From contig CAWIQR010000012.1 of NCBI GenBank assembly GCA_963838365.1, positions 119,072 through 183,071 on the forward strand: a DNA stretch of 64,000 bases, written 5' to 3'. Shown piece by piece: positions 1-64,000 of the stretch; positions within the stretch are counted from its first letter, which is position 1; each line of letters opens with the position of its first letter. Source of the stretch: an uncultured Alphaproteobacteria bacterium. Its GTDB lineage: Bacteria; Pseudomonadota; Alphaproteobacteria; Sphingomonadales; Sphingomonadaceae. A program made the position numbers and the translations under genes. The notes beneath the pieces were generated by a model. It searched no databases. It was not told the DNA's origin and was given only the letters and a program-made list of their open reading frames with translations.

Positions 1-1
1 A

Positions 2-115
2 GGCCCAGTGCGAATTTTCCGCCGACCACCATGAGAACGGGATAAGCACCGCAAAGCCCCAATGCGTGAGGCGCAGCGGCCAGTCCCACACCTGGATCAA
101 GCGCGCGGTGCGCAT
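2..115 (-). CDS. Cytochrome b/b6 domain protein (Ni/Fe-hydrogenase b-type cytochrome family), N-terminal part; runs off the window edge
   Basis: Manual translation from ATG at 115: MRTARLIQVWDWPLRLTHWGFAVLIPFSWW. The VWDxPxRxxHW motif is typical of this family. Lies directly downstream of cytochrome c'. Confidence 0.75.
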   Translation of the reverse strand, partial: MRTARLIQVWDWPLRLTHWGFAVLIPFSWWSAENSHWA

Positions 116-129
116 GGTGGAAAACACTC

Positions 130-624
130 CTATTTCTTATCGTCGAGGCGGAAAGTGTCGTGGCAATTCTTGCACGTCTTGCCGACATTGCCGACTTGCG
201 CTGCAACTGCCGTCGCATCGCCGCTCTGCGCGACCGTGATCATCTCGCGCTCGCATCGACCAGCATCGAATGCGCCTTGGCGAAATCTTCGGGTTTTTCC
301 CAGATCGTCGCCAGCGCCTCGGTGTCGTATCCTTCGGCAACCGATGTACCTTCGGGAAAATAGCCCTCGATCTTGAGCGCGGCGGCATTCATGTCTGTTG
401 CAGCGTCTGCGATCATACCAAGATCGGGGTTGCTGCCTTCCAACTGACCGCGGATCGCCTTGAACGCATCGCCGATCGTCTCGAAATTATCCTGCCGTTC
501 CTTGATAATTGCCGGTTCCGGGCTCATCGCTGCTTCGGAGCCGCCAGACGCATTGCCACCACACGCTGCAAGCAGACTGGCCAGAATGGCCGGTCGCCAT
601 TTTCAGTGTCTGGGATCGAATCAT
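130..624 (-). CDS. Cytochrome c' (class II cytochrome c) with a lipoprotein-type signal; two apparent 1-nt indels (about 600-603 and about 243)
   Basis: Central ORF 240..527 has the c' motifs IKERQDNF and ALATIWEKPEDF. A shifted frame continues MITVAQSGDATAVAAQVGNVGKTCKNCHDTFRLDDKK* (CxxCH near the C-terminus). Upstream are AAAGGAG, ATG at 624 and an LLAACGG lipobox. Confidence 0.8.
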
Positions 625-740
625 GCTCAGGCTCCTTTACGCGGTGGCGACAATCGGTGCCTGGCCAAGCGGCGGACACACGAGGAGAGGCCTGAACATA
701 GCCCCGCCCGCTGGAATAGTGGAGCAGAGCGGGGCTGCGA

Positions 741-1359
741 TCAATAGCCCATCAGGCTCATGACCTCCTGACGGCTGCGATGATCGTCCAGAAAACAGCC
801 CAGTATCCGGCTGGTAATCATTCCCGACGCCATGCACCTTGACCCCGCGACCGGTCATACAGCCGTGTTCCGCCTCGATCACCACGGCAACACCGCGTGG
901 TTCCAAATTATCCCAGATGCATTGTGCCACCTGCGCGGTCAGCCGTTCCTGCACTTGCAGGCGATGGGCAAAGCCATGCAGCACGCGCGCCAGTTTAGAG
1001 ATTCCGACTACCTTCTGATCGGGCAAATAGGCGATATGCGCCTTCCCGGTGATCGGCGCCATGTGGTGTTCGCAATGCGATTGAAACGGAATGTCTTTCA
1101 GCAGGACGATTTCGTCATACCCGCCCACTTCCTCGAAAATCCGCGACAGGTGCATGGCGGGGTCTTCCTTGTTGCCGCTGCAATATTCCAGCCATGCGCG
1201 GCCCACACGCTTGGGCGTGTCCAACAGACCCTCGCGCTCCGGATCGTCACCCGCCCAGCGCAAAAGTGTGCGCACCGCATCCTGCACTTCGTCAGGAACG
1301 TCAGGCTTGCCAAGTGGATTGTCGGGATCGAAATCGTCAGAATCGTGCTGATAATTCAT
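741..1359 (-). CDS. folE: GTP cyclohydrolase I; apparent +1 indel at about 821
   Basis: Motifs [32 protein letters not shown] and HGCMTGRG. Removing one base restores the C-terminus [27 protein letters not shown]. Confidence 0.92.
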
Positions 1360-1497
1360 CAGGGTCAGTTTTCCATGATAAGAACCGCGGTGTGTCGTCA
1401 GCCGCTCTTCTTGAAACATAGACATAATCCCCGCGATTTCCAGTGCGGCCCCTGCATCCGCCTGTCTGCAAGATTGGCGCGGTCCTGACCGCAAATC

Positions 1498-1533
1498 AAA
1501 AAAGCCCACCCTCGCGAAGAGGATGGGCTTTTT
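1498..1533 (-). terminator. Rho-independent terminator downstream of tRNA-Arg
   Basis: On the minus strand, stem AAGCCCAUCCUC / GAGGGUGGGCUU followed by a U-run; a T-run is also present on the other side. Confidence 0.8.
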
Positions 1534-1534
1534 A

Positions 1535-1611
1535 TGGTGCACCCGGAGCAATTCGAACGCCCGGCCCCCAGATTCGTAGTCTGGTGCTCTATCCAGCTGA
1601 GCTACGGGTGC
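1535..1611 (-). tRNA. tRNA-Arg (anticodon ACG)
   Basis: Reverse complement GCACCCGTAGCTCAGCTGGATAGAGCACCAGACT-ACG-AATCTGGGGGCCGGGCGTTCGAATTGCTCCGGGTGCACCA: cloverleaf, TTCGA T-loop, encoded CCA. Confidence 0.95.
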
Positions 1612-1683
1612 ACAACAAGGACCGCCGCATAAGAGTGCATACGCGGATTGGCAATAGCTGATTGCCCCTCGGCTGTCGGTTCT

Positions 1684-2133
1684 TCAATCTTTTGCAAACA
1701 GGCGCGCGGCCAGTTTTTGATCAAGTGGCGGTTTGGCCAGCTCCCCAATCTGCGCGGGGCTGAACCAGCCGAGCGTTCCGCCCTCCAGCGAGCGCGGCGT
1801 GCCGGTCCAGCGGTCCACTGTGTAAAGCAGGATGACAATGCCCGATCGCGAGAGATTGTCTTGATCTTCCGCAAACCCAACCGGTCTGCAGGTCGTATTT
1901 TCCAGGGTAATGCCAAGTTCTTCCAGCAGTTCACGCCGCAGCGCTTGTTCTGGCATTTCAGAGGGTTCAACCTTGCCCCCCGGAAATTCCCATAGGCCCC
2001 CGTGATGCTTTTCCAAAGGTCTGCGCTGCATAAGCCAATGGCCATCGGACCTGTGCAACGCCGCCGCGACGACCAGCATAAGGATGCCGGGGCTGTCGGT
2101 ATTTTTTCCAGTCGAGCGCTCGCTCTCAATCAT
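1684..2133 (-). CDS. NUDIX hydrolase, MutT-like (d)NTP pyrophosphohydrolase
   Basis: Nudix box GLWEFPGGKVEPSEMPEQALRRELLEELGI. Confidence 0.88.
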   Translation of the reverse strand: MIESERSTGKNTDSPGILMLVVAAALHRSDGHWLMQRRPLEKHHGGLWEFPGGKVEPSEMPEQALRRELLEELGITLENTTCRPVGFAEDQDNLSRSGIVILLYTVDRWTGTPRSLEGGTLGWFSPAQIGELAKPPLDQKLAARLFAKD

Positions 2134-2191
2134 TTGTTAAGACCCTGAGCCGATTTTGATGAGGTCAGCAACGTAGCAGACGGATGGAACC

Positions 2192-2377
2192 ATGAACTTG
2201 ACGAAATTCTCAAAGCACATTGGGAGCGACGATCAGGGTGCCACCGCGATTGAATACGGACTGATACTGAGTTTGATCGTAATTGGACTGATCGTGGGTT
2301 TGCAGGTGCTCGCAGCTGCCAACTCAAGCCAGTGGCAATACGTGATGGACGAAGTTGTAAAAGCAATGGGCGGTTAA
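2192..2377 (+). CDS. flp: Flp family type IVb pilin
   Basis: DDQG/ATAIEYGLI prepilin cleavage and Flp motif followed by a hydrophobic helix; 61 aa. Confidence 0.88.
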   Translation: MNLTKFSKHIGSDDQGATAIEYGLILSLIVIGLIVGLQVLAAANSSQWQYVMDEVVKAMGG

Positions 2378-2493
2378 CTCTTTCGAAAGGCCGACGATTA
2401 GGAATTTCTCAAGAGCTTGCCCCTAAACCAAGATTGTCTGCTTACAAATACAAAGCAGGTACGGGTACTGAAGACCAAACCAGGAGACTACAA

Positions 2494-2676
2494 ATGACCT
2501 TTTTCAAGAAACTGGCTCGTGACGAGCAGGGCGCAACCGCAATCGAATACGGCCTGATCGCTGCTCTGATCGCTGTCGCAGCCATCACCGCGATGACCGC
2601 CGTTGGCGAAAACGTGACCACGACCTTCAGCGGCGTCGGCACCACGCTCGACACGGCGAACACCAAGCTTCCGTAA
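2494..2676 (+). CDS. flp: Flp family type IVb pilin (PilA-like major pilin)
   Basis: MTFFKKLARDEQG/ATAIEYGLIAALIAVA; RBS CAGGAGA upstream of the ATG at 2494. Confidence 0.92.
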   Translation: MTFFKKLARDEQGATAIEYGLIAALIAVAAITAMTAVGENVTTTFSGVGTTLDTANTKLP

Positions 2677-2695
2677 GCTTTGGGCGTTACGCTAT

Positions 2696-2734
2696 AAAAA
2701 AGAGCGGCGGGGACATTTCCCCGCCGCTTTTTTT
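2696..2734. terminator. Bidirectional rho-independent terminator
   Basis: A-run, stem AGCGGCGGGGA-CATT-TCCCCGCCGCT, then T-run; lies between the convergent flp and M48 protease genes. Confidence 0.85.
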
Positions 2735-2762
2735 GTGCCTTCAATAACGTATCAGTGATGGC

Positions 2763-4298
2763 TCAGCGGGCGCGCACCACCATTTTGACCATCTGGCCAG
2801 CGCGCAACTCTTCGTTCGAGGCCAAGCCATTCAGCACGCGGAACCGGGCCTCCTGATTATCACTGTAAGCCATTCGTCGTGACAAGGCCGCTACCGTGTC
2901 GCCGCGCGCAACCGTTACCACGTCAATACGCCGCGGCACGACCGCGTCAGCCTCTGCCTGAGTGATCCGGCGCATCGACTGGAACATCGCACCAAACGTG
3001 TTCATCTGCCCGGCAGGAGCGATTGCCTGGAAATGGAATGCCTGACCCGGCGCAAATTCATAAGCATAAATCGCAACATCGACCTGCGAATTTCCGTTGT
3101 TCACGCGGGCCGTGCCCACCGCAGCGCGCAATCCGTTTACGGTTGTCCGCTGGATATCCTGCGGCGCGAGCGTGTTATTCTGGCCGCCCAACGTCGCAAA
3201 TTGCTGACGGATGTAAGCGTCAAGATCGCCACTATACGCCGCAGTGGTCAATTGCGCCTGGCCGCTCTGGCCGTTGATGCTGACGGCGCGCGTGCTGTTC
3301 ACCATGTAGAAGCCTTGCGGCGCGGTGAAGGACAGACGCAGATCGGGGTGAATGAAGCGGCTACCCTCGATCACGCCTTGTTCTGGATCATCCCCGTATA
3401 ACAGTCCATCGATTCGGGTCAGGAAAGTATCGCGATTCGTCGCTCCGGTGCCCAGCGGCTGCGCCTTTGCCAGTGCGGATTGCACCCGGCTCGCGGGATC
3501 GGGGTGGGTCGATGCCCATTCCGGCACGCTCGCGTTGCGGCCCTGCACTCTTGCATCCAGAGAATTTTGCGCCGCAAGACTGGCGAGCACAGTGCCCATA
3601 GCCCGCGGATCGTAACCCGCACGGGTCAGGTACTGAATGCCCAGATCATCCGCTTCCAGCTCCTGCTGGCGTGAGAATCGCAGGGTCAGCAATTGTGACC
3701 CCTGAAGGAAACCGCGCGAGATCGTGCTGCCGATGGAGCTGTCGCCCAGCAAAACCGAGCTGACAACCGCGCCGAGCAGTCCGCCGATCTGATTGCGCTG
3801 AGCGTTCTGCTGGCGACGTTGGGAATGGCGCGCAGCAACGTGGCCGACTTCATGCCCCATCACAGCGGCAAGTTCCGCCTCGTTGTTCATCAGCGTCACC
3901 AGCTGTCGCGTGGTGTAGACATATCCCCCCGGCACCGCGAAAGCGTTATGGACGGGTGAGTTAAGCAGGCTGACGGTGAAACTTTCACGTGCGCCGCCAA
4001 GGCCGGATTGCACCGCGACATTCTTTGTCACCTGTTCGACATACGTAGCCTGCGAACCAGTCATCGCTCCGCCGAACTGAGCGAGCAATTGCGGGTGAAA
4101 TTCCGCTCCCTGCTTTGCTTCTGTCTGCGTAATTGGCGCGGAGGCGGAAGGGATCGGCGCTCCAGTGCCAAGGCAGGCGGTGGTCGTCATCGCACCGGCA
4201 GTGATCGCCCAGATGCGGGCATACGGCCCAAGTCTGGAGCCGCGACGGGCACGTTCGGGCAACGGAAAGCGACGATAGGTCTTCGGGGCAGTGGTCAT
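2763..4298 (-). CDS. M48 family Zn metalloprotease (BepA/YfgC-like), probable lipoprotein, with a C-terminal LysM-like segment
   Basis: NAFAVPGG, HEVGH (HExxH), ELEAD and STHP motifs; C-terminal VVTVARGDTVAALS. Start codon uncertain. Confidence 0.85.
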   Translation of the reverse strand: MTTAPKTYRRFPLPERARRGSRLGPYARIWAITAGAMTTTACLGTGAPIPSASAPITQTEAKQGAEFHPQLLAQFGGAMTGSQATYVEQVTKNVAVQSGLGGARESFTVSLLNSPVHNAFAVPGGYVYTTRQLVTLMNNEAELAAVMGHEVGHVAARHSQRRQQNAQRNQIGGLLGAVVSSVLLGDSSIGSTISRGFLQGSQLLTLRFSRQQELEADDLGIQYLTRAGYDPRAMGTVLASLAAQNSLDARVQGRNASVPEWASTHPDPASRVQSALAKAQPLGTGATNRDTFLTRIDGLLYGDDPEQGVIEGSRFIHPDLRLSFTAPQGFYMVNSTRAVSINGQSGQAQLTTAAYSGDLDAYIRQQFATLGGQNNTLAPQDIQRTTVNGLRAAVGTARVNNGNSQVDVAIYAYEFAPGQAFHFQAIAPAGQMNTFGAMFQSMRRITQAEADAVVPRRIDVVTVARGDTVAALSRRMAYSDNQEARFRVLNGLASNEELRAGQMVKMVVRAR

Positions 4299-4385
4299 GA
4301 TAATCCCTCAAACAATGGCGTTATTGTTATCTAATGGGATAAATACCTGAACGACGTAACGGTTCCTGACCCTACAAATTGCCGT

Positions 4386-5345
4386 TTAACCGCCCAATTG
4401 CAGGAACCTGTCCTCGCGCATTTTTATCAAATGTTCGCTGCTGAAATTGCCCAGTTCGGTCAATTCCTCGCCCAACGCGTTGCCCAGCGCGCGTGCTGCA
4501 GCCTGTGGATCGCGATGCGCCCCGCCGATTGGCTCTTTCACGATCCTGTCGATCACGCCCAATCGTTTCAGGTGCTGCGCCGTCACCTTCATCGCTTCGG
4601 CCGCCTCGGGTGCTTTTTCGGCAGTGCGCCACAAGATTGAGGCGCAACCCTCTGGAGAGATTACGGAATACACCGCATGTTCAAACATCAGCACGCGTTC
4701 CGCGCTGGCCAGCGCAACCGCGCCGCCCGACCCGCCCTCGCCCACGATAACCGACACCATCGGCACCGGCAGCGCCAAACACGCCTCTGTTGAACGGGCG
4801 ATGGCTTCGGCCTGGCCGCGCTCCTCCGCTTCGATCCCCGGAAATGCGCCCGACGTATCGACCAGCGTAACCACTGGCAGGCCGAATCGCCCGGCCAGTT
4901 CCATCAGACGGATCGCCTTGCGGTATCCCTCGGGTTTGCCCATCCCGAAATTGTGCTGGATGCGGGTTTGCGTATCATGCCCTTTTTCGTGCCCGATCAA
5001 CATGACGCGGGTTGTCGTATCGCCGCTGCCACGCAAACGGGCAAAGCCGCCCATGATCGCCAGATCGTCGCCGAAATGCCGATCCCCGCCTAGTGGCACA
5101 AAATCTTCAAAGGCATGAGCGACATAGTCACGGAAATGCGGGCGCTGCGGATGCCGCGCGACCTGCGTTTTCTGCCAAGGCGTGAGCGAGGCATAGGTGC
5201 TGGCGAGCAATTCCACGCTCTTGTGTTCAAGGCGCGTTATCTCGGAGGTCACATCCACGCCGTGATGGGCGTCCACACCGCGCAGTTCCGCTATGCGCTC
5301 TTCCAGAGTGGCGACGGGCTTCTCGAATTCGAGGTAGGAAATCAT
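4386..5345 (-). CDS. accA: Acetyl-CoA carboxylase carboxyltransferase subunit alpha
   Basis: [10 protein letters not shown] start; [27 protein letters not shown] and GEGGSGGA motifs. Confidence 0.96.
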
Positions 5346-5355
5346 GGGCCTTGCG

Positions 5356-6306
5356 CTAGTCCTGATGTCTGCGCGCGGCAACCTGTTTCCCGCCCCGTCC
5401 CTCACCCGCCAGCGGATGTCGTGCATTCACCAGCTGAACCAGACGCGCCGCATCAACATGCGTGTAAATCTGGGTTGTGGCAATATCGGCATGACCCAAC
5501 AGCATTTGCAGCATCCGCAGATCTGCCCCGCCTTCCAGCAGGTGCGTGGCAAAGGCATGGCGCAGCACATGCGGGCTGACCCCAGCCGGATCGAGGCCGG
5601 CACGAACGCTCAACTCCTTCAACATCTGGAACAATCGCACACGGGTAAGGTGCTTTCCACCGCGCGATGGGAACAGAAAAGCGGATGCAGGCTTTTGCGG
5701 CCGCAGCTCCAGCCAGTGGCGCAACGCATCGCGGGCTCGGTCGCTGACCGGCACAATGCGCGATGCCCCGCCCTTGCCCGTGATCGTCATCACCGGAGCA
5801 TCGCGCGGCAGGGCGATCAGAGGCAATGCAACCAGTTCGGTGGCGCGCAGGCCCGATCCATACAGCAATTCGAGCAGCGCCAATTGCCGCACTTTCACGG
5901 GCGTTCCAGCCGCCGCCTCCGCCTCCGCGCATTCGAACAGCGCATCGACAGCATCGTGGTCGAGCACCTTTGGAAGTGGTCGGCGGGTGCGCGGATTAGG
6001 CAGTGCGCCGGACGGATCGTCGCTGCGCCACCCCTCGTCCAGCGCAAATCCGAAGAATTGCCGCAGCGCCGATGCCTTTCGCGCGATTGTTGCCGGGGCC
6101 AGCGCGGACCAGTGCGTCGCCAATTTGGCGACATCCACTCTCGATGCGTTCGCGAGATCGCCGATCAGCTCCTCAGCACCGGAAAGATCGCGGGAATAGG
6201 CAGCCAGAGTGTTCGCCGCCGCCCCGCGCTCTGCGCTCAGCATGTCGAGGAAGGATGATACCGCGGCAGACAACGGATCAAGCGCGCGAAACGGCCTCCG
6301 CCGCAA
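5356..6306 (-). CDS. xerD: Site-specific tyrosine recombinase XerD
   Basis: [47 protein letters not shown] and [14 protein letters not shown]. The xerD-accA order is typical of alphaproteobacteria. Start uncertain. Confidence 0.9.
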
Positions 6307-8203
6307 TCATTCGCGCTTCGGCCTCCAGCCCGACCTGCCGCAGCGCAGACGTGATGTGATAAAGGTGCAGCGGGGTCATTTGCGACCAGTCATCGCCCTG
6401 CATACCCAGCCCGGCCAGAAGCGCGACCATCGCCGGATTGCGAACCTGCGCCGCGCGCGCGATCATGCCAGACCATTTCGTTTGCCGCGTCAGGCCCAGC
6501 GAAAGACTGTCGTTAAACGAGCTGGCCGTGCCTGCATCCACCCGGCCCAGCCCTGCGAGACCCGCGACCAGAAATTGCGAGCGGCGCTGCTTTGCGCTGG
6601 TGTCATCGTCGACGAAACTGTCAATCCCGCCTGATGATGCCGTCTCACCTGCGGGATCGGCCAACGCCAGCAAGGCCCAGCCAAGGCTGCCCTCCTCCAC
6701 CACCGGTTTCCACGCGGCGGCATCGCGGTCCAGCCCTGCGGTCAGCATCGATGCAATCAGCACGCCCGCCTTGTCAGACAGGTCTTCGGATGCAGGAACC
6801 CGCGCTGCGGCATAGGCGGTCAGCACGCTTGTCCAATGGGCGGAGCCATTGGTGCCATCCGTGCCGTTTTTCCAAAGCGTTTCCATTGCCGCAATCCGCC
6901 CTGCCGGATCGTTTGCCGTATAGGCTGTGCGCAGCCGGTTGGCGCGTTCCTGCATGGGACCGTCAATTGTCTCGTCGGCATATATGGCGCTGTAGAGATC
7001 AACCATCGCCTGCGCGGAAAATATACCCTCCGCGCCCGCACGTTCGGCATATTGCGCACGCTGTTGCAGCGGCAGCATTGCCGACACCGCTCCGGCGCGG
7101 GCATAAAACGGATCGGTCTGTTCCAGCAGCGGTTCGGGGATCGCCTCCCCCACAGCATTGGCCACGGCAAAACGCCACGGATTAAGCGTGTCCACGCCCT
7201 CCCATTCGATCTGCACGGACTGGCGCGACCGGCCCGCCGCGCCTGCAAATCTGCGGGCCAGCAGCACGTCGATAGCGGGTGCGATGCCACGGTTCAGCGC
7301 AGAACTGAGCTGCGAGGATGCAAGCGCGCTTTCCCCGGCATAGGCGTTGCAAATGGCGGCGATCAGCGCCCATTGCGGATCATCCTTGGCGCCGCCGCGC
7401 GCGCTGCCTTGCAGGCGGACATACGGGCAGGCGCCGACTGGATCGGAGCCCGCGACATAGGCGGTCAACGCCTGATCCGCGAGCGGTGCGGACCAGTTGC
7501 TGGTATCCACATCCTGCACCAGCGACCGGGTGGCGGCGTATTCACCCATCCGGTTGAGAACGCCTGCGCGCAGGGTGACGAATTCCACCGGGTCCATCGC
7601 GGCAGGCGCGGAAAGGCGGCTGACCAGAGCGCGGCGCACCAGGATATGACCCCAGCGCGAAACCAGCGGCGTGCCCGTTCCGGCGAGCATTGCGCGAACG
7701 AGCGAAACCGGTTGCCCGGCCAGACTTTCAGACGGAAAACCGCCCTCCTGCGTGCCTAGCAGACCCACCTGATCGAGCGAGCGGCGCGCAGCCGGAGGAA
7801 TATCGAATTTCGGCTTCAGACCCAACAATTCATCAAGCTGATCGGTCGAAAGGTTCTCAAGTTCGCTGGCGCTGGGCAGCCGCGCGCCGCCCGCGCTGGG
7901 GATGGCGGGCAGATCGGCAGGGGCCGAACCGGCATTGCCGGGTGTGACCGAAGGAGAGGCCGGTGGTCTTGGAGGTGAAGGTGTATTGCCCCCCGGATTG
8001 CCCCCAGCATTGCCCTGCGCGGGTGAGGGTGCGGGGCGCGGCGTTGGAGTGGGCGCAGGCGCGGGATCGTCAAAACCGGGCGGCAGGATCAATTCAGGCG
8101 AGCTTTGCGCGATTGCCAACCCGCTCACCATCGCTCCGCCAAGCGCACCTGCAATACCAAGCGCGCCTGCAAATCCTACAGACCGCCAACGCGCGCGCAT
8201 CAT
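6278..8203 (-). CDS. Exported protein of unknown function with a Pro-rich N-terminal linker
   Basis: 641-aa ORF with a signal peptide (AIAQ), a Pro-rich linker and an Ala/Leu-rich helical body; high-GC coding pattern; overlaps its neighbours in operon fashion. Confidence 0.75.
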   Translation of the reverse strand: MMRARWRSVGFAGALGIAGALGGAMVSGLAIAQSSPELILPPGFDDPAPAPTPTPRPAPSPAQGNAGGNPGGNTPSPPRPPASPSVTPGNAGSAPADLPAIPSAGGARLPSASELENLSTDQLDELLGLKPKFDIPPAARRSLDQVGLLGTQEGGFPSESLAGQPVSLVRAMLAGTGTPLVSRWGHILVRRALVSRLSAPAAMDPVEFVTLRAGVLNRMGEYAATRSLVQDVDTSNWSAPLADQALTAYVAGSDPVGACPYVRLQGSARGGAKDDPQWALIAAICNAYAGESALASSQLSSALNRGIAPAIDVLLARRFAGAAGRSRQSVQIEWEGVDTLNPWRFAVANAVGEAIPEPLLEQTDPFYARAGAVSAMLPLQQRAQYAERAGAEGIFSAQAMVDLYSAIYADETIDGPMQERANRLRTAYTANDPAGRIAAMETLWKNGTDGTNGSAHWTSVLTAYAAARVPASEDLSDKAGVLIASMLTAGLDRDAAAWKPVVEEGSLGWALLALADPAGETASSGGIDSFVDDDTSAKQRRSQFLVAGLAGLGRVDAGTASSFNDSLSLGLTRQTKWSGMIARAAQVRNPAMVALLAGLGMQGDDWSQMTPLHLYHITSALRQVGLEAEARMIAAEAVSRA

Positions 8204-8436
8204 GTCGCCGCTCCTGCAGCATTACCCGGCGTTGCCACTGGCTGCACGATCGGATGGATCGGTTCTTCACCGCCATCCATCCATGCAACCCCGATCAGCA
8301 CCGCCAGCGCGGTCAGCCCAGCCAGCCACCAGCGCCGCGCTGCACGCGGTGGTTTGGCGAAACTGCTGCGGCCCGATCTGGAAAGTCGGCGCGAACTGGA
8401 AGACAATGACGAAATGACCCGTGACCCTTGCTGCAT
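8200..8436 (-). CDS. Small single-TM hypothetical protein
   Basis: WWLAGLTALAVLIGVAWMDGGEEPIHPIVQPV; its stop overlaps the start of the next gene. Start uncertain. Confidence 0.55.
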   Translation of the reverse strand: MQQGSRVISSLSSSSRRLSRSGRSSFAKPPRAARRWWLAGLTALAVLIGVAWMDGGEEPIHPIVQPVATPGNAAGAAT

Positions 8437-8474
8437 GTTGCGCGCGCCTTACCCCATCTATAGGCCATTTCGCA

Positions 8475-9080
8475 ATGACCGACGCATCGACCCATCAGCC
8501 CGCAGGCGGCTCTGCACAAGACGATAAGGACAATGCCCCCGACATCGCGCAATTGCGCGCTCGCCTCAATCGCCCGATCGTGCTGGTCGGGCTGATGGGG
8601 GTGGGCAAATCGACCGTCGGGCGCAGGCTTGCGACGGTGCTGGGATGCGGGTTCGTGGACGCGGACGATGCGATAGAAGACGCCGCGCAGCGTTCCATCG
8701 CTGAAATCTTCGAAGAGTTCGGAGAAGCGTATTTTCGCGATGGCGAGCGCCGGGTGATTGCCCGCCTGATGGAAGAGAATTGCGCCGTGATCGCTACCGG
8801 CGGCGGTGCCTTTGTCGACCCGGAAACGCGCGCGCTTATCCTCCAGCGCGGTATCGCGGTGTGGATCGATTGCGATATCGAGACACTGGTGGATCGCACA
8901 TCACGCCGCGATCATCGCCCTTTGCTGAAAACCGGTGATCCGCACGAAATCCTGACCCGTCTGCATACCGACCGACATCCTTATTATGCGCAATCGCATG
9001 TCCGTGTTCGCAGCGATAACGGCCCGCACACGGAAACGGTGCGCGCTATACTTTCAGGGATACATGAATGGCTGGGATGA
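8475..9080 (+). CDS. aroK: Shikimate kinase
   Basis: Walker A GLMGVGKST, FRDGERRV, ATGGGA and RPLL. Confidence 0.95.
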   Translation: MTDASTHQPAGGSAQDDKDNAPDIAQLRARLNRPIVLVGLMGVGKSTVGRRLATVLGCGFVDADDAIEDAAQRSIAEIFEEFGEAYFRDGERRVIARLMEENCAVIATGGGAFVDPETRALILQRGIAVWIDCDIETLVDRTSRRDHRPLLKTGDPHEILTRLHTDRHPYYAQSHVRVRSDNGPHTETVRAILSGIHEWLG

Positions 9081-10207
9081 ATGCGCGCGATGTGATCGGG
9101 GTCAAACTGGCCGGGCGCGAATACAATGTGGTGATAGGACCGGGTCTGCTGGCCGATCTGGCGAATGTCGCTGGACCGTGGATCGCCTCTTATGGGGGCA
9201 CGCGCCAAGTGCCGTTCGTGGCCGATACCAACACGCACCGTCTGTACGGAGCTGCGGTCGAGGCGGCGCTGGCGAAGGTGGGTCTTACCGCCGACTGGTT
9301 CATTGTTTCACCGGGAGAGGACGCCAAAAGCTGGGCCGTTCTGGAACGCCTCACGGACTGGCTACTGGCGCTGGGCGTGACCCGTTCCGATCATGTATTC
9401 GCGCTGGGAGGCGGGGTCGTGGGCGACCTGACCGGGTTTGCCTGCGCCGTAACGAAGCGTGGCTGCGGCTTCGTCCAGATCCCCACTACCTTACTGGCGC
9501 AGGTGGACAGCTCAGTCGGCGGCAAAACCGCGATTAATACCCGCGCGGGCAAGAACCTGATCGGCGCATTCCATCAACCCGCCGCAGTGTTTATCGACCC
9601 GCTGGTGCTGACCACCCTGCCCGACCGGGAGATGCGCGCAGGCTATGCCGAGGTGCTGAAATACGGGCTGCTGGGCGATGCGGCATTCTTTGACTGGCTG
9701 GAGGCAAACGGCCCCGCCGTTCTGGCACGTGAGCCGGACGCGCTCGCTCATGCCATCGCCACCAGCATCCGGGCGAAGGCCCGGATCGTCGCCGAGGATG
9801 AGCGCGAGACGACCGGCGTACGCGCGCTTTTGAACCTGGGGCACACATTCGGGCATGCGCTGGAGGCGGAGACCGGTTTTGGCGACCGCCTGCTGCATGG
9901 CGAAGGGGTGGCGCTGGGCATGGTGCTGGCGGCGCGATATTCGGCATTGAAGGGCGATATGCCGCCAGCAGAAGCGCAACTGGTCGCCCGGACCATCAGC
10001 GCATCCGGCATGAACGCCGAAATCGCCGATCTTGGGCTGGATTGCGACGGCGCGGCTCTGGTCGATCACATGAGGCATGACAAGAAGATGGAGGGCGATG
10101 TGCTGCCCTTCCTGCTGCTGCACGGCATTGGCGATGCATACATGGCGCGCGATGTGAACCTTGCCGATGTGGCGGCATTTCTGGACGGGGAGCTGGCCCG
10201 GCAATGA
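9077..10207 (+). CDS. aroB: 3-dehydroquinate synthase
   Basis: GGGVVGDL, PTTLLAQVDSSVGGKT, GYAEVLKY, LNLGHTFGHALE and LLHGE. Confidence 0.96.
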   Translation: MNARDVIGVKLAGREYNVVIGPGLLADLANVAGPWIASYGGTRQVPFVADTNTHRLYGAAVEAALAKVGLTADWFIVSPGEDAKSWAVLERLTDWLLALGVTRSDHVFALGGGVVGDLTGFACAVTKRGCGFVQIPTTLLAQVDSSVGGKTAINTRAGKNLIGAFHQPAAVFIDPLVLTTLPDREMRAGYAEVLKYGLLGDAAFFDWLEANGPAVLAREPDALAHAIATSIRAKARIVAEDERETTGVRALLNLGHTFGHALEAETGFGDRLLHGEGVALGMVLAARYSALKGDMPPAEAQLVARTISASGMNAEIADLGLDCDGAALVDHMRHDKKMEGDVLPFLLLHGIGDAYMARDVNLADVAAFLDGELARQ

Positions 10208-10674
10208 ACAATGGAAGGTCGTCAGTCACATTGCGCAAGGCAAACGCGCAGGAATGTGCTGCCCTGAGCGATCTATGCCTGCGATCAAAAGCTCATTGGG
10301 GATACGATGACGAGTTCCTCGCAATGTGTCGCGCAGAGCTTTGCGTGACGCCCGCCATTCTGGCTGAACGGTTTGCAATGGTCGCCGAAGCCGACGGGTG
10401 TCTGCGCGGCTATGTCGAGGTGTCGATCAAAGATGGCGATTGTCACTTGGAAAAGCTCTTTGTCGCGCCTGAAGCAATGGGATGCGGTATTGGAGCGCAA
10501 TTGCTAGGGATCGCTATCGACTACGCAAAACAACAACACGCACGGGAAATGGTGATCGAGGCTGACCCGGATGCGGTGCCATTCTATCACAGGTTCGGTG
10601 CGATCCATGCCGGCCATACCAAATCAGGATCAGTGCCGGGACGGACGCTACCCAGACTTTTGCTGCGCCTGTAA
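10204..10674 (+). CDS. GNAT family N-acetyltransferase
   Basis: SKAHWGYD, LEKLFVAPEAMGCGIGAQL and ADPDAVPFYHRFGA. Confidence 0.85.
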   Translation: MNNGRSSVTLRKANAQECAALSDLCLRSKAHWGYDDEFLAMCRAELCVTPAILAERFAMVAEADGCLRGYVEVSIKDGDCHLEKLFVAPEAMGCGIGAQLLGIAIDYAKQQHAREMVIEADPDAVPFYHRFGAIHAGHTKSGSVPGRTLPRLLLRL

Positions 10675-10698
10675 TCGGTCAAAATGTAGGGTGTGAAA

Positions 10699-10971
10699 TC
10701 ACCCAGCAGGGCGGGTCGGCAGTTTTGCAACCTTCGCACTGATCGGGCTTACCGTGGTGCTCGCCGCATCTGCCATCATCGCGTCATGTTCTGCAAACAG
10801 CGCTTCGAGTTCTGTGCGCCGTTCGAGCAATTTGTGCGCGATCCCCGGCGCAAGGCTCTCACCATCGCCGATCTGTCCCAGTAAAGCTGCCAGATCGCTG
10901 GCGGTCGCATCGCGAGGCGTCTTGAAGAAATGACCCCTGCGATCGAAGTATCCGGTTCCACTCCTCGCCAT
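10699..10971 (-). CDS. Small hypothetical protein
   Basis: ATG at 10971 preceded by AGGAGA; MARSGTGYFDRRGHFFKTP..., 90 aa. Confidence 0.65.
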   Translation of the reverse strand: MARSGTGYFDRRGHFFKTPRDATASDLAALLGQIGDGESLAPGIAHKLLERRTELEALFAEHDAMMADAASTTVSPISAKVAKLPTRPAG

Positions 10972-11193
10972 GATGAAATCTCCTACTAACCAGACGGTGA
11001 CCAGTCGGCGGGGTGGGCGAATCACCCCCTGCCAACGAGACAAAGATCATAGATTAGCGAGCGATTTACCAGTCGGATTGTTCGAAAACGCCATTTCCTG
11101 GCACAAAAAATGCAATAGAATCAGTGCATTCATTTTAAGGAGCGTTCAGATCGGGACAATTTGTTCCTTAAAGGTAAACGAATCGCGTGGCGA

Positions 11194-13213
11194 TTACTCC
11201 AATTCCAGAATCACCGCATCCACCGCCAGACTCTCGCCCTCTTTTGCGTTGATCTGCGCAATGACGCCTTCCTTTTCGGCGCGCAGGATGTTTTCCATCT
11301 TCATTGCCTCGACCGTGGCCAGAGGCTGTCCGGGCTGCACGCTGTCGCCTTGTGCCACATGCAGTTTCATCAGCATTCCGGGCATCGGGCAGATCAGCAT
11401 TCGTGAAAGATCGGGCGGCACCTTCTCGATCATGTGCCGGGTATAAGGGGCGACGTGGTAGGGCAGGACCAGCGCCTCGTGAGAGGCGCCTCGGGTCGTC
11501 ATCCGCCAGCGCACGCCGATACGTTCGATCTGCGCCGTAAAATCCGTGTCTCCGGTGACGCGGGCAATCGGCATACCGACTTCCCAATCCCACGTTCCGC
11601 GCACAGGTTTACCGTCGACGCTCGCACCGCCTTCTTCGAGCAGCACATCGAATTCGCGCATCCCAATCGCGACCATCCATCGCGAAGGTGGATTGTCGAT
11701 CCCGTTGAGTTGGCCCGAAATACGGCGCGAGCGGACCTGCTGGGTAAATTCAGCCCCCGCAAACAATGCCGCAAGCTGGCGTAGCCATGCATCGTCGGCG
11801 GGCGCGCCTCTGAACCCGTCGGGATATTCCTCTGCGATGAACCCAGTGGTGAGCTCGCCCGAGCGAAAGCGCGGGTGCTGCATGATCGCGCTCAGGAAGT
11901 CGACATTGTGGCCCAGCCCCTTGATCCGGAACGCATCGAGCGCCTCGATCTGCAAGTCGGCGGCTTCTTCACGGGTGGGTGCCCAGGTAATCAGCTTGGC
12001 GATCATGGGGTCGTAGAACATGCTGACCTCACCGCCTTCGAAAACGCCGTCGTCCACACGGATGCCGTCTACGCCGCGCCGCCCGTTTGCGCTGCCATCA
12101 TGGCTCCAGCCTGCCAATGGCGGCTCGTATTCCACCAACCGACCGGTCGATGGCAGGAACCCGCGATAGGGGTCTTCGGCATAGACGCGGTTTTCGATTG
12201 CCCAGCCGTCGATGCCGATATCGTCCTGCGTCATGGTCAGTTTTTCACCGGCAGCCACGCGGATCATCTGTTCCACCAGATCAATGCCGGTAATCGCTTC
12301 TGTCACCGGATGTTCGACCTGAAGCCGGGTGTTCATTTCGAGGAAATAGAAGCTCTCGCCGCTTGGGTCCGCGCCGCTGACGATCAGTTCGACCGTGCCG
12401 GCGGAATGATAATCCACCGCGCGGGCCAGTGCGACGCATTGTTCGCCCATCGCCTTGCGCATAGTGGGCGTGACGAACGGCGATGGCGCTTCCTCGACGA
12501 CCTTTTGGTGGCGGCGCTGGATCGAGCATTCGCGCTCGTTGAGATAGAGAATAGTGCCGTGCTTATCGCCCAAGATCTGGATTTCGATGTGGCGCGGATT
12601 CTCGATGAATTTCTCGATGAAAACGCGGTCATCGCCGAAAGGAGTTGAGCCCTTCGCGCTTGGTCGCCTCAAACCCTTCGCGCACGTCCTTTTCCGACCA
12701 CGCCAGGCGCATCCCTTTACCTCCGCCACCGGCGCTGGCCTTCATCATCACCGGGTAGGTGATCTCATTGGCGATCTCGACTGCGTGTTCGGTATCGCGG
12801 ATTTCTCCGACGAAACCGGGCACGACATTGACGCCCGCTTTCAAGGCCAATTTCTTGGATTCGATCTTGTCGCCCATCGCCGCAATCGCGCCTGCGGGCG
12901 GGCCGATGAAGGCGATGTTCTCCGCCGCCAATGCCTCAACGAAACTCGCGCGCTCGGACAAAAAGCCGTAGCCGGGATGCACCGCTTCTGCCCCGGTTTC
13001 CTTACACGCGGCGATGATCTTTTCCGGGATCAGATAGCTTTCCGCAGCAGGCGATGGCCCGATATGCACCGCCTCATCCGCCATGCGCACGAACGGCGCA
13101 TGGCGGTCCGCATCGGAATAGACCGCGACGGTGGCGATCCCCATCTTCTGCGCCGTCTGGATGACGCGGCAGGCAATTTCGCCGCGATTGGCAATCAGGA
13201 TTTTGGAAAACAT
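11194..13213 (-). CDS. pccA: Propionyl-CoA carboxylase alpha subunit (biotin carboxylase plus biotinyl domain); apparent +1 indel at about 12638-12640
   Basis: [31 protein letters not shown], then after the frame change [26 protein letters not shown] and EAMKM (biotin lysine). Confidence 0.93.
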
Positions 13214-13230
13214 ATTCAGCCTTGTTTCTC

Positions 13231-14019
13231 TCACTCTCGCGTCTGCGCATAGCCGATTAGCGCGCGGGCGTAAGCCCCCGCACCGCGCCGATCGCCCTCA
13301 CCATCCACCAGCGATCCGATTGCAGCGGCGAGACGTTGCAAATTGTTCAGGCAAAGGCGGCTCAGCGGTTCGACATAAATGCCGATAGTGAACAGGATTG
13401 CGCCCGTTTGCGGGAGCCGCCGGAGCGTTTGGCGTTCGGATCGCACGAACAGCGTCTCGCCAGCATTATCCGCAGTGACGTGGATAAAACCGTGTTCAGC
13501 GACCCCATCGGCAATCCAGCGGCGCGCGGGCGTGGGCGCAATGAACCAGTTGCACCGGCCATAGATCGGCCCCGCCTTGAGTGTGTCGATGAAGCGGTCG
13601 ACCCCGGTTGCGAGCTGCTCCTCATAGCCCGCAATCGGTGCATGGAGCGCGCGCAGCGGCAGGCCAATTTTCTGCGCGGGGTGCCAGTCGGAGGGCCATG
13701 CCACCGCGGCGCCGATCAGGCGGTATTGCTCTTCGTCTGCCCGGCAGGTTAGCAGGCACATATCCTCGTGCGCGGCCAGCGCAGCTTCGGGTAACGCGCC
13801 GGGGACGCCAAGCATTTCAGCGAGTTCGCGCCCGGGCGCAAGCGCGTCTGCAGTCAGCTGCACTCCTTCGGGAAAGGCCACAAACCCATCGTGCCGGGCC
13901 GCAAGGTCGGGTTCGGGTTGCAGCCATTCGTGTTCTTCGAGCCGGACCAGCCCCATGCGAAGCTGGCCTCCACCGCGCGCTTTGGGCAGCAGCGTATCGA
14001 TGGAGAAGCCGAGGGTCAT
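13231..14019 (-). CDS. DUF3445 / heme-dependent oxidative N-demethylase alpha-like protein
   Basis: [39 protein letters not shown] and LFTIGIY. Confidence 0.75.
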
Positions 14020-14032
14020 GCGCCTGCGCGGG

Positions 14033-15061
14033 TCAGCCCGCCGCGACCTTTTCCCTGCTCGCGCGGGCAGGTTCCTCACCCTTGAGCGCAGTCAGGCCCA
14101 GTTTGGCGAACAGCGCGCCGTCGCTGTCATCCCCTGCATTTGGCGCGGTGAGCAGTTTGTCGCCGGTGAAGATCGAGTTCGCGCCTGCGAGAAAGCACAG
14201 CGCCTGCATCGCCTCGGACATCGATTCGCGCCCCGCCGACAGCCGCACCATCGAGCGCGGCATGGTGATGCGCGCGACGGCCACCGTGCGGACGAACTCG
14301 ATATCGTCGATCTTGGCGAGCGGCGTATCGGCGAGCATGTTGCCCAGCACCGTGCCTTTCACCGGCACCAGCGCATTGACCGGCACGCTTTCGGGATGCT
14401 GCGGCAGGGTGGCGAGGGTGTGGACGAAGCCCACCCGGTCCTCGCGCGTCTCGCCCATGCCGACGATCCCGCCAGAGCACACGTTGATCCCCGCCTTGCG
14501 GACGTGATCGAGCGTGTCCAAGCGGCACTGGAAATCGCGGGTGGAGATGACGCGCTCGTAATACTCAGGGCTGCTGTCGATATTGTGATTGTAGTAATCG
14601 AGGCCCGCGTCAGCCAGCATGTCGGCCTGATGCGGTTCGAGCATCCCCAGCGTCATGCAGGTCTCCAGCCCCATATCGCGCACGCCCTTCACGATCTCGA
14701 CGATCGCGGGCATGTCGCGGTCCTTGGGATTGCGCCACGCCGCGCCCATGCAGAACCGCTGCGAGCCTTGGTCCTTTGCCTGCGCGGCGCGCTGGAGCAC
14801 GGCCTGCACGTCCATCAGCTTGGTGGCTTCGACGCCGCTGTCAGCCTTCACCGACTGCGAGCAATATCCGCAATCCTCCGGACACCCGCCGGTCTTGATG
14901 CTGAGCAGGGTGCACAGCTGCACTTCGGTGGCGGGGTGGTATGCGCGGTGAACGCTGGCAGCCTGAAACAGCAGCTCGGTGAAGGGCAGGTCGAAGAGGG
15001 CCGCGATTTCGGTGCGGGTCCAGGTGGTGCGAACACCGTCATCCTGAACTTGTTTCAGCAT
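14033..15061 (-). CDS. bioB: Biotin synthase
   Basis: Radical-SAM motif CPEDCGYC, plus [22 protein letters not shown] and VPVNAL. The first codons lie inside a palindromic repeat. Confidence 0.96.
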
Positions 15062-15126
15062 CCATTTATCCTTTCATGCTACGGCTAATGGGGGGCAGTG
15101 GACCCTGAAACAAGTTCAGGGTGACG
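15037..15126. repeat. CGTC-tagged palindromic REP-like element (family A)
   Basis: Arms CGTCATCCTGAACTTGTTTCAGCATCCA and TGGACCCTGAAACAAGTTCAGGGTGACG are near reverse complements around a spacer of about 34 nt. Confidence 0.88.
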
Positions 15127-15150
15127 GCAAGGTTAGGCGGCAAAGCTTTT

Positions 15151-15396
15151 TCAGATTGCGTCAGCGATCAGCCAAATCAGGAAAGCCGAGACCACCAGCA
15201 ACAGAAATGCCGTTATGGTAACGCTGATCCAGAAGCGCCATGGCCTCTCCCGACGCGACATGCGCTCTTGCTCATAACCAAAATCCGGATCATCCACCTC
15301 CAAAACGTAGCCTTGTTTCCATGCAATGTGGAGCCGCCGAACTGCCCATACGATGTATCCTATCGCGGCGACGGCCCAGAGCAGCTTGATGCTCAC
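15151..15396 (-). CDS. Small two-TM hypothetical protein
   Basis: 81 aa with two hydrophobic segments; its start overlaps the scpA stop (ATGA-type coupling). Confidence 0.55.
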   Translation of the reverse strand: MSIKLLWAVAAIGYIVWAVRRLHIAWKQGYVLEVDDPDFGYEQERMSRRERPWRFWISVTITAFLLLVVSAFLIWLIADAI

Positions 15397-17649
15397 TCCG
15401 CCGCCTCGTCCAGCCCCTCGCCCACCAAGTCTCCGGGCGGCGGCATGTTGTGTCCCAGCAGCGTCAGAATGTCCGCGCCCGCCTCCACCACGTTGGTGCC
15501 GGGGCCGTAGATGCCCTGCACCCCGGCTTCGCGCAGGAAGTCGTAATCGGTCGCCGGGATCACACCGCCTGCGGTCACCTTGATATCGGCGCGGCCCGCT
15601 TCCTTCAGCAAGCGGATCAGTTCGGGGATCAGCGTCTTGTGGCCCGCCGCAAGGCTGCTTGCGCCGATCACGTCGACGTCCTTCTCTAATGCCATGTCGC
15701 GCGTTTCCTCCGGCGTCTGGAACAGCGGGCCGGAGATCACCTCGAAGCCCATGTCGGCAAAGGCGCTGGCGATCACATTCGCGCCGCGATCGTGCCCGTC
15801 CTGCCCCATCTTGGCGACCATGATGCGCGGCTTGCGCCCAAGTCGCCGCTCCACCGCATCCACGCCATCGGTCACCTGCGCCCAGCGGCGATCAAATTCG
15901 TACGCACTGGCATAGACTCCGCTCACCGGCTTTGGCGTCGCATCGTGGCGGCCAAACACCTCTTCCATCGCGGAGGAAATCTCGCCCAGCGTCGCATCGT
16001 GACGCGCGCTTCCACTGCCAAAGCTAAAAGATTATTCTCCATCCCCGTTCGTGCTGAGCTTGTCGAAGCACTGTCCTTCCCTTCCGAAGAGAAGTGCAGC
16101 CCTTCGACAGGCTCAGGGCGAACGGAGTTAGAGCGAGCCCCCGCCGTCAAGGCCGCCAAAGCAGCGCGGCACGCCGTTTCATCGCGGCCAGCGCGCACCT
16201 TGGCCAGCCGCTCAATCTGGCCCTTGCGCACGGCCGCATTATCGATGTCGAGCGTTTCGATCGGGTCTTCGGTCGCCTTGCGATACTTGTTGACGCCGAC
16301 GATCACCGTCTCGCCCTTGTCCACGCTGGTCTGCTTTTCCGCCGCCGCGCGCTCAATCGCGGCCTTGGGCGCGCCAGTGGCGACATAGGCGGTCATGCCG
16401 CCCGCTGCGTCGACTTCGGCCATCATCGCCTCGGCCTCAGCCACCAGCGTGGCGGTCAGCGCCTCGATATAATGCGAGCCGCCGAGTGGATCGACGACGT
16501 TGGTGATCCCGCTTTCCTCTTGCAGCACCAGCTGCGTGTTGCGCGCAATTCGCGCCGAGAAATCGGTCGGGAGCGCAATCGCCTCGTCCAGCGCGTTGGT
16601 GTGGAGCGATTGCGTACCGCCGAGCATCGCGGCCAAGGCCTCCACGGTGGTGCGGATGACGTTGTTGTACGGGTCCTGCTCCTGCAACGAGACGCCCGAG
16701 GTCTGGCAATGGGTGCGCAGCATCTTGGAGCGTTCGTCCTGCGCCCCCAGATCGTCCATCACCTTGTACCACAGCGTGCGCGCGGCGCGCAGCTTGGCGA
16801 TCTCCATGAAAAAGTTCATGCCGATGCCGAAGAAGAAGCTCAAACGCCCGGCAAACGCATCGATATCCAGACCCGTGTCCATCGCGCGCCGGCGTATTCC
16901 TTGCCATCGGCAATGGTAAAGGCGAGTTCCTGCACCGCCGTCGCCCCGGCCTCATGCATGTGATAGCCGCTGATCGAAATAGAGTTGAATTTCGGCATGT
17001 TGGCAGAGGTATATGCGATAATGTCCGAAACAATCCGCATACTTGGTTCAGGCGGATAGATATACGTGTTGCGAACCATGAATTCCTTCAGAATATCGTT
17101 CTGGATCGTGCCCGACAGCTTCTCTGCGGCCACGCCCTGCCGCTCTCCCGCGACGATATAGAACGCCATCACCGGGATCACCGCGCCGTTCATCGTCATG
17201 GAAACGGACATCGTATCGAGCGGGATCTGGTCGAACAGCACCTCCATATCGGCCACGGTGTCGATTGCCACGCCCGCCTTGCCCACATCGCCAACCACGC
17301 GCGGGTGATCGGAATCGTAACCACGGTGCGTCGCCAGATCGAAGGCGACCGACAGCCCCTTTTGCCCGGCGGCAAGGTTGCGGCGATAGAATGCGTTGGA
17401 TTCCTCGGCGGTGGAAAAGCCCGCATATTGCCGGATCGTCCACGGTCGACCGGCGTACATGCTGGCTTTCACACCGCGCGTAAACGGCGCGAATCCGGGC
17501 AGGCCGGGGTCGAAATCCGCATGATCCTCCGCCGTGTAAAGCGGCTTGATCGCGAAGCCCTCGGGCGTTTGCCATGTGAGGTCGCGGCCCGCGCAATTCC
17601 TTGCATCGGCAAGGGCTTTCCAGTCTTCGGGGGTCGGTTTTTGGGTCAT
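15393..17649 (-). CDS. scpA: Methylmalonyl-CoA mutase; apparent indels at about 16009 and 16890, a probable compensating pair near 17590-17604, and an in-frame repeat insertion
   Basis: [46 protein letters not shown] and B12-binding GQDGHDRG, spread over three consecutive frames. Confidence 0.93.
16045..16125. repeat. Palindromic REP-like element (family B, CCGTTCG-ended), inside scpA in frame
   Basis: CCGTTCGTGCTGAGCTTGTCGAAGC ... CCTTCGACAGGCTCAGGGCGAACGG; 81 bp. Confidence 0.88.
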
Positions 17650-17662
17650 TATCAAACTCTAT

Positions 17663-17777
17663 CCGTTCGGGCTGAGCTTGTCGAAGCCCTGCCCTTTTGC
17701 AATTGCAACGCACCTGAATGCAAAGCAGCCCTTCGGAAGCGAAGCTGTTGCGCAGCAACACCGCTCAGGGCGAACGG
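17663..17777. repeat. Palindromic REP-like element (family B) with an extra hairpin branch in one arm
   Basis: CCGTTCGGGCTGAGCTTGTCGAAGCCCTGC ... GCAGCCCTTCG[GAAGCGAAGCTGTTGCGCAGCAACACC]GCTCAGGGCGAACGG. Confidence 0.8.
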
Positions 17778-17797
17778 GTGCTGGTTTCGCGGAGGCC

Positions 17798-18571
17798 TTA
17801 CTCTCCCTTAAACGCTGCCTTGCGCTTTTGCAGGAAGGCCATTCCGCCCTCGCGCGCATCCGCAGTTGCACCGGCGATCCGTTGCGCTTCAGCCTCGGCC
17901 AGCAGCACGTCCTGCATGGTGCCGTCCAGCGCAGCGGCAAGGTTGCGCTTGATATGGCGATAGGAAACGGTCGGACCGTTCGCGAGCCTTTCCGCCAGCG
18001 CGCGCGCTTCGGCCATCAGGTCGGCATCCTCTACGCATTTGTAGATGAGCCCCCATTCCTCGGCCTCGCTTGCGCCGATCTTTTCCCCCAGCATCATCAT
18101 ACGCGTGGCACGGGCGCGGCCGATGGCGCGGGCCAGCATCCAGGTCGATCCGCCATCGGGAACAAGGCCGATGTTGACGAAGGCTTGCAGGAAATACGCG
18201 GATTTGCCCGCAATGGTGAAATCCGCCGCCAGCGCAAGCTGCACCCGACGCCCGCCGCCGGGCCGTTGACCGCGCAGATAACGGGCACATCGGCGCGCAT
18301 CACCTGGTTGATCGTCGGATTGTAATGCCGGGTCAGCGCCTGATGGCTGCCGCCCTTGCTCTCGGTCGATCGGGCGGAGAGGTCCGCGCCGGAACAGAAA
18401 CCCTTGCCCTCACCTGTAATCAACACCGCGCGCGCATCACCAAGATCATAGAACACCTGCCCGATTTCATCCGCCATCTGCGGCGGCATGGCGTTGAGGC
18501 GATCGGGCCGGTTCAGCGTGATGGTAAGCAAGCGGGCCTTCGCGGTCGACGCGGATGGTTTCGTAGGACAT
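17798..18571 (-). CDS. Enoyl-CoA hydratase/isomerase family protein (PaaG-like); apparent indels at about 18530 and 18238
   Basis: MSYETIRVDREG..., ITLNRPDRLNA, FCSGADL, AVNGPAAGVG, GLVPDGGST and GGMAFLQKRKAAFKG. Confidence 0.85.
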
Positions 18572-18589
18572 TTTCTAACCTCTCTCTTG

Positions 18590-18676
18590 CGTCTCCCCGG
18601 CCCCGAGCCGGGGCCCCGCTTTCTTCCGCATCGCGTGTCAAAAGAAGCGGGGCCCCGGATCAAGTCCGGGGAGACG
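18590..18676. repeat. CGTC-tagged palindromic REP-like element (family C)
   Basis: CGTCTCCCCGGCCCCGAGCCGGGGCCCCGCTTTCTT ... AAGAAGCGGGGCCCCGGATCAAGTCCGGGGAGACG. Confidence 0.85.
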
Positions 18677-18683
18677 ATTGTTC

Positions 18684-19136
18684 TCAATCAGACCAGTGGG
18701 TGCCGTCCTTCGGCGTTTCCATGATCTCGGTAAGCATACCGCCCATGTCTTTTGGATGGACGAAAAAGATAGGGGTGCCGTGCGCGCCGATGCGCGTGGG
18801 GCCGAGAATGCGCTTGCCCAGTTCCTCGAATTCGGCGCGGGCCTCGGCAATATCGGGCACCTCGAAGCACAGGTGATGCTGCCCGCCGAGCGGGTTCTTG
18901 GCGAGGAAACCTGCGAGCGTGGAGTTCTCCCCCAGCGGCTCGATCAGCTCGATCTGCGTGCCGTTCATCGCGCCATCGGCACCGGGCGTGTCGACGAAGC
19001 AGACCTTCACGCCCTGCTCCTCAAGGTCGAAGGGCATGTGGATTTTGGTCGCGCCCATGACGTCGCGGTAGAAGGCGATCGAGTCCGCGATGGAGGGCGT
19101 GGCGACCCCGATGTGGTTGAGACGGCCGAGTTTCAT
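18684..19136 (-). CDS. mce: Methylmalonyl-CoA epimerase
   Basis: [41 protein letters not shown] and LTEIME (VOC fold). Confidence 0.94.
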   Translation of the reverse strand: MKLGRLNHIGVATPSIADSIAFYRDVMGATKIHMPFDLEEQGVKVCFVDTPGADGAMNGTQIELIEPLGENSTLAGFLAKNPLGGQHHLCFEVPDIAEARAEFEELGKRILGPTRIGAHGTPIFFVHPKDMGGMLTEIMETPKDGTHWSD

Positions 19137-19502
19137 TCTGCAATTCCTAACCTCTGACATTCACCGATCAATGCAGGCCTTCCCAATAAGAAGCCGCCCT
19201 GTGCTGCAATTTCGGCGGCACATGCGATCTTCCCATCGTCATTCTCATTCGGACACCACCCGTACGCAGGATCAAGCGTGATTGGTTCTGGCTCATAGCC
19301 ATTGCCGACAGGCTTCTCATCAAGCTGCTCCCGAGTGAGAAGAAACTTTTTGGGGATTTGGCATTGCACAACAATGTTTCTGATCACAGTCGCTGCAGCG
19401 GAAGCCATCTTAACGCGATCTTGCTCAGCTGCGAGATCATGCCGGTATTCAGACAACAAAAAACCACCCGCAAACAGAGCCAACGCTGCTACCACAAGCA
19501 GG

Positions 19503-19522
<20 letters not shown>
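19133..19522 (-). CDS. Hypothetical exported or membrane-anchored protein with 4 Cys
   Basis: N-terminal hydrophobic segment [18 protein letters not shown]; overlaps the pccB stop and the mce start; looks AT-richer than its flanks. Confidence 0.5.
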
Positions 19523-21035
<1,513 letters not shown>

Positions 21036-21134
21036 GCGCATCCTCTTGTTTTGTGGTTTGGCCAAGGTCGTTGCCTTAGCCATTGCGCAGCGTCAACGTA
21101 TCACACATGCGGCGGGTTGTGAGCGAGGGTACAA

Positions 21135-22268
21135 ATGAGAAAATGTGATTCGCTGGTTATCGGCGGCGGGATCGCCGGTCTGTCACTCGCCGCACGGCTG
21201 GCGCGCCATGGCGTGGTGGTTGTGCTGGAGGGGGAAAGCGCGCCCGGCTATCACGCTTCCGGGCGCAGTGTGGCTTATGCCCATTTCGGTCTGGGAGAAC
21301 GGGTCGTGCGCACGTTGACCGCGCTGAGCCTGCCCGATCTTGCTGCCCCGGTCGCTGCGGCCAGTGCTCCGTTCGCGCGCATTCACCCTGCGCTGCACAT
21401 TGCCCGCGCCGATGAGGCCGATGCGCTGGATGCGCTGGAGGAGGTGCACCGGCAATTCGGGTGCGATTATTCTCGGATTACAGGCGGGGAAGCGCGCGCA
21501 ATGGTCCCGCTGCTTAAGGTGGGGCCAGACCATTGCCATGCCGCACTGGTGGATCGGGGCGCACTGAAACTGGATACCGATGCGATGTTGCAGGCGCACC
21601 TGCATGATCTACGCGGCGCGGGCGGTGAATTGGTGTGCGGTGCGCGCGTCACCGCCATCGTGCGTGACGGGGCGGACTGGATCGTCGAGGCTTCGGGGCA
21701 GAATTGGCGCGCATCCCGCGTGATCAACGCCGCTGGAGCTTGGGCGGACGAGGTCGCGCAAATGGCGCGCGTGACACCTGTTGGAATTGAGCCGCGCCGC
21801 CGCACTGTCATCGGCTTTGCAGCGCCCGCAGATACCGACGTGCGCGACTGGCCATTTATCAAGACGGTGGGCGAAGGGTTCTACATGCTGCCAGAGGGCG
21901 CCGGGCAATTGCTCGCGTCCTCAATGGACCAGACGCCCAGCGAACCATGCGATGCGGCGGGCGAGGAGATCGACATCGCCACCGCTGCGCACCGGGTGGA
22001 GAGCGCGTGCGACATTGAACTGCGCCGGATCGCGCACAGCTGGGCTGGCCTCAGAAGCTTCGCTCCGGATGAATTGCCGGTCGTCGGCCATGCAGGCGAT
22101 GCGCCCGGCTTTTTCTGGTTCGCGGGACAGGGCGGGGCCGGATTTCAGACCGCGCCAGCGCTGGCCCGGATGGGCGAGGCGCTGGCGCTGGGCCACCCTT
22201 GGCCGGATGATTTTGCCGCGGGCGATTTGCAGCCGGAGCTGTTCAGTCCCGCACGCTTCGGCGCGTAA
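21135..22268 (+). CDS. FAD-dependent oxidoreductase (D-amino-acid dehydrogenase family)
   Basis: VIGGGIAG Rossmann motif, HASGRS, INAAGAWAD, WAGLRSF and GQGGAGFQTAPA. Confidence 0.88.
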   Translation: MRKCDSLVIGGGIAGLSLAARLARHGVVVVLEGESAPGYHASGRSVAYAHFGLGERVVRTLTALSLPDLAAPVAAASAPFARIHPALHIARADEADALDALEEVHRQFGCDYSRITGGEARAMVPLLKVGPDHCHAALVDRGALKLDTDAMLQAHLHDLRGAGGELVCGARVTAIVRDGADWIVEASGQNWRASRVINAAGAWADEVAQMARVTPVGIEPRRRTVIGFAAPADTDVRDWPFIKTVGEGFYMLPEGAGQLLASSMDQTPSEPCDAAGEEIDIATAAHRVESACDIELRRIAHSWAGLRSFAPDELPVVGHAGDAPGFFWFAGQGGAGFQTAPALARMGEALALGHPWPDDFAAGDLQPELFSPARFGA

Positions 22269-22275
22269 ACCCGCC

Positions 22276-23631
22276 TTACTTCATCAATACCAGTTCTTCG
22301 GCCACGGTCGGATGGATCGCGGTTGTCGCGTCAAAATCGGCCTTGTTCATCTTTGCCTTAACCGCGACGGCGGCGGCCTGCATGATTTCGGGCGCGTAGG
22401 GTCCGATCATGTGCAGACCCAGGATCTGATCATTCGCACCGTCGCAAATCATCTTGATCAGGCTGCGCTCCTCACGCCCGGCAACCACGTTTTTCATCGG
22501 CCGGAAATCCGATGTGTAAACGCGCACGGCGCCATACTGCTCCTTCGCCTCACGTTCGTTCAGCCCGACCGAGCAGATCGGCGGGTGGCTGAACACGGCA
22601 CTGGGAATGCAGGAATGGTCGACGCAGTAGGGCTCGCCCGGGCCGAACACGCTGTCGGCAAAGGCCTGTCCTTCGCGGATGGCGACGGGCGTCAGTTGTA
22701 CCCGATCGGTCACGTCGCCCACGGCATAGATGTAATCGACGTTGGTTTTGGAAAAATCATCGACCTTGATCTGGCCCCGTTCGCCCACTTCCACGCCCAG
22801 CTTTTCAAGGCCCAATCCCTTGGTGTTGGGCACCCGGCCTGTGGCTGCCATGACGCAATCGAAAGTGCGCTCTTCCTTGCCGGTCAGTTTGACATTGAAG
22901 GTGCCATCCTTGTTTTTCGTGACTTTTTCGACATCGGAATTGAACAGGAATTCGATCCCCTTGGTCAGCGATATCTGCATCAGACGATCGCGCAGCGCAA
23001 AGTCATATCCGCGCAGGATTACGTCTGAGCGATTGGCGATGACCACCTGCGATCCGAATTCATTGAAGATACCGGCAAATTCATTGGCGATATATCCACC
23101 GCCCAGAATCAGGATGCAGCCGGGTACGGCGTCCAGATGGAATGCTTCATTCGATGTGATGACGTGTTCATTGCCCGGAAAATCGGGCACATGTGGCCAA
23201 GCTCCGGTGGCGATCAGAATGGTTTTCGCGGTGACGACCTTGCCGCCTGCCAGTGTAATTTCATGGTCGCCGGTAATCTCGGCGCGTTCCTTGAAAATAG
23301 TGACATCGTGGCTGTTCAGCGTATCGGTGTAGCCGCCCTCGATCCGCTCCACATCCTTGAACACGTGGTCGCGCAGCGCCACCCAGTCAAAACTCTTGCC
23401 CTCGATCGTCCACCCGAATTTGGTTGCATCTTCCAGGTCTTCGGCAAATTGCGCGCCGTAAACCAGCATCTTCTTGGGGACGCAGCCACGGATGACACAG
23501 GTGCCACCGACCCGGTATTCCTCCGCAGCGGCCACGCGCGCGCCATGCGCAGCGGCGACCCGGCTTGCACGCGTCCCGCCCGATCCGATGCCGATGGTGA
23601 AGAGGTCATAATCGTAAGTCTGTTCGGCCAT
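22276..23631 (-). CDS. gor: Glutathione-disulfide reductase
   Basis: GGTCVIRGCVPKK redox disulfide, GGGYIANE, and C-terminal IHPTVAEE. Confidence 0.95.
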   Translation of the reverse strand: MAEQTYDYDLFTIGIGSGGTRASRVAAAHGARVAAAEEYRVGGTCVIRGCVPKKMLVYGAQFAEDLEDATKFGWTIEGKSFDWVALRDHVFKDVERIEGGYTDTLNSHDVTIFKERAEITGDHEITLAGGKVVTAKTILIATGAWPHVPDFPGNEHVITSNEAFHLDAVPGCILILGGGYIANEFAGIFNEFGSQVVIANRSDVILRGYDFALRDRLMQISLTKGIEFLFNSDVEKVTKNKDGTFNVKLTGKEERTFDCVMAATGRVPNTKGLGLEKLGVEVGERGQIKVDDFSKTNVDYIYAVGDVTDRVQLTPVAIREGQAFADSVFGPGEPYCVDHSCIPSAVFSHPPICSVGLNEREAKEQYGAVRVYTSDFRPMKNVVAGREERSLIKMICDGANDQILGLHMIGPYAPEIMQAAAVAVKAKMNKADFDATTAIHPTVAEELVLMK

Positions 23632-23694
23632 GTAATGCGCGCTCCGGTGGTCAGGAGCCTCGCGATATGGCCGCGCAGCGCGCCGATGCCAAGG

Positions 23695-24726
23695 TCAGGT
23701 TTCCAGAAACAGCCCATTATCGCGCAGCAATTGAAACGCCTTCATGTCCTCGATCGTGATCAGATCCTCGCTCTGCACGCCAGTGTTGCGTTTCAACAGG
23801 TAATGCACGGCCTTTTTCGTGCCCTCGCCAATCCCGGTCAATGCGACCATGACATCGGGCTCATGATCCAGCACCCGGTCAAACAACATCGACGTGTTCA
23901 TCGGATCGAACCCGAAACCGAGAAAGCCCAGCCGTTTGCCATGTGCGATTTCCGCCATGAGAAAGCTGGAAAACCGCTTGTCACGCTTGCGTTCACTGGC
24001 GGTGTAGAAATTCTTCGAAAGCGACACCCAGTCTTCCGGGTTTTCATCGCCCCATTCCGCTGGTTCGCCGCCGCCAAAATGCCACGGCAACGGGCCGACA
24101 CTGCCATAGGGATGGACGATCCGCAGGTGCGAACTCACCAGCAGCCGCGCCTCTTCCAGCTCCATGCCGAACGCCATCGTCAGCACCCACGGCAGGTAGT
24201 GCTCGATCGCCCTATCGTAGTTGAAGCAAACGATGGATAGTTTGTCGAAACACTGTTCCGCCTCTGCACGCGGCACGCCTTTGGTGATTAGCTGACCCAA
24301 TTGGAACAACCAGTTGTCAACGCCGCGCAGGGGCAGATCACCCGCATCGCGCGGTTCAACCGCCAGCGTGGATTTGGATTCTGCCTGCAGCGTATAATAG
24401 GCCAACGCCAGCTTCCCCACCGCGATCACGTTGGGATTGCCCGCGCCATATTGTTCCAGCACAGCATCAATGGAGGAGGTGACACGGCTCGCCTGCTTGA
24501 TCGTCTGGCCGGCCGCGATCAGGTCTTCGTATGTAGTGTTTAGCCGCTGGGCATTGGCTTCGAAAATTTCTGCCAGCGCAACCATGTCGCGGGTTTGCAA
24601 CTGCGACCCCAGGCGCTCAAAATCGAAACCCGCCGCGATTTTCGCCAGCAGGTCTGCCCCATCGGACATCTCGATTTCGCAATTGGCACCCGCGCCGATG
24701 ACCAAAGTGGTTTCGGTTCTGATCAT
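23695..24726 (-). CDS. SIR2-like domain protein (sirtuin-fold candidate)
   Basis: LVIGAGAN near the N-terminus, CFNYD, VHPYGS and FLGFGF, in the order of the SIR2-like GAGxS / TxNYD / HG motifs. Confidence 0.55.
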   Translation of the reverse strand: MIRTETTLVIGAGANCEIEMSDGADLLAKIAAGFDFERLGSQLQTRDMVALAEIFEANAQRLNTTYEDLIAAGQTIKQASRVTSSIDAVLEQYGAGNPNVIAVGKLALAYYTLQAESKSTLAVEPRDAGDLPLRGVDNWLFQLGQLITKGVPRAEAEQCFDKLSIVCFNYDRAIEHYLPWVLTMAFGMELEEARLLVSSHLRIVHPYGSVGPLPWHFGGGEPAEWGDENPEDWVSLSKNFYTASERKRDKRFSSFLMAEIAHGKRLGFLGFGFDPMNTSMLFDRVLDHEPDVMVALTGIGEGTKKAVHYLLKRNTGVQSEDLITIEDMKAFQLLRDNGLFLET

Positions 24727-24737
24727 GTGAGCGTGCG

Positions 24738-24775
24738 ATGCCTCCCTATCCGGTGGCTTTCAAATAGGGAGGCAT
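24738..24775. repeat. Perfect 12-bp inverted repeat upstream of the SIR2-like gene
   Basis: ATGCCTCCCTAT-N14-ATAGGGAGGCAT. Confidence 0.8.
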
Positions 24776-24827
24776 GGTTAAGATATGGTAAGATCAAGGG
24801 TGGGGTTTCACCGCTTTCTCAGAATGT

Positions 24828-26315
24828 TCAGACCGATTGCGAACGCGGGCCAGAGCCCCCGCCACCCGAACTGCCACCGGATCCGCCACCCGATCCACCG
24901 CGCCGATTGCCACCAGGTTTGCCCCGGCGACCGCCGCCTTCGCTGCTGCCACCGCCGCCGCCGAAGCTTTTGCCCTGCGGACGACCCTTGCGCGCCTGAT
25001 GCTTTTGTCTGGGTCGCTCGGCTGCGCCCTGATCGCTGCCACCGCGCGGCTTTGCGCCGCCCTTCGGCTTTACACGAATCCGATTGGCCGAAACCTGATT
25101 TGCGCCGCGGGCTGGCGGCTTGGTTGGGCCGACACCTTCGACGACGGCGCGGAAGTTTTCTGGCAGTTGAAGCCGTTCCATGCTCGCGTCGGTCGTCTTC
25201 TGGATGTCTTTCAGATATGCGCGCTCATCCTCGGCACACAGCGCGATGGCGATGCCGTCCCGACCAGCGCGCGCGGTGCGGCCAATGCGGTGCACGTATT
25301 GTTCGGGCACGTTGGGCAGCTCGTAATTGATGACATGGCTGACACCCGGAATGTCGATCCCGCGCGCGGCGACATCGGTTGCGATCAGGATCTTCGTCTT
25401 GCCCTTGCGGAATTCCTCAAGCGCGCGGGTGCGCTGACCCTGCGTCTTGTTGCCATGGATGGCGTTGGCGTGAATGCCGCTCTGGCTCAGTTTCTTCACC
25501 ACGCGGTCTGCACCATGCTTGGTCCGGGTGAAAATCAGCACGAGGTCAAGGTCGCCGGGCACACGGTGGCGGCCCGACAGGATCAGTTCAAGCAGCGCGG
25601 TCTTTTCATCCTGCTGCACCATGTAGAGATATTGATCGACGCGCTCTGCCGTGGTCGATTCAGGCGTGACCGAAACCTGCACGGGGTTGTTGCAATAGCC
25701 CTTTACCAGCTCCTTGATCTGTTTGGGCATGGTCGCGCTGAAGAACAGCGTCTGACGCTCCTTGGGCACCAGCTGGCTGATGCGCCGCAACGCATGGATA
25801 AAGCCAAGATCGAGCATCTGGTCCGCTTCATCGAGGATCAGGATTTCGACGCCAGACAGGTTGAGAGCCTTCTGATCGATCAGATCGAGCAGGCGGCCCG
25901 GCGTCGCGACCAGAATGTCGGTGCCGCGGTGCAGTTTGTTGCGATCCTTGTTGACGCTGGTACCGCCAACGATGGACTGGACTTTCAGCCCGGCCAACGC
26001 GCCGTAATCGCGCGCGCTTTCGGCAATCTGTCCGGCCAGCTCGCGCGTGGGAGCCAAGACCAGCATACGGCAGGATTTGAATGGAATGTTGTTTTCCGAC
26101 GCGCGCAGCCGGTCGATACCGGGCAGCATGAACGCGGCAGTTTTACCCGTGCCGGTCTGCGCAATACCCAAAAGGTCGCGGCCTGCCAGCACGGGCGGAA
26201 TCGCCTGCACCTGGATTGGCGTGGGAGTGGTGTAGCCCTTGAGGTCAAGCGCCTGGAGAACGGGCTGGGAAAGTCCCAGATCCTCAAACAGAGGAGTTGT
26301 GGTCGATTGTGTCAT
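24828..26315 (-). CDS. rhlE: DEAD-box RNA helicase (RhlE-like) with a Gly/Arg-rich tail
   Basis: Q motif PTPIQ, AQTGTGKT, PTRELA, TPGRL, DEAD, SAT and HRIGRTAR. The start could be 26327. Confidence 0.9.
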   Translation of the reverse strand: MTQSTTTPLFEDLGLSQPVLQALDLKGYTTPTPIQVQAIPPVLAGRDLLGIAQTGTGKTAAFMLPGIDRLRASENNIPFKSCRMLVLAPTRELAGQIAESARDYGALAGLKVQSIVGGTSVNKDRNKLHRGTDILVATPGRLLDLIDQKALNLSGVEILILDEADQMLDLGFIHALRRISQLVPKERQTLFFSATMPKQIKELVKGYCNNPVQVSVTPESTTAERVDQYLYMVQQDEKTALLELILSGRHRVPGDLDLVLIFTRTKHGADRVVKKLSQSGIHANAIHGNKTQGQRTRALEEFRKGKTKILIATDVAARGIDIPGVSHVINYELPNVPEQYVHRIGRTARAGRDGIAIALCAEDERAYLKDIQKTTDASMERLQLPENFRAVVEGVGPTKPPARGANQVSANRIRVKPKGGAKPRGGSDQGAAERPRQKHQARKGRPQGKSFGGGGGSSEGGGRRGKPGGNRRGGSGGGSGGSSGGGGSGPRSQSV

Positions 26316-26532
26316 TGATACTCGCATAAATACGCGAAGCGGCACGCTGATGACAGCGGCGCTTGCGGGGGAAAATAACCGCCCGCGTGAAAAGGGAAGT
26401 CTTGGAAGGATGATCGAGCTGCCGCAGGGCGCTGGCGTCTGACCCTGGGTCACATACGCTCGCGCCGCTTCACGCTGGCTTTATCTCTCGATCAGCGCGC
26501 CCAATGGCCGCAATCTATGCAAATGTCAAAGA

Positions 26533-26976
26533 CTATCTGTTGGGTTCAAAGAACGACCATATCCGGATAGCATCGTCATACGTGCCTGCCGTGGCGTTTC
26601 CTTGCGCATCATGCGCTGGCTTGAACCGCGCACTCCGAGCAATAGCGCGGCACAATTCCTTCGTCGTGAAAGGGTTGTCAAAGCTGCGTGAGAACGCACA
26701 ATCGACGACCTTCCCATCGGCATCCAGGTCAACACTGTAACCAAGCTCCTGCGTCAACATACCCAATTGGGTGGCGCGCCTGAAAAACTTTCTGTAATTA
26801 AATTCAACCAGTTCGACCGGCTGCGAAGCGCGCACGACGTTGCCGGCATCGGCACTCTGCGAGACGGCCAAACCACGCATTTCTATGCCAGAATCAGCAG
26901 CCAAAGGGGCATTGATGGCGGCGGCCGAAATCAGCCCTGTGGCAAACACTACAATACGAAGCGAACCCTTCTTCAT
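26533..26976 (-). CDS. Exported TonB C-terminal-like domain protein
   Basis: Signal peptide; VDLDADGKVVDC...LCRAIARSARFKPAHDAQG matches the TonB_C pattern. Confidence 0.6.
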   Translation of the reverse strand: MKKGSLRIVVFATGLISAAAINAPLAADSGIEMRGLAVSQSADAGNVVRASQPVELVEFNYRKFFRRATQLGMLTQELGYSVDLDADGKVVDCAFSRSFDNPFTTKELCRAIARSARFKPAHDAQGNATAGTYDDAIRIWSFFEPNR

Positions 26977-27122
26977 CCGACTAACCCTTTCCATTTATAG
27001 ACTACCTTTGCGGGACATACCTCCATTCACGTAAAAAGTGAATTCCTTTTCCGTTTTTGAATGTATCTCGGCCGCGCTTTATTGTTGTCTGGTAGCCAAT
27101 GCACCTTTGCTTGACGCCAATA

Positions 27123-28679
27123 TTACCTAAACCCCGCCGCCTCCATCAATGCCTGCGTGCTCGCGTCGAATGTGCCCTTGCCAGTTTCAATCTGGTTTGC
27201 GATCGCTTTGCCCAGTTCCACTCCAAACTGGTCGAACGGGTTTATCCCCATCAGGACGGCGTTGGCGAAAGTGCGGTGTTCGTGGAAGGCAATCAGCGCG
27301 CCCAACGTTGCGGGATCGAGATCGTCGAGCAAATATGTCGCGGATGGCCGATCGCCGGGATAGGCGCGCGCGGCGTCATCCTTGCTCGCCTTGCCCGCCA
27401 TCAACGCGGCCCCTTGCGCAAGGCAATTTAACAGCAGCGTGCGGTGATGCACCGGATCCAGCGTGTCGCCCGGCGCAATTGCGGCGAAGAAATCCACCGG
27501 CACCAGATGCGTGCCCTGATGCAGCAACTGGAACACGGCATGTTGTGCATCGGTCCCCACGCCGCCCCAAGTGATCGGCGCCGTCGGGCCCGCCACCGGC
27601 GCGCCCGTGACCGTCACACTCTTGCCATTCGATTCCATCTCAAGCTGTTGTAGATAATCGGGAAACAGCGCCAGCCGCTCATCATAGGCGAACACCGCGC
27701 GCGTCTGGCATCCGCGCAACCGGGTGTAATACTGATCGGCAAACGCGGCCATCAGCGGCGCATTCGCCCGCCCCTCGGTTTCGCGAAAGTGCGTGTCCAC
27801 GGCATGCGCTCCGGCCAGAAATTCGCGAAACTCCTCCATCCCGATGGCCAAAGCGACGGGAAAACCAATGCTGGACCACAGCGAATAGCGCCCGCCGACA
27901 CTTTCGGGGAAAGGCAGAACGCGCGTTTCGTCCACCCCCCACGCCACCGCTTTTTCCGGGCTGGCGGTAAGCGCGATCACGCGCCCGCCGGGATCCTCCA
28001 CCCCTTCATTGCGCAGCCACGTCAGCGCGCTTTCCGCGTTGGTCATCGTCTCGATCGTGGTGAAGGTCTTGGACGCAACCGCAATCAGCGTCGTCGCCGG
28101 ATCGCACGCGGCAAACGCCTGTTCCAGCGCGAGGCCATCGATATTGGAGACGACATGCACATCAACCTTGGCCAGATCGCGGGTCAGCGCGTCCACCGCC
28201 AGCGCCGGTCCCAGCGCAGATCCGCCAATGCCGATATGGATAAGATGCCGCACTTCCCCCATCGCGCCATCGTGGATTGCATCGACCAGCATCCCCATGC
28301 GCGCCAGCAGCGCGGCGGCCTCTTCGGTATTGGCATCGTTGCCACTGCCGCGCATCGCGCCGTGGATCGCGGCGCGGCCTTCGGTCACGTTGATCGCATC
28401 GCCATCGAACATCGCATCGCGCGCGGCGGAAAACCCGCAGACCTGCGCCAGTTCCTCGAACGCTTCCACCATCGGCGCCGACAAATGCGTCTTTGACCAG
28501 TCGATCCGCATTCCGCCCGGCACACCTTCCGCACCCGGCCAGTCGACCCGCCGGGTGAACGCCGCCACCCTGCCCTTATCTTCGGCAAACAGGGATCCAA
28601 GCGTCTGAACCGGCAGCGCCTTCAGGCGATCCCAGGCGGCGGCGATCTGTTCCTGTTCGGTCTGTGTCTGGTCGGTCAT
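27123..28679 (-). CDS. pgi: Glucose-6-phosphate isomerase
   Basis: TEGRAAIH, IGIGGSALG, ASKTFTTIET, VGGRYSLWS, QQLEMESNGK and NPFDQFGVELGK. Confidence 0.96.
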   Translation of the reverse strand: MTDQTQTEQEQIAAAWDRLKALPVQTLGSLFAEDKGRVAAFTRRVDWPGAEGVPGGMRIDWSKTHLSAPMVEAFEELAQVCGFSAARDAMFDGDAINVTEGRAAIHGAMRGSGNDANTEEAAALLARMGMLVDAIHDGAMGEVRHLIHIGIGGSALGPALAVDALTRDLAKVDVHVVSNIDGLALEQAFAACDPATTLIAVASKTFTTIETMTNAESALTWLRNEGVEDPGGRVIALTASPEKAVAWGVDETRVLPFPESVGGRYSLWSSIGFPVALAIGMEEFREFLAGAHAVDTHFRETEGRANAPLMAAFADQYYTRLRGCQTRAVFAYDERLALFPDYLQQLEMESNGKSVTVTGAPVAGPTAPITWGGVGTDAQHAVFQLLHQGTHLVPVDFFAAIAPGDTLDPVHHRTLLLNCLAQGAALMAGKASKDDAARAYPGDRPSATYLLDDLDPATLGALIAFHEHRTFANAVLMGINPFDQFGVELGKAIANQIETGKGTFDASTQALMEAAGFR

Positions 28680-28732
28680 TTTGGAGCAATCCCCTTTGCG
28701 TGGCGGTGACACCGCGCGTAAGGGGGCTGACG

Positions 28733-29641
28733 ATGGATGTTAAGACCCAAACTGATATTCGGAGCGATACTGCCGCACCCGATAACCAGCATCGCGACAA
28801 CCGCGAGATCGATCATTTGCGCAACTCAGACCTTTCGGAAGGTTCGGACAAAGGTGGGACGCTGATTGGTCAGGTCCGTTTCGTGGTATCGCTGGTGCTG
28901 ATCGTTCTGGTTATCCGCACTCTTATTGTATCGCCATTTTCCATCCCGTCGGAGAGTATGCTGCCACGACTGTGGAACGGCGATTACCTGCTCGCGGCCA
29001 AGTGGCCCTATGGCTATTCCCGGCACTCGCTGCCGTTCGATGTTTTCTCGTTTGAGGGACGCTTGCTCGCCAGCGCGCCCGAAGCCGGCGATGTGGTCAT
29101 TTTCAAACATCCGGTCGATCAGACCGATTATATCAAACGGGTGATCGGCCTGCCGGGTGATGAGATCGCAATGCTGGGGGGCCAGATCGTGCTCAATGGT
29201 AAACTGGTTGAGCGCGAGCTGGTCGAGGATTTCGGGATCGCGGTGTCGCCTAATACATCATGCGGTCTTGGCAAACTGGCTCAGAACGAAAACGACGCAT
29301 CGGCGGTCAGCGGGCAGACCTGCTCGTATCGTCAATACCGTGAGACCCTGCCTTCGGGGCGGCAATACGATGTCCTTGATCTGGGGCTGGCACCGGGCGA
29401 TTCGATGGCGCCCGTCATCGTGCCGGAAGGCCATATTTTCGTGATGGGCGACAATCGCGACAATTCGCGCGACAGTCGCTTTCCTGCAATGGCTGGCGAT
29501 GCTGTCGGCCTTGTGCCGCTGGAAAACCTTGTCGGGCGCGCGCAGGTTATCATCTGGTCGACTGATGGCTCGGCGCAATGGGCAGAGCCGTGGACGTGGT
29601 TTTCCGCCGCGCGCTGGGACAGGATCGGGAACGGGCTGTGA
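28733..29641 (+). CDS. lepB: Signal peptidase I
   Basis: IPSESMLP (catalytic Ser), YIKRVIGLPGD (catalytic Lys) and MGDNRDNSRDSR. Confidence 0.95.
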   Translation: MDVKTQTDIRSDTAAPDNQHRDNREIDHLRNSDLSEGSDKGGTLIGQVRFVVSLVLIVLVIRTLIVSPFSIPSESMLPRLWNGDYLLAAKWPYGYSRHSLPFDVFSFEGRLLASAPEAGDVVIFKHPVDQTDYIKRVIGLPGDEIAMLGGQIVLNGKLVERELVEDFGIAVSPNTSCGLGKLAQNENDASAVSGQTCSYRQYRETLPSGRQYDVLDLGLAPGDSMAPVIVPEGHIFVMGDNRDNSRDSRFPAMAGDAVGLVPLENLVGRAQVIIWSTDGSAQWAEPWTWFSAARWDRIGNGL

Positions 29642-29651
29642 GCGTTCTGCA

Positions 29652-30383
29652 ATGATGCCCGGCGTGCAACCCAATTCCCTGCCCCCCGAAACGCGCGAGT
29701 GGCTGGCGACACATGGATTTGCCGTGCGCGACGAGGCGCGCTGGCTGCGCGCGCTGACGCATGGCAGCTTCAATGGCAACATCACCACTCGCGGCGCAAG
29801 CCAGGCCAATCTTGAAAGCGCAGGCGATTACCAGCGACTCGAATTTCTGGGCGACCGGGTGCTGGGCCTTGCGGTGGCATCGTGGCTGTACCGCGCAGGC
29901 GATGCAGCAGAGGGGCAGCTATCGCAGCGCCTGAATGCGCTGGTCAGCGGGGCGACCTGTGCGCGCATCGCCCGTTCCATCGGAATGCCCGATCACATTC
30001 GTCTGGGCAAACAGGCGCGCGAGGATGGCGGCGCGGATAGCGACAACATTCTTGGCGATGTGATGGAGGCATTGATCGGAGCGTGTTTTATCGAACACGG
30101 CTATGACACGGCCCGCGATGTCGTCTATGACCTCTGGGCGAGCGAGCTGGCAGGCAATGCGGGCAAGGCAAAGCATCCCAAAAGCGCGTTGCAGGAATGG
30201 GCCGCTGGCAACCGGCGATCCATGCCGGTGTATCAGGTGGTCGAACGGTCCGGCCCGGATCACGCTGCGCAATTTACAGTAGAGGTAAGCATCCCCTCGA
30301 TCGGCAGTGCGCAAGGCTCTGCCAGCAGCAAGGGTGAGGCGGAAAAGCGCGCGGCGCAGGCATTTCTGGAGGAATTTGGTTGA
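29652..30383 (+). CDS. rnc: Ribonuclease III
   Basis: YQRLEFLGDRVLG, DVMEALIGA, and a C-terminal dsRBD (HPKSALQEW). Confidence 0.95.
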   Translation: MMPGVQPNSLPPETREWLATHGFAVRDEARWLRALTHGSFNGNITTRGASQANLESAGDYQRLEFLGDRVLGLAVASWLYRAGDAAEGQLSQRLNALVSGATCARIARSIGMPDHIRLGKQAREDGGADSDNILGDVMEALIGACFIEHGYDTARDVVYDLWASELAGNAGKAKHPKSALQEWAAGNRRSMPVYQVVERSGPDHAAQFTVEVSIPSIGSAQGSASSKGEAEKRAAQAFLEEFG

Positions 30384-30385
30384 AC

Positions 30386-31288
30386 ATGAACACGGTGCCC
30401 AAACAATGCGGCGTGGTTGCGGTAATCGGCGCTCCGAATGCCGGCAAATCGACGCTGGTGAACCAATTGGTTGGCCAGAAGGTCGCGATTACATCGGCCA
30501 AGGCGCAGACGACGCGCGCACGGATGCTGGGCATTGCGCTGTTCGGCACGGTGCAGATGATTCTCGTCGATACCCCCGGCATCTTCGCGCCAAAGCGGCG
30601 GCTGGACCGCGCAATGGTGAACGCCGCGTGGGAAGGCGCGGAGAGCGCGGATGCGATTTTGCTGATAGTCGATCCGATCAAGCAGCGGCGGCATGAACTC
30701 GAACCGTTGCTGGAGGCGCTGGAACGGCGGCCCGAACGCAAGATCCTCGTCCTCAACAAGGTTGATCGCGCCAAGAAAGAGCCGCTGCTGGCGCTGGCGC
30801 AGGAACTGGGCGAGCGCATGACGTTCGAGGAGATTTACTTCATCTCCGCCCTGACCGGCGATGGAGTGGGCGAAATGAAGGAAGCGCTGGCAAAATTGAT
30901 GCCCGAAGGCGTGTGGATGTATCCCGAAGATCAGGTGTCCGACGCGTCCGAACGGTTGCTGGCAGCGGAAATCACACGCGAGCAGCTTTATGCGCAGTTG
31001 CACGAGGAACTGCCCTACGACACCGCCGTCCGGCCCGAACAATACAAGACGCGTCCCGATGGTAGCCTTGAAATCCACCAGCAAATCGTGGTCGCGCGCG
31101 AAACACAGCGCCCCATTGTCCTTGGCAAGGGCGGCCAGAAGATCAAGAGTATCGGCGAGGCTGCGCGGCTGGAACTGAGCGAAATTCTGGGCGTGAAAGT
31201 CCACCTGTTCCTGCACGTGAAGGTGCTGGAAAACTGGGGCGACGACAAGGAAGTCTTCGAGGAAATGGGGCTGGACTGGGTGCGGTAA
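30386..31288 (+). CDS. era: GTPase Era
   Basis: GAPNAGKS, QTTR, DTPG, NKVD, ISA and a KH domain (IVLGKGG); lepB-rnc-era order. Confidence 0.96.
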   Translation: MNTVPKQCGVVAVIGAPNAGKSTLVNQLVGQKVAITSAKAQTTRARMLGIALFGTVQMILVDTPGIFAPKRRLDRAMVNAAWEGAESADAILLIVDPIKQRRHELEPLLEALERRPERKILVLNKVDRAKKEPLLALAQELGERMTFEEIYFISALTGDGVGEMKEALAKLMPEGVWMYPEDQVSDASERLLAAEITREQLYAQLHEELPYDTAVRPEQYKTRPDGSLEIHQQIVVARETQRPIVLGKGGQKIKSIGEAARLELSEILGVKVHLFLHVKVLENWGDDKEVFEEMGLDWVR

Positions 31289-31291
31289 CCC

Positions 31292-31474
31292 TCACCGCTT
31301 TTTGGCAATCGCGATGTTTTGCTGTTTGGCGAAAGTCTTGGTCAATTCCTCGCTGCGGTTCAGTGCTTTTGCGATCTGTTTCAGCCCTTGCCCTTTGGAC
31401 GCAAGCAGGCGCAGCTTGCCTGCTTCCTCAGCATTCCACGGTTGCTTGTGACGTTCGAAATTTTCCTTGCCCAT
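31292..31474 (-). CDS. Small basic protein with an HTH-like motif
   Basis: PWNAEEAGKLRLLASKGQGLKQIAKALNRSEE; 60 aa, Lys/Arg-rich. Confidence 0.6.
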   Translation of the reverse strand: MGKENFERHKQPWNAEEAGKLRLLASKGQGLKQIAKALNRSEELTKTFAKQQNIAIAKKR

Positions 31475-31534
31475 GGCATGTCGCCTAGGGGCACAGGACG
31501 CGAATAGCGAGCGCGAATGCGCCCGGCCGCAAGG

Positions 31535-32047
31535 TTAGCCCCGCGTCAGTTTTTCCAGTTTCGCCTTCAGCGCCGCCTCATCGAAGGGTTTGACGATGTA
31601 ATCGTCCGCGCCCGCACCGATGCCCTGATGGATATCCTTCGCCTCTCCATTGGAGGTGCAGAACACCACGATCGGCGGTTTGGCAGTGGGGATCGCACGC
31701 AGGCGGCGCACAAATTCGATGCCGTCCATTTCGGGCATGTTCCAGTCGGTCAGCACCAGTGCCGGCATGGATTGCTTGCACCGGGCCAGCGCTTCCTCAC
31801 CATCCTGCGCCTCTATCGGCGTGTAGCCCAGCGATGTGGCGATCTTGGTCGAAACCTTGCGGATGACGCGGCTGTCATCGACAATCAGGCAGACTTGTGC
31901 CGCCGCTTTGTGCGTCGGCGCGCCTGCATTGCGGGCGCGAATTGCTTTCGCCTCAGCGACCAGCGCATCGGTAGATTTTCCCTCGCGCGGGAGGGTGGGT
32001 TCCTCAGTCAGCGCTTCGCTCACATCCTCGGGTGCATCGGCAGGCAC
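31535..32047 (-). CDS. CheY-like response regulator with an N-terminal extension
   Basis: LIVDDSRV, LVLTDWNMPEMDG, CTS and GADDYIVKPF. The frame is open upstream toward about 32130, so the start is uncertain. Confidence 0.88.
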   Translation of the reverse strand: MPADAPEDVSEALTEEPTLPREGKSTDALVAEAKAIRARNAGAPTHKAAAQVCLIVDDSRVIRKVSTKIATSLGYTPIEAQDGEEALARCKQSMPALVLTDWNMPEMDGIEFVRRLRAIPTAKPPIVVFCTSNGEAKDIHQGIGAGADDYIVKPFDEAALKAKLEKLTRG

Positions 32048-32127
32048 GGCGTTCTCCGGCGCTTCGGCCAGCCGCTGCGCCAGTGTCTTGCCCCGATGCC
32101 CCTTGTGCGGGCCGGTCGTGCGTTTGA

Positions 32128-32553
32128 TCAGATTTTGAATGGCGCTGCCTCCCCGGCAAGCGAGGCAAACTCGCCGTCTTCCTTGTAACGCCCCGCGTCC
32201 GATGCCTCGTCGGCATCGTATTCGTCCGCGTCGTAATCATTGTCAAACAATCGCTCAGTTGTGCTGCCACCATCATCGCCGGGGGTTTCTCCCGGCGTGA
32301 TTCGGACGTGCAGATACGGCATCCAGACATCTCCGAATTCCGCTTTCTGATACCACACGTCGATGACGTCATAACTCGCCCACATGCCATCCGGCGCGCG
32401 CAGGCGGATGCCCTCGCCGATGCGCGGCACAGCGGCAAAGCGCACGCGGTCCTGCGTCTGGTGGGTCTCGTTCTGGAGTTCGATCTCGATCACGGCGGCG
32501 TCCCTTGGTTCGCCAAAAGGTGTAAGGGACAATACTAAATGATTTATGATCAA
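32128..32553 (-). CDS. Hypothetical protein
   Basis: IEIELQNETHQTQDRVRFAAVPRIGEGIRL...; acidic C-terminus; the start is probably GTG near 32493. Confidence 0.6.
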   Translation of the reverse strand: MIINHLVLSLTPFGEPRDAAVIEIELQNETHQTQDRVRFAAVPRIGEGIRLRAPDGMWASYDVIDVWYQKAEFGDVWMPYLHVRITPGETPGDDGGSTTERLFDNDYDADEYDADEASDAGRYKEDGEFASLAGEAAPFKI

Positions 32554-32628
32554 ACCGGCGGGATTGCGGCAATCGGTTTGCCTGTAATCCCGCCTGCTTT
32601 TGCGAAGCCCGTCTTTGCGGGTCGGACT

Positions 32629-35232
32629 TCAGGCCTTTTGCGCGGCCGCTTTGGTTGCGGCAACCTTCCTGGGAGCGGCCTTTTTCGCAGGCGCTTTCTT
32701 TTTCGCAGTTGCTTTTTTGGGGGCTGCTTTCTTCGGGGCTGCTTTCTTGCGGCCCTTTTTCTTGGGCGGACCCTTGGCCACGCGTTCGTCGATCAGGGTG
32801 ATCGCCTGTTCCGCCAGAATATCCTCCGGCTTGATATCCTTGGGAATGGTCGCATTGGTCGTGCCATCGGTGACATAGGGACCATACCGCCCCGGCATCA
32901 CCTTCATCTCGCCGCCGCTGGTCGGGTGTTCGCCCAGCGTCTTGATCGGCTCTGCCTTGGCGCGGCCTGCGCCCTTGTTGGCGGCGGCTTCGGCCAGTAG
33001 CGTGACCGCCGCGTTCATGCCGGTGTCGAACACATCACGCGTGCTCGTGAGTTTGGCATATTTGCCATCGTGGCGCAGATACGGGCCGTAGCGTCCTATC
33101 GCGGCTTCGATCTCAAGCCCGGATTCGGGATGCGCGCCGATGATACGCGGCAGGCCAAGCAGCTTGACCGCCCATTCCAGATCGAAATCGTCCAGATCCT
33201 TGGGGATGCTGGCGCGCTTCTTCGCCTCGCCTTCGACCATTTCGATATAGGGGCCAAAGCGCCCGGTCTTGCGATGGATTTCTTCGCCGGTTTCCGGGTG
33301 TTCGCCCATCAGCCCATCTTCGCCGCTGTCCTCGCCATCGGCGCCCGGCTGGGCAAAGCGGCGGGTGTATTTGCATTCCGGATAATTCACACAGGCAATG
33401 AACGCGCCGTATTTGCCCCCGCGCAGGGACAGGCGGCCATTGTCGCGCCCTTCCTGTTCGCACATCGGGCAGAAACGGGAATCCTTGCCATCTTCGCGCG
33501 GCGGGAACAGGTAGTCCGAGAGGTATTCGTCCAGCGCCTCTGTCACTTCGCTCGGCAGTTTTTCCATGACCTCTTCGGTCTTGGGTTTGAAATCCTTCCA
33601 GAAATTGGCGAGCAAAACCTTGTAATCCTCGCGCCCGTCAGAGACGACATCGAGTTCGTCCTCCATCCCGGCGGTGAAATCATAGGCGACATAGGTGGGG
33701 AAGAAGCGTTCGAGAAACGCGGTCAGCAACCGGCCCGATTCCTCGGCAAAAAAGCGGTTCTTCTCCATCCGCACATAGTCGCGATCGCGCAGGGTCTGGA
33801 TGGTCGAGGCGTAGGTCGATGGCCGCCCGATGCCCAGTTCTTCCAGCCGTTTGACCAGGCTCGCCTCGGAAAAGCGCGGGGGCGGCTGGGTGAAATGCTG
33901 GTTCGCTTCGACCGTATTCTTGGCGGGCGTGTCACCAGCCTTCAGCGCAGGCAGAAGGCCATCCTCGTCATCCTCGGACTTGTCGTCAAATCCTTCCTGA
34001 TAGACCGCGAAGAAGCCGGGAAACACGACGACCTGCCCCGTGGCGCGCAGTTCATGCTGCCCTGTCGCATCGCGCAAGGTGACGGTGGTGCGTTCCAGAT
34101 GGGCGGTCGACATCTGGCTTGCCATGGCGCGTTTCCAGACCAGCGAATACAACTTTGCCTCATCGCCGCTGCCAGACCTGTCGCGTCCAAAATCGGTCGG
34201 ACGAATGGCCTCGTGCGCTTCCTGCGCATTTTTGGCCTTGGTGCTGTAAAAGCGGGGCTTTTCCGGGCAATAACTCGCTTCGAACCGTTCCGTTATCGCA
34301 TGGCGGCAAGCCGTAATCGCGCTGGGGTCCATCTGCACGCCATCGGTCCGCATGTAAGTGATTGCGCCCGCTTCATACAAGCTCTGCGCGCACCGCATCG
34401 TGTGGCTGGCGGAAAAGCCCAGCTTGCGCGCGGCCTCCTGTTGCAGCGTGGAGGTGGTGAACGGCGGCGATGGATTGCGCTTTAGCGGTTTTTTCTCGAC
34501 ATCCTCGACAGTAAAGCGTCCGGCCTCGACAGCGGCCTTTGCCTCCATCGCGATGCCCTGTTCGCCCAAGGTGAGCTTTTCGAGCTTCTCGCCCTTGTAG
34601 CGCACCAGCCGCGCATCGAATTGAGTCGAATCGTATTCCAGCTTTGCCAGAACGGACCAGTATTCATCGGGACGGAACGCCTCGATCTCGCGCTCGCGCT
34701 CCACGATCAGGCGCAGCGCCACCGATTGCACGCGGCCCGCCGATTTCGCGCCGGGCAGCTTGCGCCACAGCACCGGGGACAGGGTAAAACCGAACAGGTA
34801 ATCGAGCGCGCGGCGGCCCAGATAGGCGTCGATCAGCGGCTGATCCAGCTCGCGCGGGCGGGTCATCGCCTCGGTCACGGCGGCCTTGGTGATGGAGTTG
34901 AAGGTGACGCGGTCCACCTTTGTCGGCAGGCTTTTGCGCTTTTTCAGCAATTCGCGAACGTGCCAGCTGATCGCCTCGCCTTCGCGATCAGGGTCAGTTG
35001 CGAGCACGAGGCGCGAGGCGTTCTTGGCCGCGTCGGCGATTTCCTTGAACCGGCTCTGCTTGTCCCGGTACAATTCCCAGTCCATCGCGAAGTCTTCATC
35101 GGGCCGCACGCTGCCATCCTTGGGTGGCAGATCGCGGACGTGGCCGTAACTGGCCAGAACCTTGAAGTCCTTGCCCAGATATTTTTCGATGGTCTTCGCC
35201 TTGGCCGGCGATTCAACGATTACAAGTTGCAT
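32629..35232 (-). CDS. topA: DNA topoisomerase I
   Basis: VESPAKAKTI, ATDPDREGE, SAGRVQS, LYEAGAITYMRTD, AHEAIRPT, and a Lys/Ala-rich tail. Confidence 0.97.
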   Translation of the reverse strand: MQLVIVESPAKAKTIEKYLGKDFKVLASYGHVRDLPPKDGSVRPDEDFAMDWELYRDKQSRFKEIADAAKNASRLVLATDPDREGEAISWHVRELLKKRKSLPTKVDRVTFNSITKAAVTEAMTRPRELDQPLIDAYLGRRALDYLFGFTLSPVLWRKLPGAKSAGRVQSVALRLIVEREREIEAFRPDEYWSVLAKLEYDSTQFDARLVRYKGEKLEKLTLGEQGIAMEAKAAVEAGRFTVEDVEKKPLKRNPSPPFTTSTLQQEAARKLGFSASHTMRCAQSLYEAGAITYMRTDGVQMDPSAITACRHAITERFEASYCPEKPRFYSTKAKNAQEAHEAIRPTDFGRDRSGSGDEAKLYSLVWKRAMASQMSTAHLERTTVTLRDATGQHELRATGQVVVFPGFFAVYQEGFDDKSEDDEDGLLPALKAGDTPAKNTVEANQHFTQPPPRFSEASLVKRLEELGIGRPSTYASTIQTLRDRDYVRMEKNRFFAEESGRLLTAFLERFFPTYVAYDFTAGMEDELDVVSDGREDYKVLLANFWKDFKPKTEEVMEKLPSEVTEALDEYLSDYLFPPREDGKDSRFCPMCEQEGRDNGRLSLRGGKYGAFIACVNYPECKYTRRFAQPGADGEDSGEDGLMGEHPETGEEIHRKTGRFGPYIEMVEGEAKKRASIPKDLDDFDLEWAVKLLGLPRIIGAHPESGLEIEAAIGRYGPYLRHDGKYAKLTSTRDVFDTGMNAAVTLLAEAAANKGAGRAKAEPIKTLGEHPTSGGEMKVMPGRYGPYVTDGTTNATIPKDIKPEDILAEQAITLIDERVAKGPPKKKGRKKAAPKKAAPKKATAKKKAPAKKAAPRKVAATKAAAQKA

Positions 35233-36947
35233 GAGAGCGGTATCGGATCCTTACACGTGTACGTACGCGCGAGAGTGGGGGGAGGTTCGCTGCGGCGTCA
35301 AGGCCCGCTACAGACAAACTGTCCGTTCGAAAAGCCCGTTTATGCCGGTCGTCCAGGTTTGTTCGCTGCTGACCAAAGTCCGCAGGCAGAATACAGCGGC
35401 CCGCATCGTATTTGCCGACACTGCGGATGATCTCGCTCTTGTCCGGTTCGATCCGTCGACCCGACAGCTGGCTGTCGATCACGCGGCGCAGCAAATGGTC
35501 GAGCCGGGTGACCAGATAACAGTCGATTGCAGGCGGTGCCTTGGGATTTCCGATGCCGCTGTCTTCGGTCAGAAAGGTGTAACGCGACTGGGTTACCGCC
35601 GCCATCGCGCGCATCACGTATTCGGCGTTGTCCGCGACGCCCGATGCGCCCACGGGCACAATATGGACACGGGCATTGCGCAGGTGCTCTGCCGCGCGCC
35701 ACGTCATCGGAATGTCGCCATCGTGCGGCGGGGCATCGGCCACCAGCAGCAGTGTCTTGACCGCATCATCGCGCCAATCCAACCCGGCGGCGCGGATCAG
35801 CGCATCCTGCATCGCCTCCTCATAATCGCCGCCGCCATCGGCTTGTTGAGCGGCAATGTGCGCGCGCGCCTTCGCAATATCCCCGTCCATTGCATAGGTT
35901 CGGGTGACAAAGGCATCGCCCTCATCGCGGTAAAAGGTGAACCCGACCCTGATATCGAGTTCGCTATGCCGCTGTTTCAGATCGCTGACGATGGTGGCGA
36001 GTTCTGCTTGCAGGAATTGCAGTTCATCCGACATCGATCCCGTCACGTCGACCACCAGTGCAAGATCGAGCTTTGCCACCTGAGGTGCAGGTTTGCGGGA
36101 TATTATCTTGACTGTCTGCGACCCCGGATCGGAGGACAGCGTGACCATGCGCCAATCACTGCCGCCCGCGCGCACCCAAACCTGTTGGCTCAAGGTGTCG
36201 TGTTCGGGAAAGAACACCACGCTGCCATCGGCAACCGTGTTCAGTTTGAGCGAGTTGCCATCGGAACAGCGCAGCTCAACCTCGGCAAAGGGCACAGCGC
36301 GGCCCTTCCCATCGCGCAGTTCGACAGTCAGCATCCGGCCGGTGTCGACCTTTGGCAGATCGCGCACGGTCTGGCCGACGCCGCTGTTGCGCACATAATC
36401 GGCATAGAGTTCGGGAGTTGAGCAGATCGTCATGCTCGCCCGCTGTCAGCAGGCCCGATTGCGGTTGAGGCTGAGGGCGCGGCGGCGGTCTGCGACCGGG
36501 CGGCGGTATCGGCACCGGACGGGATGTGTCCGATGGGGCGGACGCCGCCTCTTCAGAGCCGATAACGGCCACGGGGCTGGCGCTTTCCATGTCCATGGTC
36601 GTCACACGGCTGCCGGTGACGGTGATTGCAGCCGATGAACTGTCATCCAAGGCGCGCGGCGCAGCGATCGGCGGGGGTGGCGGCGGAGGCGGTGCCATTT
36701 CAGGAACCGGGCGAGCTGGCTCGGCGAGATAGGTGTCTTGGTTCGGCTGTTGCTCGGCAGCCTCTGGCCCCAGATCGGGCAGCGGCGCGGGCAGGCGGCA
36801 ATATCCTTCGCCGCGGCTGGGCGCAGGAACGGTGCTTTCACCCGACTGCTGCGCGAAACTGGCGCTGGAAACGCTCGGCAAGATGAGTGCCGCCGAACAC
36901 GCGATTGCGATAGACCTGCGCATATTGAACCCCCCAAACAACCACAT
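35213..36947 (-). CDS. Exported von Willebrand factor A domain protein; apparent +1 indel at about 36416; 3' end uncertain
   Basis: Signal peptide and Pro-rich N-terminus in 36276..36947; AGEHDDLLN joins PELYADYV after removing one base; MIDAS motif DVTGSMSDE, GGGDYEE and LLLVADAPPH. Confidence 0.8.
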
Positions 36948-37013
36948 GAAGGCTCAGAAGTAATCAGCGCAACATGAACAATGAATGAGGGGCCGGCAGG
37001 CGTCGCTTCCGCT

Positions 37014-38144
37014 TCACAGCCCCTGACCGGAAAGACTGACCGCGCCGCCTGCGTGACGCTCCAGTTCGCCCGACAGTTCCAGTTCCAGCAGCGCCATGTG
37101 CACCGCCGCCGCGCTGGTGCCGGACTGGCGGATCAATTCATCCACCGCGACCGGAGCCTTGGTCAGCAGGCGAGCGATATCGTTGGCCGGATCGCCCCCC
37201 TTCCCCTCGCCCCATTCCAGCTTGCTGAGTTCGGCATAGTCGAACGGAGCGCCCGACTCTTCCACCCGAAAGGTTGAACGCGGTGCGCCGGTGAACCCTT
37301 CGAGCAGTTCGATCACCTCCTCAACCGATTGCACCAGCACCGCACCATCGCGGATCAATTGGTTGCACCCCAGGCTGCGCGTATCAAGCGGCGAGCCGGG
37401 GATCGCCATAACTTCGCGCCCGGCCTCGCCCGCCAGCCGCGCGGTGATGAGCGTGCCGGATTTGGGCGCGGCCTCCACCACCAGTGTCCCGCTGGCGAGG
37501 CCTGCAATGATGCGGTTGCGGCTGGGAAAATGACGCCCGCGCGGCTCGGTGCCCGGCGGCTGTTCGGCGATCAGCAGGCCGTCTGTCGCGATGCGTTCCT
37601 GCAAGTCTGCGTGCTGCGGGGGGTAGGCGATGTCGATCCCGCTGGCGATGACGCCAATGGTGTGCGGAAACGCGCCTTCGTGCGCCGCCCCGTCAATCCC
37701 GCGAGCAAGGCCCGATACGACCGTGAATCCCGCTTCGACAAAGCCGCTGGCGAAATCGCGCGCCAGCTTCACCGCCGCTGCCGAGGCGTTGCGCGCACCC
37801 ACCATCGCGACGCATGGGCGCGATGCAAGCGCCAGATTGCCGCGACAGGTGATGATCGGCGGCGCGCTGTCCAGTTCCGCCAGCAGCGCGGGGTAATCGG
37901 GCTGATCGTGGAACAGATACCGCGCACGCGCCGCCCGCACGCCCTCAATCTCGCGCTCGATCCGGTCGGTTGGAGCGGGTCGATAGGGCGTCTTTCCCCG
38001 GCTGCCGAGATCGGGGAGCGCCGCAATCGCCGCTTCCGCCGAACCAAAACGCGCAAGCAACGCGCGATAGCTGACCGGTCCGATATTGGGCGAACGCAGC
38101 AACCGGATGCGGGCAAATGCCTCTGCCTGGGTCAGACCTGCCAT
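37014..38144 (-). CDS. dprA: DNA-processing protein DprA
   Basis: AMVGARNAS, VVSGLARGIDGAAH, FPSRNRIIAG, VEAAPKSGTLITA and GCNQLIRDGA. Confidence 0.95.
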   Translation of the reverse strand: MAGLTQAEAFARIRLLRSPNIGPVSYRALLARFGSAEAAIAALPDLGSRGKTPYRPAPTDRIEREIEGVRAARARYLFHDQPDYPALLAELDSAPPIITCRGNLALASRPCVAMVGARNASAAAVKLARDFASGFVEAGFTVVSGLARGIDGAAHEGAFPHTIGVIASGIDIAYPPQHADLQERIATDGLLIAEQPPGTEPRGRHFPSRNRIIAGLASGTLVVEAAPKSGTLITARLAGEAGREVMAIPGSPLDTRSLGCNQLIRDGAVLVQSVEEVIELLEGFTGAPRSTFRVEESGAPFDYAELSKLEWGEGKGGDPANDIARLLTKAPVAVDELIRQSGTSAAAVHMALLELELSGELERHAGGAVSLSGQGL

Positions 38145-38220
38145 CAGCGCGTCCCCGCGAAGGCGGGGATCTCCATCAGCATCGCGCCGGACTGACCAGG
38201 GCTACCGCCTGCGCAGGAAA

Positions 38221-38805
38221 TCACTGCTTCTTGCTCCCAATCCGCGGTTCCTCACCGCGCAGAAGCCGCCCGATATTGGCGCGATGCTGGATCAGCACTA
38301 TCGCCGCAATCGCGACGAGCGCGGCGATGACTGCCGGATATCCAAGCGCCCAGGCGACAAGCGGCGCAGCCACAACCGTCACCATCGAAGACACCGAGGA
38401 AATGCGGCTGATCGCCAGCGTCGCCGCCCAGATTGCCGCGCAAATCAACATCACCGGCCATGCCAGCGCCAGCAGCACTCCGGCGGCGGTGGCAAATCCC
38501 TTGCCTCCTTTAAACCGCAGCCACGGGGTGAAACAATGCCCGGCGACCGCAGCAACAGCCGCAATTCCTTCGGTCCCCGGCCACACGTTTGCGGCGATCA
38601 GCACCGGCACCGCGCCTTTGGCGGCATCGAGCAGCACGGTCGCCGCCGCCAAACCCTTGTTACCGGTACGCAGCACATTTGTCGCGCCGATGCTGCCACT
38701 GCCGATGGAGCGCACATCGCCCAACCCCGCCGCACGCGTCAGGATCAGCCCGAACGGAACCGAACCGGCAAGAAAGCCCAGCATTGCTGCAAATATCGGT
38801 TCCAA
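38221..38805 (-). CDS. plsY: Glycerol-3-phosphate acyltransferase PlsY
   Basis: GSVPFG, GSGSIGATNVLR, LDAAKG, GHCF, FKGGKGFAT and HRANIGRL. TTG start. Confidence 0.95.
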   Translation of the reverse strand: MEPIFAAMLGFLAGSVPFGLILTRAAGLGDVRSIGSGSIGATNVLRTGNKGLAAATVLLDAAKGAVPVLIAANVWPGTEGIAAVAAVAGHCFTPWLRFKGGKGFATAAGVLLALAWPVMLICAAIWAATLAISRISSVSSMVTVVAAPLVAWALGYPAVIAALVAIAAIVLIQHRANIGRLLRGEEPRIGSKKQ

Positions 38806-38813
38806 ATTGCGCT

Positions 38814-38906
38814 CCGTCCGCCCTGAGCTTGTCCACGGGCTGTATTTCTTTAAGAGGCCAACGAGCTAGAAGAAGTGCAGTGCTTCGACAAGCTCAGCAC
38901 GAACGG
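38814..38906. repeat. Palindromic REP-like element (family B) filling the plsY/murI divergent gap
   Basis: CCGTCCGCCCTGAGCTTGTCCACGGGC ... GTGCTTCGACAAGCTCAGCACGAACGG; shares the inner AGAAGTGCAG with the copy at 16045. Confidence 0.85.
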
Positions 38907-38908
38907 GT

Positions 38909-39730
38909 TTGACCAAATTGGACGCATCATCCCCCATCCTGATCTTCGACTCCGGCGTGGGCGGATTGACCGTTTACGATGCGCTGCGCCGTGTGCTGCC
39001 CGATGCGCCGGTGATCTATGCCGCCGATTTTGCCGGGCTGCCCTATGGCACCAAGAACGAGGCGGAGATTGCCGCGCGCGTGGCCGGATTGCTGGGCCGG
39101 ATGAGCGAGCGGTTCCAGCCGCGCCTCGCCTGCATCGCCTGCAACACCGCCTCCACCATTGCGCTCGGCATGGTGCGCGAAGTCCTCGAAATTCCGATTG
39201 TCGGCACTGTGCCTGCGATCAAGCCTGCGGCGCTCGCCAGCAAAACCGGGGTGATCGGGCTGCTGGGCACGCAGGCGACCATTCGCCAGCGCTACGTCGA
39301 TGATCTGGAGCGCGATTTTGCCAATGGCAAGACGCTGCTGCGCCACGCAGCCCCTGATCTGGTGGATGAAGCCGAGCGCAAACTGCGCGGCGGCACAGTG
39401 GATCGGCGCGTACTGAGGGCCGCCCTTGCCGGTTTGTTCGCGCAGGAGCAGGGAGCGCGGATGGACCATATCGTGCTGGGCTGCACGCACTTCCCATTGC
39501 TGCGCGAGGAACTGATGGATGTCGCCGTGGGTGACTTCGACCTGTCGCCCGACTTGCGCCTCGCCGATGGCAGCGAGGGGATTGCGCGGCGCATCGTGTC
39601 TTTGCTCGAAGGGCAAGATTTCAGTACACCATCGCCCAATCGCTTCATCGTTACCGGACCGTTGGAGCGCGCCGCAGGGCTTGAAACCGCGCTCGCCGCG
39701 CGCGATTTTGGCCCGGTCGAAGCGTTTTAG
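38909..39730 (+). CDS. murI: Glutamate racemase
   Basis: FDSGVGGLTV, PYGTK, IACNTAS and VLGCTHFP. Confidence 0.95.
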   Translation: MTKLDASSPILIFDSGVGGLTVYDALRRVLPDAPVIYAADFAGLPYGTKNEAEIAARVAGLLGRMSERFQPRLACIACNTASTIALGMVREVLEIPIVGTVPAIKPAALASKTGVIGLLGTQATIRQRYVDDLERDFANGKTLLRHAAPDLVDEAERKLRGGTVDRRVLRAALAGLFAQEQGARMDHIVLGCTHFPLLREELMDVAVGDFDLSPDLRLADGSEGIARRIVSLLEGQDFSTPSPNRFIVTGPLERAAGLETALAARDFGPVEAF

Positions 39731-39894
39731 ACCAAACCTGCAAATCACTCGCAAAGATCGCAGTGGCAAAACCGATCACGCTGACCTAATTATCGCATGA
39801 AACTATCCGGGGCCAAGCGGTTACAGGATTGGTATTTCATCCCTGTATGGCCGCGCGCACCGCCGCGTGGCCGCCCGCAGCAAGAGCGTGAGAC

Positions 39895-41115
39895 GTGAAT
39901 TACGATCAGATCTTCGACCAGGCGATTGACCGTCTCCACGAGGAAGGCCGTTATCGCGTCTTCATCGATATCATGCGCAACAAGGGTGCCTATCCCAATG
40001 CGCGCTGTTTCCACGGTCATAACGGGCCAAAGCCGATTACGGTGTGGTGCTCCAACGATTACCTCGCGATGGGCCAGCACGAAAAAGTCATCACCGCGAT
40101 GGAAACGGCACTGCACGATGTCGGCGCAGGATCGGGCGGCACGCGAAATATCGGCGGCAACACGCATTTCCATGTCGAGCTGGAACGCGAACTGGCGGAC
40201 CTGCACGGCAAGGAAGGCGCGCTGCTGTTCACCAGCGGATATGTCTCCAACGATGCGACGCTGTCCACGCTGGCGAAACTGCTGCCGGGATGCGTTATCT
40301 TTTCCGACGCCCTGAACCACGCCAGCATGATCGCCGGTATCCGCAATTCCGGCTGTGAGAAGCGCGTGTTCCGCCACAACGATGTGGCGCATCTCGAACA
40401 ATTGCTCGCCGCCGAAGACCCCAAGGTGCCCAAGCTGATTGCGTTTGAGAGCGTCTATTCGATGGAGGGCGATGTCGCGCCCGTGCACGCGATCTGCGAC
40501 CTTGCCGAGAAATACAACGCCCTGACCTATATCGACGAGGTCCACGCGGTCGGCATGTACGGCGCGCGCGGCGGTGGCATATCGGAGCGCGACCACGCGG
40601 CTGACCGGATCGACATCATCGAGGGCACTCTGGGCAAGGCGTTCGGCGTGATGGGCGGCTATATTGCTGCCGATACCCGCGTGATCGACTGCATCCGGTC
40701 CTATGCGCCCGGCTTCATCTTCACCACCTCGCTCAGCCCCGTGCTGGTCGCGGGCGTGCTGGCATCGGTAAAGCACCTCAAATCATCGAGTGTTGAACGC
40801 AACGCACAGCACCGCGCCGCCGCCATGCTGAAACTGAAGTTTGCCGAGGCCGGCCTGCCGGTGATGGACAGCGTAACCCACATCGTGCCCCTGATGGTCG
40901 GCGATCCGGTGCATGCCAAGAAGATCAGCGATATCCTGCTGGCCGAATACGGCGTCTACGTTCAGCCGATCAACTTTCCCACCGTGCCACGCGGCACAGA
41001 GCGCCTGCGCTTCACCCCCGGCCCGCACCACTCGGAACCAATGATGGACGAGTTGACAGAGGCGCTGGTGGAAATCTGGGACCGGCTGGAGATGGGGCTG
41101 GCAGAGGCGGCATGA
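39895..41115 (+). CDS. hemA: 5-aminolevulinate synthase
   Basis: [34 protein letters not shown] and GTLGKAFG (PLP lysine). Confidence 0.96.
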
Positions 41116-41183
41116 GCGGGAGCGGGTTGAACTGCGGCTGATGTCCGGGCACAGGCCTCTCAAATCAGTATAAGAGGTCACCC

Positions 41184-41885
41184 ATGGACAGCGGAACACC
41201 CACCCCTTCAATGTCATTCGATGAGGTCGTCCTCGGGCGGCGTTCCATTCGCGGGTACCTCGACAAGCAGGTTCCGCGCGCGCTGATTGAGGAGGTGCTG
41301 ACGCTCGCCATGCGTTCGCCCACGAGCATGAACACGCAGCCGTGGCACTTTCACATCATCACCGGAGAGCCGCTTGACCGCATTCGCCGCGGCAACACAG
41401 AACGCATTCTGGCGGGCGAACCTGACAGTCGCGAATTTCGCCGCGGAGAGCCCTTTGCAGGCGTCCACCGCGAACGCCAGATCGGCGTCGCAAAACAGCT
41501 TTTCAGCGCCATGGGGATCGAACGCGATGACAAGGACGCGCGGCAAGATTGGGTCTTGCGCGGGTTCCGCCAGTTCGATGCGCCGGTGTGCGTCATTATC
41601 GCCTATGATCGCGATTTATCGGGCAGTGACGACACCGCCTTCGATTGCGGCGCGGTGACAACGGCGCTGGTCAACGCCGCTTGGTCGCGCGGGCTTGGCT
41701 GTGTCATCAATTCGCAAGGCATCATGCAAAGCCCCGTGGTGCGCGAACACGCAGGAATACCCGACGATCAGGTCATCATGAAAGCCGTCGCGCTGGGGTG
41801 GCCCGATCCGGACTTCCCGGCGAACGCGGTGGTAAGCGAGCGCAAGAGCGTGGACGATGCAGCGCGGTTTGTGGGGTTCGATTGA
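41184..41885 (+). CDS. Nitroreductase family protein
   Basis: RRSIRGY, RSPTSMNTQPWHF and ALGWPD. Confidence 0.88.
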   Translation: MDSGTPTPSMSFDEVVLGRRSIRGYLDKQVPRALIEEVLTLAMRSPTSMNTQPWHFHIITGEPLDRIRRGNTERILAGEPDSREFRRGEPFAGVHRERQIGVAKQLFSAMGIERDDKDARQDWVLRGFRQFDAPVCVIIAYDRDLSGSDDTAFDCGAVTTALVNAAWSRGLGCVINSQGIMQSPVVREHAGIPDDQVIMKAVALGWPDPDFPANAVVSERKSVDDAARFVGFD

Positions 41886-41994
41886 TCCTGAGTATGGACG
41901 TGATGGCGCTGTGCCCAAGTTTGTCGTCCAGACAGCAATGACTGACTGACTGACGAAGTGGGGAACGTCTTCCCCGATGCGCCATTGATAACCT

Positions 41995-42729
41995 ATGGAC
42001 ATTCAAAGCGAACAAGCATCATTTCGGCAGGCCAAACCCTCGCGTCTCGGGCGCGGGATCGAGCGACTGACCCACCCATTTGGCAAGGCGTTGGCAGGCA
42101 TCGTCCCTGATAGCTTGGTCGAAGGGGTGTTGAAAGGCCTGGACAAGGCGGTTGGCCTTCCGCCGCGTGGCGATTTCAAACACGACACCGATGATCTGCA
42201 GGCTGCAAATCAGGCTGCGAAGAATGTTGCCAAAGCTGCAAGCGGTATAAGCGCTTCGACCGGGATGGCAGCGGGGCTTGGCGGCGCCGTTTCCATGAGC
42301 GCGGATATTCCGGCGACCATTGCCATTGCCTTGCGCACAATTCGCGATACCGGCCGCGCCTATGGTTTTGCCGGGGATGGACCAGCGGAAAAGCTATTCC
42401 GGCTGCAAATTCTGGAATTGGCCGCGCTTGATAATGCCGATGAACGCACTTTGCGTATTGCGGAACTTGAGAACGGCATCGGAACCGAGGGCCAACTCAC
42501 CGACGCCAGTCACGATACCATCACCCCGATCGTGGATCAGGTGGTTGAGCGAATTTCTCGTGCAATCGCCTTTGCCAGCTTTCGGAGCCGCGCCGGTATG
42601 ATTGTGCCAGTCATCGGTTCGGTAGTGGGCGGTATCGTTAATGCGTCATTTCAAGGCGACGTTGGCAAGGCTGCACGTTTCGCTTTCCAAGCGCGCAAAC
42701 TCAAAACGTTGGATAGACCACCCTCGTAA
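41995..42729 (+). CDS. EcsC family protein
   Basis: GLGGAVSMSADIPATIAIALRTI, GRAYGF and PVIGSVVGGIVN. Confidence 0.75.
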   Translation: MDIQSEQASFRQAKPSRLGRGIERLTHPFGKALAGIVPDSLVEGVLKGLDKAVGLPPRGDFKHDTDDLQAANQAAKNVAKAASGISASTGMAAGLGGAVSMSADIPATIAIALRTIRDTGRAYGFAGDGPAEKLFRLQILELAALDNADERTLRIAELENGIGTEGQLTDASHDTITPIVDQVVERISRAIAFASFRSRAGMIVPVIGSVVGGIVNASFQGDVGKAARFAFQARKLKTLDRPPS

Positions 42730-42780
42730 CGTTTTTGGGAGAGATCATTTTTCTCCTCACCACGAGATTGTTTCAGGCGA

Positions 42781-43986
42781 TCAACGCAAATTCACCACAT
42801 TATCGCTGGCTTCGCGTACGCGGGTGCCGTTGAACAGGCTCAGCATCGGCTCGTCGGTCACGATCACGCATTGCGCGTTGCCAAAGCCGTTAAAGCCGGT
42901 TTTCATCGCCGCGCCGTATGCGCCCAGCATTCCGATCTCGATATAGTCGCCTGCCTGAATGTCGCCGGGCAGCGGGAACGGGCCGGCCATGTAGTCGGCA
43001 TCGTCGCAGGTCGGGCCATAGAATGCGAAATCCTCGACCGCATCGCGCAGGTCATCTTCCAGCGCTGCCACGGGAAAGCGCCACGCGACATGCGCCGCAT
43101 CGTACAGCGCACCATAGGCGCCATCGTTGATGTAAAGCTCATTCCCGCGACGCTTCGTAACCTGAACGATCATGCTGGAATATTCCGCACTCAACGCGCG
43201 GCCCGGCTCGCACCACAGTTCCGCGTTATAGGCAATCGGCAGCGCGTAGAAGTGCTGGTGAATGATCGAGAAGTAATCTTCCAGCGGCGGCGGCTCCATC
43301 CCCGGATACACGCTGGGAAAGCCCCCGCCCACATCGATCATGTCGATCACCACGCTGGCCTCGGCAATTGCGGCACGGGTGCGATCCAGCGCCTGCACAA
43401 AGGCAAACGGCGTCATCGCCTGACTGCCCACATGGAAGCAGATACCCAGCCAGTCGCAATGCTGGCGCGCCTCGCGCAGCAGCACGGGTGCCTCTGTCAG
43501 GTCGCAGCCGAATTTGGATGCAAGGCTGAGTTCCGAATATTCGGAAGAGACGCGCAGACGGACGCACAGCCGCAGATCCTTCGCGGGATCGCCGGTTTCA
43601 GGGTTGCGGCACGCCTCGACAATCTTCTCCAGCTCCTCGGCACTGTCGAGGCTGAATGTCTTGACGCCGTGAGTGTGATACGCCTCGATGATTGCAGCCG
43701 AAGTCTTGATCGGGTGCATGAAGCACAATTGCGCATCGGGCAGGATGCCGCGCACCAGCCGCACTTCCGCGATGGACGCGACGTCGTAATGGGTCACGCC
43801 CGCATCCCACAAAACCTCGATCAGGTCGGGCGCCGGATTGGCCTTGACCGCGTAGAGCACCTTGCCCGGAAACCGGTCGACGAAAAACTTCGCCGCCCGC
43901 CGCGCAGCATGCGGGCGGTTCAGGATAATGGGCTCGTCCGGCGAAAGAGCGGTCGCTACGGCCTTGGCGTCTGAAAATTGGAGCAA
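42781..43986 (-). CDS. Type III PLP-dependent ornithine/lysine decarboxylase
   Basis: YAVKANP (PLP lysine), YDVASIAE, SKFG, FHVGSQ, DVGGGFP, EPGRA and GPTCD. TTG start. Confidence 0.93.
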   Translation of the reverse strand: MLQFSDAKAVATALSPDEPIILNRPHAARRAAKFFVDRFPGKVLYAVKANPAPDLIEVLWDAGVTHYDVASIAEVRLVRGILPDAQLCFMHPIKTSAAIIEAYHTHGVKTFSLDSAEELEKIVEACRNPETGDPAKDLRLCVRLRVSSEYSELSLASKFGCDLTEAPVLLREARQHCDWLGICFHVGSQAMTPFAFVQALDRTRAAIAEASVVIDMIDVGGGFPSVYPGMEPPPLEDYFSIIHQHFYALPIAYNAELWCEPGRALSAEYSSMIVQVTKRRGNELYINDGAYGALYDAAHVAWRFPVAALEDDLRDAVEDFAFYGPTCDDADYMAGPFPLPGDIQAGDYIEIGMLGAYGAAMKTGFNGFGNAQCVIVTDEPMLSLFNGTRVREASDNVVNLR

Positions 43987-44075
43987 TTCAAGGGACCCCC
44001 TAAAGGTTCAGTGTTTAACCAAACGGTTATGAGCCTGCCTTGCGGTAAATGTCCCTTGGGGCAGAGGAAGAGCGC
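43987..44075 (-). promoter_or_regulatory. Putative structured 5' leader of the decarboxylase gene
   Basis: CAAGGGAC/GTCCCTTG perfect 8-bp complement next to the RBS; alternative CTGCC/GGCAG helix; AACC-GTTT-GGTT hairpin; sigma70-like TTGCAT-N16-TATCT upstream. Confidence 0.4.
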
Positions 44076-44137
44076 AGATAGAGATTATGCGGCTTTATGC
44101 AAGCAATATGTTGTGAAATCACATCGGTTCCAGCCAG

Positions 44138-44710
44138 TCAGAACGCCACCTTCGGGGCCTGATCGACGCTGCCGCGCTCGCTATCGTCGAGCCGGTTGAA
44201 ATCGGCGGCCTGAAATCCGAGCAGCCCTGCAAACAGCACCGCCGGAAACGCCTCACGCGCGCTGTTGAAACGCGCCGCGGCGGCATTCAGCGCGCGGCGG
44301 GCGGCGGCGAGCTTGTCCTCTATATCGGCCAGTTCGCGCTGCAATTCCTGATAATTCTCGCTCGCGCGCAGGTCAGGGTAATCCTCCCCCAGTGCCAGCA
44401 GATTATCGAGCGCTACACGCAGTCCGCGTTCATCGCCAGATGTGGGACTGCCGCTGGCCGCCTTGTTGCGCGCGGCGATCACAGCTTTCAGAGTGCCCGT
44501 TTCGTGTCCGGCGTACCCCTTCACCGTTTCAACCAGATTGGGGATCAGATCGTGGCGCTGGCGCAGCTGCGCATCAATATCGGCCACACCCTGATTGACG
44601 TTCTGGCGCAGGCTCACAAGCTGATTGTAAATACCGATCAGCAAAAAGACGAGCGCCACGCTGATTACGACAATCGCCGAAGTCCAGAACCACCCGAAAA
44701 TCTCAACCAT
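44138..44710 (-). CDS. lemA: LemA family protein
   Basis: N-terminal TM, YNQLV, QLRQRHDLIPNLVETVKGYAGHE and EDYPDLRASENY. Confidence 0.92.
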   Translation of the reverse strand: MVEIFGWFWTSAIVVISVALVFLLIGIYNQLVSLRQNVNQGVADIDAQLRQRHDLIPNLVETVKGYAGHETGTLKAVIAARNKAASGSPTSGDERGLRVALDNLLALGEDYPDLRASENYQELQRELADIEDKLAAARRALNAAAARFNSAREAFPAVLFAGLLGFQAADFNRLDDSERGSVDQAPKVAF

Positions 44711-44815
44711 TGTCAAACCCCTGTTGAAGTCACACCCCTGTTTAACGACTTGCGACTATAGTAGCACATAGTGGTTAAAGGATCACAACCTCACCAGGAC
44801 AGCGGCAGGCGCATA

Positions 44816-45847
44816 ATGCACGTGGATGTCGATCAATTGATGCACGGCGAACTCGGACAATGGCTGTCCGATCAATCGGCAATGCGACGTTATGCGATGC
44901 AGAGGGCCAAGGCCCGCTGGATTGGGGGAGGCGCAATTGCCGCCGGAATGATCGCATTTATGTGGTTGGCAACCGACTGGGACGGGGTGTTCGGCGCGCT
45001 CGTTTCGACGGCGCTGGTGATCGGCGTTGCTGTTTTCGGCTATCTTCCCATTGCCGAGGCGAAAAGGGCGATCAAGGTCGGCATCAATTCCGCCATCGCA
45101 CGCAGCCTTGGCGTGTCATACGAACATGATGTGACGCCGGGCGAAGAATTGCCGGTCGCGCTCAAATACGGATTGCTGCCAAGTCATGATCGCCGGACGC
45201 TGGAGGATTGCTGGTCTGGCAAGATGGAGGGCCACCGCTTCCGGCTTTATGAGGTCTGGCTGGAACGGCGTGAGGGTACGGGCAAGAACCAGCGCTGGGT
45301 TACAGTGTTTCGCGGCGCATTGATCGAGATGGAGTTTGGCCGCCCGTTCCATTCCACAACGCTGCTGCAACGCGCGGGCGAGCATCGCAAATGGCTTGGC
45401 TTTGGCGCGGCTAAGGATCACGTCACGTTTTCGGGCCACAGGCTCTCCCTGGTCGATCAGGTCCACCCCGCGTTCGAGGACGTTTTCCAGCTTTACAGCG
45501 ACGATCAGGTGGAGGCGCGGGTGCTGGTCCATCCTTCCTATGTCGAGCATCTGGTTGCCGTGGAACGGGCGTTCGATGGCGATGCGATGCGCGCCTTGTT
45601 TCAGGGCGGCTCGGTAATCGTCGCGGTGCAAAGCGGCGACCTGTTCGAAAGCGGCGCACTGGATGGCGCGCGTGACCGGGAGCGGGTGGAGGAAGCCGCG
45701 CAGCAATTTACCGCGCTTGCTCGACTGGCGTTGGCCATCAACCAGACTGAACGCGGGCGCCCGCTCGGTCAGAGTGGCCCTTATGACGCGCGCGATCTGG
45801 ACAAGTCGGTCGGACTGAGCAGAGGGTTCGGGCGGCGCGGCGTATGA
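44816..45847 (+). CDS. DUF3137 domain membrane protein
   Basis: Two N-terminal TMs, then LEDCWSG, VFRGALI, HPAFEDVFQLYSDDQVEAR and LFESG; this family often lies next to lemA. Confidence 0.7.
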   Translation: MHVDVDQLMHGELGQWLSDQSAMRRYAMQRAKARWIGGGAIAAGMIAFMWLATDWDGVFGALVSTALVIGVAVFGYLPIAEAKRAIKVGINSAIARSLGVSYEHDVTPGEELPVALKYGLLPSHDRRTLEDCWSGKMEGHRFRLYEVWLERREGTGKNQRWVTVFRGALIEMEFGRPFHSTTLLQRAGEHRKWLGFGAAKDHVTFSGHRLSLVDQVHPAFEDVFQLYSDDQVEARVLVHPSYVEHLVAVERAFDGDAMRALFQGGSVIVAVQSGDLFESGALDGARDRERVEEAAQQFTALARLALAINQTERGRPLGQSGPYDARDLDKSVGLSRGFGRRGV

Positions 45848-45862
45848 CGCGGCCATCGTTGC

Positions 45863-47053
45863 TCAGCTCAGCCGGTTGCGAAAATCCTCGTAATCGAACC
45901 GCTTGATGCATTCGAGCGCATCGGTCTCGCTGTCCCACAGCCAGATGCCGGGCAATTGCACGCCGTTGAAGGTGTTGGTCTTCACCATCGAATAATGCGC
46001 CTGATCGAGGAAGGCGAAACGCGCGCCCGCCTCTGCCGCCACTGGCAGGCGATAATCGCCGATCACATCGCCTGCGAGGCATGACGGCCCGCCGAGCCGA
46101 ATGGGAATGCTGTCGTCCTGCAATTCACCAAGCATGGCGGGGCGATAGGGCGCCTCCAACACATCGGGCATGTGGCAGGTGGCGCTGATATCGGTGATAC
46201 CAACGGGCACTTCGTTGAGGAATGTGTCGAGCAGCGTGCCCACGAGTATCCCTGCGTCCAGCGCGACTGCCTCGCCCGGTTCGAGGATGATTTGCGCGCC
46301 GGTATCCGCAGCGGCGTCTTTCAGGAATTCGACCAGTTCATCGCGCTCGTAATCGGCGCGGGTGATGTGGTGTCCGCCACCCATGTTGATCCATTTAAGC
46401 TGACCAAAATACGGCTCAATCACGTCGAAGACGCGGTCCCACGTTGCTCGCAGCGGCTCGAAGGTCTGTTCGCACAGATTGTGGAAGTGGATGCCCTCCA
46501 CGCCTTCCATATGTTCCTCGCTCAACTGGTCGAGCGGAAAACCCAATCGCGAACCGGGCGCGGAGGGATCGTATTTGGAAACTTCGCCAGTGGCGACCTG
46601 CGGATTGATGCGCAGGCCAACCGACACATCTCCCCCCGTGGTCGCTGCGTGGTCAAGGATCAGCGCGGCACGCCGCATCTGGCCGGGCGAATTGAAGATC
46701 ACATGATCCGAAAGGCGGCAGACTTCCTCAAGCTCCTCAGGCTTGTACGCGGCGCAATAGGTCGCGATCTCGCCATCGTAGAACTCGGAAGCCAGTCGTG
46801 CTTCCCACAGGCCGGAGGTGGAGACGCCGTCCAGATATTCGCCCATGATCGGCGCGACCGACCACATACTGAAAGCCTTCAATGCCGCGAAAACCTTGAT
46901 GTCGGCACCATCGGTGCTGGCGGCATCGCGCACGTCGGCGAGCACCTGACAATTTGCGCGCAGCTTCGCCGCGTCCACCACGAATGCGGGACTTTCGACA
47001 CGGGAGAGGTCGAATTTGGCGAAGGCACCCGGATCACCGGCTTTGGTTTGCAT
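45863..47053 (-). CDS. nspC: Carboxynorspermidine/carboxyspermidine decarboxylase
   Basis: ALKAFSMW, TSGLWEARL, GLRINP, HFHNLCEQ, NMGGGHHIT, EPGEA, CHMPD, CLAGD and KTNTFNG. Confidence 0.94.
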   Translation of the reverse strand: MQTKAGDPGAFAKFDLSRVESPAFVVDAAKLRANCQVLADVRDAASTDGADIKVFAALKAFSMWSVAPIMGEYLDGVSTSGLWEARLASEFYDGEIATYCAAYKPEELEEVCRLSDHVIFNSPGQMRRAALILDHAATTGGDVSVGLRINPQVATGEVSKYDPSAPGSRLGFPLDQLSEEHMEGVEGIHFHNLCEQTFEPLRATWDRVFDVIEPYFGQLKWINMGGGHHITRADYERDELVEFLKDAAADTGAQIILEPGEAVALDAGILVGTLLDTFLNEVPVGITDISATCHMPDVLEAPYRPAMLGELQDDSIPIRLGGPSCLAGDVIGDYRLPVAAEAGARFAFLDQAHYSMVKTNTFNGVQLPGIWLWDSETDALECIKRFDYEDFRNRLS

Positions 47054-47075
47054 CTGAAAGTCGGTCCTTTATTGT

Positions 47076-47548
47076 TTCGCGCAGGGGACGCAGAGGAGCA
47101 GAGAACGCAAAGGGCTGTCAGTCAGGGCGGTAATTGTTGACCATCCGCCTGATGCCTTCTTTCATTGTCGCAGAGGAAAAATTCATAAGCAGCCCTACTG
47201 GCTGGTCGGATAGGCGAAGGTATGTCAGCAATTGCTTGGCATGGGCTTTGCTGAGCATCTCGACGGACTTGATTTCAAGGATGAGGCGGGATTCCACAAG
47301 AATATCAATCTTGAATGCCGCGCCAAAGGCGTGGCCATCAAATTCAATGGGTACTGGAAATTGTCGTTCAACGCACAATCCACGCTTTTCAAGTCGGCCC
47401 GCCAGGACAGTCTCATACACGGTCTCGAACAGGCCGGGTCCGAGTTCACGATGGATGCCAATCGCTTCTTCGATCACGATCGAAGAAAGCGCATCAATCG
47501 AGACTCGCGCACTTTGCGGCCTCTGCTCCTCTGCGTCCCCTGCGCGAA
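47076..47548 (-). mobile_element. Candidate minimal mobile element: GxxExxY gene bounded by 37-bp inverted repeats
   Basis: Left IR 47076-47112 TTCGCGCAGGGGACGCAGAGGAGCAGAGAACGCAAAG; the reverse complement of the right IR (47512-47548) matches at 35/37. Confidence 0.6.
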
Positions 47549-47552
47549 CCAA
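47118..47552 (-). CDS. GxxExxY protein (PD-(D/E)XK nuclease superfamily)
   Basis: IHRELGPGLFETVYE (GxxExxY), KIDILVE, LEIKS, QLLTYLRL and GLLMNF. TTG start just after the upstream stop. Confidence 0.92.
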   Translation of the reverse strand: MVRAGDAEEQRPQSARVSIDALSSIVIEEAIGIHRELGPGLFETVYETVLAGRLEKRGLCVERQFPVPIEFDGHAFGAAFKIDILVESRLILEIKSVEMLSKAHAKQLLTYLRLSDQPVGLLMNFSSATMKEGIRRMVNNYRPD

Positions 47553-47556
47553 AACC

Positions 47557-48780
47557 CTAAAACCTCACCGGCCCGTCCAGCTCCTCGACCGTCCACGGCA
47601 GGCCGTGTTCGTTCAGCATCGCCATGAACGGATCTGGGTCCATTTCCTCGATGTTGAACACGCCCTCGCCCGACCACTTGCCGGTCACCATCATCGCCGC
47701 GCCAATCATCGCGGGCACGCCGGTGGTGTAGCTGACGGCCTGATTGCCGGTTTCCTCATAGGCGGCCTCGTGGCTGCAGATATTCTTGATGTAGAACGTC
47801 TTCTCGCCCGATCCATCCAGTGCCTCGCCGGTGGCGATGCAGCCGATATTGGTGTTACCCTTGGTCGTCTCCCCAAGACTCTCGGGTTTGGGCAGAACGG
47901 CAGCGAGGAATTGCAGGGGCACGATTTCCTTGCCCTGATACCGCACTGGCTCAATGCTGGTCATGCCGACATTCTGGAGCACGGTGAGGTGTTTGATATA
48001 CTCATCACCGAACGTCATCCAGAACCGCGCGCGCTCCATTTCGGGCACGAATTTCGCGAGGCTTTCCAGCTCCTCGTGATACATCAGATAGGCGTTTTTC
48101 GGCCCGACCGCCTCGAAATCGAACTCGGTCTTCACCTGCATCGCGGGTGTCTCAACCCACTCACCGTTTTCCCAATGGCGCGCAGGCGCGGTCACTTCGC
48201 GGATGTTGATTTCCGGGTTGAAGTTGGTCGCGAATGCCTGACCGTGATCGCCGCCGTTGCAATCAAGGATATCCAGCGTGCGGATCGTCTTAAGCTTGTG
48301 CTTCTTCAGCCACATGGTGAACACGCTGGTGACGCCGGGATCAAAACCACTGCCCAGCAGCGCCATAAGTCCGGCATCCTTGAACCGGTCGTGATAGGCC
48401 CACTGCCATTTGTATTCGAACTTCGCCTCGTCCTTGGGCTCGTAATTGGCGGTGTCGAGATAGTGCACACCGGCCTCAAGACAGGCGTCCATGATCGGCA
48501 GATCCTGATAGGGCAGCGCGAGGTTGACGACGTGAGTCGCGCCGATCTTGCGGATCAGATTGACCATCGCGGGCACTTCCTCGGCATCGATCTCGTAAGT
48601 CGCAACGTCCACCCCGCAGCGTTCCTTAACGCTGGCGGCGATCGCATCGCACTTTGATTTCGTCCGGCTCGCAAGGTGGATTTGGGGGAAGATCGAGGCG
48701 TTGAACGCCATTTTGTGGACGCAGACCGAGCTGACGCCCCCTGCTCCGATCACCAGCACGGTGTTTGACACTTTCGACAT
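47557..48780 (-). CDS. Carboxynorspermidine synthase/dehydrogenase (saccharopine dehydrogenase family)
   Basis: IGAGGV, ASRTKSKC, YLDTANYE, GSGFDPGVT, ATNFNPEINIRE, YHEELESL and SYTTGVPA; upstream of nspC. Confidence 0.92.
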   Translation of the reverse strand: MSKVSNTVLVIGAGGVSSVCVHKMAFNASIFPQIHLASRTKSKCDAIAASVKERCGVDVATYEIDAEEVPAMVNLIRKIGATHVVNLALPYQDLPIMDACLEAGVHYLDTANYEPKDEAKFEYKWQWAYHDRFKDAGLMALLGSGFDPGVTSVFTMWLKKHKLKTIRTLDILDCNGGDHGQAFATNFNPEINIREVTAPARHWENGEWVETPAMQVKTEFDFEAVGPKNAYLMYHEELESLAKFVPEMERARFWMTFGDEYIKHLTVLQNVGMTSIEPVRYQGKEIVPLQFLAAVLPKPESLGETTKGNTNIGCIATGEALDGSGEKTFYIKNICSHEAAYEETGNQAVSYTTGVPAMIGAAMMVTGKWSGEGVFNIEEMDPDPFMAMLNEHGLPWTVEELDGPVRF

Positions 48781-49048
48781 AACCTACGCCTTTCCAATTC
48801 AATTCTTGCGCGCTCTTAGTGCAATGCGCGGGCAGCCTCAAACGATCCGGCATTTCCTACTGATCGTGCAGGTTGTAAGGCGATGGCATGGCAGAGTTTC
48901 AGTCCAGCAATGTTCGACCCGCACGAAGCGTTCTTGCGGCGCTTTTCGCGGCAGACCCGTGTGCGGTATCCGGCTGGATTGGCGGCAAGGCGGATTTGTC
49001 CTCCTGGACAGTGTGTCATGTGTGTCACGACCACGGGGCGGTGGGCCT

Positions 49049-50020
49049 GTGACTGATCGAGAAACCGCCATTGCACGAACGCCGGATCATGCGGGCACAT
49101 GCGCCGCAGCGCTCAGCATTGCGGCCATCCTGCCGCCCACCCCACTGCTGACTGTTGAGATTGCCGGCCAGCCGGTGTGGGTCAAAGCCGAGACCCTGCA
49201 ACCCATCGGCGCATTCAAGATCCGCGGAGGATGGTGGCGATTATCCAACCTTTCCGAAAGCGAGCGGGCCGCCGGCGTGGTCGCGGTATCCTCCGGCAAT
49301 CACGCGCAGGGCGTCGCATGGGCGGCACGCAAGCTGGGCATCGCGGCGACCATAGTGATGCCGCGCGATGCGCCTGAGGTGAAACTGGCGGGCACGCGCG
49401 CGCTGGGGGCGCAGATTGTGCTGTATGACCGGCCCGGAGAGGACCGCGATGAAGTCGCCGCGCGACTGATTAAGGAGAATGGCGGCACGCTTGTCCACGC
49501 GTTCGGCGATCCGTGGGTGATCGAGGGGCAAGGCTCTGCCGGGATCGAGATTGCCGCGCAATTGGGCCGGTCGCCCTCCCGACTGGTTGCGTGTTGCGGA
49601 GGTGGCGGGCTGGCGGCCGGACTGGCGCTGGCATGCCCGGAGGCGGAGATCCATGTGGTCGAACCCGAAGGCTGGGACATGGTCGGCCAAGCGCTCAACG
49701 CCGGGAAAATCGTGCATGTGGGCGACGATGCTCCAACAACCATCTGCGACGCGCTGCAACCCACCGCGACCAAATCCATCAATCTTGCCGTGCTCCAATC
49801 GCGCGCCGAACCGGGCGTCACCGTGACCGATGAAGAGGTGCGAGACGCGCAACGCTGGGCCTTTGCCAATTTGTGCATGGTGATAGAGCCAGGTGGCGCG
49901 GCCGCCCTCGCCGCCGCGCTGGCAGGCAAGGTGCCGCTGGATGATGGCACCGTTATCATGCTGACTGGCGGCAATGCAGATCCAGCACGCTATGCCCAGA
50001 CAATCGCAGGCTCCGGGTAG
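49049..50020 (+). CDS. PLP-dependent threonine/serine dehydratase family protein
   Basis: KAETLQPIGAFKIRG, SSGNHAQG, CGGGGL, EPGGA and LTGGN. GTG start inferred. Confidence 0.88.
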   Translation: MTDRETAIARTPDHAGTCAAALSIAAILPPTPLLTVEIAGQPVWVKAETLQPIGAFKIRGGWWRLSNLSESERAAGVVAVSSGNHAQGVAWAARKLGIAATIVMPRDAPEVKLAGTRALGAQIVLYDRPGEDRDEVAARLIKENGGTLVHAFGDPWVIEGQGSAGIEIAAQLGRSPSRLVACCGGGGLAAGLALACPEAEIHVVEPEGWDMVGQALNAGKIVHVGDDAPTTICDALQPTATKSINLAVLQSRAEPGVTVTDEEVRDAQRWAFANLCMVIEPGGAAALAAALAGKVPLDDGTVIMLTGGNADPARYAQTIAGSG

Positions 50021-50104
50021 CCTGTTGGAAACCGTCACATTACCGACATGCACGGCGAATATGCCGGATCATCAGGTTCCCGATAAGAAGGCGCACTAGC
50101 AAAA

Positions 50105-51344
50105 ATGGCCGCACAATCGCAACGTATCACCCAGCCCGTTCCCAAGCGTATCATTGCCGATGCGGTGATCCGCAAGGACGCCAGCGCCAAGGATAAATTG
50201 CTCGACAAGGCGTTTGCCCTTGCCTTCAATGGGCTGGTCTACGCCCAGATCTGGGAAGACCCCGTGGTCGATATGCAGGGCCTCGCAATCGAGCCGGACA
50301 GTCGCCTGATGTGCATTGCCAGTGGCAGTTGCAACGCGCTGTCGTATCTTACTGCAGACCCCGCGCAGGTGACCGCCGTGGACCTCAATCCCGCGCATGT
50401 CGCACTGGGTCAGTTGAAGATCACGGCGATCCGGCACCTGCCCAATTATGAGCGTTTCCACCGGTTCTTCGCGCACGCAGACCATCAGGAAAACAAGAAG
50501 CGTCTACGAGCAAATGATTGCCCCGCATCTGGATGATCAAAGCCGCAAGTATTGGGAAAAGCGCGATCTGCGCGGCCGACGCCGGATCAGCTATTTCACC
50601 AAGGGACTGTATCGCAAGGGACTGCTGGGCAATTTCATCGGCCTCGCTCACCTGTTTGCGAAACTGTACAAGATCGACCTTGGCAAGCTGCTTCAGGCGC
50701 AGACGATGGAGGAACAACGAGCCGTGTTCGAACGCGAGCTGGCCCCGGTGTTCGACAAGAAATTCGTACGCTGGCTGACGGATCAGCCCGCCTCACTGTT
50801 CGGCCTCGGCATTCCGCCAGCACAATACACTGAACTGGCGGGCGATGAGCGCATGGCAGAGGTGCTGCGCCGCCGGCTGGAAAAGCTCGCTTGCGATTTT
50901 GAGGTGAAGGACAATTACTTCGCCTGGCAGGCATTTGGCCGGGGCTACAGTCGCACCGGCGACGCGCCGTTGCCGCCTTATCTGCAACGCGCCAACTGGG
51001 AAATGATGCGCGAACGGATTGAGCGGCTGGACGTGGTGCAGGCCAATATGGTTCAATGGATCGGGGATCGCGAGACGGCGTCGATGGACCGGTTCGTGCT
51101 GCTGGATGCGCAGGACTGGATGAACGATGCGCAGTTGGATGAGCTGTGGGGCCGGATCACCGCCTCGTCGCGTCCCGGTGCGCGCGTCCTGTTCCGCACA
51201 GCGGCGGAACCGACAATGCTGCCGGGGAGGCTGGACGACGCGATCCTTTCGAAATGGCGTTATCTTGAGGAGCAATCGGCGCAGCTGACAGCGAACGATC
51301 GGTCCTCCATCTATGGCGGCGTCCACGTTTACGAGCTGGCATGA
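50105..51344 (+). CDS. btaA: BtaA (DUF3419), SAM:diacylglycerol 3-amino-3-carboxypropyl transferase; apparent +1 indel at about 50490-50500
   Basis: FNGLVYAQIWEDPVVD, IASGSCNAL, VDLNPAH, NYFAWQAFGR, LLDAQDWM and DRSSIYGG. Confidence 0.88.
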
Positions 51345-51991
51345 TGGCTTCACAAACTGCTCAAACCGGCCACGCGGCTTTGATGGACAGCGTCTATAGG
51401 GGCCAGCGCCATATCTATGACCTGACGCGCAAATATTACCTGTTCGGGCGCGATACCCTGATCGAGGGGCTGGACGCGCAAGCCGGTATGCGCGTGCTGG
51501 AGATCGCCTGCGGGACCGGGCGCAATATGGCGGTGACGGCAAGGCGATGGCCCGGCGTGCGGCTGTTCGGCCTGGATATTTCCGAGGAAATGCTCAAAAA
51601 TGCGCGCAAGTCCGTGGGCGATGGTGCTGTGCTGCACGTGGGCGACGCGTGCTCCTTTGACAGTGCGCAATTGCTGGGAGAGGATGGATTTGAGCGGATC
51701 ATCCTGTCCTATTCGCTGTCGATGATCCCCGACTGGCAAGGCGCGCTGGATCATGCTGCCGCGCATCTGGCTCCGGGCGGCGAATTGCACATCGTCGATT
51801 TCGGAGACCTTGCCGGGTTGCCGCGCCCGTTGCGCGCCGGGCTGCACGCGTGGTTGGCGAAGTTCCATGTGGAGGCGCGCGCAAATCTGCCCGAAGTTGC
51901 CGCAGGCGTGGCCGCAGCGCGCGGCCTGACCTTTCGATCCACCACCGGAAAACTCGGCTATTTCCAACTGCATGTGCTTTCCGCCAAATAG
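51341..51991 (+). CDS. btaB: BtaB SAM-dependent N-methyltransferase of betaine lipid (DGTS) synthesis
   Basis: MDSVYRGQRHIYDLTRKYYLFGRD, LEIACGTGRN and SYSLSMIPDW; coupled to btaA. Confidence 0.88.
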   Translation: MMASQTAQTGHAALMDSVYRGQRHIYDLTRKYYLFGRDTLIEGLDAQAGMRVLEIACGTGRNMAVTARRWPGVRLFGLDISEEMLKNARKSVGDGAVLHVGDACSFDSAQLLGEDGFERIILSYSLSMIPDWQGALDHAAAHLAPGGELHIVDFGDLAGLPRPLRAGLHAWLAKFHVEARANLPEVAAGVAAARGLTFRSTTGKLGYFQLHVLSAK

Positions 51992-52053
51992 GTTGCAATT
52001 GACAATCCTTCGCCGCGCTCGCACAAAACGGGTCAAAACAGGGGCCTCTATCC

Positions 52054-52509
52054 ATGTTAGCTCAATTCCTTGCCCCGGCTGCCGTGCTTGTCGTGTGGAC
52101 GCTGGTAATCCTGCTCTGGATCATTCCAGCGCGTTTTGGCGCGATTGCAAAGATCGAGGACAAGTCGGTACTGCCCGACAAACAGGGCGTGCGCGGCAAC
52201 GATCTGGAAGGCGTAATTCCGGACAAGGCAAACTGGCCCGCCCACAACCACACTCACCTGCATGAACAGCCAACGCTGTTTTATGCCGTTGTCATGATCA
52301 TCGCGCTGACCGGCCCCGCTGCAATCGATGTGCTGCTGGCCTGGGCGTATGTCGGAGTGCGCGTCGTGCATTCGCTGTGGCAGATTCTGGTCAACTCGAT
52401 CCCGGTACGTTTCGGCCTGTTCCTGACCGGGTCCATCGTGCTGATTGCACTCGCAATCCGCGCCGTGATGGCGACCCTGTTTGCCGATCCTTCCGCGCTT
52501 CCGGGCTGA
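52054..52509 (+). CDS. MAPEG family membrane protein
   Basis: Four hydrophobic segments; WPAHNHTHLHEQPTLFYA and AYVGVRVVHS. Confidence 0.85.
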   Translation: MLAQFLAPAAVLVVWTLVILLWIIPARFGAIAKIEDKSVLPDKQGVRGNDLEGVIPDKANWPAHNHTHLHEQPTLFYAVVMIIALTGPAAIDVLLAWAYVGVRVVHSLWQILVNSIPVRFGLFLTGSIVLIALAIRAVMATLFADPSALPG

Positions 52510-52545
52510 CCGGGGGCGGTTCGACACATGAGAGAAAGCATAATC

Positions 52546-52971
52546 CTGATGGGCATGGACATCCTGCAACCCGCCGTCGCGCTGATGATCTGGACGATGA
52601 TCATCTGGGCATGGATGTACATCACTCGCATCCCGGCGATGCAGCGCGCGCATATCCAGCCTGACGAAGCGCGACAAATCGGCCTGCTGGACGCGAAATT
52701 GCCCGAAAACGTGCAGTGGAAAGCCCATAACTACAACCACCTGCATGAACAGCCTACAGTGTTTTACGCGGTTGCCATCGTGCTTGCGATCTTGGGCCAG
52801 GGCGATGGGATGAACGCCTTTCTGGCGTGGCTCTATCTTGGCCTGCGCGTCGTTCACAGTCTGGTGCAAGTGACTGCGAACAAGGTGATGATCCGGTTCG
52901 TGCTGTTTCTGCTTTCCAGTCTGGTGCTGATTGCGCTTATCCTGCACGCAGCGATGGTAGTGTTCAGATAG
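52546..52971 (+). CDS. MAPEG family membrane protein (tandem paralog)
   Basis: WKAHNYNHLHEQPTVFYA and LYLGLRVVHS. Start could be 52528, 52546 or 52552. Confidence 0.85.
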   Translation: MMGMDILQPAVALMIWTMIIWAWMYITRIPAMQRAHIQPDEARQIGLLDAKLPENVQWKAHNYNHLHEQPTVFYAVAIVLAILGQGDGMNAFLAWLYLGLRVVHSLVQVTANKVMIRFVLFLLSSLVLIALILHAAMVVFR

Positions 52972-52982
52972 GGCCGGATTTT

Positions 52983-53960
52983 TTACTCGGCCGCTTCCGC
53001 CTCAACCGGGACGTCAGCGTCTTTTCTCGCGGCAAGGAAACGTTCGCCATCCAGCGCCGCCATGCAGCCCATGCCCGCTGCCGTCACCGCCTGACGATAG
53101 ACGTGATCAGTTACGTCACCAGCGGCGAATACGCCGGGAATCGCGGTCTTGGGCGTGCCGGGCTCAACATCGAGATAGCCCGCATCGTCCATCGCCAGCT
53201 TTCCTTTGAACAATTCGGTAGCAGGAGCATGGCCTATCGCGACGAACGCACCGTCCACTTCCAGCGTAGATAACTCTCCGGTCTGTGTGTCTTCCAGCAC
53301 GAGGTGATGCAGCGCACCGTTCTCTCCCGCCTCGAAGCTTTTGACCGTCTTGTTCCAAAGAACACTGGTCTTCGGGCTTTTGAACAGGCGTTCCTGCAGG
53401 ATCTTTTCGCTGCGCAGTTCATCGCGACGGTGGATAAGCGTCACATCATCGGAATGGTTGGTGAGATACAGCGCTTCTTCAACAGCGGTGTTGCCGCCGC
53501 CGATTACGGCAACTTTCTTGCCACGATAGAAGAACCCGTCGCACGTCGCGCAGGCCGACACTCCCTTGCCGCCCAGTTCCATCTCGCCCGGAGCGCCCAG
53601 CCATTTTGCCTGCGCACCGGTGCAGATCACCAGCGTATCGCCGACATATTCATCGCCGCTGTCGCCGATGGCGCGGAACGGGGGGCCGTTTTCCAGATCG
53701 ACCGACACAATCGTATCCCACATCATGCGCGTGCCGACGTGCTCGGCCTGCGCTTTCATCTCTTCCATCAGCCACGGGCCTTGCACCACGTCGCGAAAGC
53801 CGGGGTAATTCTCGACATCGGTAGTAATGGTCAGCTGCCCGCCGGGTTGCAGACCCTGCACCACGATCGGCTCCAGCATGGCGCGAGCGGCATAAATCGC
53901 GGCGCTGTAGCCTGCGGGGCCGGAGCCGATGATAAGCATCTTTGTGCGATGGATGGCCAT
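52983..53960 (-). CDS. trxB: Thioredoxin-disulfide reductase
   Basis: IGSGPAG, GGQL, SACATCDGFF, GGGNTAVEEA and FAAGDV...RQAVTAAG. Confidence 0.96.
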   Translation of the reverse strand: MAIHRTKMLIIGSGPAGYSAAIYAARAMLEPIVVQGLQPGGQLTITTDVENYPGFRDVVQGPWLMEEMKAQAEHVGTRMMWDTIVSVDLENGPPFRAIGDSGDEYVGDTLVICTGAQAKWLGAPGEMELGGKGVSACATCDGFFYRGKKVAVIGGGNTAVEEALYLTNHSDDVTLIHRRDELRSEKILQERLFKSPKTSVLWNKTVKSFEAGENGALHHLVLEDTQTGELSTLEVDGAFVAIGHAPATELFKGKLAMDDAGYLDVEPGTPKTAIPGVFAAGDVTDHVYRQAVTAAGMGCMAALDGERFLAARKDADVPVEAEAAE

Positions 53961-54033
53961 GGGTCGTCTCTTTTTTCAAGTTTTTCGTCGGAGTTCTGTC
54001 AAAGCACGAATATGAGAGCACAGACGGGCAATG

Positions 54034-54873
54034 TCACGCCACGAAGGCGGCGCGCAGACGTGCTTTCCTGGCCTCATCCACACCTAAGCTGTTTGCAAGG
54101 TAGGTGTCGATTGATCCGTGGTCGCGCTCTATCTCGCTGAAATAGGTCCCAATGTATTCGGGCCGTACGCCCATCAAATTGTTGAGAGCCTCACCAGGAA
54201 TATCACCGTACACTTCGCGCATGCGTGGCAATGACTGGCGTTCGAGAATGTGTGAGGTCGGCGCATCGTTGGTGAGCAGGAATTCCGCGATCACATCGTC
54301 GCGGTGAACGCCAAGCACGTGCAGCAGCAGACTGGCAGCGATCCCGGTGCGATCCTTCCCTGCAAAACAGTGAACGAGGCTGGCGTGCCCATCCGCACCC
54401 CCCACGCCTTGATCCCCCGGGCTCTGATCCCCCGGGCTCTGATCCAAAGCCGCGAAATAGCGTGAGAACATGGCGATCATCGCTGGGTTGACCGGCATTC
54501 GCGTATAGACCGCAATCATCCGGTCAAAGGCAAGCTGCGCGGTCATGGATACGGCGCCGCCGCCCCCTTCGTGCGGGGGTGAATTGCTTGTCTCACCCTC
54601 ATACGCGATCACCTGCGCATCAAAGGCATGGTGGCGTTTGCAGGGGAACTTCTCGCGCTCACTGATCCCGCGCAGGTCGATAATCGTGCGAATGTCGAGC
54701 GAATGGAGAAGGTCCAGATCGGCTTCGCTCGCCTCCATGTGCTGGCCCGAACGCCACAGCAGCCCGGTCTTTACCCGTGCCCCGCCGGGCACCGCCCAGC
54801 CGCCATAATCGCGCAGGTTGTGAATGCCCTGCGTGGGCAGGAACGGGTCGGTCTGGAGCTGGCGAATCATGCT
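54034..54873 (-). CDS. Tyrosine-protein phosphatase family protein (Y_phosphatase3-like)
   Basis: NLRDYGG, LWRSG, IIDLR and catalytic HCFAGKDRTG. Start approximate. Confidence 0.85.
   Translation of the reverse strand, partial: SMIRQLQTDPFLPTQGIHNLRDYGGWAVPGGARVKTGLLWRSGQHMEASEADLDLLHSLDIRTIIDLRGISEREKFPCKRHHAFDAQVIAYEGETSNSPPHEGGGGAVSMTAQLAFDRMIAVYTRMPVNPAMIAMFSRYFAALDQSPGDQSPGDQGVGGADGHASLVHCFAGKDRTGIAASLLLHVLGVHRDDVIAEFLLTNDAPTSHILERQSLPRMREVYGDIPGEALNNLMGVRPEYIGTYFSEIERDHGSIDTYLANSLGVDEARKARLRAAFVA
54410..54445. repeat. 15-bp in-frame tandem duplication
   Basis: TGATCCCCCGGGCTC x2 plus TGATCC, encoding DQSPGDQSPGDQ. Confidence 0.85.
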
Positions 54874-55015
54874 GGCGGGTGTGGCGCGCGCGCGCAGCGA
54901 TGTCACGCCCCATGACTAGGTATTCGACACGAGGGATGGTCAAAGCCGTTATTGGGACAATCACCTATATTCCGGCGGCATATTACCAGACAACCAAAGT
55001 AGGAGGTGCCGTAAT

Positions 55016-55480
55016 ATGGCCCGTATCCTGATCGCCGACGACGATGAACTGATCGCCGAAATTGCAACTGAAGTCCTGATCGACGCAGGCCATGCCTGCG
55101 GCTGGGTTACCAGCGGAGAAGACGCGTGGGAACTCGCCCATAGACGCCGGCCCGATATCCTGCTGCTTGATCAGGGTCTGCCGGGTATTTCAGGGGTGAG
55201 CCTGCTGCGCAAATTTCGCGGCAGCCCGCAATTTTACGATCTTCCGGTCATCATGTTTACTGCAATGCGCGGCGAGGAGGATGAGGCGCAGGCATTGTAT
55301 GCAGGCGCACAAGATTACATCCGCAAACCGTTTGAGCCAGGGATTCTTACCGCGCGGATTGCACGGGTGCTGGCAAAACGAGGTGATCGGCCAGGCCACA
55401 CCGATCTGATCACGCGTACGTTGGAGGATGCGGGATTGCTGAGCGAGGCGATCGAGCCGCGCGAATTCCGCATGATCTGA
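55016..55480 (+). CDS. Single-domain response regulator
   Basis: ILIADDD, LLLDQGLPGISG, IMFTA and GAQDYIRKPF; RBS AGGAGG. Confidence 0.9.
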   Translation: MARILIADDDELIAEIATEVLIDAGHACGWVTSGEDAWELAHRRRPDILLLDQGLPGISGVSLLRKFRGSPQFYDLPVIMFTAMRGEEDEAQALYAGAQDYIRKPFEPGILTARIARVLAKRGDRPGHTDLITRTLEDAGLLSEAIEPREFRMI

Positions 55481-55555
55481 TTAGCCAATCTGCCGCGCGG
55501 CGCGGTTCGCCGCACGGTGCGGCCCGTCCGCATTCTCACCATGGAACCGCCCAGC

Positions 55556-57085
55556 TTATTCCAGAATGTATCGCACTCGCAGCGTAATTGTCCCGCCGCT
55601 GGCAAAGGCACCGTCCGGTCGAACCCTAAAATCGGTTACCGCCGTATCGCAATCGTCGGCATCGGGTGTCGGTGTATAGCCGAAACTTGCGCCATTATTG
55701 TTGGAAAACTCCAGATCGTCTGTCGACGATGCGATCGTCGCGAACCCATAGGTCACGCCCGAATTGCCGCCGGGATCGTTGAACACGATTGGTCCGCCAC
55801 TGCGTGCGATGCGACACAACTTTACGTCGCCAGGCCCCTGATCCACCACGGACAGGCTATCGGCATCGGCCGCGCCCGGTCCGGTGTTGGACACCGTGAT
55901 AAGGTATTCAACCAGCGCACCGGGAATTGCCTTTGGGTTGGTGTTGCCATTGACGGGATCCGCGATGATCGCGCTCACCTTTGTAATCGACAGATTGGGC
56001 GTTGGTCGGCGCGTATTGGTAAAGGTGCAGACCAGCGCCTCCCCGAATTCCAGCACACCGAGATTGAAGCTGGTCGCAGCAAGATTGTTGGGTAGTGCCG
56101 CGCGCGTTGGTCCGGCGGAATTCACGCAGGTCAAAGATGAGGTGTACTGCGCCAGCCTACTGGGGCTACCCGCAGCCATCGTCTCACGCAAAGTGATCGG
56201 GAGACCCGCGGCCATGACAATCTGGCGGGTCGAGAACGGCCCGTTGCCGCTGCCGGTGGTGGTGCCGCTGGTGATGACGCTGCCATTGCCGGTCGAAAGA
56301 ATTTCAAACCGGAACTGGTCAGCGGAATTGACGCGCGGGCCGGTGATCGTCTTCTGCAACCGGATCGAGGCAAACCGCACTGCGAACATCACCCCCTGAA
56401 GTCCGCCTGCCACGGTCTCAACCGTCACAGTAGTCGGGCTGCTTGTGCTGAGGATATGCGCGCCGACAGTCCCCGTTATCCCGGTTATCGACGCATTGCG
56501 CGTGCCAACACCGGCAAGTGTGGGAAATCTGTTACCACTGGTGGGCGGCACGCTGTCCAGCAGCTGCCAGTTTCCTCCATTGGTGCCCATCCTCAGCGTT
56601 TCGCCCTGGTTGCTCGATTCTGCATCGGCGACGATGAACGCAAAGACCGAAGCACTCGCACCGGCGGGCGGGACGATAGTGATCCCGGAAAGTGTAATTG
56701 TGCGCGTACCGGCTGACGCAGTGTAGAGGGCTGGTCGACCGGGAATGCCGATAAATGAGGAGTTTCCGATCGCCGCTCCAGTCCATGATGGCGCGGTGAC
56801 GCTGTTATAGGCCGTTCCCGTGCCGCCGGTTACGCGCGCGTTGAACGAAACGATCGAGCCATCCGGCAATGTGAAGCTGAGGTTCTGACCCGATGCCGAC
56901 CGTGCGGTGGCATCGTTGTAATTGGCAAGGTTCAGCCAGCAATAGGTCTGCCAGCTTGGCGGTGCGCTACCCTGCGTCGCCGCCTGCCCACAATCCTGCG
57001 CCTGCGCCGCATTGGACCATATCAACCCGAACATCATCAGCGCGGTTGCGATCAGCCTGCGCAGGGACCGATTTGTAAGCATCAA
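55556..57085 (-). CDS. Exported adhesin-like protein: CshA-like N-terminal domain, SpaA/prealbumin-like domain, C-terminal DUF11 domain
   Basis: Signal peptide (AQAQ); WQTYCWLNLANYND N-domain; RLQKT...LRET...CTFTN domain; NLSITK...PGALVEYLITVSNTGP...VVD DUF11 pattern. Confidence 0.75.
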   Translation of the reverse strand: MMLTNRSLRRLIATALMMFGLIWSNAAQAQDCGQAATQGSAPPSWQTYCWLNLANYNDATARSASGQNLSFTLPDGSIVSFNARVTGGTGTAYNSVTAPSWTGAAIGNSSFIGIPGRPALYTASAGTRTITLSGITIVPPAGASASVFAFIVADAESSNQGETLRMGTNGGNWQLLDSVPPTSGNRFPTLAGVGTRNASITGITGTVGAHILSTSSPTTVTVETVAGGLQGVMFAVRFASIRLQKTITGPRVNSADQFRFEILSTGNGSVITSGTTTGSGNGPFSTRQIVMAAGLPITLRETMAAGSPSRLAQYTSSLTCVNSAGPTRAALPNNLAATSFNLGVLEFGEALVCTFTNTRRPTPNLSITKVSAIIADPVNGNTNPKAIPGALVEYLITVSNTGPGAADADSLSVVDQGPGDVKLCRIARSGGPIVFNDPGGNSGVTYGFATIASSTDDLEFSNNNGASFGYTPTPDADDCDTAVTDFRVRPDGAFASGGTITLRVRYILE

Positions 57086-57088
57086 AGT

Positions 57089-60000
57089 CTACCTTTCCAG
57101 CCCGAGGAAACTGAATGTGTCGGTGTCAAATTTGAGGCGCACCGCGGCGAAAACGCCTTTGTCGGTGTTGCGCGCGGCGGCAAAATCTCCGTCACGGAAG
57201 CCTTCGACATTATAGCCAACCGTCAACAAAATGTCCTGCGCAGGTGAGAATCCGACGGTCGGCCCATAAGCAAAGCTGGTGACCTCATCTTCCAGATTGG
57301 CTCGCACGGTGGCGCTGGCACCGATTTCAAACTTGTCGCTGATGCCAAGGCGCGCATCCAGACCCGCCAGCACTGTGGTCCCGGAAAATTCCGTGTTTCC
57401 AAACTCATCAAAGTTGTAACGCGCGCCCACGAACAGTGTGTATTCGTCGCGCCGCACCTGTTGGTCGATGCCAAATTCGTCCTCGTCCCAGCCGCGCGGG
57501 CTCCAATTGGTCGAAAGGCTGCCGACCAGACGGCGCGACGTCGCATCGCCGTCCACGATCAGCGCGGTGCGCCCTGCCCCCGTTACATCGCCCGCAACCG
57601 CGCCAGTTACCGCGTCGCTGCGAAATTCCAGCTTGCCCAGCATGGCGACTTCGCTGGCGTCGGGGCGGTGAGCAAAGGCAATGCTGGCATCGAAGATTTC
57701 AGTAACCGCACCGTTGAAGTTTTCCGCCCTCGTCCAGGTGACGCCAGATCCGGCGACGCTGCCCTCACCCAATTGACGGATGCCGCCAAAGGTGATGCCG
57801 GTGCGGTCGGCCTGTTCGCCGTCGCGGTATTCGCCTCGCGCGGTCAGGCTCCAGCGGTCCTTGCGCCATGACGCACCCAAGGTGAGAGCGGTAAAATCTT
57901 CAAACAGCAGGCCCCCGGTCAACTGACCGCCGCTGGCCGCCGGTTGCAGCGGGTTCACAAGGTCGGAAACGTCGGGCGCGCCGTTCAGGGTGCGATTGCC
58001 ATCAACCGTCGCGTCGATGGCAAACTCTGGCGTCAATTGCAGGGTCTGCGCCACACCGAATGCAGCGAAGGAACGGTTACCAAATTCGCCGATGGTTTCC
58101 TGACCCAGCGTGGTGACAATCTGACCGCCCTGCCACGGCGTCAATTCGACCCCGCCACGCAGCTGACGCGAGTTGAAGTTTTCGCCATCGGCAATTTCAT
58201 AGGTGCCCACCAGCCGCACATCCTGTGTCAGCTGATAGCGCAGGCCAAGCCGGTGACGTGCAGGCAGATCGAGGCTTTCCGCCTGATCGAGCGCAATCGC
58301 GGTGCTGGCCGAAATTTCAAGCGCGGCGTCGAACAGCCGTTTCGTCCCGCCCGCTTCGAGCACGGTCGAGGTGTTGGTGGTGCCATCGGCAAGCTGGTCG
58401 TCGAAATGGGCAATGCCAATACGCAGATCCGTGGTCGGACGCTGCAATGTCAACTGCGCCTGTGCGGCGCGGCGGCGGCTGGCATCGGTCAGGCTGTCAT
58501 CCTGCCACACACTGCCCAGCACGCTGAGATTTTCGGTGAGCAGCACGCGGCCATCCACGCCAACCTTGCGGCGACCCTGTTCGACCGCGTTCTGTTGGCC
58601 AATTCCGTAATCGCTATCCAGCTGGCGAGCATAGGCCAGCACGTCGAGCTTGCCCGTCTGGTGCTGCGCTTCGACGATCCAGCCGGTTGCGGTGTTGCCC
58701 TCGGATTGGCTGACGCCCAGCTCCGCGCGCACTTCGGTGCCCTCGCCAATCTGTGCGCGCAGATCCAGCGCTCCGATATCAGTGCGTGCACCATCACCCT
58801 TGTCGGTGATGGCGGTTGCGCCGATACGGATATTGCCATTTGTGCTGGTCCAATCCGTGCGCAGACCTGCATTCATCTGCGCTTCGCCGGCACCATCGGT
58901 TTCGTATTCGACGATGATGAATTGCGGATTGAGGTTTTCATCGCGGCTCAGCACCGGCTGCGCAAAGCTGATCGTACCCGACAGCAGATCGAGATCAAAG
59001 TCGATGAAGCGCGTCAGCACCCGCCGCGATACGATCAATTCGGACCGGAAGCGGTCGCGCACTTCGATCGTCACCTGTTCGGTGTTCGGAATGATCCGTC
59101 GGCTGCGTAGTTGATAGGGGCCGGTGATGCCCTGGCCCTGAATTTCCTCGCGCTGAAGGCGGCTGGAAACCTCGGCGGCAAAGGCCTGCGCCTTTACCTG
59201 GCCAAAGCGCGCCTCACCTTTTACGCCCGTCGCGGTGCGGTTGTAACGCGCCAGCTGGGTCTGATCGAACGCGGTCTGGAAATCGCCATACAGCGCATAG
59301 AAAGTTGAGGTTTCGATACGCACATACAGCTTTTCACGGCTGGCCGCATCAAACCGGCGCATCGATCCATCGGCGAACACGGTGTAATACGCGTTTGGAT
59401 CAATCGCGCCCAAAACACGCTGGTCCTCGCGCTGTTTGGCGCTGTCATAGGCAAGCGTGACGAGATATTTGCCCAGCACCCGGCCCTTTGCATACAAAGC
59501 GACGCGAGCGTCCTTGCCCAGATCGCTGTCGAACCGCCCGGTGCGTTCCATATTGTCAGCCACGCTGCGCGCGCCCGCTGTGCCTTCGGCAAGGCCAACG
59601 ATGGTCCATTCGATATCGCCCGGCTCAATCCACGCTTCCAGCTCTTGCTGGCGCACAATCTGACCATCATTGAAGCTGAAATTGAGCCGCAGCGAGCCGG
59701 AAACCATCGTCGGCGCCAGTTCTATGAGCGCAATGCCGTCCTCGCCTTGCGTTACCCACCGCGCGGAACTGGCACCAAACCCGGTAAGCTGGTTCAGCTG
59801 CTGACGATCCAGCTGCTCGGCGCTTTCATAGGGGGCGTTCAGCGAAAACTCGCCCGCGATACCTTCGCGCAAGGGGCGATTGTTGCGATCGAGCACCCGT
59901 ACGGCGATGACCGGGCGCGTGCGGCCATCGGCGACGAGGTTGGAGAGTTCCGGCACCAGTTCGACCTTGGTCGGGGCAGTGGTGAAGAATACTTCGCGTG

Positions 60001-62299
60001 AGATCGTCTGATTGACCACGCCAAACGAATTGATGATGTCTGCTTCGAGCAGCGTGCGCTCATTCACCAGCGGCACGCCGCGCCAAAGGCTGACGGCAAA
60101 GCGTTCGGAGGAGTTCTGCGTGCCGTCAAAGGCCAGCTGATCGACCGGCTTGCCATTCACGCGCAGGGCAATCGTCTGCCCCTTGCGATGACGGATCGCG
60201 ACCTTGATGGCGGGCGCGCGCGGATTGGCATCGACGCTGGGCGAAAGCCAGCCGTCCGGACCATCGCCCTGCGCCAACCAGTCTGCATCGGCTGCGGGGG
60301 CGCTTACAATCGGAGCCAATGCGGTGGCGCTCGCGGTCACGGAACCCTGCGCCACCGGCAAATCTCCATTGGCCAGTTCGCTTCCCTCGGCGATATCGTC
60401 GATTGCACGAGCAATTCCACCATCGGGAGTGGTTTCGGCCTTCTCGGCGATCTCGTTCAGCCAGCCTTCGGGCACGGTTGCATGAAAATCGGCGACAACC
60501 AGGCTTCCACCCTGCCCGATGACAAAGCGCGAGCTGACGCTGCCCGCATTGCGAGTGCTGCGGTGGCAGTCAATCAACTCGGCCCCTTCGGGCAGGGTCA
60601 TGCGCGAAACGGCGACCACGTGTGTTCCGGGCACTACGCCCTCGAAATGATAGCGGCCATCGGCATCGGTGATTGCAAAACTGCCGTCTTCCATGATCAC
60701 GCGCACGCCGGGGATGCCGGGGCGTGGATCGTCGATGGAGCATGCACCGGCGGTGATACGCCCGATCACGGTCATCCGGTCGGCGATTGTCTCGCGAACA
60801 ATGTCGACCGGCACATTGGCGCGCGCGGTGCGGCCCAGCAGATCGGTCACGACCGCTTCATTCACGGCGCGACCCGGAGGCGCATCGGGACGCACGGTCA
60901 TTGCATAGGTCACCCGCGCGCTCACACCACCTGCCAGCGTGCCTACATTCACTTCAAATCGGCTACCATCAGGCGCAATCGTAATCGCTTCCGGCACGGC
61001 AACGCCGTTCACGCGAATTGTGTCGGGTCGCAGGCGAAGCCAGCGCGATGGCGTGTCGGCGATTGTCACATCGCGTTTGGCGCGGGCCGGATCGGAATTG
61101 CGCGCGGTAACCGAATAGAACACCACATCGCCGGGCACCGCCTGAGCGCGCGAGGCGGTCTTGGTCAGGCCAAGGTCCAATCCCGAGCGGTCCAGCGGAA
61201 TATCGATCTGCACGGGGATCGGATCGGTCAGCGCAAATGCCGCGCCATACGAACCCTCCCGAATGACGAACGCGCGGCCATCGGGGCGTGCTATCTGCGC
61301 GATCTGGCCGGGTTGGACCACGGATGGCGCGGAATAGGGATCGGGCGGGGTAATTTCCAACCGGTACTGCCCCAGCAGAGTGAGTGGGAACCAGAATTCG
61401 CCCACCCCCAGATCGGTCACTCGGCCAGCGCCATCGGTTACAGACGCGCCCGAAAGTACGCTGGAAGGCCAAGGCGTTACACCATCTTCGGCAAAGACGG
61501 TCGCGGGCTGACCGGTCACTGCGTTAACCAGGGTCACGCGCGCGCCATTTATCGGTTCTCCGGTTTCGCTGTCGAACACCACTCCGAACGGATCGGCCAG
61601 CACTTCCACCGAGGTTTGCGCGATAATCGCGGTCGATCCCGGCAGTGATGCGGCGACGGTGATGGAAGCACCATCAATGATGCTGAGGCGGCAATCGTCC
61701 TGCACAGGCGCTGGCGGAATGCGCGCAGTGTCAATCTGGCCGACGAAGAGCCCCGTGTTCAGTCCCGTTTCAAAAATCGTTTCGGTCTCACGGTCCCCGG
61801 TCGAGGTGGTGATAACCACTTCAAGTTGATCAATGGCATTCCGATCAATGTTCGCGGCGGGCGCTTGGACCTCGAAAATCAGGGTCTGGCCTGCACGCAA
61901 CGTGCTGGTCTGCTGCACCGTCAAATTCAATGGCTGAGTATCGGGTTTGGCCTGCCCGCTGGGCGCAGGGCCGGTGCTCTGACCGGGCCGCCCGATACCA
62001 TTGCAGACTGGAGCGCGAAAACTCAGCTGCGTGCCGCTTTGCGAAACCGGCCGAAAAGCGCGGATTTCCGGGGGCGGCACCGTAACATCGAAGGTTACTT
62101 CGTTCGAAGTCGTGTTAACTGCGCGCCCAGCGAAATCCCACCGCGCTGTTGCAGTGTTGGTCACGGTTCTGATGGTCTGCCGGGCTTCTTGCCCAGTGGT
62201 ATTGTCTTGTGCGCGCGCCTCCCCTCCGGACACGCCAAAAGGCAGCAGCACTAACGCTAATGCTGCTGCCAGACGGCCCAGAGGGGAGTTTACACGCAA
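57089..62299 (-). CDS. Very large exported protein with Ig-like/DUF11/SdrD-B-like domains and a predicted C-terminal outer-membrane beta-barrel
   Basis: 1736 aa; signal peptide; LGLTKTAS...PGDVVFYSVTARN DUF11; PGIPGVRV...ITDADGRYHF; long C-terminal region of alternating amphipathic strands ending VRLKFDTDTFSFLGLER. Confidence 0.78.
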   Translation of the reverse strand: MRVNSPLGRLAAALALVLLPFGVSGGEARAQDNTTGQEARQTIRTVTNTATARWDFAGRAVNTTSNEVTFDVTVPPPEIRAFRPVSQSGTQLSFRAPVCNGIGRPGQSTGPAPSGQAKPDTQPLNLTVQQTSTLRAGQTLIFEVQAPAANIDRNAIDQLEVVITTSTGDRETETIFETGLNTGLFVGQIDTARIPPAPVQDDCRLSIIDGASITVAASLPGSTAIIAQTSVEVLADPFGVVFDSETGEPINGARVTLVNAVTGQPATVFAEDGVTPWPSSVLSGASVTDGAGRVTDLGVGEFWFPLTLLGQYRLEITPPDPYSAPSVVQPGQIAQIARPDGRAFVIREGSYGAAFALTDPIPVQIDIPLDRSGLDLGLTKTASRAQAVPGDVVFYSVTARNSDPARAKRDVTIADTPSRWLRLRPDTIRVNGVAVPEAITIAPDGSRFEVNVGTLAGGVSARVTYAMTVRPDAPPGRAVNEAVVTDLLGRTARANVPVDIVRETIADRMTVIGRITAGACSIDDPRPGIPGVRVIMEDGSFAITDADGRYHFEGVVPGTHVVAVSRMTLPEGAELIDCHRSTRNAGSVSSRFVIGQGGSLVVADFHATVPEGWLNEIAEKAETTPDGGIARAIDDIAEGSELANGDLPVAQGSVTASATALAPIVSAPAADADWLAQGDGPDGWLSPSVDANPRAPAIKVAIRHRKGQTIALRVNGKPVDQLAFDGTQNSSERFAVSLWRGVPLVNERTLLEADIINSFGVVNQTISREVFFTTAPTKVELVPELSNLVADGRTRPVIAVRVLDRNNRPLREGIAGEFSLNAPYESAEQLDRQQLNQLTGFGASSARWVTQGEDGIALIELAPTMVSGSLRLNFSFNDGQIVRQQELEAWIEPGDIEWTIVGLAEGTAGARSVADNMERTGRFDSDLGKDARVALYAKGRVLGKYLVTLAYDSAKQREDQRVLGAIDPNAYYTVFADGSMRRFDAASREKLYVRIETSTFYALYGDFQTAFDQTQLARYNRTATGVKGEARFGQVKAQAFAAEVSSRLQREEIQGQGITGPYQLRSRRIIPNTEQVTIEVRDRFRSELIVSRRVLTRFIDFDLDLLSGTISFAQPVLSRDENLNPQFIIVEYETDGAGEAQMNAGLRTDWTSTNGNIRIGATAITDKGDGARTDIGALDLRAQIGEGTEVRAELGVSQSEGNTATGWIVEAQHQTGKLDVLAYARQLDSDYGIGQQNAVEQGRRKVGVDGRVLLTENLSVLGSVWQDDSLTDASRRRAAQAQLTLQRPTTDLRIGIAHFDDQLADGTTNTSTVLEAGGTKRLFDAALEISASTAIALDQAESLDLPARHRLGLRYQLTQDVRLVGTYEIADGENFNSRQLRGGVELTPWQGGQIVTTLGQETIGEFGNRSFAAFGVAQTLQLTPEFAIDATVDGNRTLNGAPDVSDLVNPLQPAASGGQLTGGLLFEDFTALTLGASWRKDRWSLTARGEYRDGEQADRTGITFGGIRQLGEGSVAGSGVTWTRAENFNGAVTEIFDASIAFAHRPDASEVAMLGKLEFRSDAVTGAVAGDVTGAGRTALIVDGDATSRRLVGSLSTNWSPRGWDEDEFGIDQQVRRDEYTLFVGARYNFDEFGNTEFSGTTVLAGLDARLGISDKFEIGASATVRANLEDEVTSFAYGPTVGFSPAQDILLTVGYNVEGFRDGDFAAARNTDKGVFAAVRLKFDTDTFSFLGLER

Positions 62300-62321
62300 A
62301 GTCGTTGCCTATCCGTCAGTC

Positions 62322-63416
62322 TTACGGTGTCGGCGTGCCCGACACGACGGCCGGGATTGTGACTTCAAAGCTGAGACCGGACGAACTGCCGCCCGATACC
62401 GTGCTGAGAGTGCCGGTGACACGGTTGTTGCCGCTGTCAAAGCTGCCCTCGGTGGCATTGGTCGGAGCCGCACCACCAGTGCAGGTTGCATCGGTCCCGC
62501 TGATTGCGACCGCCGTGTTGCGCAGGATCGTGCCGGTGTTGAAGGTCACGTCGCTGGGCAGATCATCGACCACGCTGATGTTGGTCGCGTCCGCACCACC
62601 CGAAGCGTTAGACACCGCGATGCAGTAACGGATCACCGCGCCCGGAATTGCTTTCGGGTTGCTGGTGCCGTTGACCGGATCGCTGACGATGAGGCTGGAT
62701 TTGAGCACGCTCACTTCCGCGCCATCGACGTTGAGCGTACCCGATGCCGAGAACGCACCGTCATTGGCAGCATCGCCGGCAAGCCCGCTCGAACCATCTG
62801 CCAGAGCGGTATCGACGACCGACTGATCGGCAGAATCGCCTGCGCTTTCAGTCAGTTCTGCACCAAGTCCAGCTGCACCCGCTGCATGGGCGTTGGCATT
62901 CAGGATGACATCGAAGCTGTCACCGTTGATCGCTGCCAGTTCGACGTTAGCCACTACAAAGACGCGGCGAGTTTCATCCGCAGCAACTTCGTCGAGGAAG
63001 GTTACAACCTGTTCGGTGCCGTCAAACGTGCCGTTGCCGTTCGCTTCATCGACATATATCGTGAAGCCGGAGATGTTGCCAGCGGTGCCAGCCGCCAGGG
63101 TGGCGGTGAGGTCAAGATCGACCGTGTCGTTGGACAGGTTGGTTACATCGAAGCTGAGGAAGGCGTCCTGTTCACCCGGATTTACATCCTTGGGCGAGTC
63201 CACTGCCGAAACCGTCACGTTGACGCGGCGGTCAACGGCGAAGGTATCGGTGGCGATTATCGGGGCCTGCACATCGCCGCCGACCGAGTAGGTCACTTCG
63301 ACGGTGTTGGTGATGTCCGTGCCAGCGCGGATTCCTTCCGCCATGGCCGGGGCGCTGGACATGACAACAAGCGCAGCCGCGCTTACCGCCCCCAGCAATT
63401 GGGTCGTTCGTTTCAT
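62322..63416 (-). CDS. Exported DUF11 domain protein, candidate major fibre subunit
   Basis: RBS AAGGA, signal peptide (APAMA), N-terminal GTDITNTVEVTY, VDEANGNGTFD Ca-binding-like loop, C-terminal VLKS...PGAVIRYCIAVSN...VVDDLP. Confidence 0.8.
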   Translation of the reverse strand: MKRTTQLLGAVSAAALVVMSSAPAMAEGIRAGTDITNTVEVTYSVGGDVQAPIIATDTFAVDRRVNVTVSAVDSPKDVNPGEQDAFLSFDVTNLSNDTVDLDLTATLAAGTAGNISGFTIYVDEANGNGTFDGTEQVVTFLDEVAADETRRVFVVANVELAAINGDSFDVILNANAHAAGAAGLGAELTESAGDSADQSVVDTALADGSSGLAGDAANDGAFSASGTLNVDGAEVSVLKSSLIVSDPVNGTSNPKAIPGAVIRYCIAVSNASGGADATNISVVDDLPSDVTFNTGTILRNTAVAISGTDATCTGGAAPTNATEGSFDSGNNRVTGTLSTVSGGSSSGLSFEVTIPAVVSGTPTP

Positions 63417-63486
63417 TTCTCTGGTCCTTTGCGTGTGCCGCGCGTCAATCATTCCGCCCGCACGGCTTGGCGGTCATCTCCGCAAG

Positions 63487-63999
63487 TCAGCGAATGATCA
63501 CGGGAAAGCCGATCCGGCCGCTTTCGCCCGGCGCGATGGATGCAATCGTCCAGCGGACATGCGTCACATCGGCGTGCGTGGCCGCGCGGGTGGCGCCTGA
63601 TTCTGTGGCTACGACAAGGGTGTCCAGCGTGCCGAAACTCTCGGCGCCATCGACGGAGACGATCAGCGCAGGATCGGCATCGGGCGCTAGGCGCACCGAT
63701 TTGTTCAGCGGGCTGGTACCGGTTACATTGGTCGCGGCCTCGGCCCCTTCGTTGGCGTAGATCATGCCGAAACTCAGTTTGGTGCCGGGCGTGTATTCGG
63801 TGGCTGTCGCCAACTCGCTCGTTTCTTTGCCGGTTGCATCGGTGGTTGTGACAAGAGCCTTCACATCGCTTTTCAGGCTGACTTTGGGCGCAGCGTCTCC
63901 ACTAGCCGATGCCAGCGGCGTCTCGTCCTGAGCTGAGGCAGGAGCAGCAAGCAGGGCCATCACGATTAACGCAGCGGCAATGTTTTTCCATTTGTTCAA
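63487..63999 (-). CDS. Exported single DUF11-like domain protein
   Basis: Signal peptide (ASAQ); PGTKLSFGMIYANEGAEAATNV...VSVDG...VTHVRWT...PGESGRIGF. TTG at the window edge, so the true start may lie outside. Confidence 0.7.
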   Translation of the reverse strand: MNKWKNIAAALIVMALLAAPASAQDETPLASASGDAAPKVSLKSDVKALVTTTDATGKETSELATATEYTPGTKLSFGMIYANEGAEAATNVTGTSPLNKSVRLAPDADPALIVSVDGAESFGTLDTLVVATESGATRAATHADVTHVRWTIASIAPGESGRIGFPVIIR

Positions 64000-64000
64000 G

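Follow-up and report, generated by a model that had tools for sequence, protein, structure and literature searches.

Judged from sequence, the secreted proteins of a five-gene operon in an Erythrobacter-type bacterium (g0-g1-g2-g3-g4, all on the minus strand) resemble a single adhesin that has been divided within an Ig domain able to crosslink itself. What unites the operon, beyond the mere presence of DUF11 Ig domains, reads as a CLIPPER domain whose two parts lie in one protein and the next. We put at roughly 60% the probability that trans-completion of this split domain forms a fibre, in which Lys-Asn isopeptide bonds probably serve as the lock. No published description of the operon was found in the literature, and this conserved five-gene operon has apparently never been studied so far.

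Four of the genes lie in the window, the 64,000-nucleotide stretch of DNA that was analyzed, and the fifth, co-oriented and 326 aa long, was found 29 bp past its edge, where the original prediction had suspected further genes; it is a second subunit gene. The four open reading frames have the coordinates, lengths, common orientation, and intergenic gaps (70, 22, and 3 nt) originally given.

Extrapolated window coordinates 65031-65048, outside the window: CtrA-box-like repeat
Extrapolated 64029-65009 (locus L001 11101-12081; contig C12 183100-184080), minus strand: g0, first operon gene, outside the window
63487..63999, minus strand: g1, 170 aa, secreted, a single acceptor-like CLIPPER domain without donor hairpin
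62322..63416, minus strand: g2, 364 aa counted from the ATG, secreted subunit
57089..62299, minus strand: g3, 1736 aa, start TTG
55556..57085, minus strand: g4, 509 aa, secreted, tip-adhesin candidate

For g3, a gene call in the database starts at an internal GTG (1720 aa), and for g4 an ATG one codon downstream has a better ribosome-binding site. Judged by eye, signal-peptide-like N termini are present in all four proteins of the window, in agreement with the Sec signal peptides predicted for them. DUF11 domains had likewise been predicted in all four; strictly, this holds for g2 (TIGR01451, 33.7 bits, cutoff 24; Pfam DUF11 under cutoff) and g3 (Pfam DUF11, 32.9 bits, cutoff 24.6, plus CarboxypepD_reg), while g1 and g4 show only weak or pattern-level resemblance, the DUF11 match of g4 being below threshold.

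The evidence for a split domain comes from both ends of the proteins. The C-terminal domain of g0, of g2, and of g4 is a DUF11/CLIPPER domain that keeps the isopeptide Lys and Asp and is missing the last two strands, which bear the Asn. A hairpin that resembles these missing strands follows the signal peptide at the start of g0, g2, and g3. The parts concerned in g2 and g3 are as follows.

63231..63335, minus strand: g2 donor hairpin, residues 28-62, 'GIRAGTDITNTVEVTY...DTFAVDR', with invariant Asn37 (codon 63306-63308)
62358..62723, minus strand: g2 acceptor domain, residues 232-353, CLIPPER without the last two strands, with Lys239 (62700-62702) and Asp284 (62565-62567)
62075..62182, minus strand: g3 N-terminal donor hairpin, residues 40-75, 'RQTIRTVTNTATARWDF...TTSNEVTFDVTV'
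60842..61177, minus strand: g3 internal complete CLIPPER/DUF11 domain, residues 375-486, triad Lys379-Asp415-Asn480

The Pfam DUF11 match of the g2 acceptor spans positions 9-75 of 114 in the profile only. Appending the hairpin to the C-terminal domains raised the DUF11 score by a modest 4 to 6 bits and extended the match to position 105 of 114, and the reversed hairpin added 0 to 1 bit; for g2, the score rose from 24.9 to 31.1 bits, with 25.3 for the reversed control. A permuted HMM built here crosses the junction on complete DUF11 domains, which the reversed control never does, and its hairpin part matches the N termini of a g3 ortholog (L077) and of one distant subunit. The halves also occur as orphans: g4-type tips have the acceptor without a hairpin, and g3 has the hairpin and otherwise only a complete domain.

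g0 is a paralog of g2 (32% identical), with an N-terminal hairpin that reads 'AGTLIENTATATY...SNTVTVRV' (g0 starting 'ADGVSAGTLIENTATATY...SNTVTVRV') and a C-terminal domain with K227 and D267 that terminates '...ITFGVTID*'. The acceptor domains of g2 and g4 are 56% identical across 59 aa. N37, K239, and D284 (g2 numbering) are invariant in all 86 g2 and g0 sequences of these two paralog families, and the acceptor Lys and Asp are retained in nearly all subunit and tip acceptor domains. Among distant loci, the Asp is present in 11 of 11 acceptors and the Lys is seen in about 8 of the 11, the others being alignment gaps or misregisters. Some distant donors have Ser at the Asn position (g3 of L118; the 340-aa subunit of L119), so the covalent step may be confined to part of the loci. 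These Ser residues would suit the same head-to-tail fibre held by noncovalent two-strand donor complementation only, with Lys, Asp, and Asn serving folding or hydrogen bonding, as would the absence of isopeptide bonds from some DUF11 domains (PMC12617251) and the SDS stability of BsaA oligomers even without the bond (10.1101/2024.11.04.621531). We hold such a fibre to be quite unlikely: all three triad positions are invariant in two paralog families, the triad spacing corresponds to that of the solved CLIPPER domain (PMC12617251), and the loss of Lys and Asp is specific to g1, the only acceptor-like protein that ought to escape trapping.

g1 alone matched no Pfam family; with a donor hairpin appended, it matched DUF11 with 24.0 bits over positions 8-105 of 114. 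In its 19 orthologs, the Lys position is occupied by Ser, Gly, or Asn and the Asp position by Asn or Gly. Among five distant g1-like proteins, the Asp position is not Asp in four and is Asp in one (L118); the Lys position is poorly aligned. Because both Lys and Asp are missing, g1 is probably a noncovalent hairpin holder, a candidate chaperone or cap; the chaperone or cap role originally proposed for the small protein fits an acceptor-like protein without the bond-forming residues.

g2 consists of the donor hairpin, a complete Ig-like middle domain, and the truncated CLIPPER acceptor domain. Its AF2 model (mean pLDDT, 92.3; pTM, 0.81) includes the hairpin in the confident fold, with a pLDDT of about 96 for strands 34-41 and 53-60, and Foldseek matches it to tandem Ig domains, e.g., the isopeptide-bearing C-terminal domains of antigen I/II. 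In this monomer model the hairpin may dock in cis or pack on the middle domain. Such a confident and rigid monomer is as expected for same-chain docking, in which the C-terminal CLIPPER domains of g0 and g2 would be circularly permuted and would complete and staple themselves in cis. g0 and g2 would then be separate surface or periplasmic proteins, and the g3 hairpin and g4 domain alone would pair in trans as a two-piece adhesin; a variant is a fixed one-copy stalk, g3-g0-g2-g4. Three donors stand against three covalent acceptors, so a one-of-each chain is possible. The distances of the hairpin and of its own C-terminal domain co-vary (0.63 for g2 and 0.42 for g0), but this is expected anyway for parts of one gene. 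A complete Ig domain directly after the hairpin is the topology of tandem adhesins and, judging from the domain order, would place the hairpin far from its own C-terminal domain; duplicated subunit genes, one to three per locus, also suit shaft subunits better. A short defined complex of this kind is thus rather unlikely.

In g3, the signal peptide and donor hairpin are followed by a stalk (complete CLIPPER, CarboxypepD_reg/CnaB-like, and Ig-like domains) and a C-terminal giant β-barrel. The hairpin columns 'N.A...W...SN' reach 90% conservation or more across 41 full-length homologs, and the consensus 'IxNTA...SNxV' persists to about 30% identity. The complete CLIPPER domain reads '...VTYAMTVRPDAPPGRAVNEAVV...VPVDIV'; its Lys column, D415, and N480 are nearly invariant in the family alignments, and the family profile matches the CLIPPER crystal structure 9IFR (E = 1.1e-8).

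57092..59602, minus strand: g3 C-terminal module, residues 900-1736, predicted outer-membrane β-barrel of ~35 strands
58898..59236, minus strand: β-sandwich inserted near the barrel start, g3 residues about 1022-1134, plug-like candidate

The C-terminal β-barrel originally predicted in the large protein is supported by AF2 and Foldseek. The model is almost all-β (mean pLDDT, 71; pTM, 0.69; pLDDT below 50 over about 150 residues of its N-terminal part), and its best Foldseek matches are the large barrels SlpA, LptD, BtuB, FimD, and SprA, with TM scores of just 0.2 to 0.25. Sequence searches found no Pfam family and no PDB match for the module, and 2808 50%-identity clusters match it at E ≤ 1e-3; it is probably an outer-membrane barrel of a new type and of very large size. 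The AF2 model has an inserted sandwich of short strands (model residues 143-255) between long barrel strands, and this region is the most conserved block of the module in the family alignments; the sandwich is a candidate plug. Ig-like (Big_1/invasin-like) domains adjoin the barrel. Some homologs end in an OmpA domain, which places the barrel's end in the periplasm, and some are automatically annotated as "isopeptide-forming domain-containing fimbrial protein." With its hairpin, complete CLIPPER domain, and C-terminal barrel, g3 can be read as base and anchor, in keeping with the proposed platform role. "TonB-dependent receptor" and "outer membrane protein transport protein" are NCBI names for some homologs of g3, and a related two-gene layout has a giant DUF11 adhesin upstream of a separate barrel protein. 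Both would suit independent secreted Ig-domain proteins or adhesins beside a large outer-membrane transporter, with the N-terminal motif as a sorting or recognition tag. This we consider very improbable, since no TonB plug or receptor family matches g3, the domain truncations are systematic, and the motif fits the missing CLIPPER end and not an arbitrary tag.

The 509-aa protein, originally taken for the tip adhesin, is indeed a modular adhesin.

56381-56947, minus strand: g4 CshA_NR2, residues 47-235, 59.6 bits
56009-56368, minus strand: g4 SpaA_3, residues 240-359, 123.7 bits, with a K244-E301-N358 triad pattern
55559-55993, minus strand: g4 truncated CLIPPER acceptor domain, residues 365-509

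No donor hairpin was found in g4, and the acceptor Lys and Asp are kept in 13 orthologs. In most related loci, the C-terminal ~150 aa are conserved and the N-terminal adhesin part is swapped. As the acceptor domain is present and the hairpin absent, g4 can be read as the tip.

The synteny survey bore out co-occurrence of the genes in the same order. g0-g1-g2-g3 was found in every related locus with enough flank, with g0 upstream of g1 in the complete ones. The gene order recurs in Sphingomonadales and distant Pseudomonadota and is also seen in a 44%-GC genome, and the operon core was found in six further distant loci, one of them on an Acinetobacter plasmid. The number of subunit genes varies from one to three between loci.

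For fibre assembly by trans-completion, we infer trans insertion, the order and number of subunits, and the role of g1, as well as polymerization, the covalent bond, and export through the barrel. Each hairpin would slot into the open domain of the preceding protein in a chain that runs from g4 at the tip through g2/g0, present once or many times, to g3 (g4 <- g2/g0 <- g3), and Lys and Asn would then probably bond spontaneously in an intermolecular isopeptide. g4 would supply the adhesive head, and g3 would end the chain and fix it in the outer membrane via its ~35-strand barrel. The N-terminal stalk of g3 would have to thread the lumen of its own barrel, through which the other subunits would most likely exit as well; in the periplasm, g1 would probably hold donor hairpins noncovalently. 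A secretin encoded elsewhere in the genome makes another export route possible. The parts list of the original prediction (chaperone or cap, subunit, outer-membrane platform with barrel, and tip adhesin) agrees with all testable evidence.

The predicted parallel to chaperone-usher pili (FimH-FimG-FimF-FimA, FimC, and FimD; archaic Csu) stands as functional likeness and not as homology. In both, the tip adhesin combines a binding domain with an acceptor-only domain and has no donor, the last subunit would stop growth, export would use a large barrel in the outer membrane that carries a β-sandwich insert, and there is no ATP source at the outer membrane. As originally noted, no PapC/PapD, sortase, type I secretion, or autotransporter family matches any operon protein, and a search of the 95%-complete genome found no usher and no sortase. 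Unlike chaperone-usher systems, operon and genome are without a PapD-like chaperone or PapC/FimD-family usher. The donor is a two-strand hairpin instead of one strand, and CnaA-like CLIPPER domains with an isopeptide triad make up the subunits. The predicted barrel, far larger with about 35 strands instead of 24, forms one polypeptide with the terminating subunit, and the small accessory g1 is acceptor-like and not a strand donor.

Clostridium perfringens BsaA of the TasA family (10.1101/2024.11.04.621531) and archaeal Sulfolobus threads (PMC9715654) are described as assembling by donor-strand exchange, which an isopeptide bond then locks. As proposed here, an N-terminal segment of the subunit enters the next β-sheet and an intermolecular isopeptide bond follows, with no sortase. 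Those systems differ in being monoderm or archaeal and of an unrelated fold family, with no TasA-type match in the operon, and they have no outer-membrane crossing, barrel anchor, or such separate tip and base proteins. The source of 9IFR, Acinetobacter silvestris B9T28_05395, is a single-chain CLIPPER/DUF11 fibrillar adhesin (PMC12617251). Such adhesins share the CshA_NR2 head, the CLIPPER stalk with Lys-Asp-Asn triad, and, in some homologs, an OmpA-type anchor. Their repeats lie in one polypeptide with intramolecular bonds, whereas here the cut falls inside CLIPPER at each protein boundary.

Like sortase-assembled Gram-positive pili (SpaA and RrgB), the fibre would have tip, shaft, and base built from CnaA/CnaB-type domains and covalent intersubunit isopeptide links. 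In contrast to those pili, the genome has no sortase and the C termini of the operon proteins show no LPXTG-like motif; the proposed bond would be an autocatalytic Lys-Asn bond in a reconstituted domain, as in engineered SpyTag/SpyCatcher, and the predicted anchor is an outer-membrane barrel, not peptidoglycan. With type V secretion (classical and inverse autotransporters), g3 would share a single polypeptide that comprises a surface passenger or stalk and the barrel it must thread, with Ig-like domains beside the barrel. Unlike type V systems, it matches no autotransporter or intimin β-domain family, its barrel is predicted to have about 35 instead of 12 to 16 strands, and extra subunits are secreted separately.

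Reading of the open reading frames in the window (C12:119072-183071 of a 2.9-Mb genome with 61% GC) confirmed the four genes of the original prediction in position and length, all on the minus strand and separated by gaps of 70, 22, and 3 nt. The suspicion that the cluster runs on beyond the window edge was also borne out, as the DNA past the edge contains a fifth co-oriented gene:

g0, extrapolated window 64029-65009, minus strand, 326-aa protein, starting 29 nt upstream of g1 (170 aa)

The gene unit is g0 (326 aa), g1 (170 aa), g2 (364 aa), g3 (1736 aa), and g4 (509 aa). Upstream of g0 lie ~510 nt of intergenic DNA and then a divergent DEAD-box helicase gene; downstream of g4 lie a convergent response-regulator gene and then unrelated enzymes. 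The nearest protein relatives of the locus are found in Erythrobacter and Qipengyuania. As judged by eye, all five proteins have signal-peptide-like N termini, and none has a lipobox Cys after the signal peptide. At the 5' end of g3 (window 62252-62299), a public gene call uses an internal GTG start that gives a 1720-aa protein without the charged start of its signal peptide, while the upstream TTG start (1736 aa) restores a normal one.

A CtrA-box-like direct repeat, GCTAAC-N6-CTAACCAT, was found on the minus strand outside the window, at extrapolated positions 65031-65048 (C12 184102-184119; ~12103-12120 in the source locus, L001), with its TAACCA half-site placed ~28 nt before g0 begins. 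Of 65 related loci, 45 have a TAACCA in the 120 nt preceding g0, mostly near -28. Genome-wide, TAAC-N7-TAACCAT turns up only three times, one of them before a small gene that by eye resembles sciP (DUF1153); sciP is a classic CtrA target. The CtrA regulon may include the fibre operon. An Rfam scan of the 510-nt region upstream of g0 returned no riboswitch or other family, and promoter and terminator scans gave nothing exceeding shuffled expectation.

By curated cut-offs, two of the operon proteins belong to the DUF11 family: g3 in Pfam (residues 375 to 486, 32.9 bits against a cut-off of 24.6) and g2 in TIGR01451 (33.7 bits against 24), the Pfam DUF11 match of g2 being subthreshold. DUF11 was lately renamed CLIPPER; crystallography showed it to be CnaA-like, with an intramolecular isopeptide bond that involves a Lys-Asp-Asn triad (PMC12617251). 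The CLIPPER structure 9IFR was matched by the g3 family profile (E = 1.1e-8); a PDB sequence search with the single g3 sequence returned no match, and one with the g2/g0 profile gave one marginal protease match only. In addition, g3 contains CarboxypepD_reg at residues 528 to 566, and its last ~1,100 residues have no Pfam match. The g4 protein contains CshA_NR2 (59.6 bits) and SpaA_3 (123.7 bits); it also has a DUF11 repeat that matches weakly, below the cut-off. In the Pfam scan, g0 and g1 alone matched no domain. The g0 and g2 proteins are paralogs with 32% identity, and the C-terminal domains of g2 and g4 are 56% identical over 59 residues.

The internal domain of g3, as read from its sequence, is one in which the complete triad falls within a single domain: K379 (LTK), D415 (IAD), and N480 (AVNEAVV), with the final strand after N480, and these three residues are nearly invariant across the g3 family. 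In g0, g2, and g4, only the Lys and Asp are inside the C-terminal domain. These acceptor domains stop right after the preceding strand (...ITFGVTID, at the stop codon; ...LSFEVTI; and ...LRVRYILE, at the stop codon), and the counterpart of the Asn is located outside the C-terminal domain, in an N-terminal hairpin. We read the mature N termini of g0, g2, and g3 as the missing piece of the CLIPPER domain:

g0, mature N terminus, AGTLIENTATATY...SNTVTVRV
g2, mature N terminus, AGTDITNTVEVTY...
g3, mature N terminus, TVTNTATARW...SNEVTFDVTV

When the hairpin was appended to the C-terminal domain, the Pfam DUF11 score rose from 24.9 to 31.1 bits for g2, from 18.4 to 23.1 bits for g0 (the match now ending at profile position 105 of 114 instead of 83), and from 18.1 to 21.8 bits for g4; the reversed-hairpin control scored 25.3 and 19.5 bits. 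With the hairpin appended, g1, unmatched by itself, reached 24.0 bits over profile positions 8 to 105. A custom HMM of C-terminal domain plus hairpin, run against the complete DUF11 domains found in g3 orthologs and in giant adhesins, aligned across the junction; its reversed control never crossed it. The hairpin part of this HMM also matched the N termini of one g3 ortholog and one distant subunit. A phmmer search of giant tandem DUF11 adhesins with permuted g2/g0 as query found nothing; the profile version worked, weakly. These permutation and HMM gains are modest, and the residue pattern is in our judgment the stronger evidence. An alignment of 86 sequences of g2 and g0 taken from related loci has only 11 invariant columns, and these include the Asn of the hairpin (N37) and the Lys and Asp of the acceptor (K239 and D284; g2 numbering). 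Almost every sampled acceptor domain of g0, g2, and g4 has the Lys and Asp, the few exceptions being alignment gaps and one Asn (L089). The distant loci contributed 11 subunit and tip proteins, all of which have the Asp and about 8 a visible Lys. Across 19 orthologs of g1, Ser, Gly, or Asn stands in place of the Lys and Asn or Gly in place of the Asp, so that g1 is predicted to be an acceptor that lacks the bond-forming residues.

An AlphaFold2 model of g2 built from 86 sequences (mean pLDDT, 92; pTM, 0.81) placed the hairpin strands, residues 34 to 41 and 53 to 60, at a pLDDT of ~96. Foldseek matched this model to tandem Ig domains, particularly the isopeptide-bearing C-terminal domains of antigen I/II, and to pilin fusions as well.

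The two halves of the split domain are distributed unevenly. Both hairpin and acceptor are present in g0 and g2; proteins of the g4 type combine an adhesin head with an acceptor and lack the hairpin; and g3 has a hairpin, its only CLIPPER domain being complete. This distribution is that of a polar chain, g4 <- (g2, g0)n <- g3. The main reading, to which we assign a probability of about 60%, is a fibre anchored by a giant barrel and formed, probably covalently, when a split CLIPPER domain is completed in trans. That the hairpin is instead stapled in cis, or that the proteins form a fixed short complex, we regard as unlikely. A fibre held together purely noncovalently appears somewhat less probable still, and it is very improbable that the genes are unrelated neighbours of a transporter. 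Within the trans-completed fibre, g4 would form the tip, followed by copies of g2 and g0 and then by g3 at the base. Being alike, the acceptors of g2 and g4 could receive the same donor; the chain order g4-g2...g0-g3 is only a guess. With barrel distance controlled, the distances of g1 and the g2 hairpin co-varied at 0.57, a value that is confounded by gene adjacency and carries no evidential weight.

Conservation was surveyed in 80 related loci from species genomes, all close Sphingomonadales relatives, and in distant loci obtained via genome searches and a plasmid collection. In every one of the related loci (n = 80) with enough upstream sequence, g0, g1, g2, and g3 have the same order and spacing. 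The tip gene is variable. Only the last ~150 residues of g4 are conserved in most related loci, the whole protein is common to ~15 of the 80, and in about a dozen no g4 homolog lies next to the other genes. The part common to only ~15 of the 80 (loci L017 to L096) is the N-terminal ~360 residues with CshA_NR2 and SpaA_3, and this modularity suggests that the adhesive head is exchanged.

The same logic was found in distant genomes with g3 proteins of 24 to 35% identity. One genome with 44% GC has the order g4-g0-g1-g2-g3, and others have one or two subunits and g3, sometimes with a g1-like gene. A plasmid of Acinetobacter haemolyticus encodes a g1-like protein, a fragmented subunit, a 2,008-aa g3, an OmpA protein, and a 978-aa tip. 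This plasmid, p4 (L104, CP085288.1, 190 to 203.5 kb), is mobilizable, and the cluster adjoins a transposase; the subunit gene is annotated as several short coding sequences and is likely a pseudogene, the g1-like, g3-like, OmpA, and tip genes being intact. On the Sinorhizobium meliloti plasmid accessoryA (L105, NZ_CP021807.1) and in locus L101, a giant DUF11 adhesin of >2,600 aa is directly followed by a separate protein of 1,261 to 1,329 aa, whose likeness to the g3 barrel module is confined to the module's first ~300 residues and which ends in a canonical C-terminal Phe. No hairpin/acceptor pattern was seen in this two-gene layout, which may be a sister system.

MAGs labelled Marinomonas sp. 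(L050) and Woeseiaceae/Woeseia (L081 and L096) contain the whole operon on gammaproteobacterial contigs, with 54 to 66% identity to full-length g3, closer than many Sphingomonadales, which suggests binning contamination or recent horizontal transfer. A genome of the same family (G487) has two full-length g3 genes (C1:270862-273345 and C1:469745-472243; barrel-module identities of 61% and 58%) and may have two such systems.

The C-terminal barrel module of g3 (residues 880 to 1736) was modelled with AlphaFold2 from 42 sequences, down to 34% identity, as an almost all-beta structure (mean pLDDT, 71; pTM, 0.69) with ~35 long strands; several short strands (model residues 143 to 255) are inserted together after the first few barrel strands. 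The best Foldseek matches in the PDB were Deinococcus SlpA, LptD, TonB-dependent receptors, the FimD usher, SprA of the T9SS, and MtrB. We claim no homology to usher, LptD, or SprA, as TM scores of 0.2 to 0.25 indicate a generic large barrel only. The module belongs to no Pfam family, and no sequence relative was found in the PDB; g3 likewise has no Pfam match to the 12-strand autotransporter beta-domain (PF03797) or the intimin/invasin beta-domain. Among 1.84 billion representative proteins, the module matched 2,808 clusters (50% identity) at E <= 1e-3 and 1,108 at E <= 1e-30. It is C-terminal in almost all matches, in proteins of 1,500 to 2,900 residues. In some homologs it is followed by an OmpA peptidoglycan-binding domain or by TPRs and a small barrel, which places the C-terminal end of the barrel in the periplasm. 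In samples of genomes, the module occurred in 52 of 151 at family level, 10 of 401 at class level, and 47 of 401 at phylum level.

Several homologs of the g3 module (P0306 and plasmid proteins) are publicly named "TonB-dependent receptor" or "outer membrane protein transport protein." The TonB plug (PF07715) and TonB_dep_Rec (PF00593) were unmatched at E <= 0.1 in g3 and in the four other homologs that were scanned. CarboxypepD_reg is the only domain that g3 has in common with TonB-dependent receptors, and the TonB-type names probably arise from it.

If the g3 hairpin joins the fibre outside the cell, the g3 stalk would pass through the barrel lumen, and a stalk that must thread the lumen makes the barrel a natural exit-pore candidate. 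The fibre would leave through the barrel tip first, and the lumen would finally be filled by g3's own stalk. The parts list of the original prediction (chaperone or cap, subunit, outer-membrane platform, and tip adhesin) is supported, with g0 added. More tentatively, at somewhat under even odds, the locus would represent an undescribed pilus class of double-membraned bacteria in which secreted subunits polymerise tip first by reconstituting a split CLIPPER domain, without chaperone-usher, sortase, or ATP, and ligate themselves through intermolecular Lys-Asn bonds; a single-use barrel of ~35 strands would serve as exit pore, terminator, and anchor, and the triad-less g1 as a hairpin-holding chaperone of a novel type.

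Few principles of Gram-negative pilus assembly are known: chaperone-usher, type IV, curli, type V, and conjugative. If our reading holds, another would be added, joining donor-strand logic with self-catalysed covalent ligation, and the barrel would rank with the largest formed by one chain and represent a new outer-membrane family absent from Pfam. The module is widespread, with matches in ~2,800 clusters, in about one-third of the sampled genomes of the family, and in other Pseudomonadota, including Acinetobacter plasmids. Hundreds of genes named "hypothetical," "DUF11," or, wrongly, "TonB-dependent receptor" would gain a function, and natural orthogonal hairpin/acceptor pairs would be usable as self-ligating protein tags.

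As the original prediction stated for PapC/PapD, sortase, T1SS, and autotransporter signatures, no match to any of these families was found in the operon proteins. The PapC/FimD usher (PF00577) is absent from them and genome-wide (Escherichia coli control positive), and the Pfam scan found no PapD-like chaperone (PF00345/PF02753) in g0 to g4; g1 is CLIPPER-like, not PapD-like. [quoted passage not shown] The tip adhesin of such pili has no donor extension and their last subunit ends growth; a g4 without a donor and a g3 that would end the chain mirror these tip and terminating subunits. No sortase was found in the genome (controls positive), and the C termini of the operon proteins (...VTID, ...VIIR, ...GTPTP, ...GLER, and ...YILE) have neither LPXTG nor a hydrophobic tail. 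One secretin is encoded elsewhere in the genome.

The type V pili of Bacteroidota (FimA/Mfa1) have a lipoprotein signal Cys, and their first strand is removed proteolytically before strand exchange; in contrast, the five proteins here have no lipobox Cys and no FimA/Mfa family match. TasA/BsaA fibres have a TasA/peptidase-M73-like fold and a SipW-type signal peptidase in the operon. Neither a TasA/M73-like match among the operon proteins nor a signal peptidase gene in the operon was found, and the likeness to these "exchange and lock" fibres is in mechanism only. Full-text literature searches found no published description of the operon or of a split CLIPPER domain; they did turn up tafi, which are archaeal fimbriae. 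BsaA (10.1101/2024.11.04.621531) and archaeal threads (PMC9715654) combine strand exchange with intermolecular isopeptide bonds in hosts without an outer membrane, and the CLIPPER bonds described are intramolecular, in single-chain adhesins (PMC12617251). The proposed chain would be a natural counterpart of SpyTag/SpyCatcher.

Follow-up and report, generated by a model that had tools for sequence, protein, structure and literature searches.

Isopeptide domains can be taken apart and rejoined. In the engineered pairs SpyTag/SpyCatcher, SnoopTag/SnoopCatcher and isopeptag, a tag peptide and a catcher domain rebuild an isopeptide domain and ligate spontaneously; all of them were made artificially by splitting CnaB-type (or Spy0128) domains.

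The CLIPPER domain, formerly DUF11 (PF01345), has a CnaA-like Ig fold with a Lys on its first strand, an Asn on its penultimate strand and an Asp as catalyst (Costa et al. 2025, PMC12617251). Its bond has been proven crystallographically (PDB 9IFR, Lys715/Asp748/Asn806), and the paper discusses neither split domains nor intermolecular CLIPPER bonds (PMC12617251). Bonds between chains are described for unrelated folds. BsaA of Clostridium perfringens, a TasA-family protein, uses a 'donor strand exchange and lock' in which donor N35, acceptor K74 and catalyst E56 were supported by mutants; the resulting bond is autocatalytic, intermolecular and sortase-independent (PMC11580942). For the archaeal threads built from Saci_0406, donor-strand complementation is accompanied by a proposed spontaneous intermolecular isopeptide bond, again with no sortase (PMC9715654). 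In an October 2026 review, the pilus classes are limited to chaperone-usher pili, type IV pili and curli, plus sortase pili in monoderms, with covalent isopeptide cross-linking mentioned for sortases only.

Results

The window, by which we mean the whole 64-kb stretch of DNA that was analysed, contains four genes of a five-gene operon ordered subunit 2, small protein, subunit 1, large protein and adhesin; subunit 2, a second subunit paralog, lies just past the window end. The host is Erythrobacter-like, and the operon is conserved in some 70 sphingomonad operons, with the same gene order in about 65 of 80 sphingomonad loci and also in distant lineages. Of 401 genomes sampled from the phylum, 47 have the system, and its relatives among representative genomes number more than 574. 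Current annotation calls these proteins merely 'DUF11 domain-containing' or 'hypothetical'. An adjoining response regulator gene (55016-55480) was rejected as part of the system, being syntenic in close relatives only.

Profile searches of the window's own genome returned no sortase (PF04203) and no usher (PF00577), with positive controls matching, and no PapD-like chaperone (PF00345), with matches in control genomes. The first of these absences is in line with an earlier, sequence-only reading of this DNA, which had proposed cross-linking without sortase. LPXTG motifs, hydrophobic tails and C-terminal sorting signals are absent from the sequence ends of the operon proteins, because the acceptor proteins end directly after strand F of their last domain. 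None of the four window proteins gave a TasA/camelysin-type Pfam match.

The putative tip adhesin is encoded at 55556-57085 (minus strand, as are all features below) and comprises 509 residues: a signal peptide, a CshA_NR2 domain (residues 47-235, E = 6.2e-16), a SpaA_3 domain (residues 240-359, E = 5.3e-36) and an acceptor. The SpaA_3 domain (PF20674, CnaB-like; 56009-56368) matches its profile with 123.7 bits over positions 1-121 of 121. The isopeptide triad that had been claimed in cis for this middle domain is present as K245, E301 and N357, at +5, +61 and -2 of the domain; these are the published family positions, as in the example Lys298/Glu353/Asn409 in a domain spanning 293-411, and the triad is kept in 12 of 13 homologs. 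The acceptor (residues 360-509; 55559-56008) is a truncated CLIPPER domain that stops at TITLRVRYILE, the end of the protein. It carries K369 in the motif LSITK (55979-55981) and D415 in VVDQ (55841-55843). All 53 sphingomonad adhesins have both the Lys and the Asp, as do 13 of 13 in a set that includes distant ones, and the donor hairpin motif described below occurs in none of 53 adhesin homologs.

The gene for subunit 1 (62322-63416) encodes 364 residues counted from MKRTTQLL. An alternative upstream ATG at 63452 would give 376; homologs of 343-402 residues starting with MK(R/T)TTQLL support the chosen start. In an AF2 model (pLDDT 90.2, pTM 0.77), supplemented by intradomain covariation, a middle Ig-like domain spans residues 63-230 (62727-63230), and it lacks an isopeptide triad. 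Ahead of it, directly behind the signal peptide, lies the donor hairpin (residues 32-60, GTDITNTVEVTY...IIATDTFA; 63237-63323), whose ITNT motif places N37 at 63306-63308. Conservation among 147 subunit representatives alternates at I35/N37/V39/V41/Y43, which puts the donor Asn on the buried face of its strand, and covariation recovers a hairpin register (pairs 42-52, 34-60 and 44-49) that confirms the donor as a hairpin. An N-glycosylation sequon was rejected as the cause of the Asn conservation, N-T-V and N-T-A not being N-x-S/T. The acceptor (residues 231-364; 62325-62726) is a CLIPPER domain cut short after strand F (LSFEVTIP). Its VSVLK motif holds K239 (62700-62702), its VVDD motif holds D284 (62565-62567), and a conserved Cys265/Cys312 pair lies within it. 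K255, in the insert NPKAIPG, was rejected as the reactive Lys, since it is missing in subunit 2 and the K239 position is universal. A Foldseek search with the subunit model returned generic tandem Ig proteins only (integrin legs, AgI/II C-terminal domains, PrgB, SafDAA-dsc and CfaE/B).

The large protein (57089-62299) has 1736 residues, made up of a signal peptide, a donor hairpin, an Ig-like stalk and a giant C-terminal beta-barrel. The donor hairpin (residues 43-75, IRTVTNTATARWDF...; 62075-62173) contains VTNT, with N48 at 62156-62158. The donor motif with its Asn is present in 112 of 120 listed homologs; seven of the other eight have no N-terminus, and the last (P0359) retains the Asn. By locus, the donor Asn is found in 71 of 73 sphingomonad large proteins and in 15 of 20 distant ones, four of which have Ser. 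The internal CLIPPER/DUF11 domain (residues 375-486; 60842-61177) is complete and has K380, D415 and N480 in cis, again as claimed earlier; it matches Pfam DUF11 with 32.9-38.7 bits over profile positions 1-98 of 114, and none of these three residues varies among 18 homologs. At about residues 882-1724 (57128-59656) the model of residues 640-1736 (pLDDT 80.2, pTM 0.75) folds as a barrel with 32 or more long antiparallel strands, predicted to lie in the outer membrane. Foldseek matched it to large outer-membrane barrels only, with low TM-scores (SlpA, LptD, SprA, TonB-dependent receptors and FimD), and no Pfam family matched the barrel region.

The small secreted protein (63487-63999; 170 residues, ending IGFPVIIR) contains a truncated CLIPPER domain of the acceptor type, which matches DUF11 weakly, and has no donor hairpin. 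Where the catalytic Asp would stand it has Ser at this locus, and 70 of 70 family members have Asn. The Lys column and the two positions on either side of it contain no Lys in 63 of 70 members, none of 21 distant homologs has one at the aligned column, and the donor motif is found in none of the 70.

Every motif cited in the sequence-only reading is therefore present on the minus strand, each codon having been checked: Lys and Asp in the acceptors (K239/D284 in the subunit, K369/D415 in the adhesin) and Asn in the donors (N37 and N48). The range of 55860-63310 that it gave holds these motifs except D415 of the adhesin, which lies 17 nt below 55860. Two points of structure have to be corrected. 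The fold is not CnaB-type, CLIPPER being CnaA-like (PMC12617251), and the Asn is not on the last strand but on the penultimate one. As the CLIPPER bond joins the first and penultimate strands, what the donor supplies is the final pair of strands, a hairpin. The claim is thus supported in part. Its core, a naturally split isopeptide domain, predicted to ligate itself, with Lys and Asp on acceptors and Asn on the N-terminal donors of other chains, stands up to the computational tests once the fold is renamed, and it is backed by conservation, by the selective loss of residues in the small protein, by profile alignment, by a natural fusion, by acceptors and donors that occur as orphans and by the lack of a sortase in the genome.

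The profile evidence runs as follows. A complete single-chain CLIPPER fold is seen only in the large protein, in its internal domain. The other domains cover part of the 114 profile positions (subunit 9-75, adhesin 10-56, small protein 8-51), and each ends after strand F. Appending the subunit's own donor to its acceptor extends the coverage to 9-98, the same end point as in the intact internal domain, and gives 28.3 bits, against 23.1 with a shuffled donor. The adhesin acceptor rises from 18.0 to 22.5 bits with the subunit donor (17.0 when shuffled) and the small protein from 17.0 to 24.6. Relative to the PF01345 gathering cut-off of 24.6 bits, the intact internal domain lies above, the adhesin and small-protein acceptors alone fall below, and the subunit acceptor lies above when scanned alone (25.2 bits) and below within the full-length protein (20.3). 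A profile-profile alignment of acceptor plus own donor with the intact large-protein domain has a probability of 96.7% (E = 4.6e-10) and runs unbroken over the junction, with Asp on Asp and the donor Asn on the cis Asn; the Lys belongs to the first strand and comes immediately before the aligned block. When the PDB was searched by sequence, neither the subunit nor the intact domain nor a chimera profile gave a meaningful match, and 9IFR was not among the results.

The gains in Pfam score are small (3-8 bits), and this would also suit a different account, in which the truncated domains are self-sufficient Ig variants and the N-terminal motif, instead of being a structural strand, serves for recognition by, or targeting to, the giant barrel acting as a secretion pore. 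The motif does sit at the mature N-terminus of proteins that have to pass through the outer membrane. Furthermore, mean-field DCA on 417 subunit sequences (Neff 275), which recovered the intradomain sheets and the hairpin register, left donor-acceptor couplings at noise level (at best 0.68 for strand A and 0.71 for strand B, against 0.85-1.9 for true contacts). Such a signal would, however, have to be dispensable for the adhesin and the small protein, which also need export and lack the motif throughout (0/53 and 0/70), and it is carried by the barrel protein itself. The unbroken alignment from acceptor into donor, Asn on Asn, and a fusion protein that restores a canonical domain with the native linker length both count against it. 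We regard a targeting signal as very unlikely.

That fusion occurs in three proteins (P0124, P0388 and P0389), which are tandem subunits with acceptor 1 joined to donor 2 by a linker of nine residues, the same length as in the intact domain. Coverage of the 123 DUF7933 positions is 14-123 with the donor and 14-93 without it. The tandem fusion sits in the subunit slot of a genuine operon. It bears on whether the hairpin could instead fold back on the C-terminal domain of its own chain, as in a circular permutation, giving an intramolecular bond and closed monomers: nature has linked acceptor 1 to the donor of the next module, not to its own. The AF2 monomer does give the hairpin a pLDDT of 88-91 with an overall pTM of 0.77, so in the model it is packed against something, and the pilin FimA is known to adopt, as an alternative, a self-complemented monomeric fold (PMC6615685). 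Closed monomers would nevertheless leave unexplained the adhesin, which in all 53 cases has Lys and Asp in its acceptor and no donor, the large protein, which has an Asn donor and no truncated acceptor since its sole CLIPPER domain is complete, and a donor motif common to three different proteins of one operon. Lys and Asp persist in adhesins that have an acceptor alone, and Asn persists in the large protein, which has a donor alone; partners for those residues exist only in trans. Self-closure is accordingly a most improbable reading.

Across the approximately 70 sphingomonad operons, in which the division between proteins recurs, subunit and adhesin acceptors keep both Lys and Asp in 190 of 194 cases and the donor Asn is kept in 207 of 214. 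By gene, Lys and Asp are found in 69 of 72 subunit 1 loci and 68 of 69 subunit 2 loci, and the donor Asn in 71/72 and 65/69. High conservation is also seen among the 147 subunit representatives, where N37 (141/147), K239 (140/147) and D284 (145/147) are among the most conserved columns despite a family identity of 33-59%. This residue pattern and its recurrence are far beyond chance.

Conservation of this kind leads to the question of what the three residues do. The hairpin might complement the truncated domain in trans and a fibre might form with no covalent bond, Lys, Asp and Asn being kept for hydrogen bonds or packing. Among the 147 subunits, four have Ser instead of Asn and five have Arg instead of Lys, with the partner residue of the same protein retained. 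A test for co-loss is uninformative here because operons hold several donors and acceptors. Together with the Ser donors in 4 of 20 distant large proteins, these substitutions suggest that the bond is dispensable at some joints. In addition, BsaA N35A oligomers are SDS-stable until heated, and complementation alone is thus able to hold a fibre together. Against a purely non-covalent fibre, the triad coincides in position with that of the CLIPPER isopeptide proven by crystallography, its residues rank among the most conserved at low family identity, and the small protein retains the fold yet drops Lys and Asp, which is hard to explain if they were structural. We consider the non-covalent fibre unlikely, though clearly to be kept in mind.

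Discussion

We are now able to propose a mechanism for this operon. Its products probably form a surface fibre, built by trans-complementation of a naturally split CLIPPER isopeptide domain and covalently locked; taken separately, neighbouring proteins probably click together and perhaps lock covalently. The acceptor role would fall to the C-terminal domain of the adhesin and that of either subunit, each with a Lys-bearing first strand and a catalytic Asp and each missing its last two strands. The donors would be the mature N-termini of both subunits and the large protein, where a hairpin equal to the missing strands presents Asn on its buried face. We infer that the donor of protein i+1 inserts into the acceptor of protein i and completes the domain, which would bring Asn beside Lys and Asp and lead to an autocatalytic Lys-Asn isopeptide bond with loss of NH3. 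The resulting chain would be polar, running from the adhesin (acceptor only, distal tip) through n subunits to the large protein (donor only), whose barrel of at least 32 strands in the outer membrane would anchor the fibre and probably also serve as its conduit. The small protein, a Lys-less and Asp-less acceptor, is probably a reversible binder of donor hairpins, acting as a periplasmic cap or chaperone.

A broader reading, that this is an undescribed pilus class of double-membraned bacteria assembled by self-locking joints without chaperone, PF00577 usher, sortase or ATP, is a serious possibility that we would stop just short of calling probable. The fibre would then end covalently on the N-terminus of the giant barrel, which would be both pore and anchor. 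Donor hairpins would stay reversibly bound to the small protein until handed to an acceptor that binds irreversibly, and assembly would be driven by this change of partner, from reversible to covalent. We found no description of such a pilus type in the literature. If the proposal is true, a new assembly principle would be added to the short list of Gram-negative pilus classes, the intramolecular isopeptide domains surveyed in 2025 (PMC12617251) would also work between chains in nature, and a large uncharacterised protein family would gain an explanation. Each operon would moreover offer natural, mutually related tag/catcher pairs as protein-ligation tools, with three donor types, at least two acceptor types and a natural non-ligating acceptor.

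How does this locus compare with systems already described? Sortase-assembled Gram-positive pili share with it Cna-type pilin domains and, as predicted here, a covalent fibre, and the adhesin's CshA_NR2 and SpaA_3 domains are typical of Gram-positive adhesins; they differ in that the present system has no sortase, LPXTG or sorting signal and belongs to a diderm host. The comparison with SpyTag/SpyCatcher made in the sequence-only reading is apt as an analogy and not as a relationship, the latter being a split CnaB domain with Lys-Asp and Glu. Unlike engineered split domains in general, the split here is natural, the domain CnaA-like and the donated piece two strands long. Tafi was rejected as a relative, 'DUF11' having matched only via 'DUF1102', and serves for analogy only.

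With chaperone-usher pili (Fim, Pap, Csu/CupE) the operon has in common a two-domain, donor-less adhesin at the presumed tip, subunits with donor and acceptor, a predicted base at a large outer-membrane barrel and encoding in one operon. In contrast to them, the genome has neither a PapD-like chaperone nor a PF00577 usher, the barrel is far larger and only generically FimD-like (TM 0.17-0.27, E ~5e-5), a donor is present even on the barrel protein, two strands are donated and a covalent lock is predicted. The archaeal threads combine complementation with a proposed isopeptide in a sortase-free filament, as would be the case here, but their fold is unrelated and, being archaeal, they have no outer membrane.

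Two systems are closest, one by family and one by mechanism. CLIPPER is the same domain family, and inside the large protein there is an ordinary CLIPPER domain with its triad in cis; at the split joints, the triad positions are matched by acceptor and donor combined only. Published CLIPPER bonds are intrachain and occur in giant proteins that repeat the domain in tandem, whereas here the domain is divided over two polypeptides and the equivalent bond would link chains. BsaA is, by analogy, the nearest published mechanism. It has an unrelated TasA/camelysin-like fold with a Glu catalyst, no Pfam match links it to this operon, its host is a monoderm with no outer-membrane component, and it donates a single strand rather than a hairpin. 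The likeness concerns mechanism and not family, and it lies in the arrangement itself: Asn on an N-terminal donor and, on another chain, an acceptor that holds Lys and an acidic catalyst.

Operon organisation and domain content

Four closely spaced minus-strand genes within the window, each encoding a protein with a Sec-type signal peptide, specify the small protein (63487-63999, 170 aa), subunit 1 (62322-63416, 364 aa from MKRTTQLL, the start used by homologs), the large protein (57089-62299, 1736 aa) and the adhesin (55556-57085, 509 aa). A fifth gene on the same strand, encoding the subunit paralog subunit 2 (326 aa), lies beyond the window end (L004:9101-10081, equivalent to window positions 64029-65009). 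This gives the operon order subunit 2, small protein, subunit 1, large protein, adhesin, with a divergently transcribed DEAD-box helicase gene upstream of subunit 2. The public call for the large-protein gene (P0268, 1720 aa) begins 16 codons downstream of 62299 and thereby loses the greater part of the signal peptide; starting from the TTG codon (62299) yields a normal one (MRVNSPLGRLAAALALVLLPFGVSGGEARA, followed by QD). A single-domain response regulator gene (55016-55480, plus strand) converges on the operon end. It is probably unrelated to the operon, because it is syntenic in just 17 of 80 related loci, mainly those of close relatives.

Pfam searches returned weak, partial DUF11 matches for the subunit and the small protein, DUF11, DUF7927 and CarboxypepD_reg for the large protein, and CshA_NR2, SpaA_3 and then a partial DUF11 for the adhesin. 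NCBIfam gave sub-threshold matches to the RrgB isopeptide domain. Since 2025 DUF11 has carried the name CLIPPER, and the crystal structure (PDB 9IFR) contains an intramolecular Lys715-Asn806 bond with Asp748 as catalyst, in a CnaA-like fold where the bond links the first and penultimate strands (PMC12617251). The sequence-only reading had instead assigned these domains to the CnaB type, with bonds between first and last strands; this fails for the DUF11 domains on account of the CLIPPER topology (PMC12617251). It holds solely for the adhesin's SpaA_3 domain, whose triad (K245, E301, N357) occupies the published positions and is kept in 12/13 homologs.

All of the motifs quoted in that reading were recovered and verified codon by codon; D415 of the adhesin sits 17 nt below the start given there for the span. 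The residues concerned are N37 in the donor and K239 and D284 in the acceptor of subunit 1, K369 and D415 in the adhesin acceptor, and, in the large protein, donor N48 together with a cis triad (K380, D415, N480) in the internal domain. The subunit 1 acceptor also contains Cys265 and Cys312 (62622-62624 and 62481-62483, minus strand), which are invariant in 77 aligned homologs and are probably paired as a periplasmic disulfide.

Evidence for a split domain

The acceptors cover only part of the 114-position DUF11 profile (9-75 in the subunit, 10-56 in the adhesin and 8-51 in the small protein), and each acceptor protein terminates directly after strand F. The AF2 model of the subunit (pLDDT 90.2) places the final strand at residues 345-353. 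Appending the subunit's own N-terminal segment to its acceptor extends the match to positions 9-98, the same end as that of the intact large-protein domain. The accompanying gains in Pfam score are small: 28.3 bits for the subunit acceptor with its donor, versus 25.2 without any donor and 23.1 when the donor is shuffled, with increases from 18.0 to 22.5 bits for the adhesin and from 17.0 to 24.6 bits for the small protein. A profile-profile comparison of 22 chimeras, each consisting of an acceptor plus its own donor, against 18 intact domains of large-protein homologs produced a match with 96.7% probability (E 4.6e-10). This alignment runs unbroken from strand F into the donor, placing catalytic Asp on Asp and donor Asn on the cis Asn. 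Covariation among 417 subunit sequences recovered the register of the donor hairpin (42-52, 34-60, 44-49); the donor-acceptor signal in the same analysis was at noise level.

Nature has also joined the two parts. P0124, P0388 and P0389 are natural fusions of tandem subunits, of which P0389 (L135:10001-12103, ~700 aa) comes from a high-GC metagenomic lineage. In the fusion, acceptor 1 (…RTIRFSVTV) is connected to donor 2 (IANTGSVAY…) through 9 residues, the linker length of an intact domain, and DUF7933 coverage reaches 14-123 of 123 positions with the donor versus 14-93 without it. The fusion occupies the subunit position in an operon whose other genes encode an adhesin, subunit 2, small protein and large protein, the last of these being 1999 aa long and additionally carrying an OmpA peptidoglycan-binding domain. 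The fusion pairs an acceptor with the donor of the following module, the head-to-tail arrangement expected of a fibre.

Distribution of the triad residues

Conservation was counted across 80 loci of named genomes, drawn from Erythrobacter, Qipengyuania, Porphyrobacter, Novosphingobium, Sphingopyxis, Sphingomonas and other genera, with gene order preserved in approximately 65 of the 80. Both subunits carry the acceptor Lys and Asp (69/72 for subunit 1, 68/69 for subunit 2) as well as the Asn donor motif (71/72 and 65/69, respectively). The adhesin has Lys and Asp in 53/53 cases and the donor motif in 0/53, while the large protein has the donor motif in 71/73 and a complete internal domain only. 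By this distribution the adhesin is acceptor-only and the large protein donor-only, orphans that can find partners solely in trans. Distant lineages follow the same distribution. Within the subunit family (147 representatives, 33-59% identity), N37 is present in 141, K239 in 140 and D284 in 145, and conservation alternates at I35/N37/V39/V41/Y43, a pattern that turns the Asn towards the buried side of its strand. Together, the profile alignment, the natural fusion and the residue distribution strongly support the split-domain logic of the sequence-only reading, in a domain that is CnaA-like and not of the class it had named.

Subunit 2, which shares 36% identity with subunit 1 and is present in approximately 70 of the 80 related loci, carries its own donor hairpin (GTLIENTATATY), Lys (VALVKS) and Asp (VVSDAIP). 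A DPVNGxxNPKAIPGA insert is common to the subunit 1 and adhesin acceptors and absent from that of subunit 2; this difference points to two kinds of acceptor and to a fibre of defined order. The heads of the adhesins are modular: that of the window consists of CshA_NR2 and SpaA_3, and relatives of 217-1117 aa carry others, such as the P-domain (PF01483) or GEVED (PF20009). A truncated C-terminal acceptor with Lys and Asp is common to them all (window and L035-L134). The adhesin gene itself is found upstream of the operon in some genomes.

No other partner accompanies the large protein as constantly as the small protein. A conserved Lys is never seen in it, and 63/70 sphingomonad sequences have no Lys within 2 residues of the position; Asn replaces the catalytic Asp in 70/70, and the donor motif occurs in 0/70. 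In the window's own small protein, K43 adjoins the aligned Lys column and Ser replaces the Asp. With the same truncated fold and no triad residues, the small protein provides an internal negative control; that it keeps the fold and drops the triad speaks against a merely structural role for Lys and Asp. It is a candidate for a reversible donor cap or chaperone, or for an adhesin-less tip.

Some joints may be non-covalent, because Ser replaces Asn, or Arg replaces Lys, in a few family members. In the operons of one low-GC lineage (L047, L049, L050 and L054), which adjoin a histidine kinase and LuxR-type response regulator pair, the large-protein donor has Ser in place of Asn, and the subunit acceptors keep Lys and Asp despite this; the anchor joint in this lineage may be non-covalent. 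Large-protein homologs with 56-72% identity to that of the window were also found in MAGs labelled Marinomonas, Woeseia and Synechococcus (L069, L096, L101 and L114), a result of either recent transfer or contamination of the bins with sphingomonad contigs.

The large-protein barrel

The AF2 model of large-protein residues 640-1736, built from 54 aligned sequences (pLDDT 80.2, pTM 0.75), contains two Ig-like domains and, C-terminal to them, 32 or more long antiparallel strands. No Pfam family covers the barrel region (57128-59656, minus strand). Foldseek matched it solely to large outer-membrane barrels, at low TM-score: Deinococcus SlpA, LptD, T9SS SprA, TonB-dependent receptors and FimD. With at least 32 and possibly ~40 strands, the modelled barrel would rank among the largest single-chain outer-membrane barrels. 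Searches of the window's own genome found no sortase, PF00577 usher or PapD-like chaperone; control genomes matched in every search.

Proposed mechanism and comparison with known systems

The mechanism that we consider most likely for fibre assembly runs as follows. The adhesin acceptor would receive the donor hairpin of a subunit, whose own acceptor would receive the next donor, and so on along the chain until insertion of the large-protein donor terminates it. Each completed CLIPPER domain is predicted to set Asn beside Lys and Asp, whereupon the bond would form spontaneously. The barrel would anchor the fibre and probably conduct it across the outer membrane, and a probable role for the small protein is the reversible capping of donors.

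Our full-text literature searches turned up no description of this operon system, and a review on bacterial surfaces from October 2026 cites covalent isopeptide cross-linking only for monoderm sortases. CLIPPER itself (PMC12617251) is the nearest relative for the domain, although its bond lies within one chain. For the mechanism, the nearest is BsaA of C. perfringens, in which the donor supplies N35 and the acceptor K74 and E56; mutants support the ‘exchange and lock’ model of BsaA, but the fold is unrelated to CLIPPER and the host is Gram-positive. Archaeal threads are likewise related. Chaperone-usher pili are nearest in layout, although their defining proteins are missing from this genome. 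Overall, the system is best described as a putative self-locking form of donor-strand complementation, with a predicted covalent lock, in a fold and a cellular setting that are both new for it.
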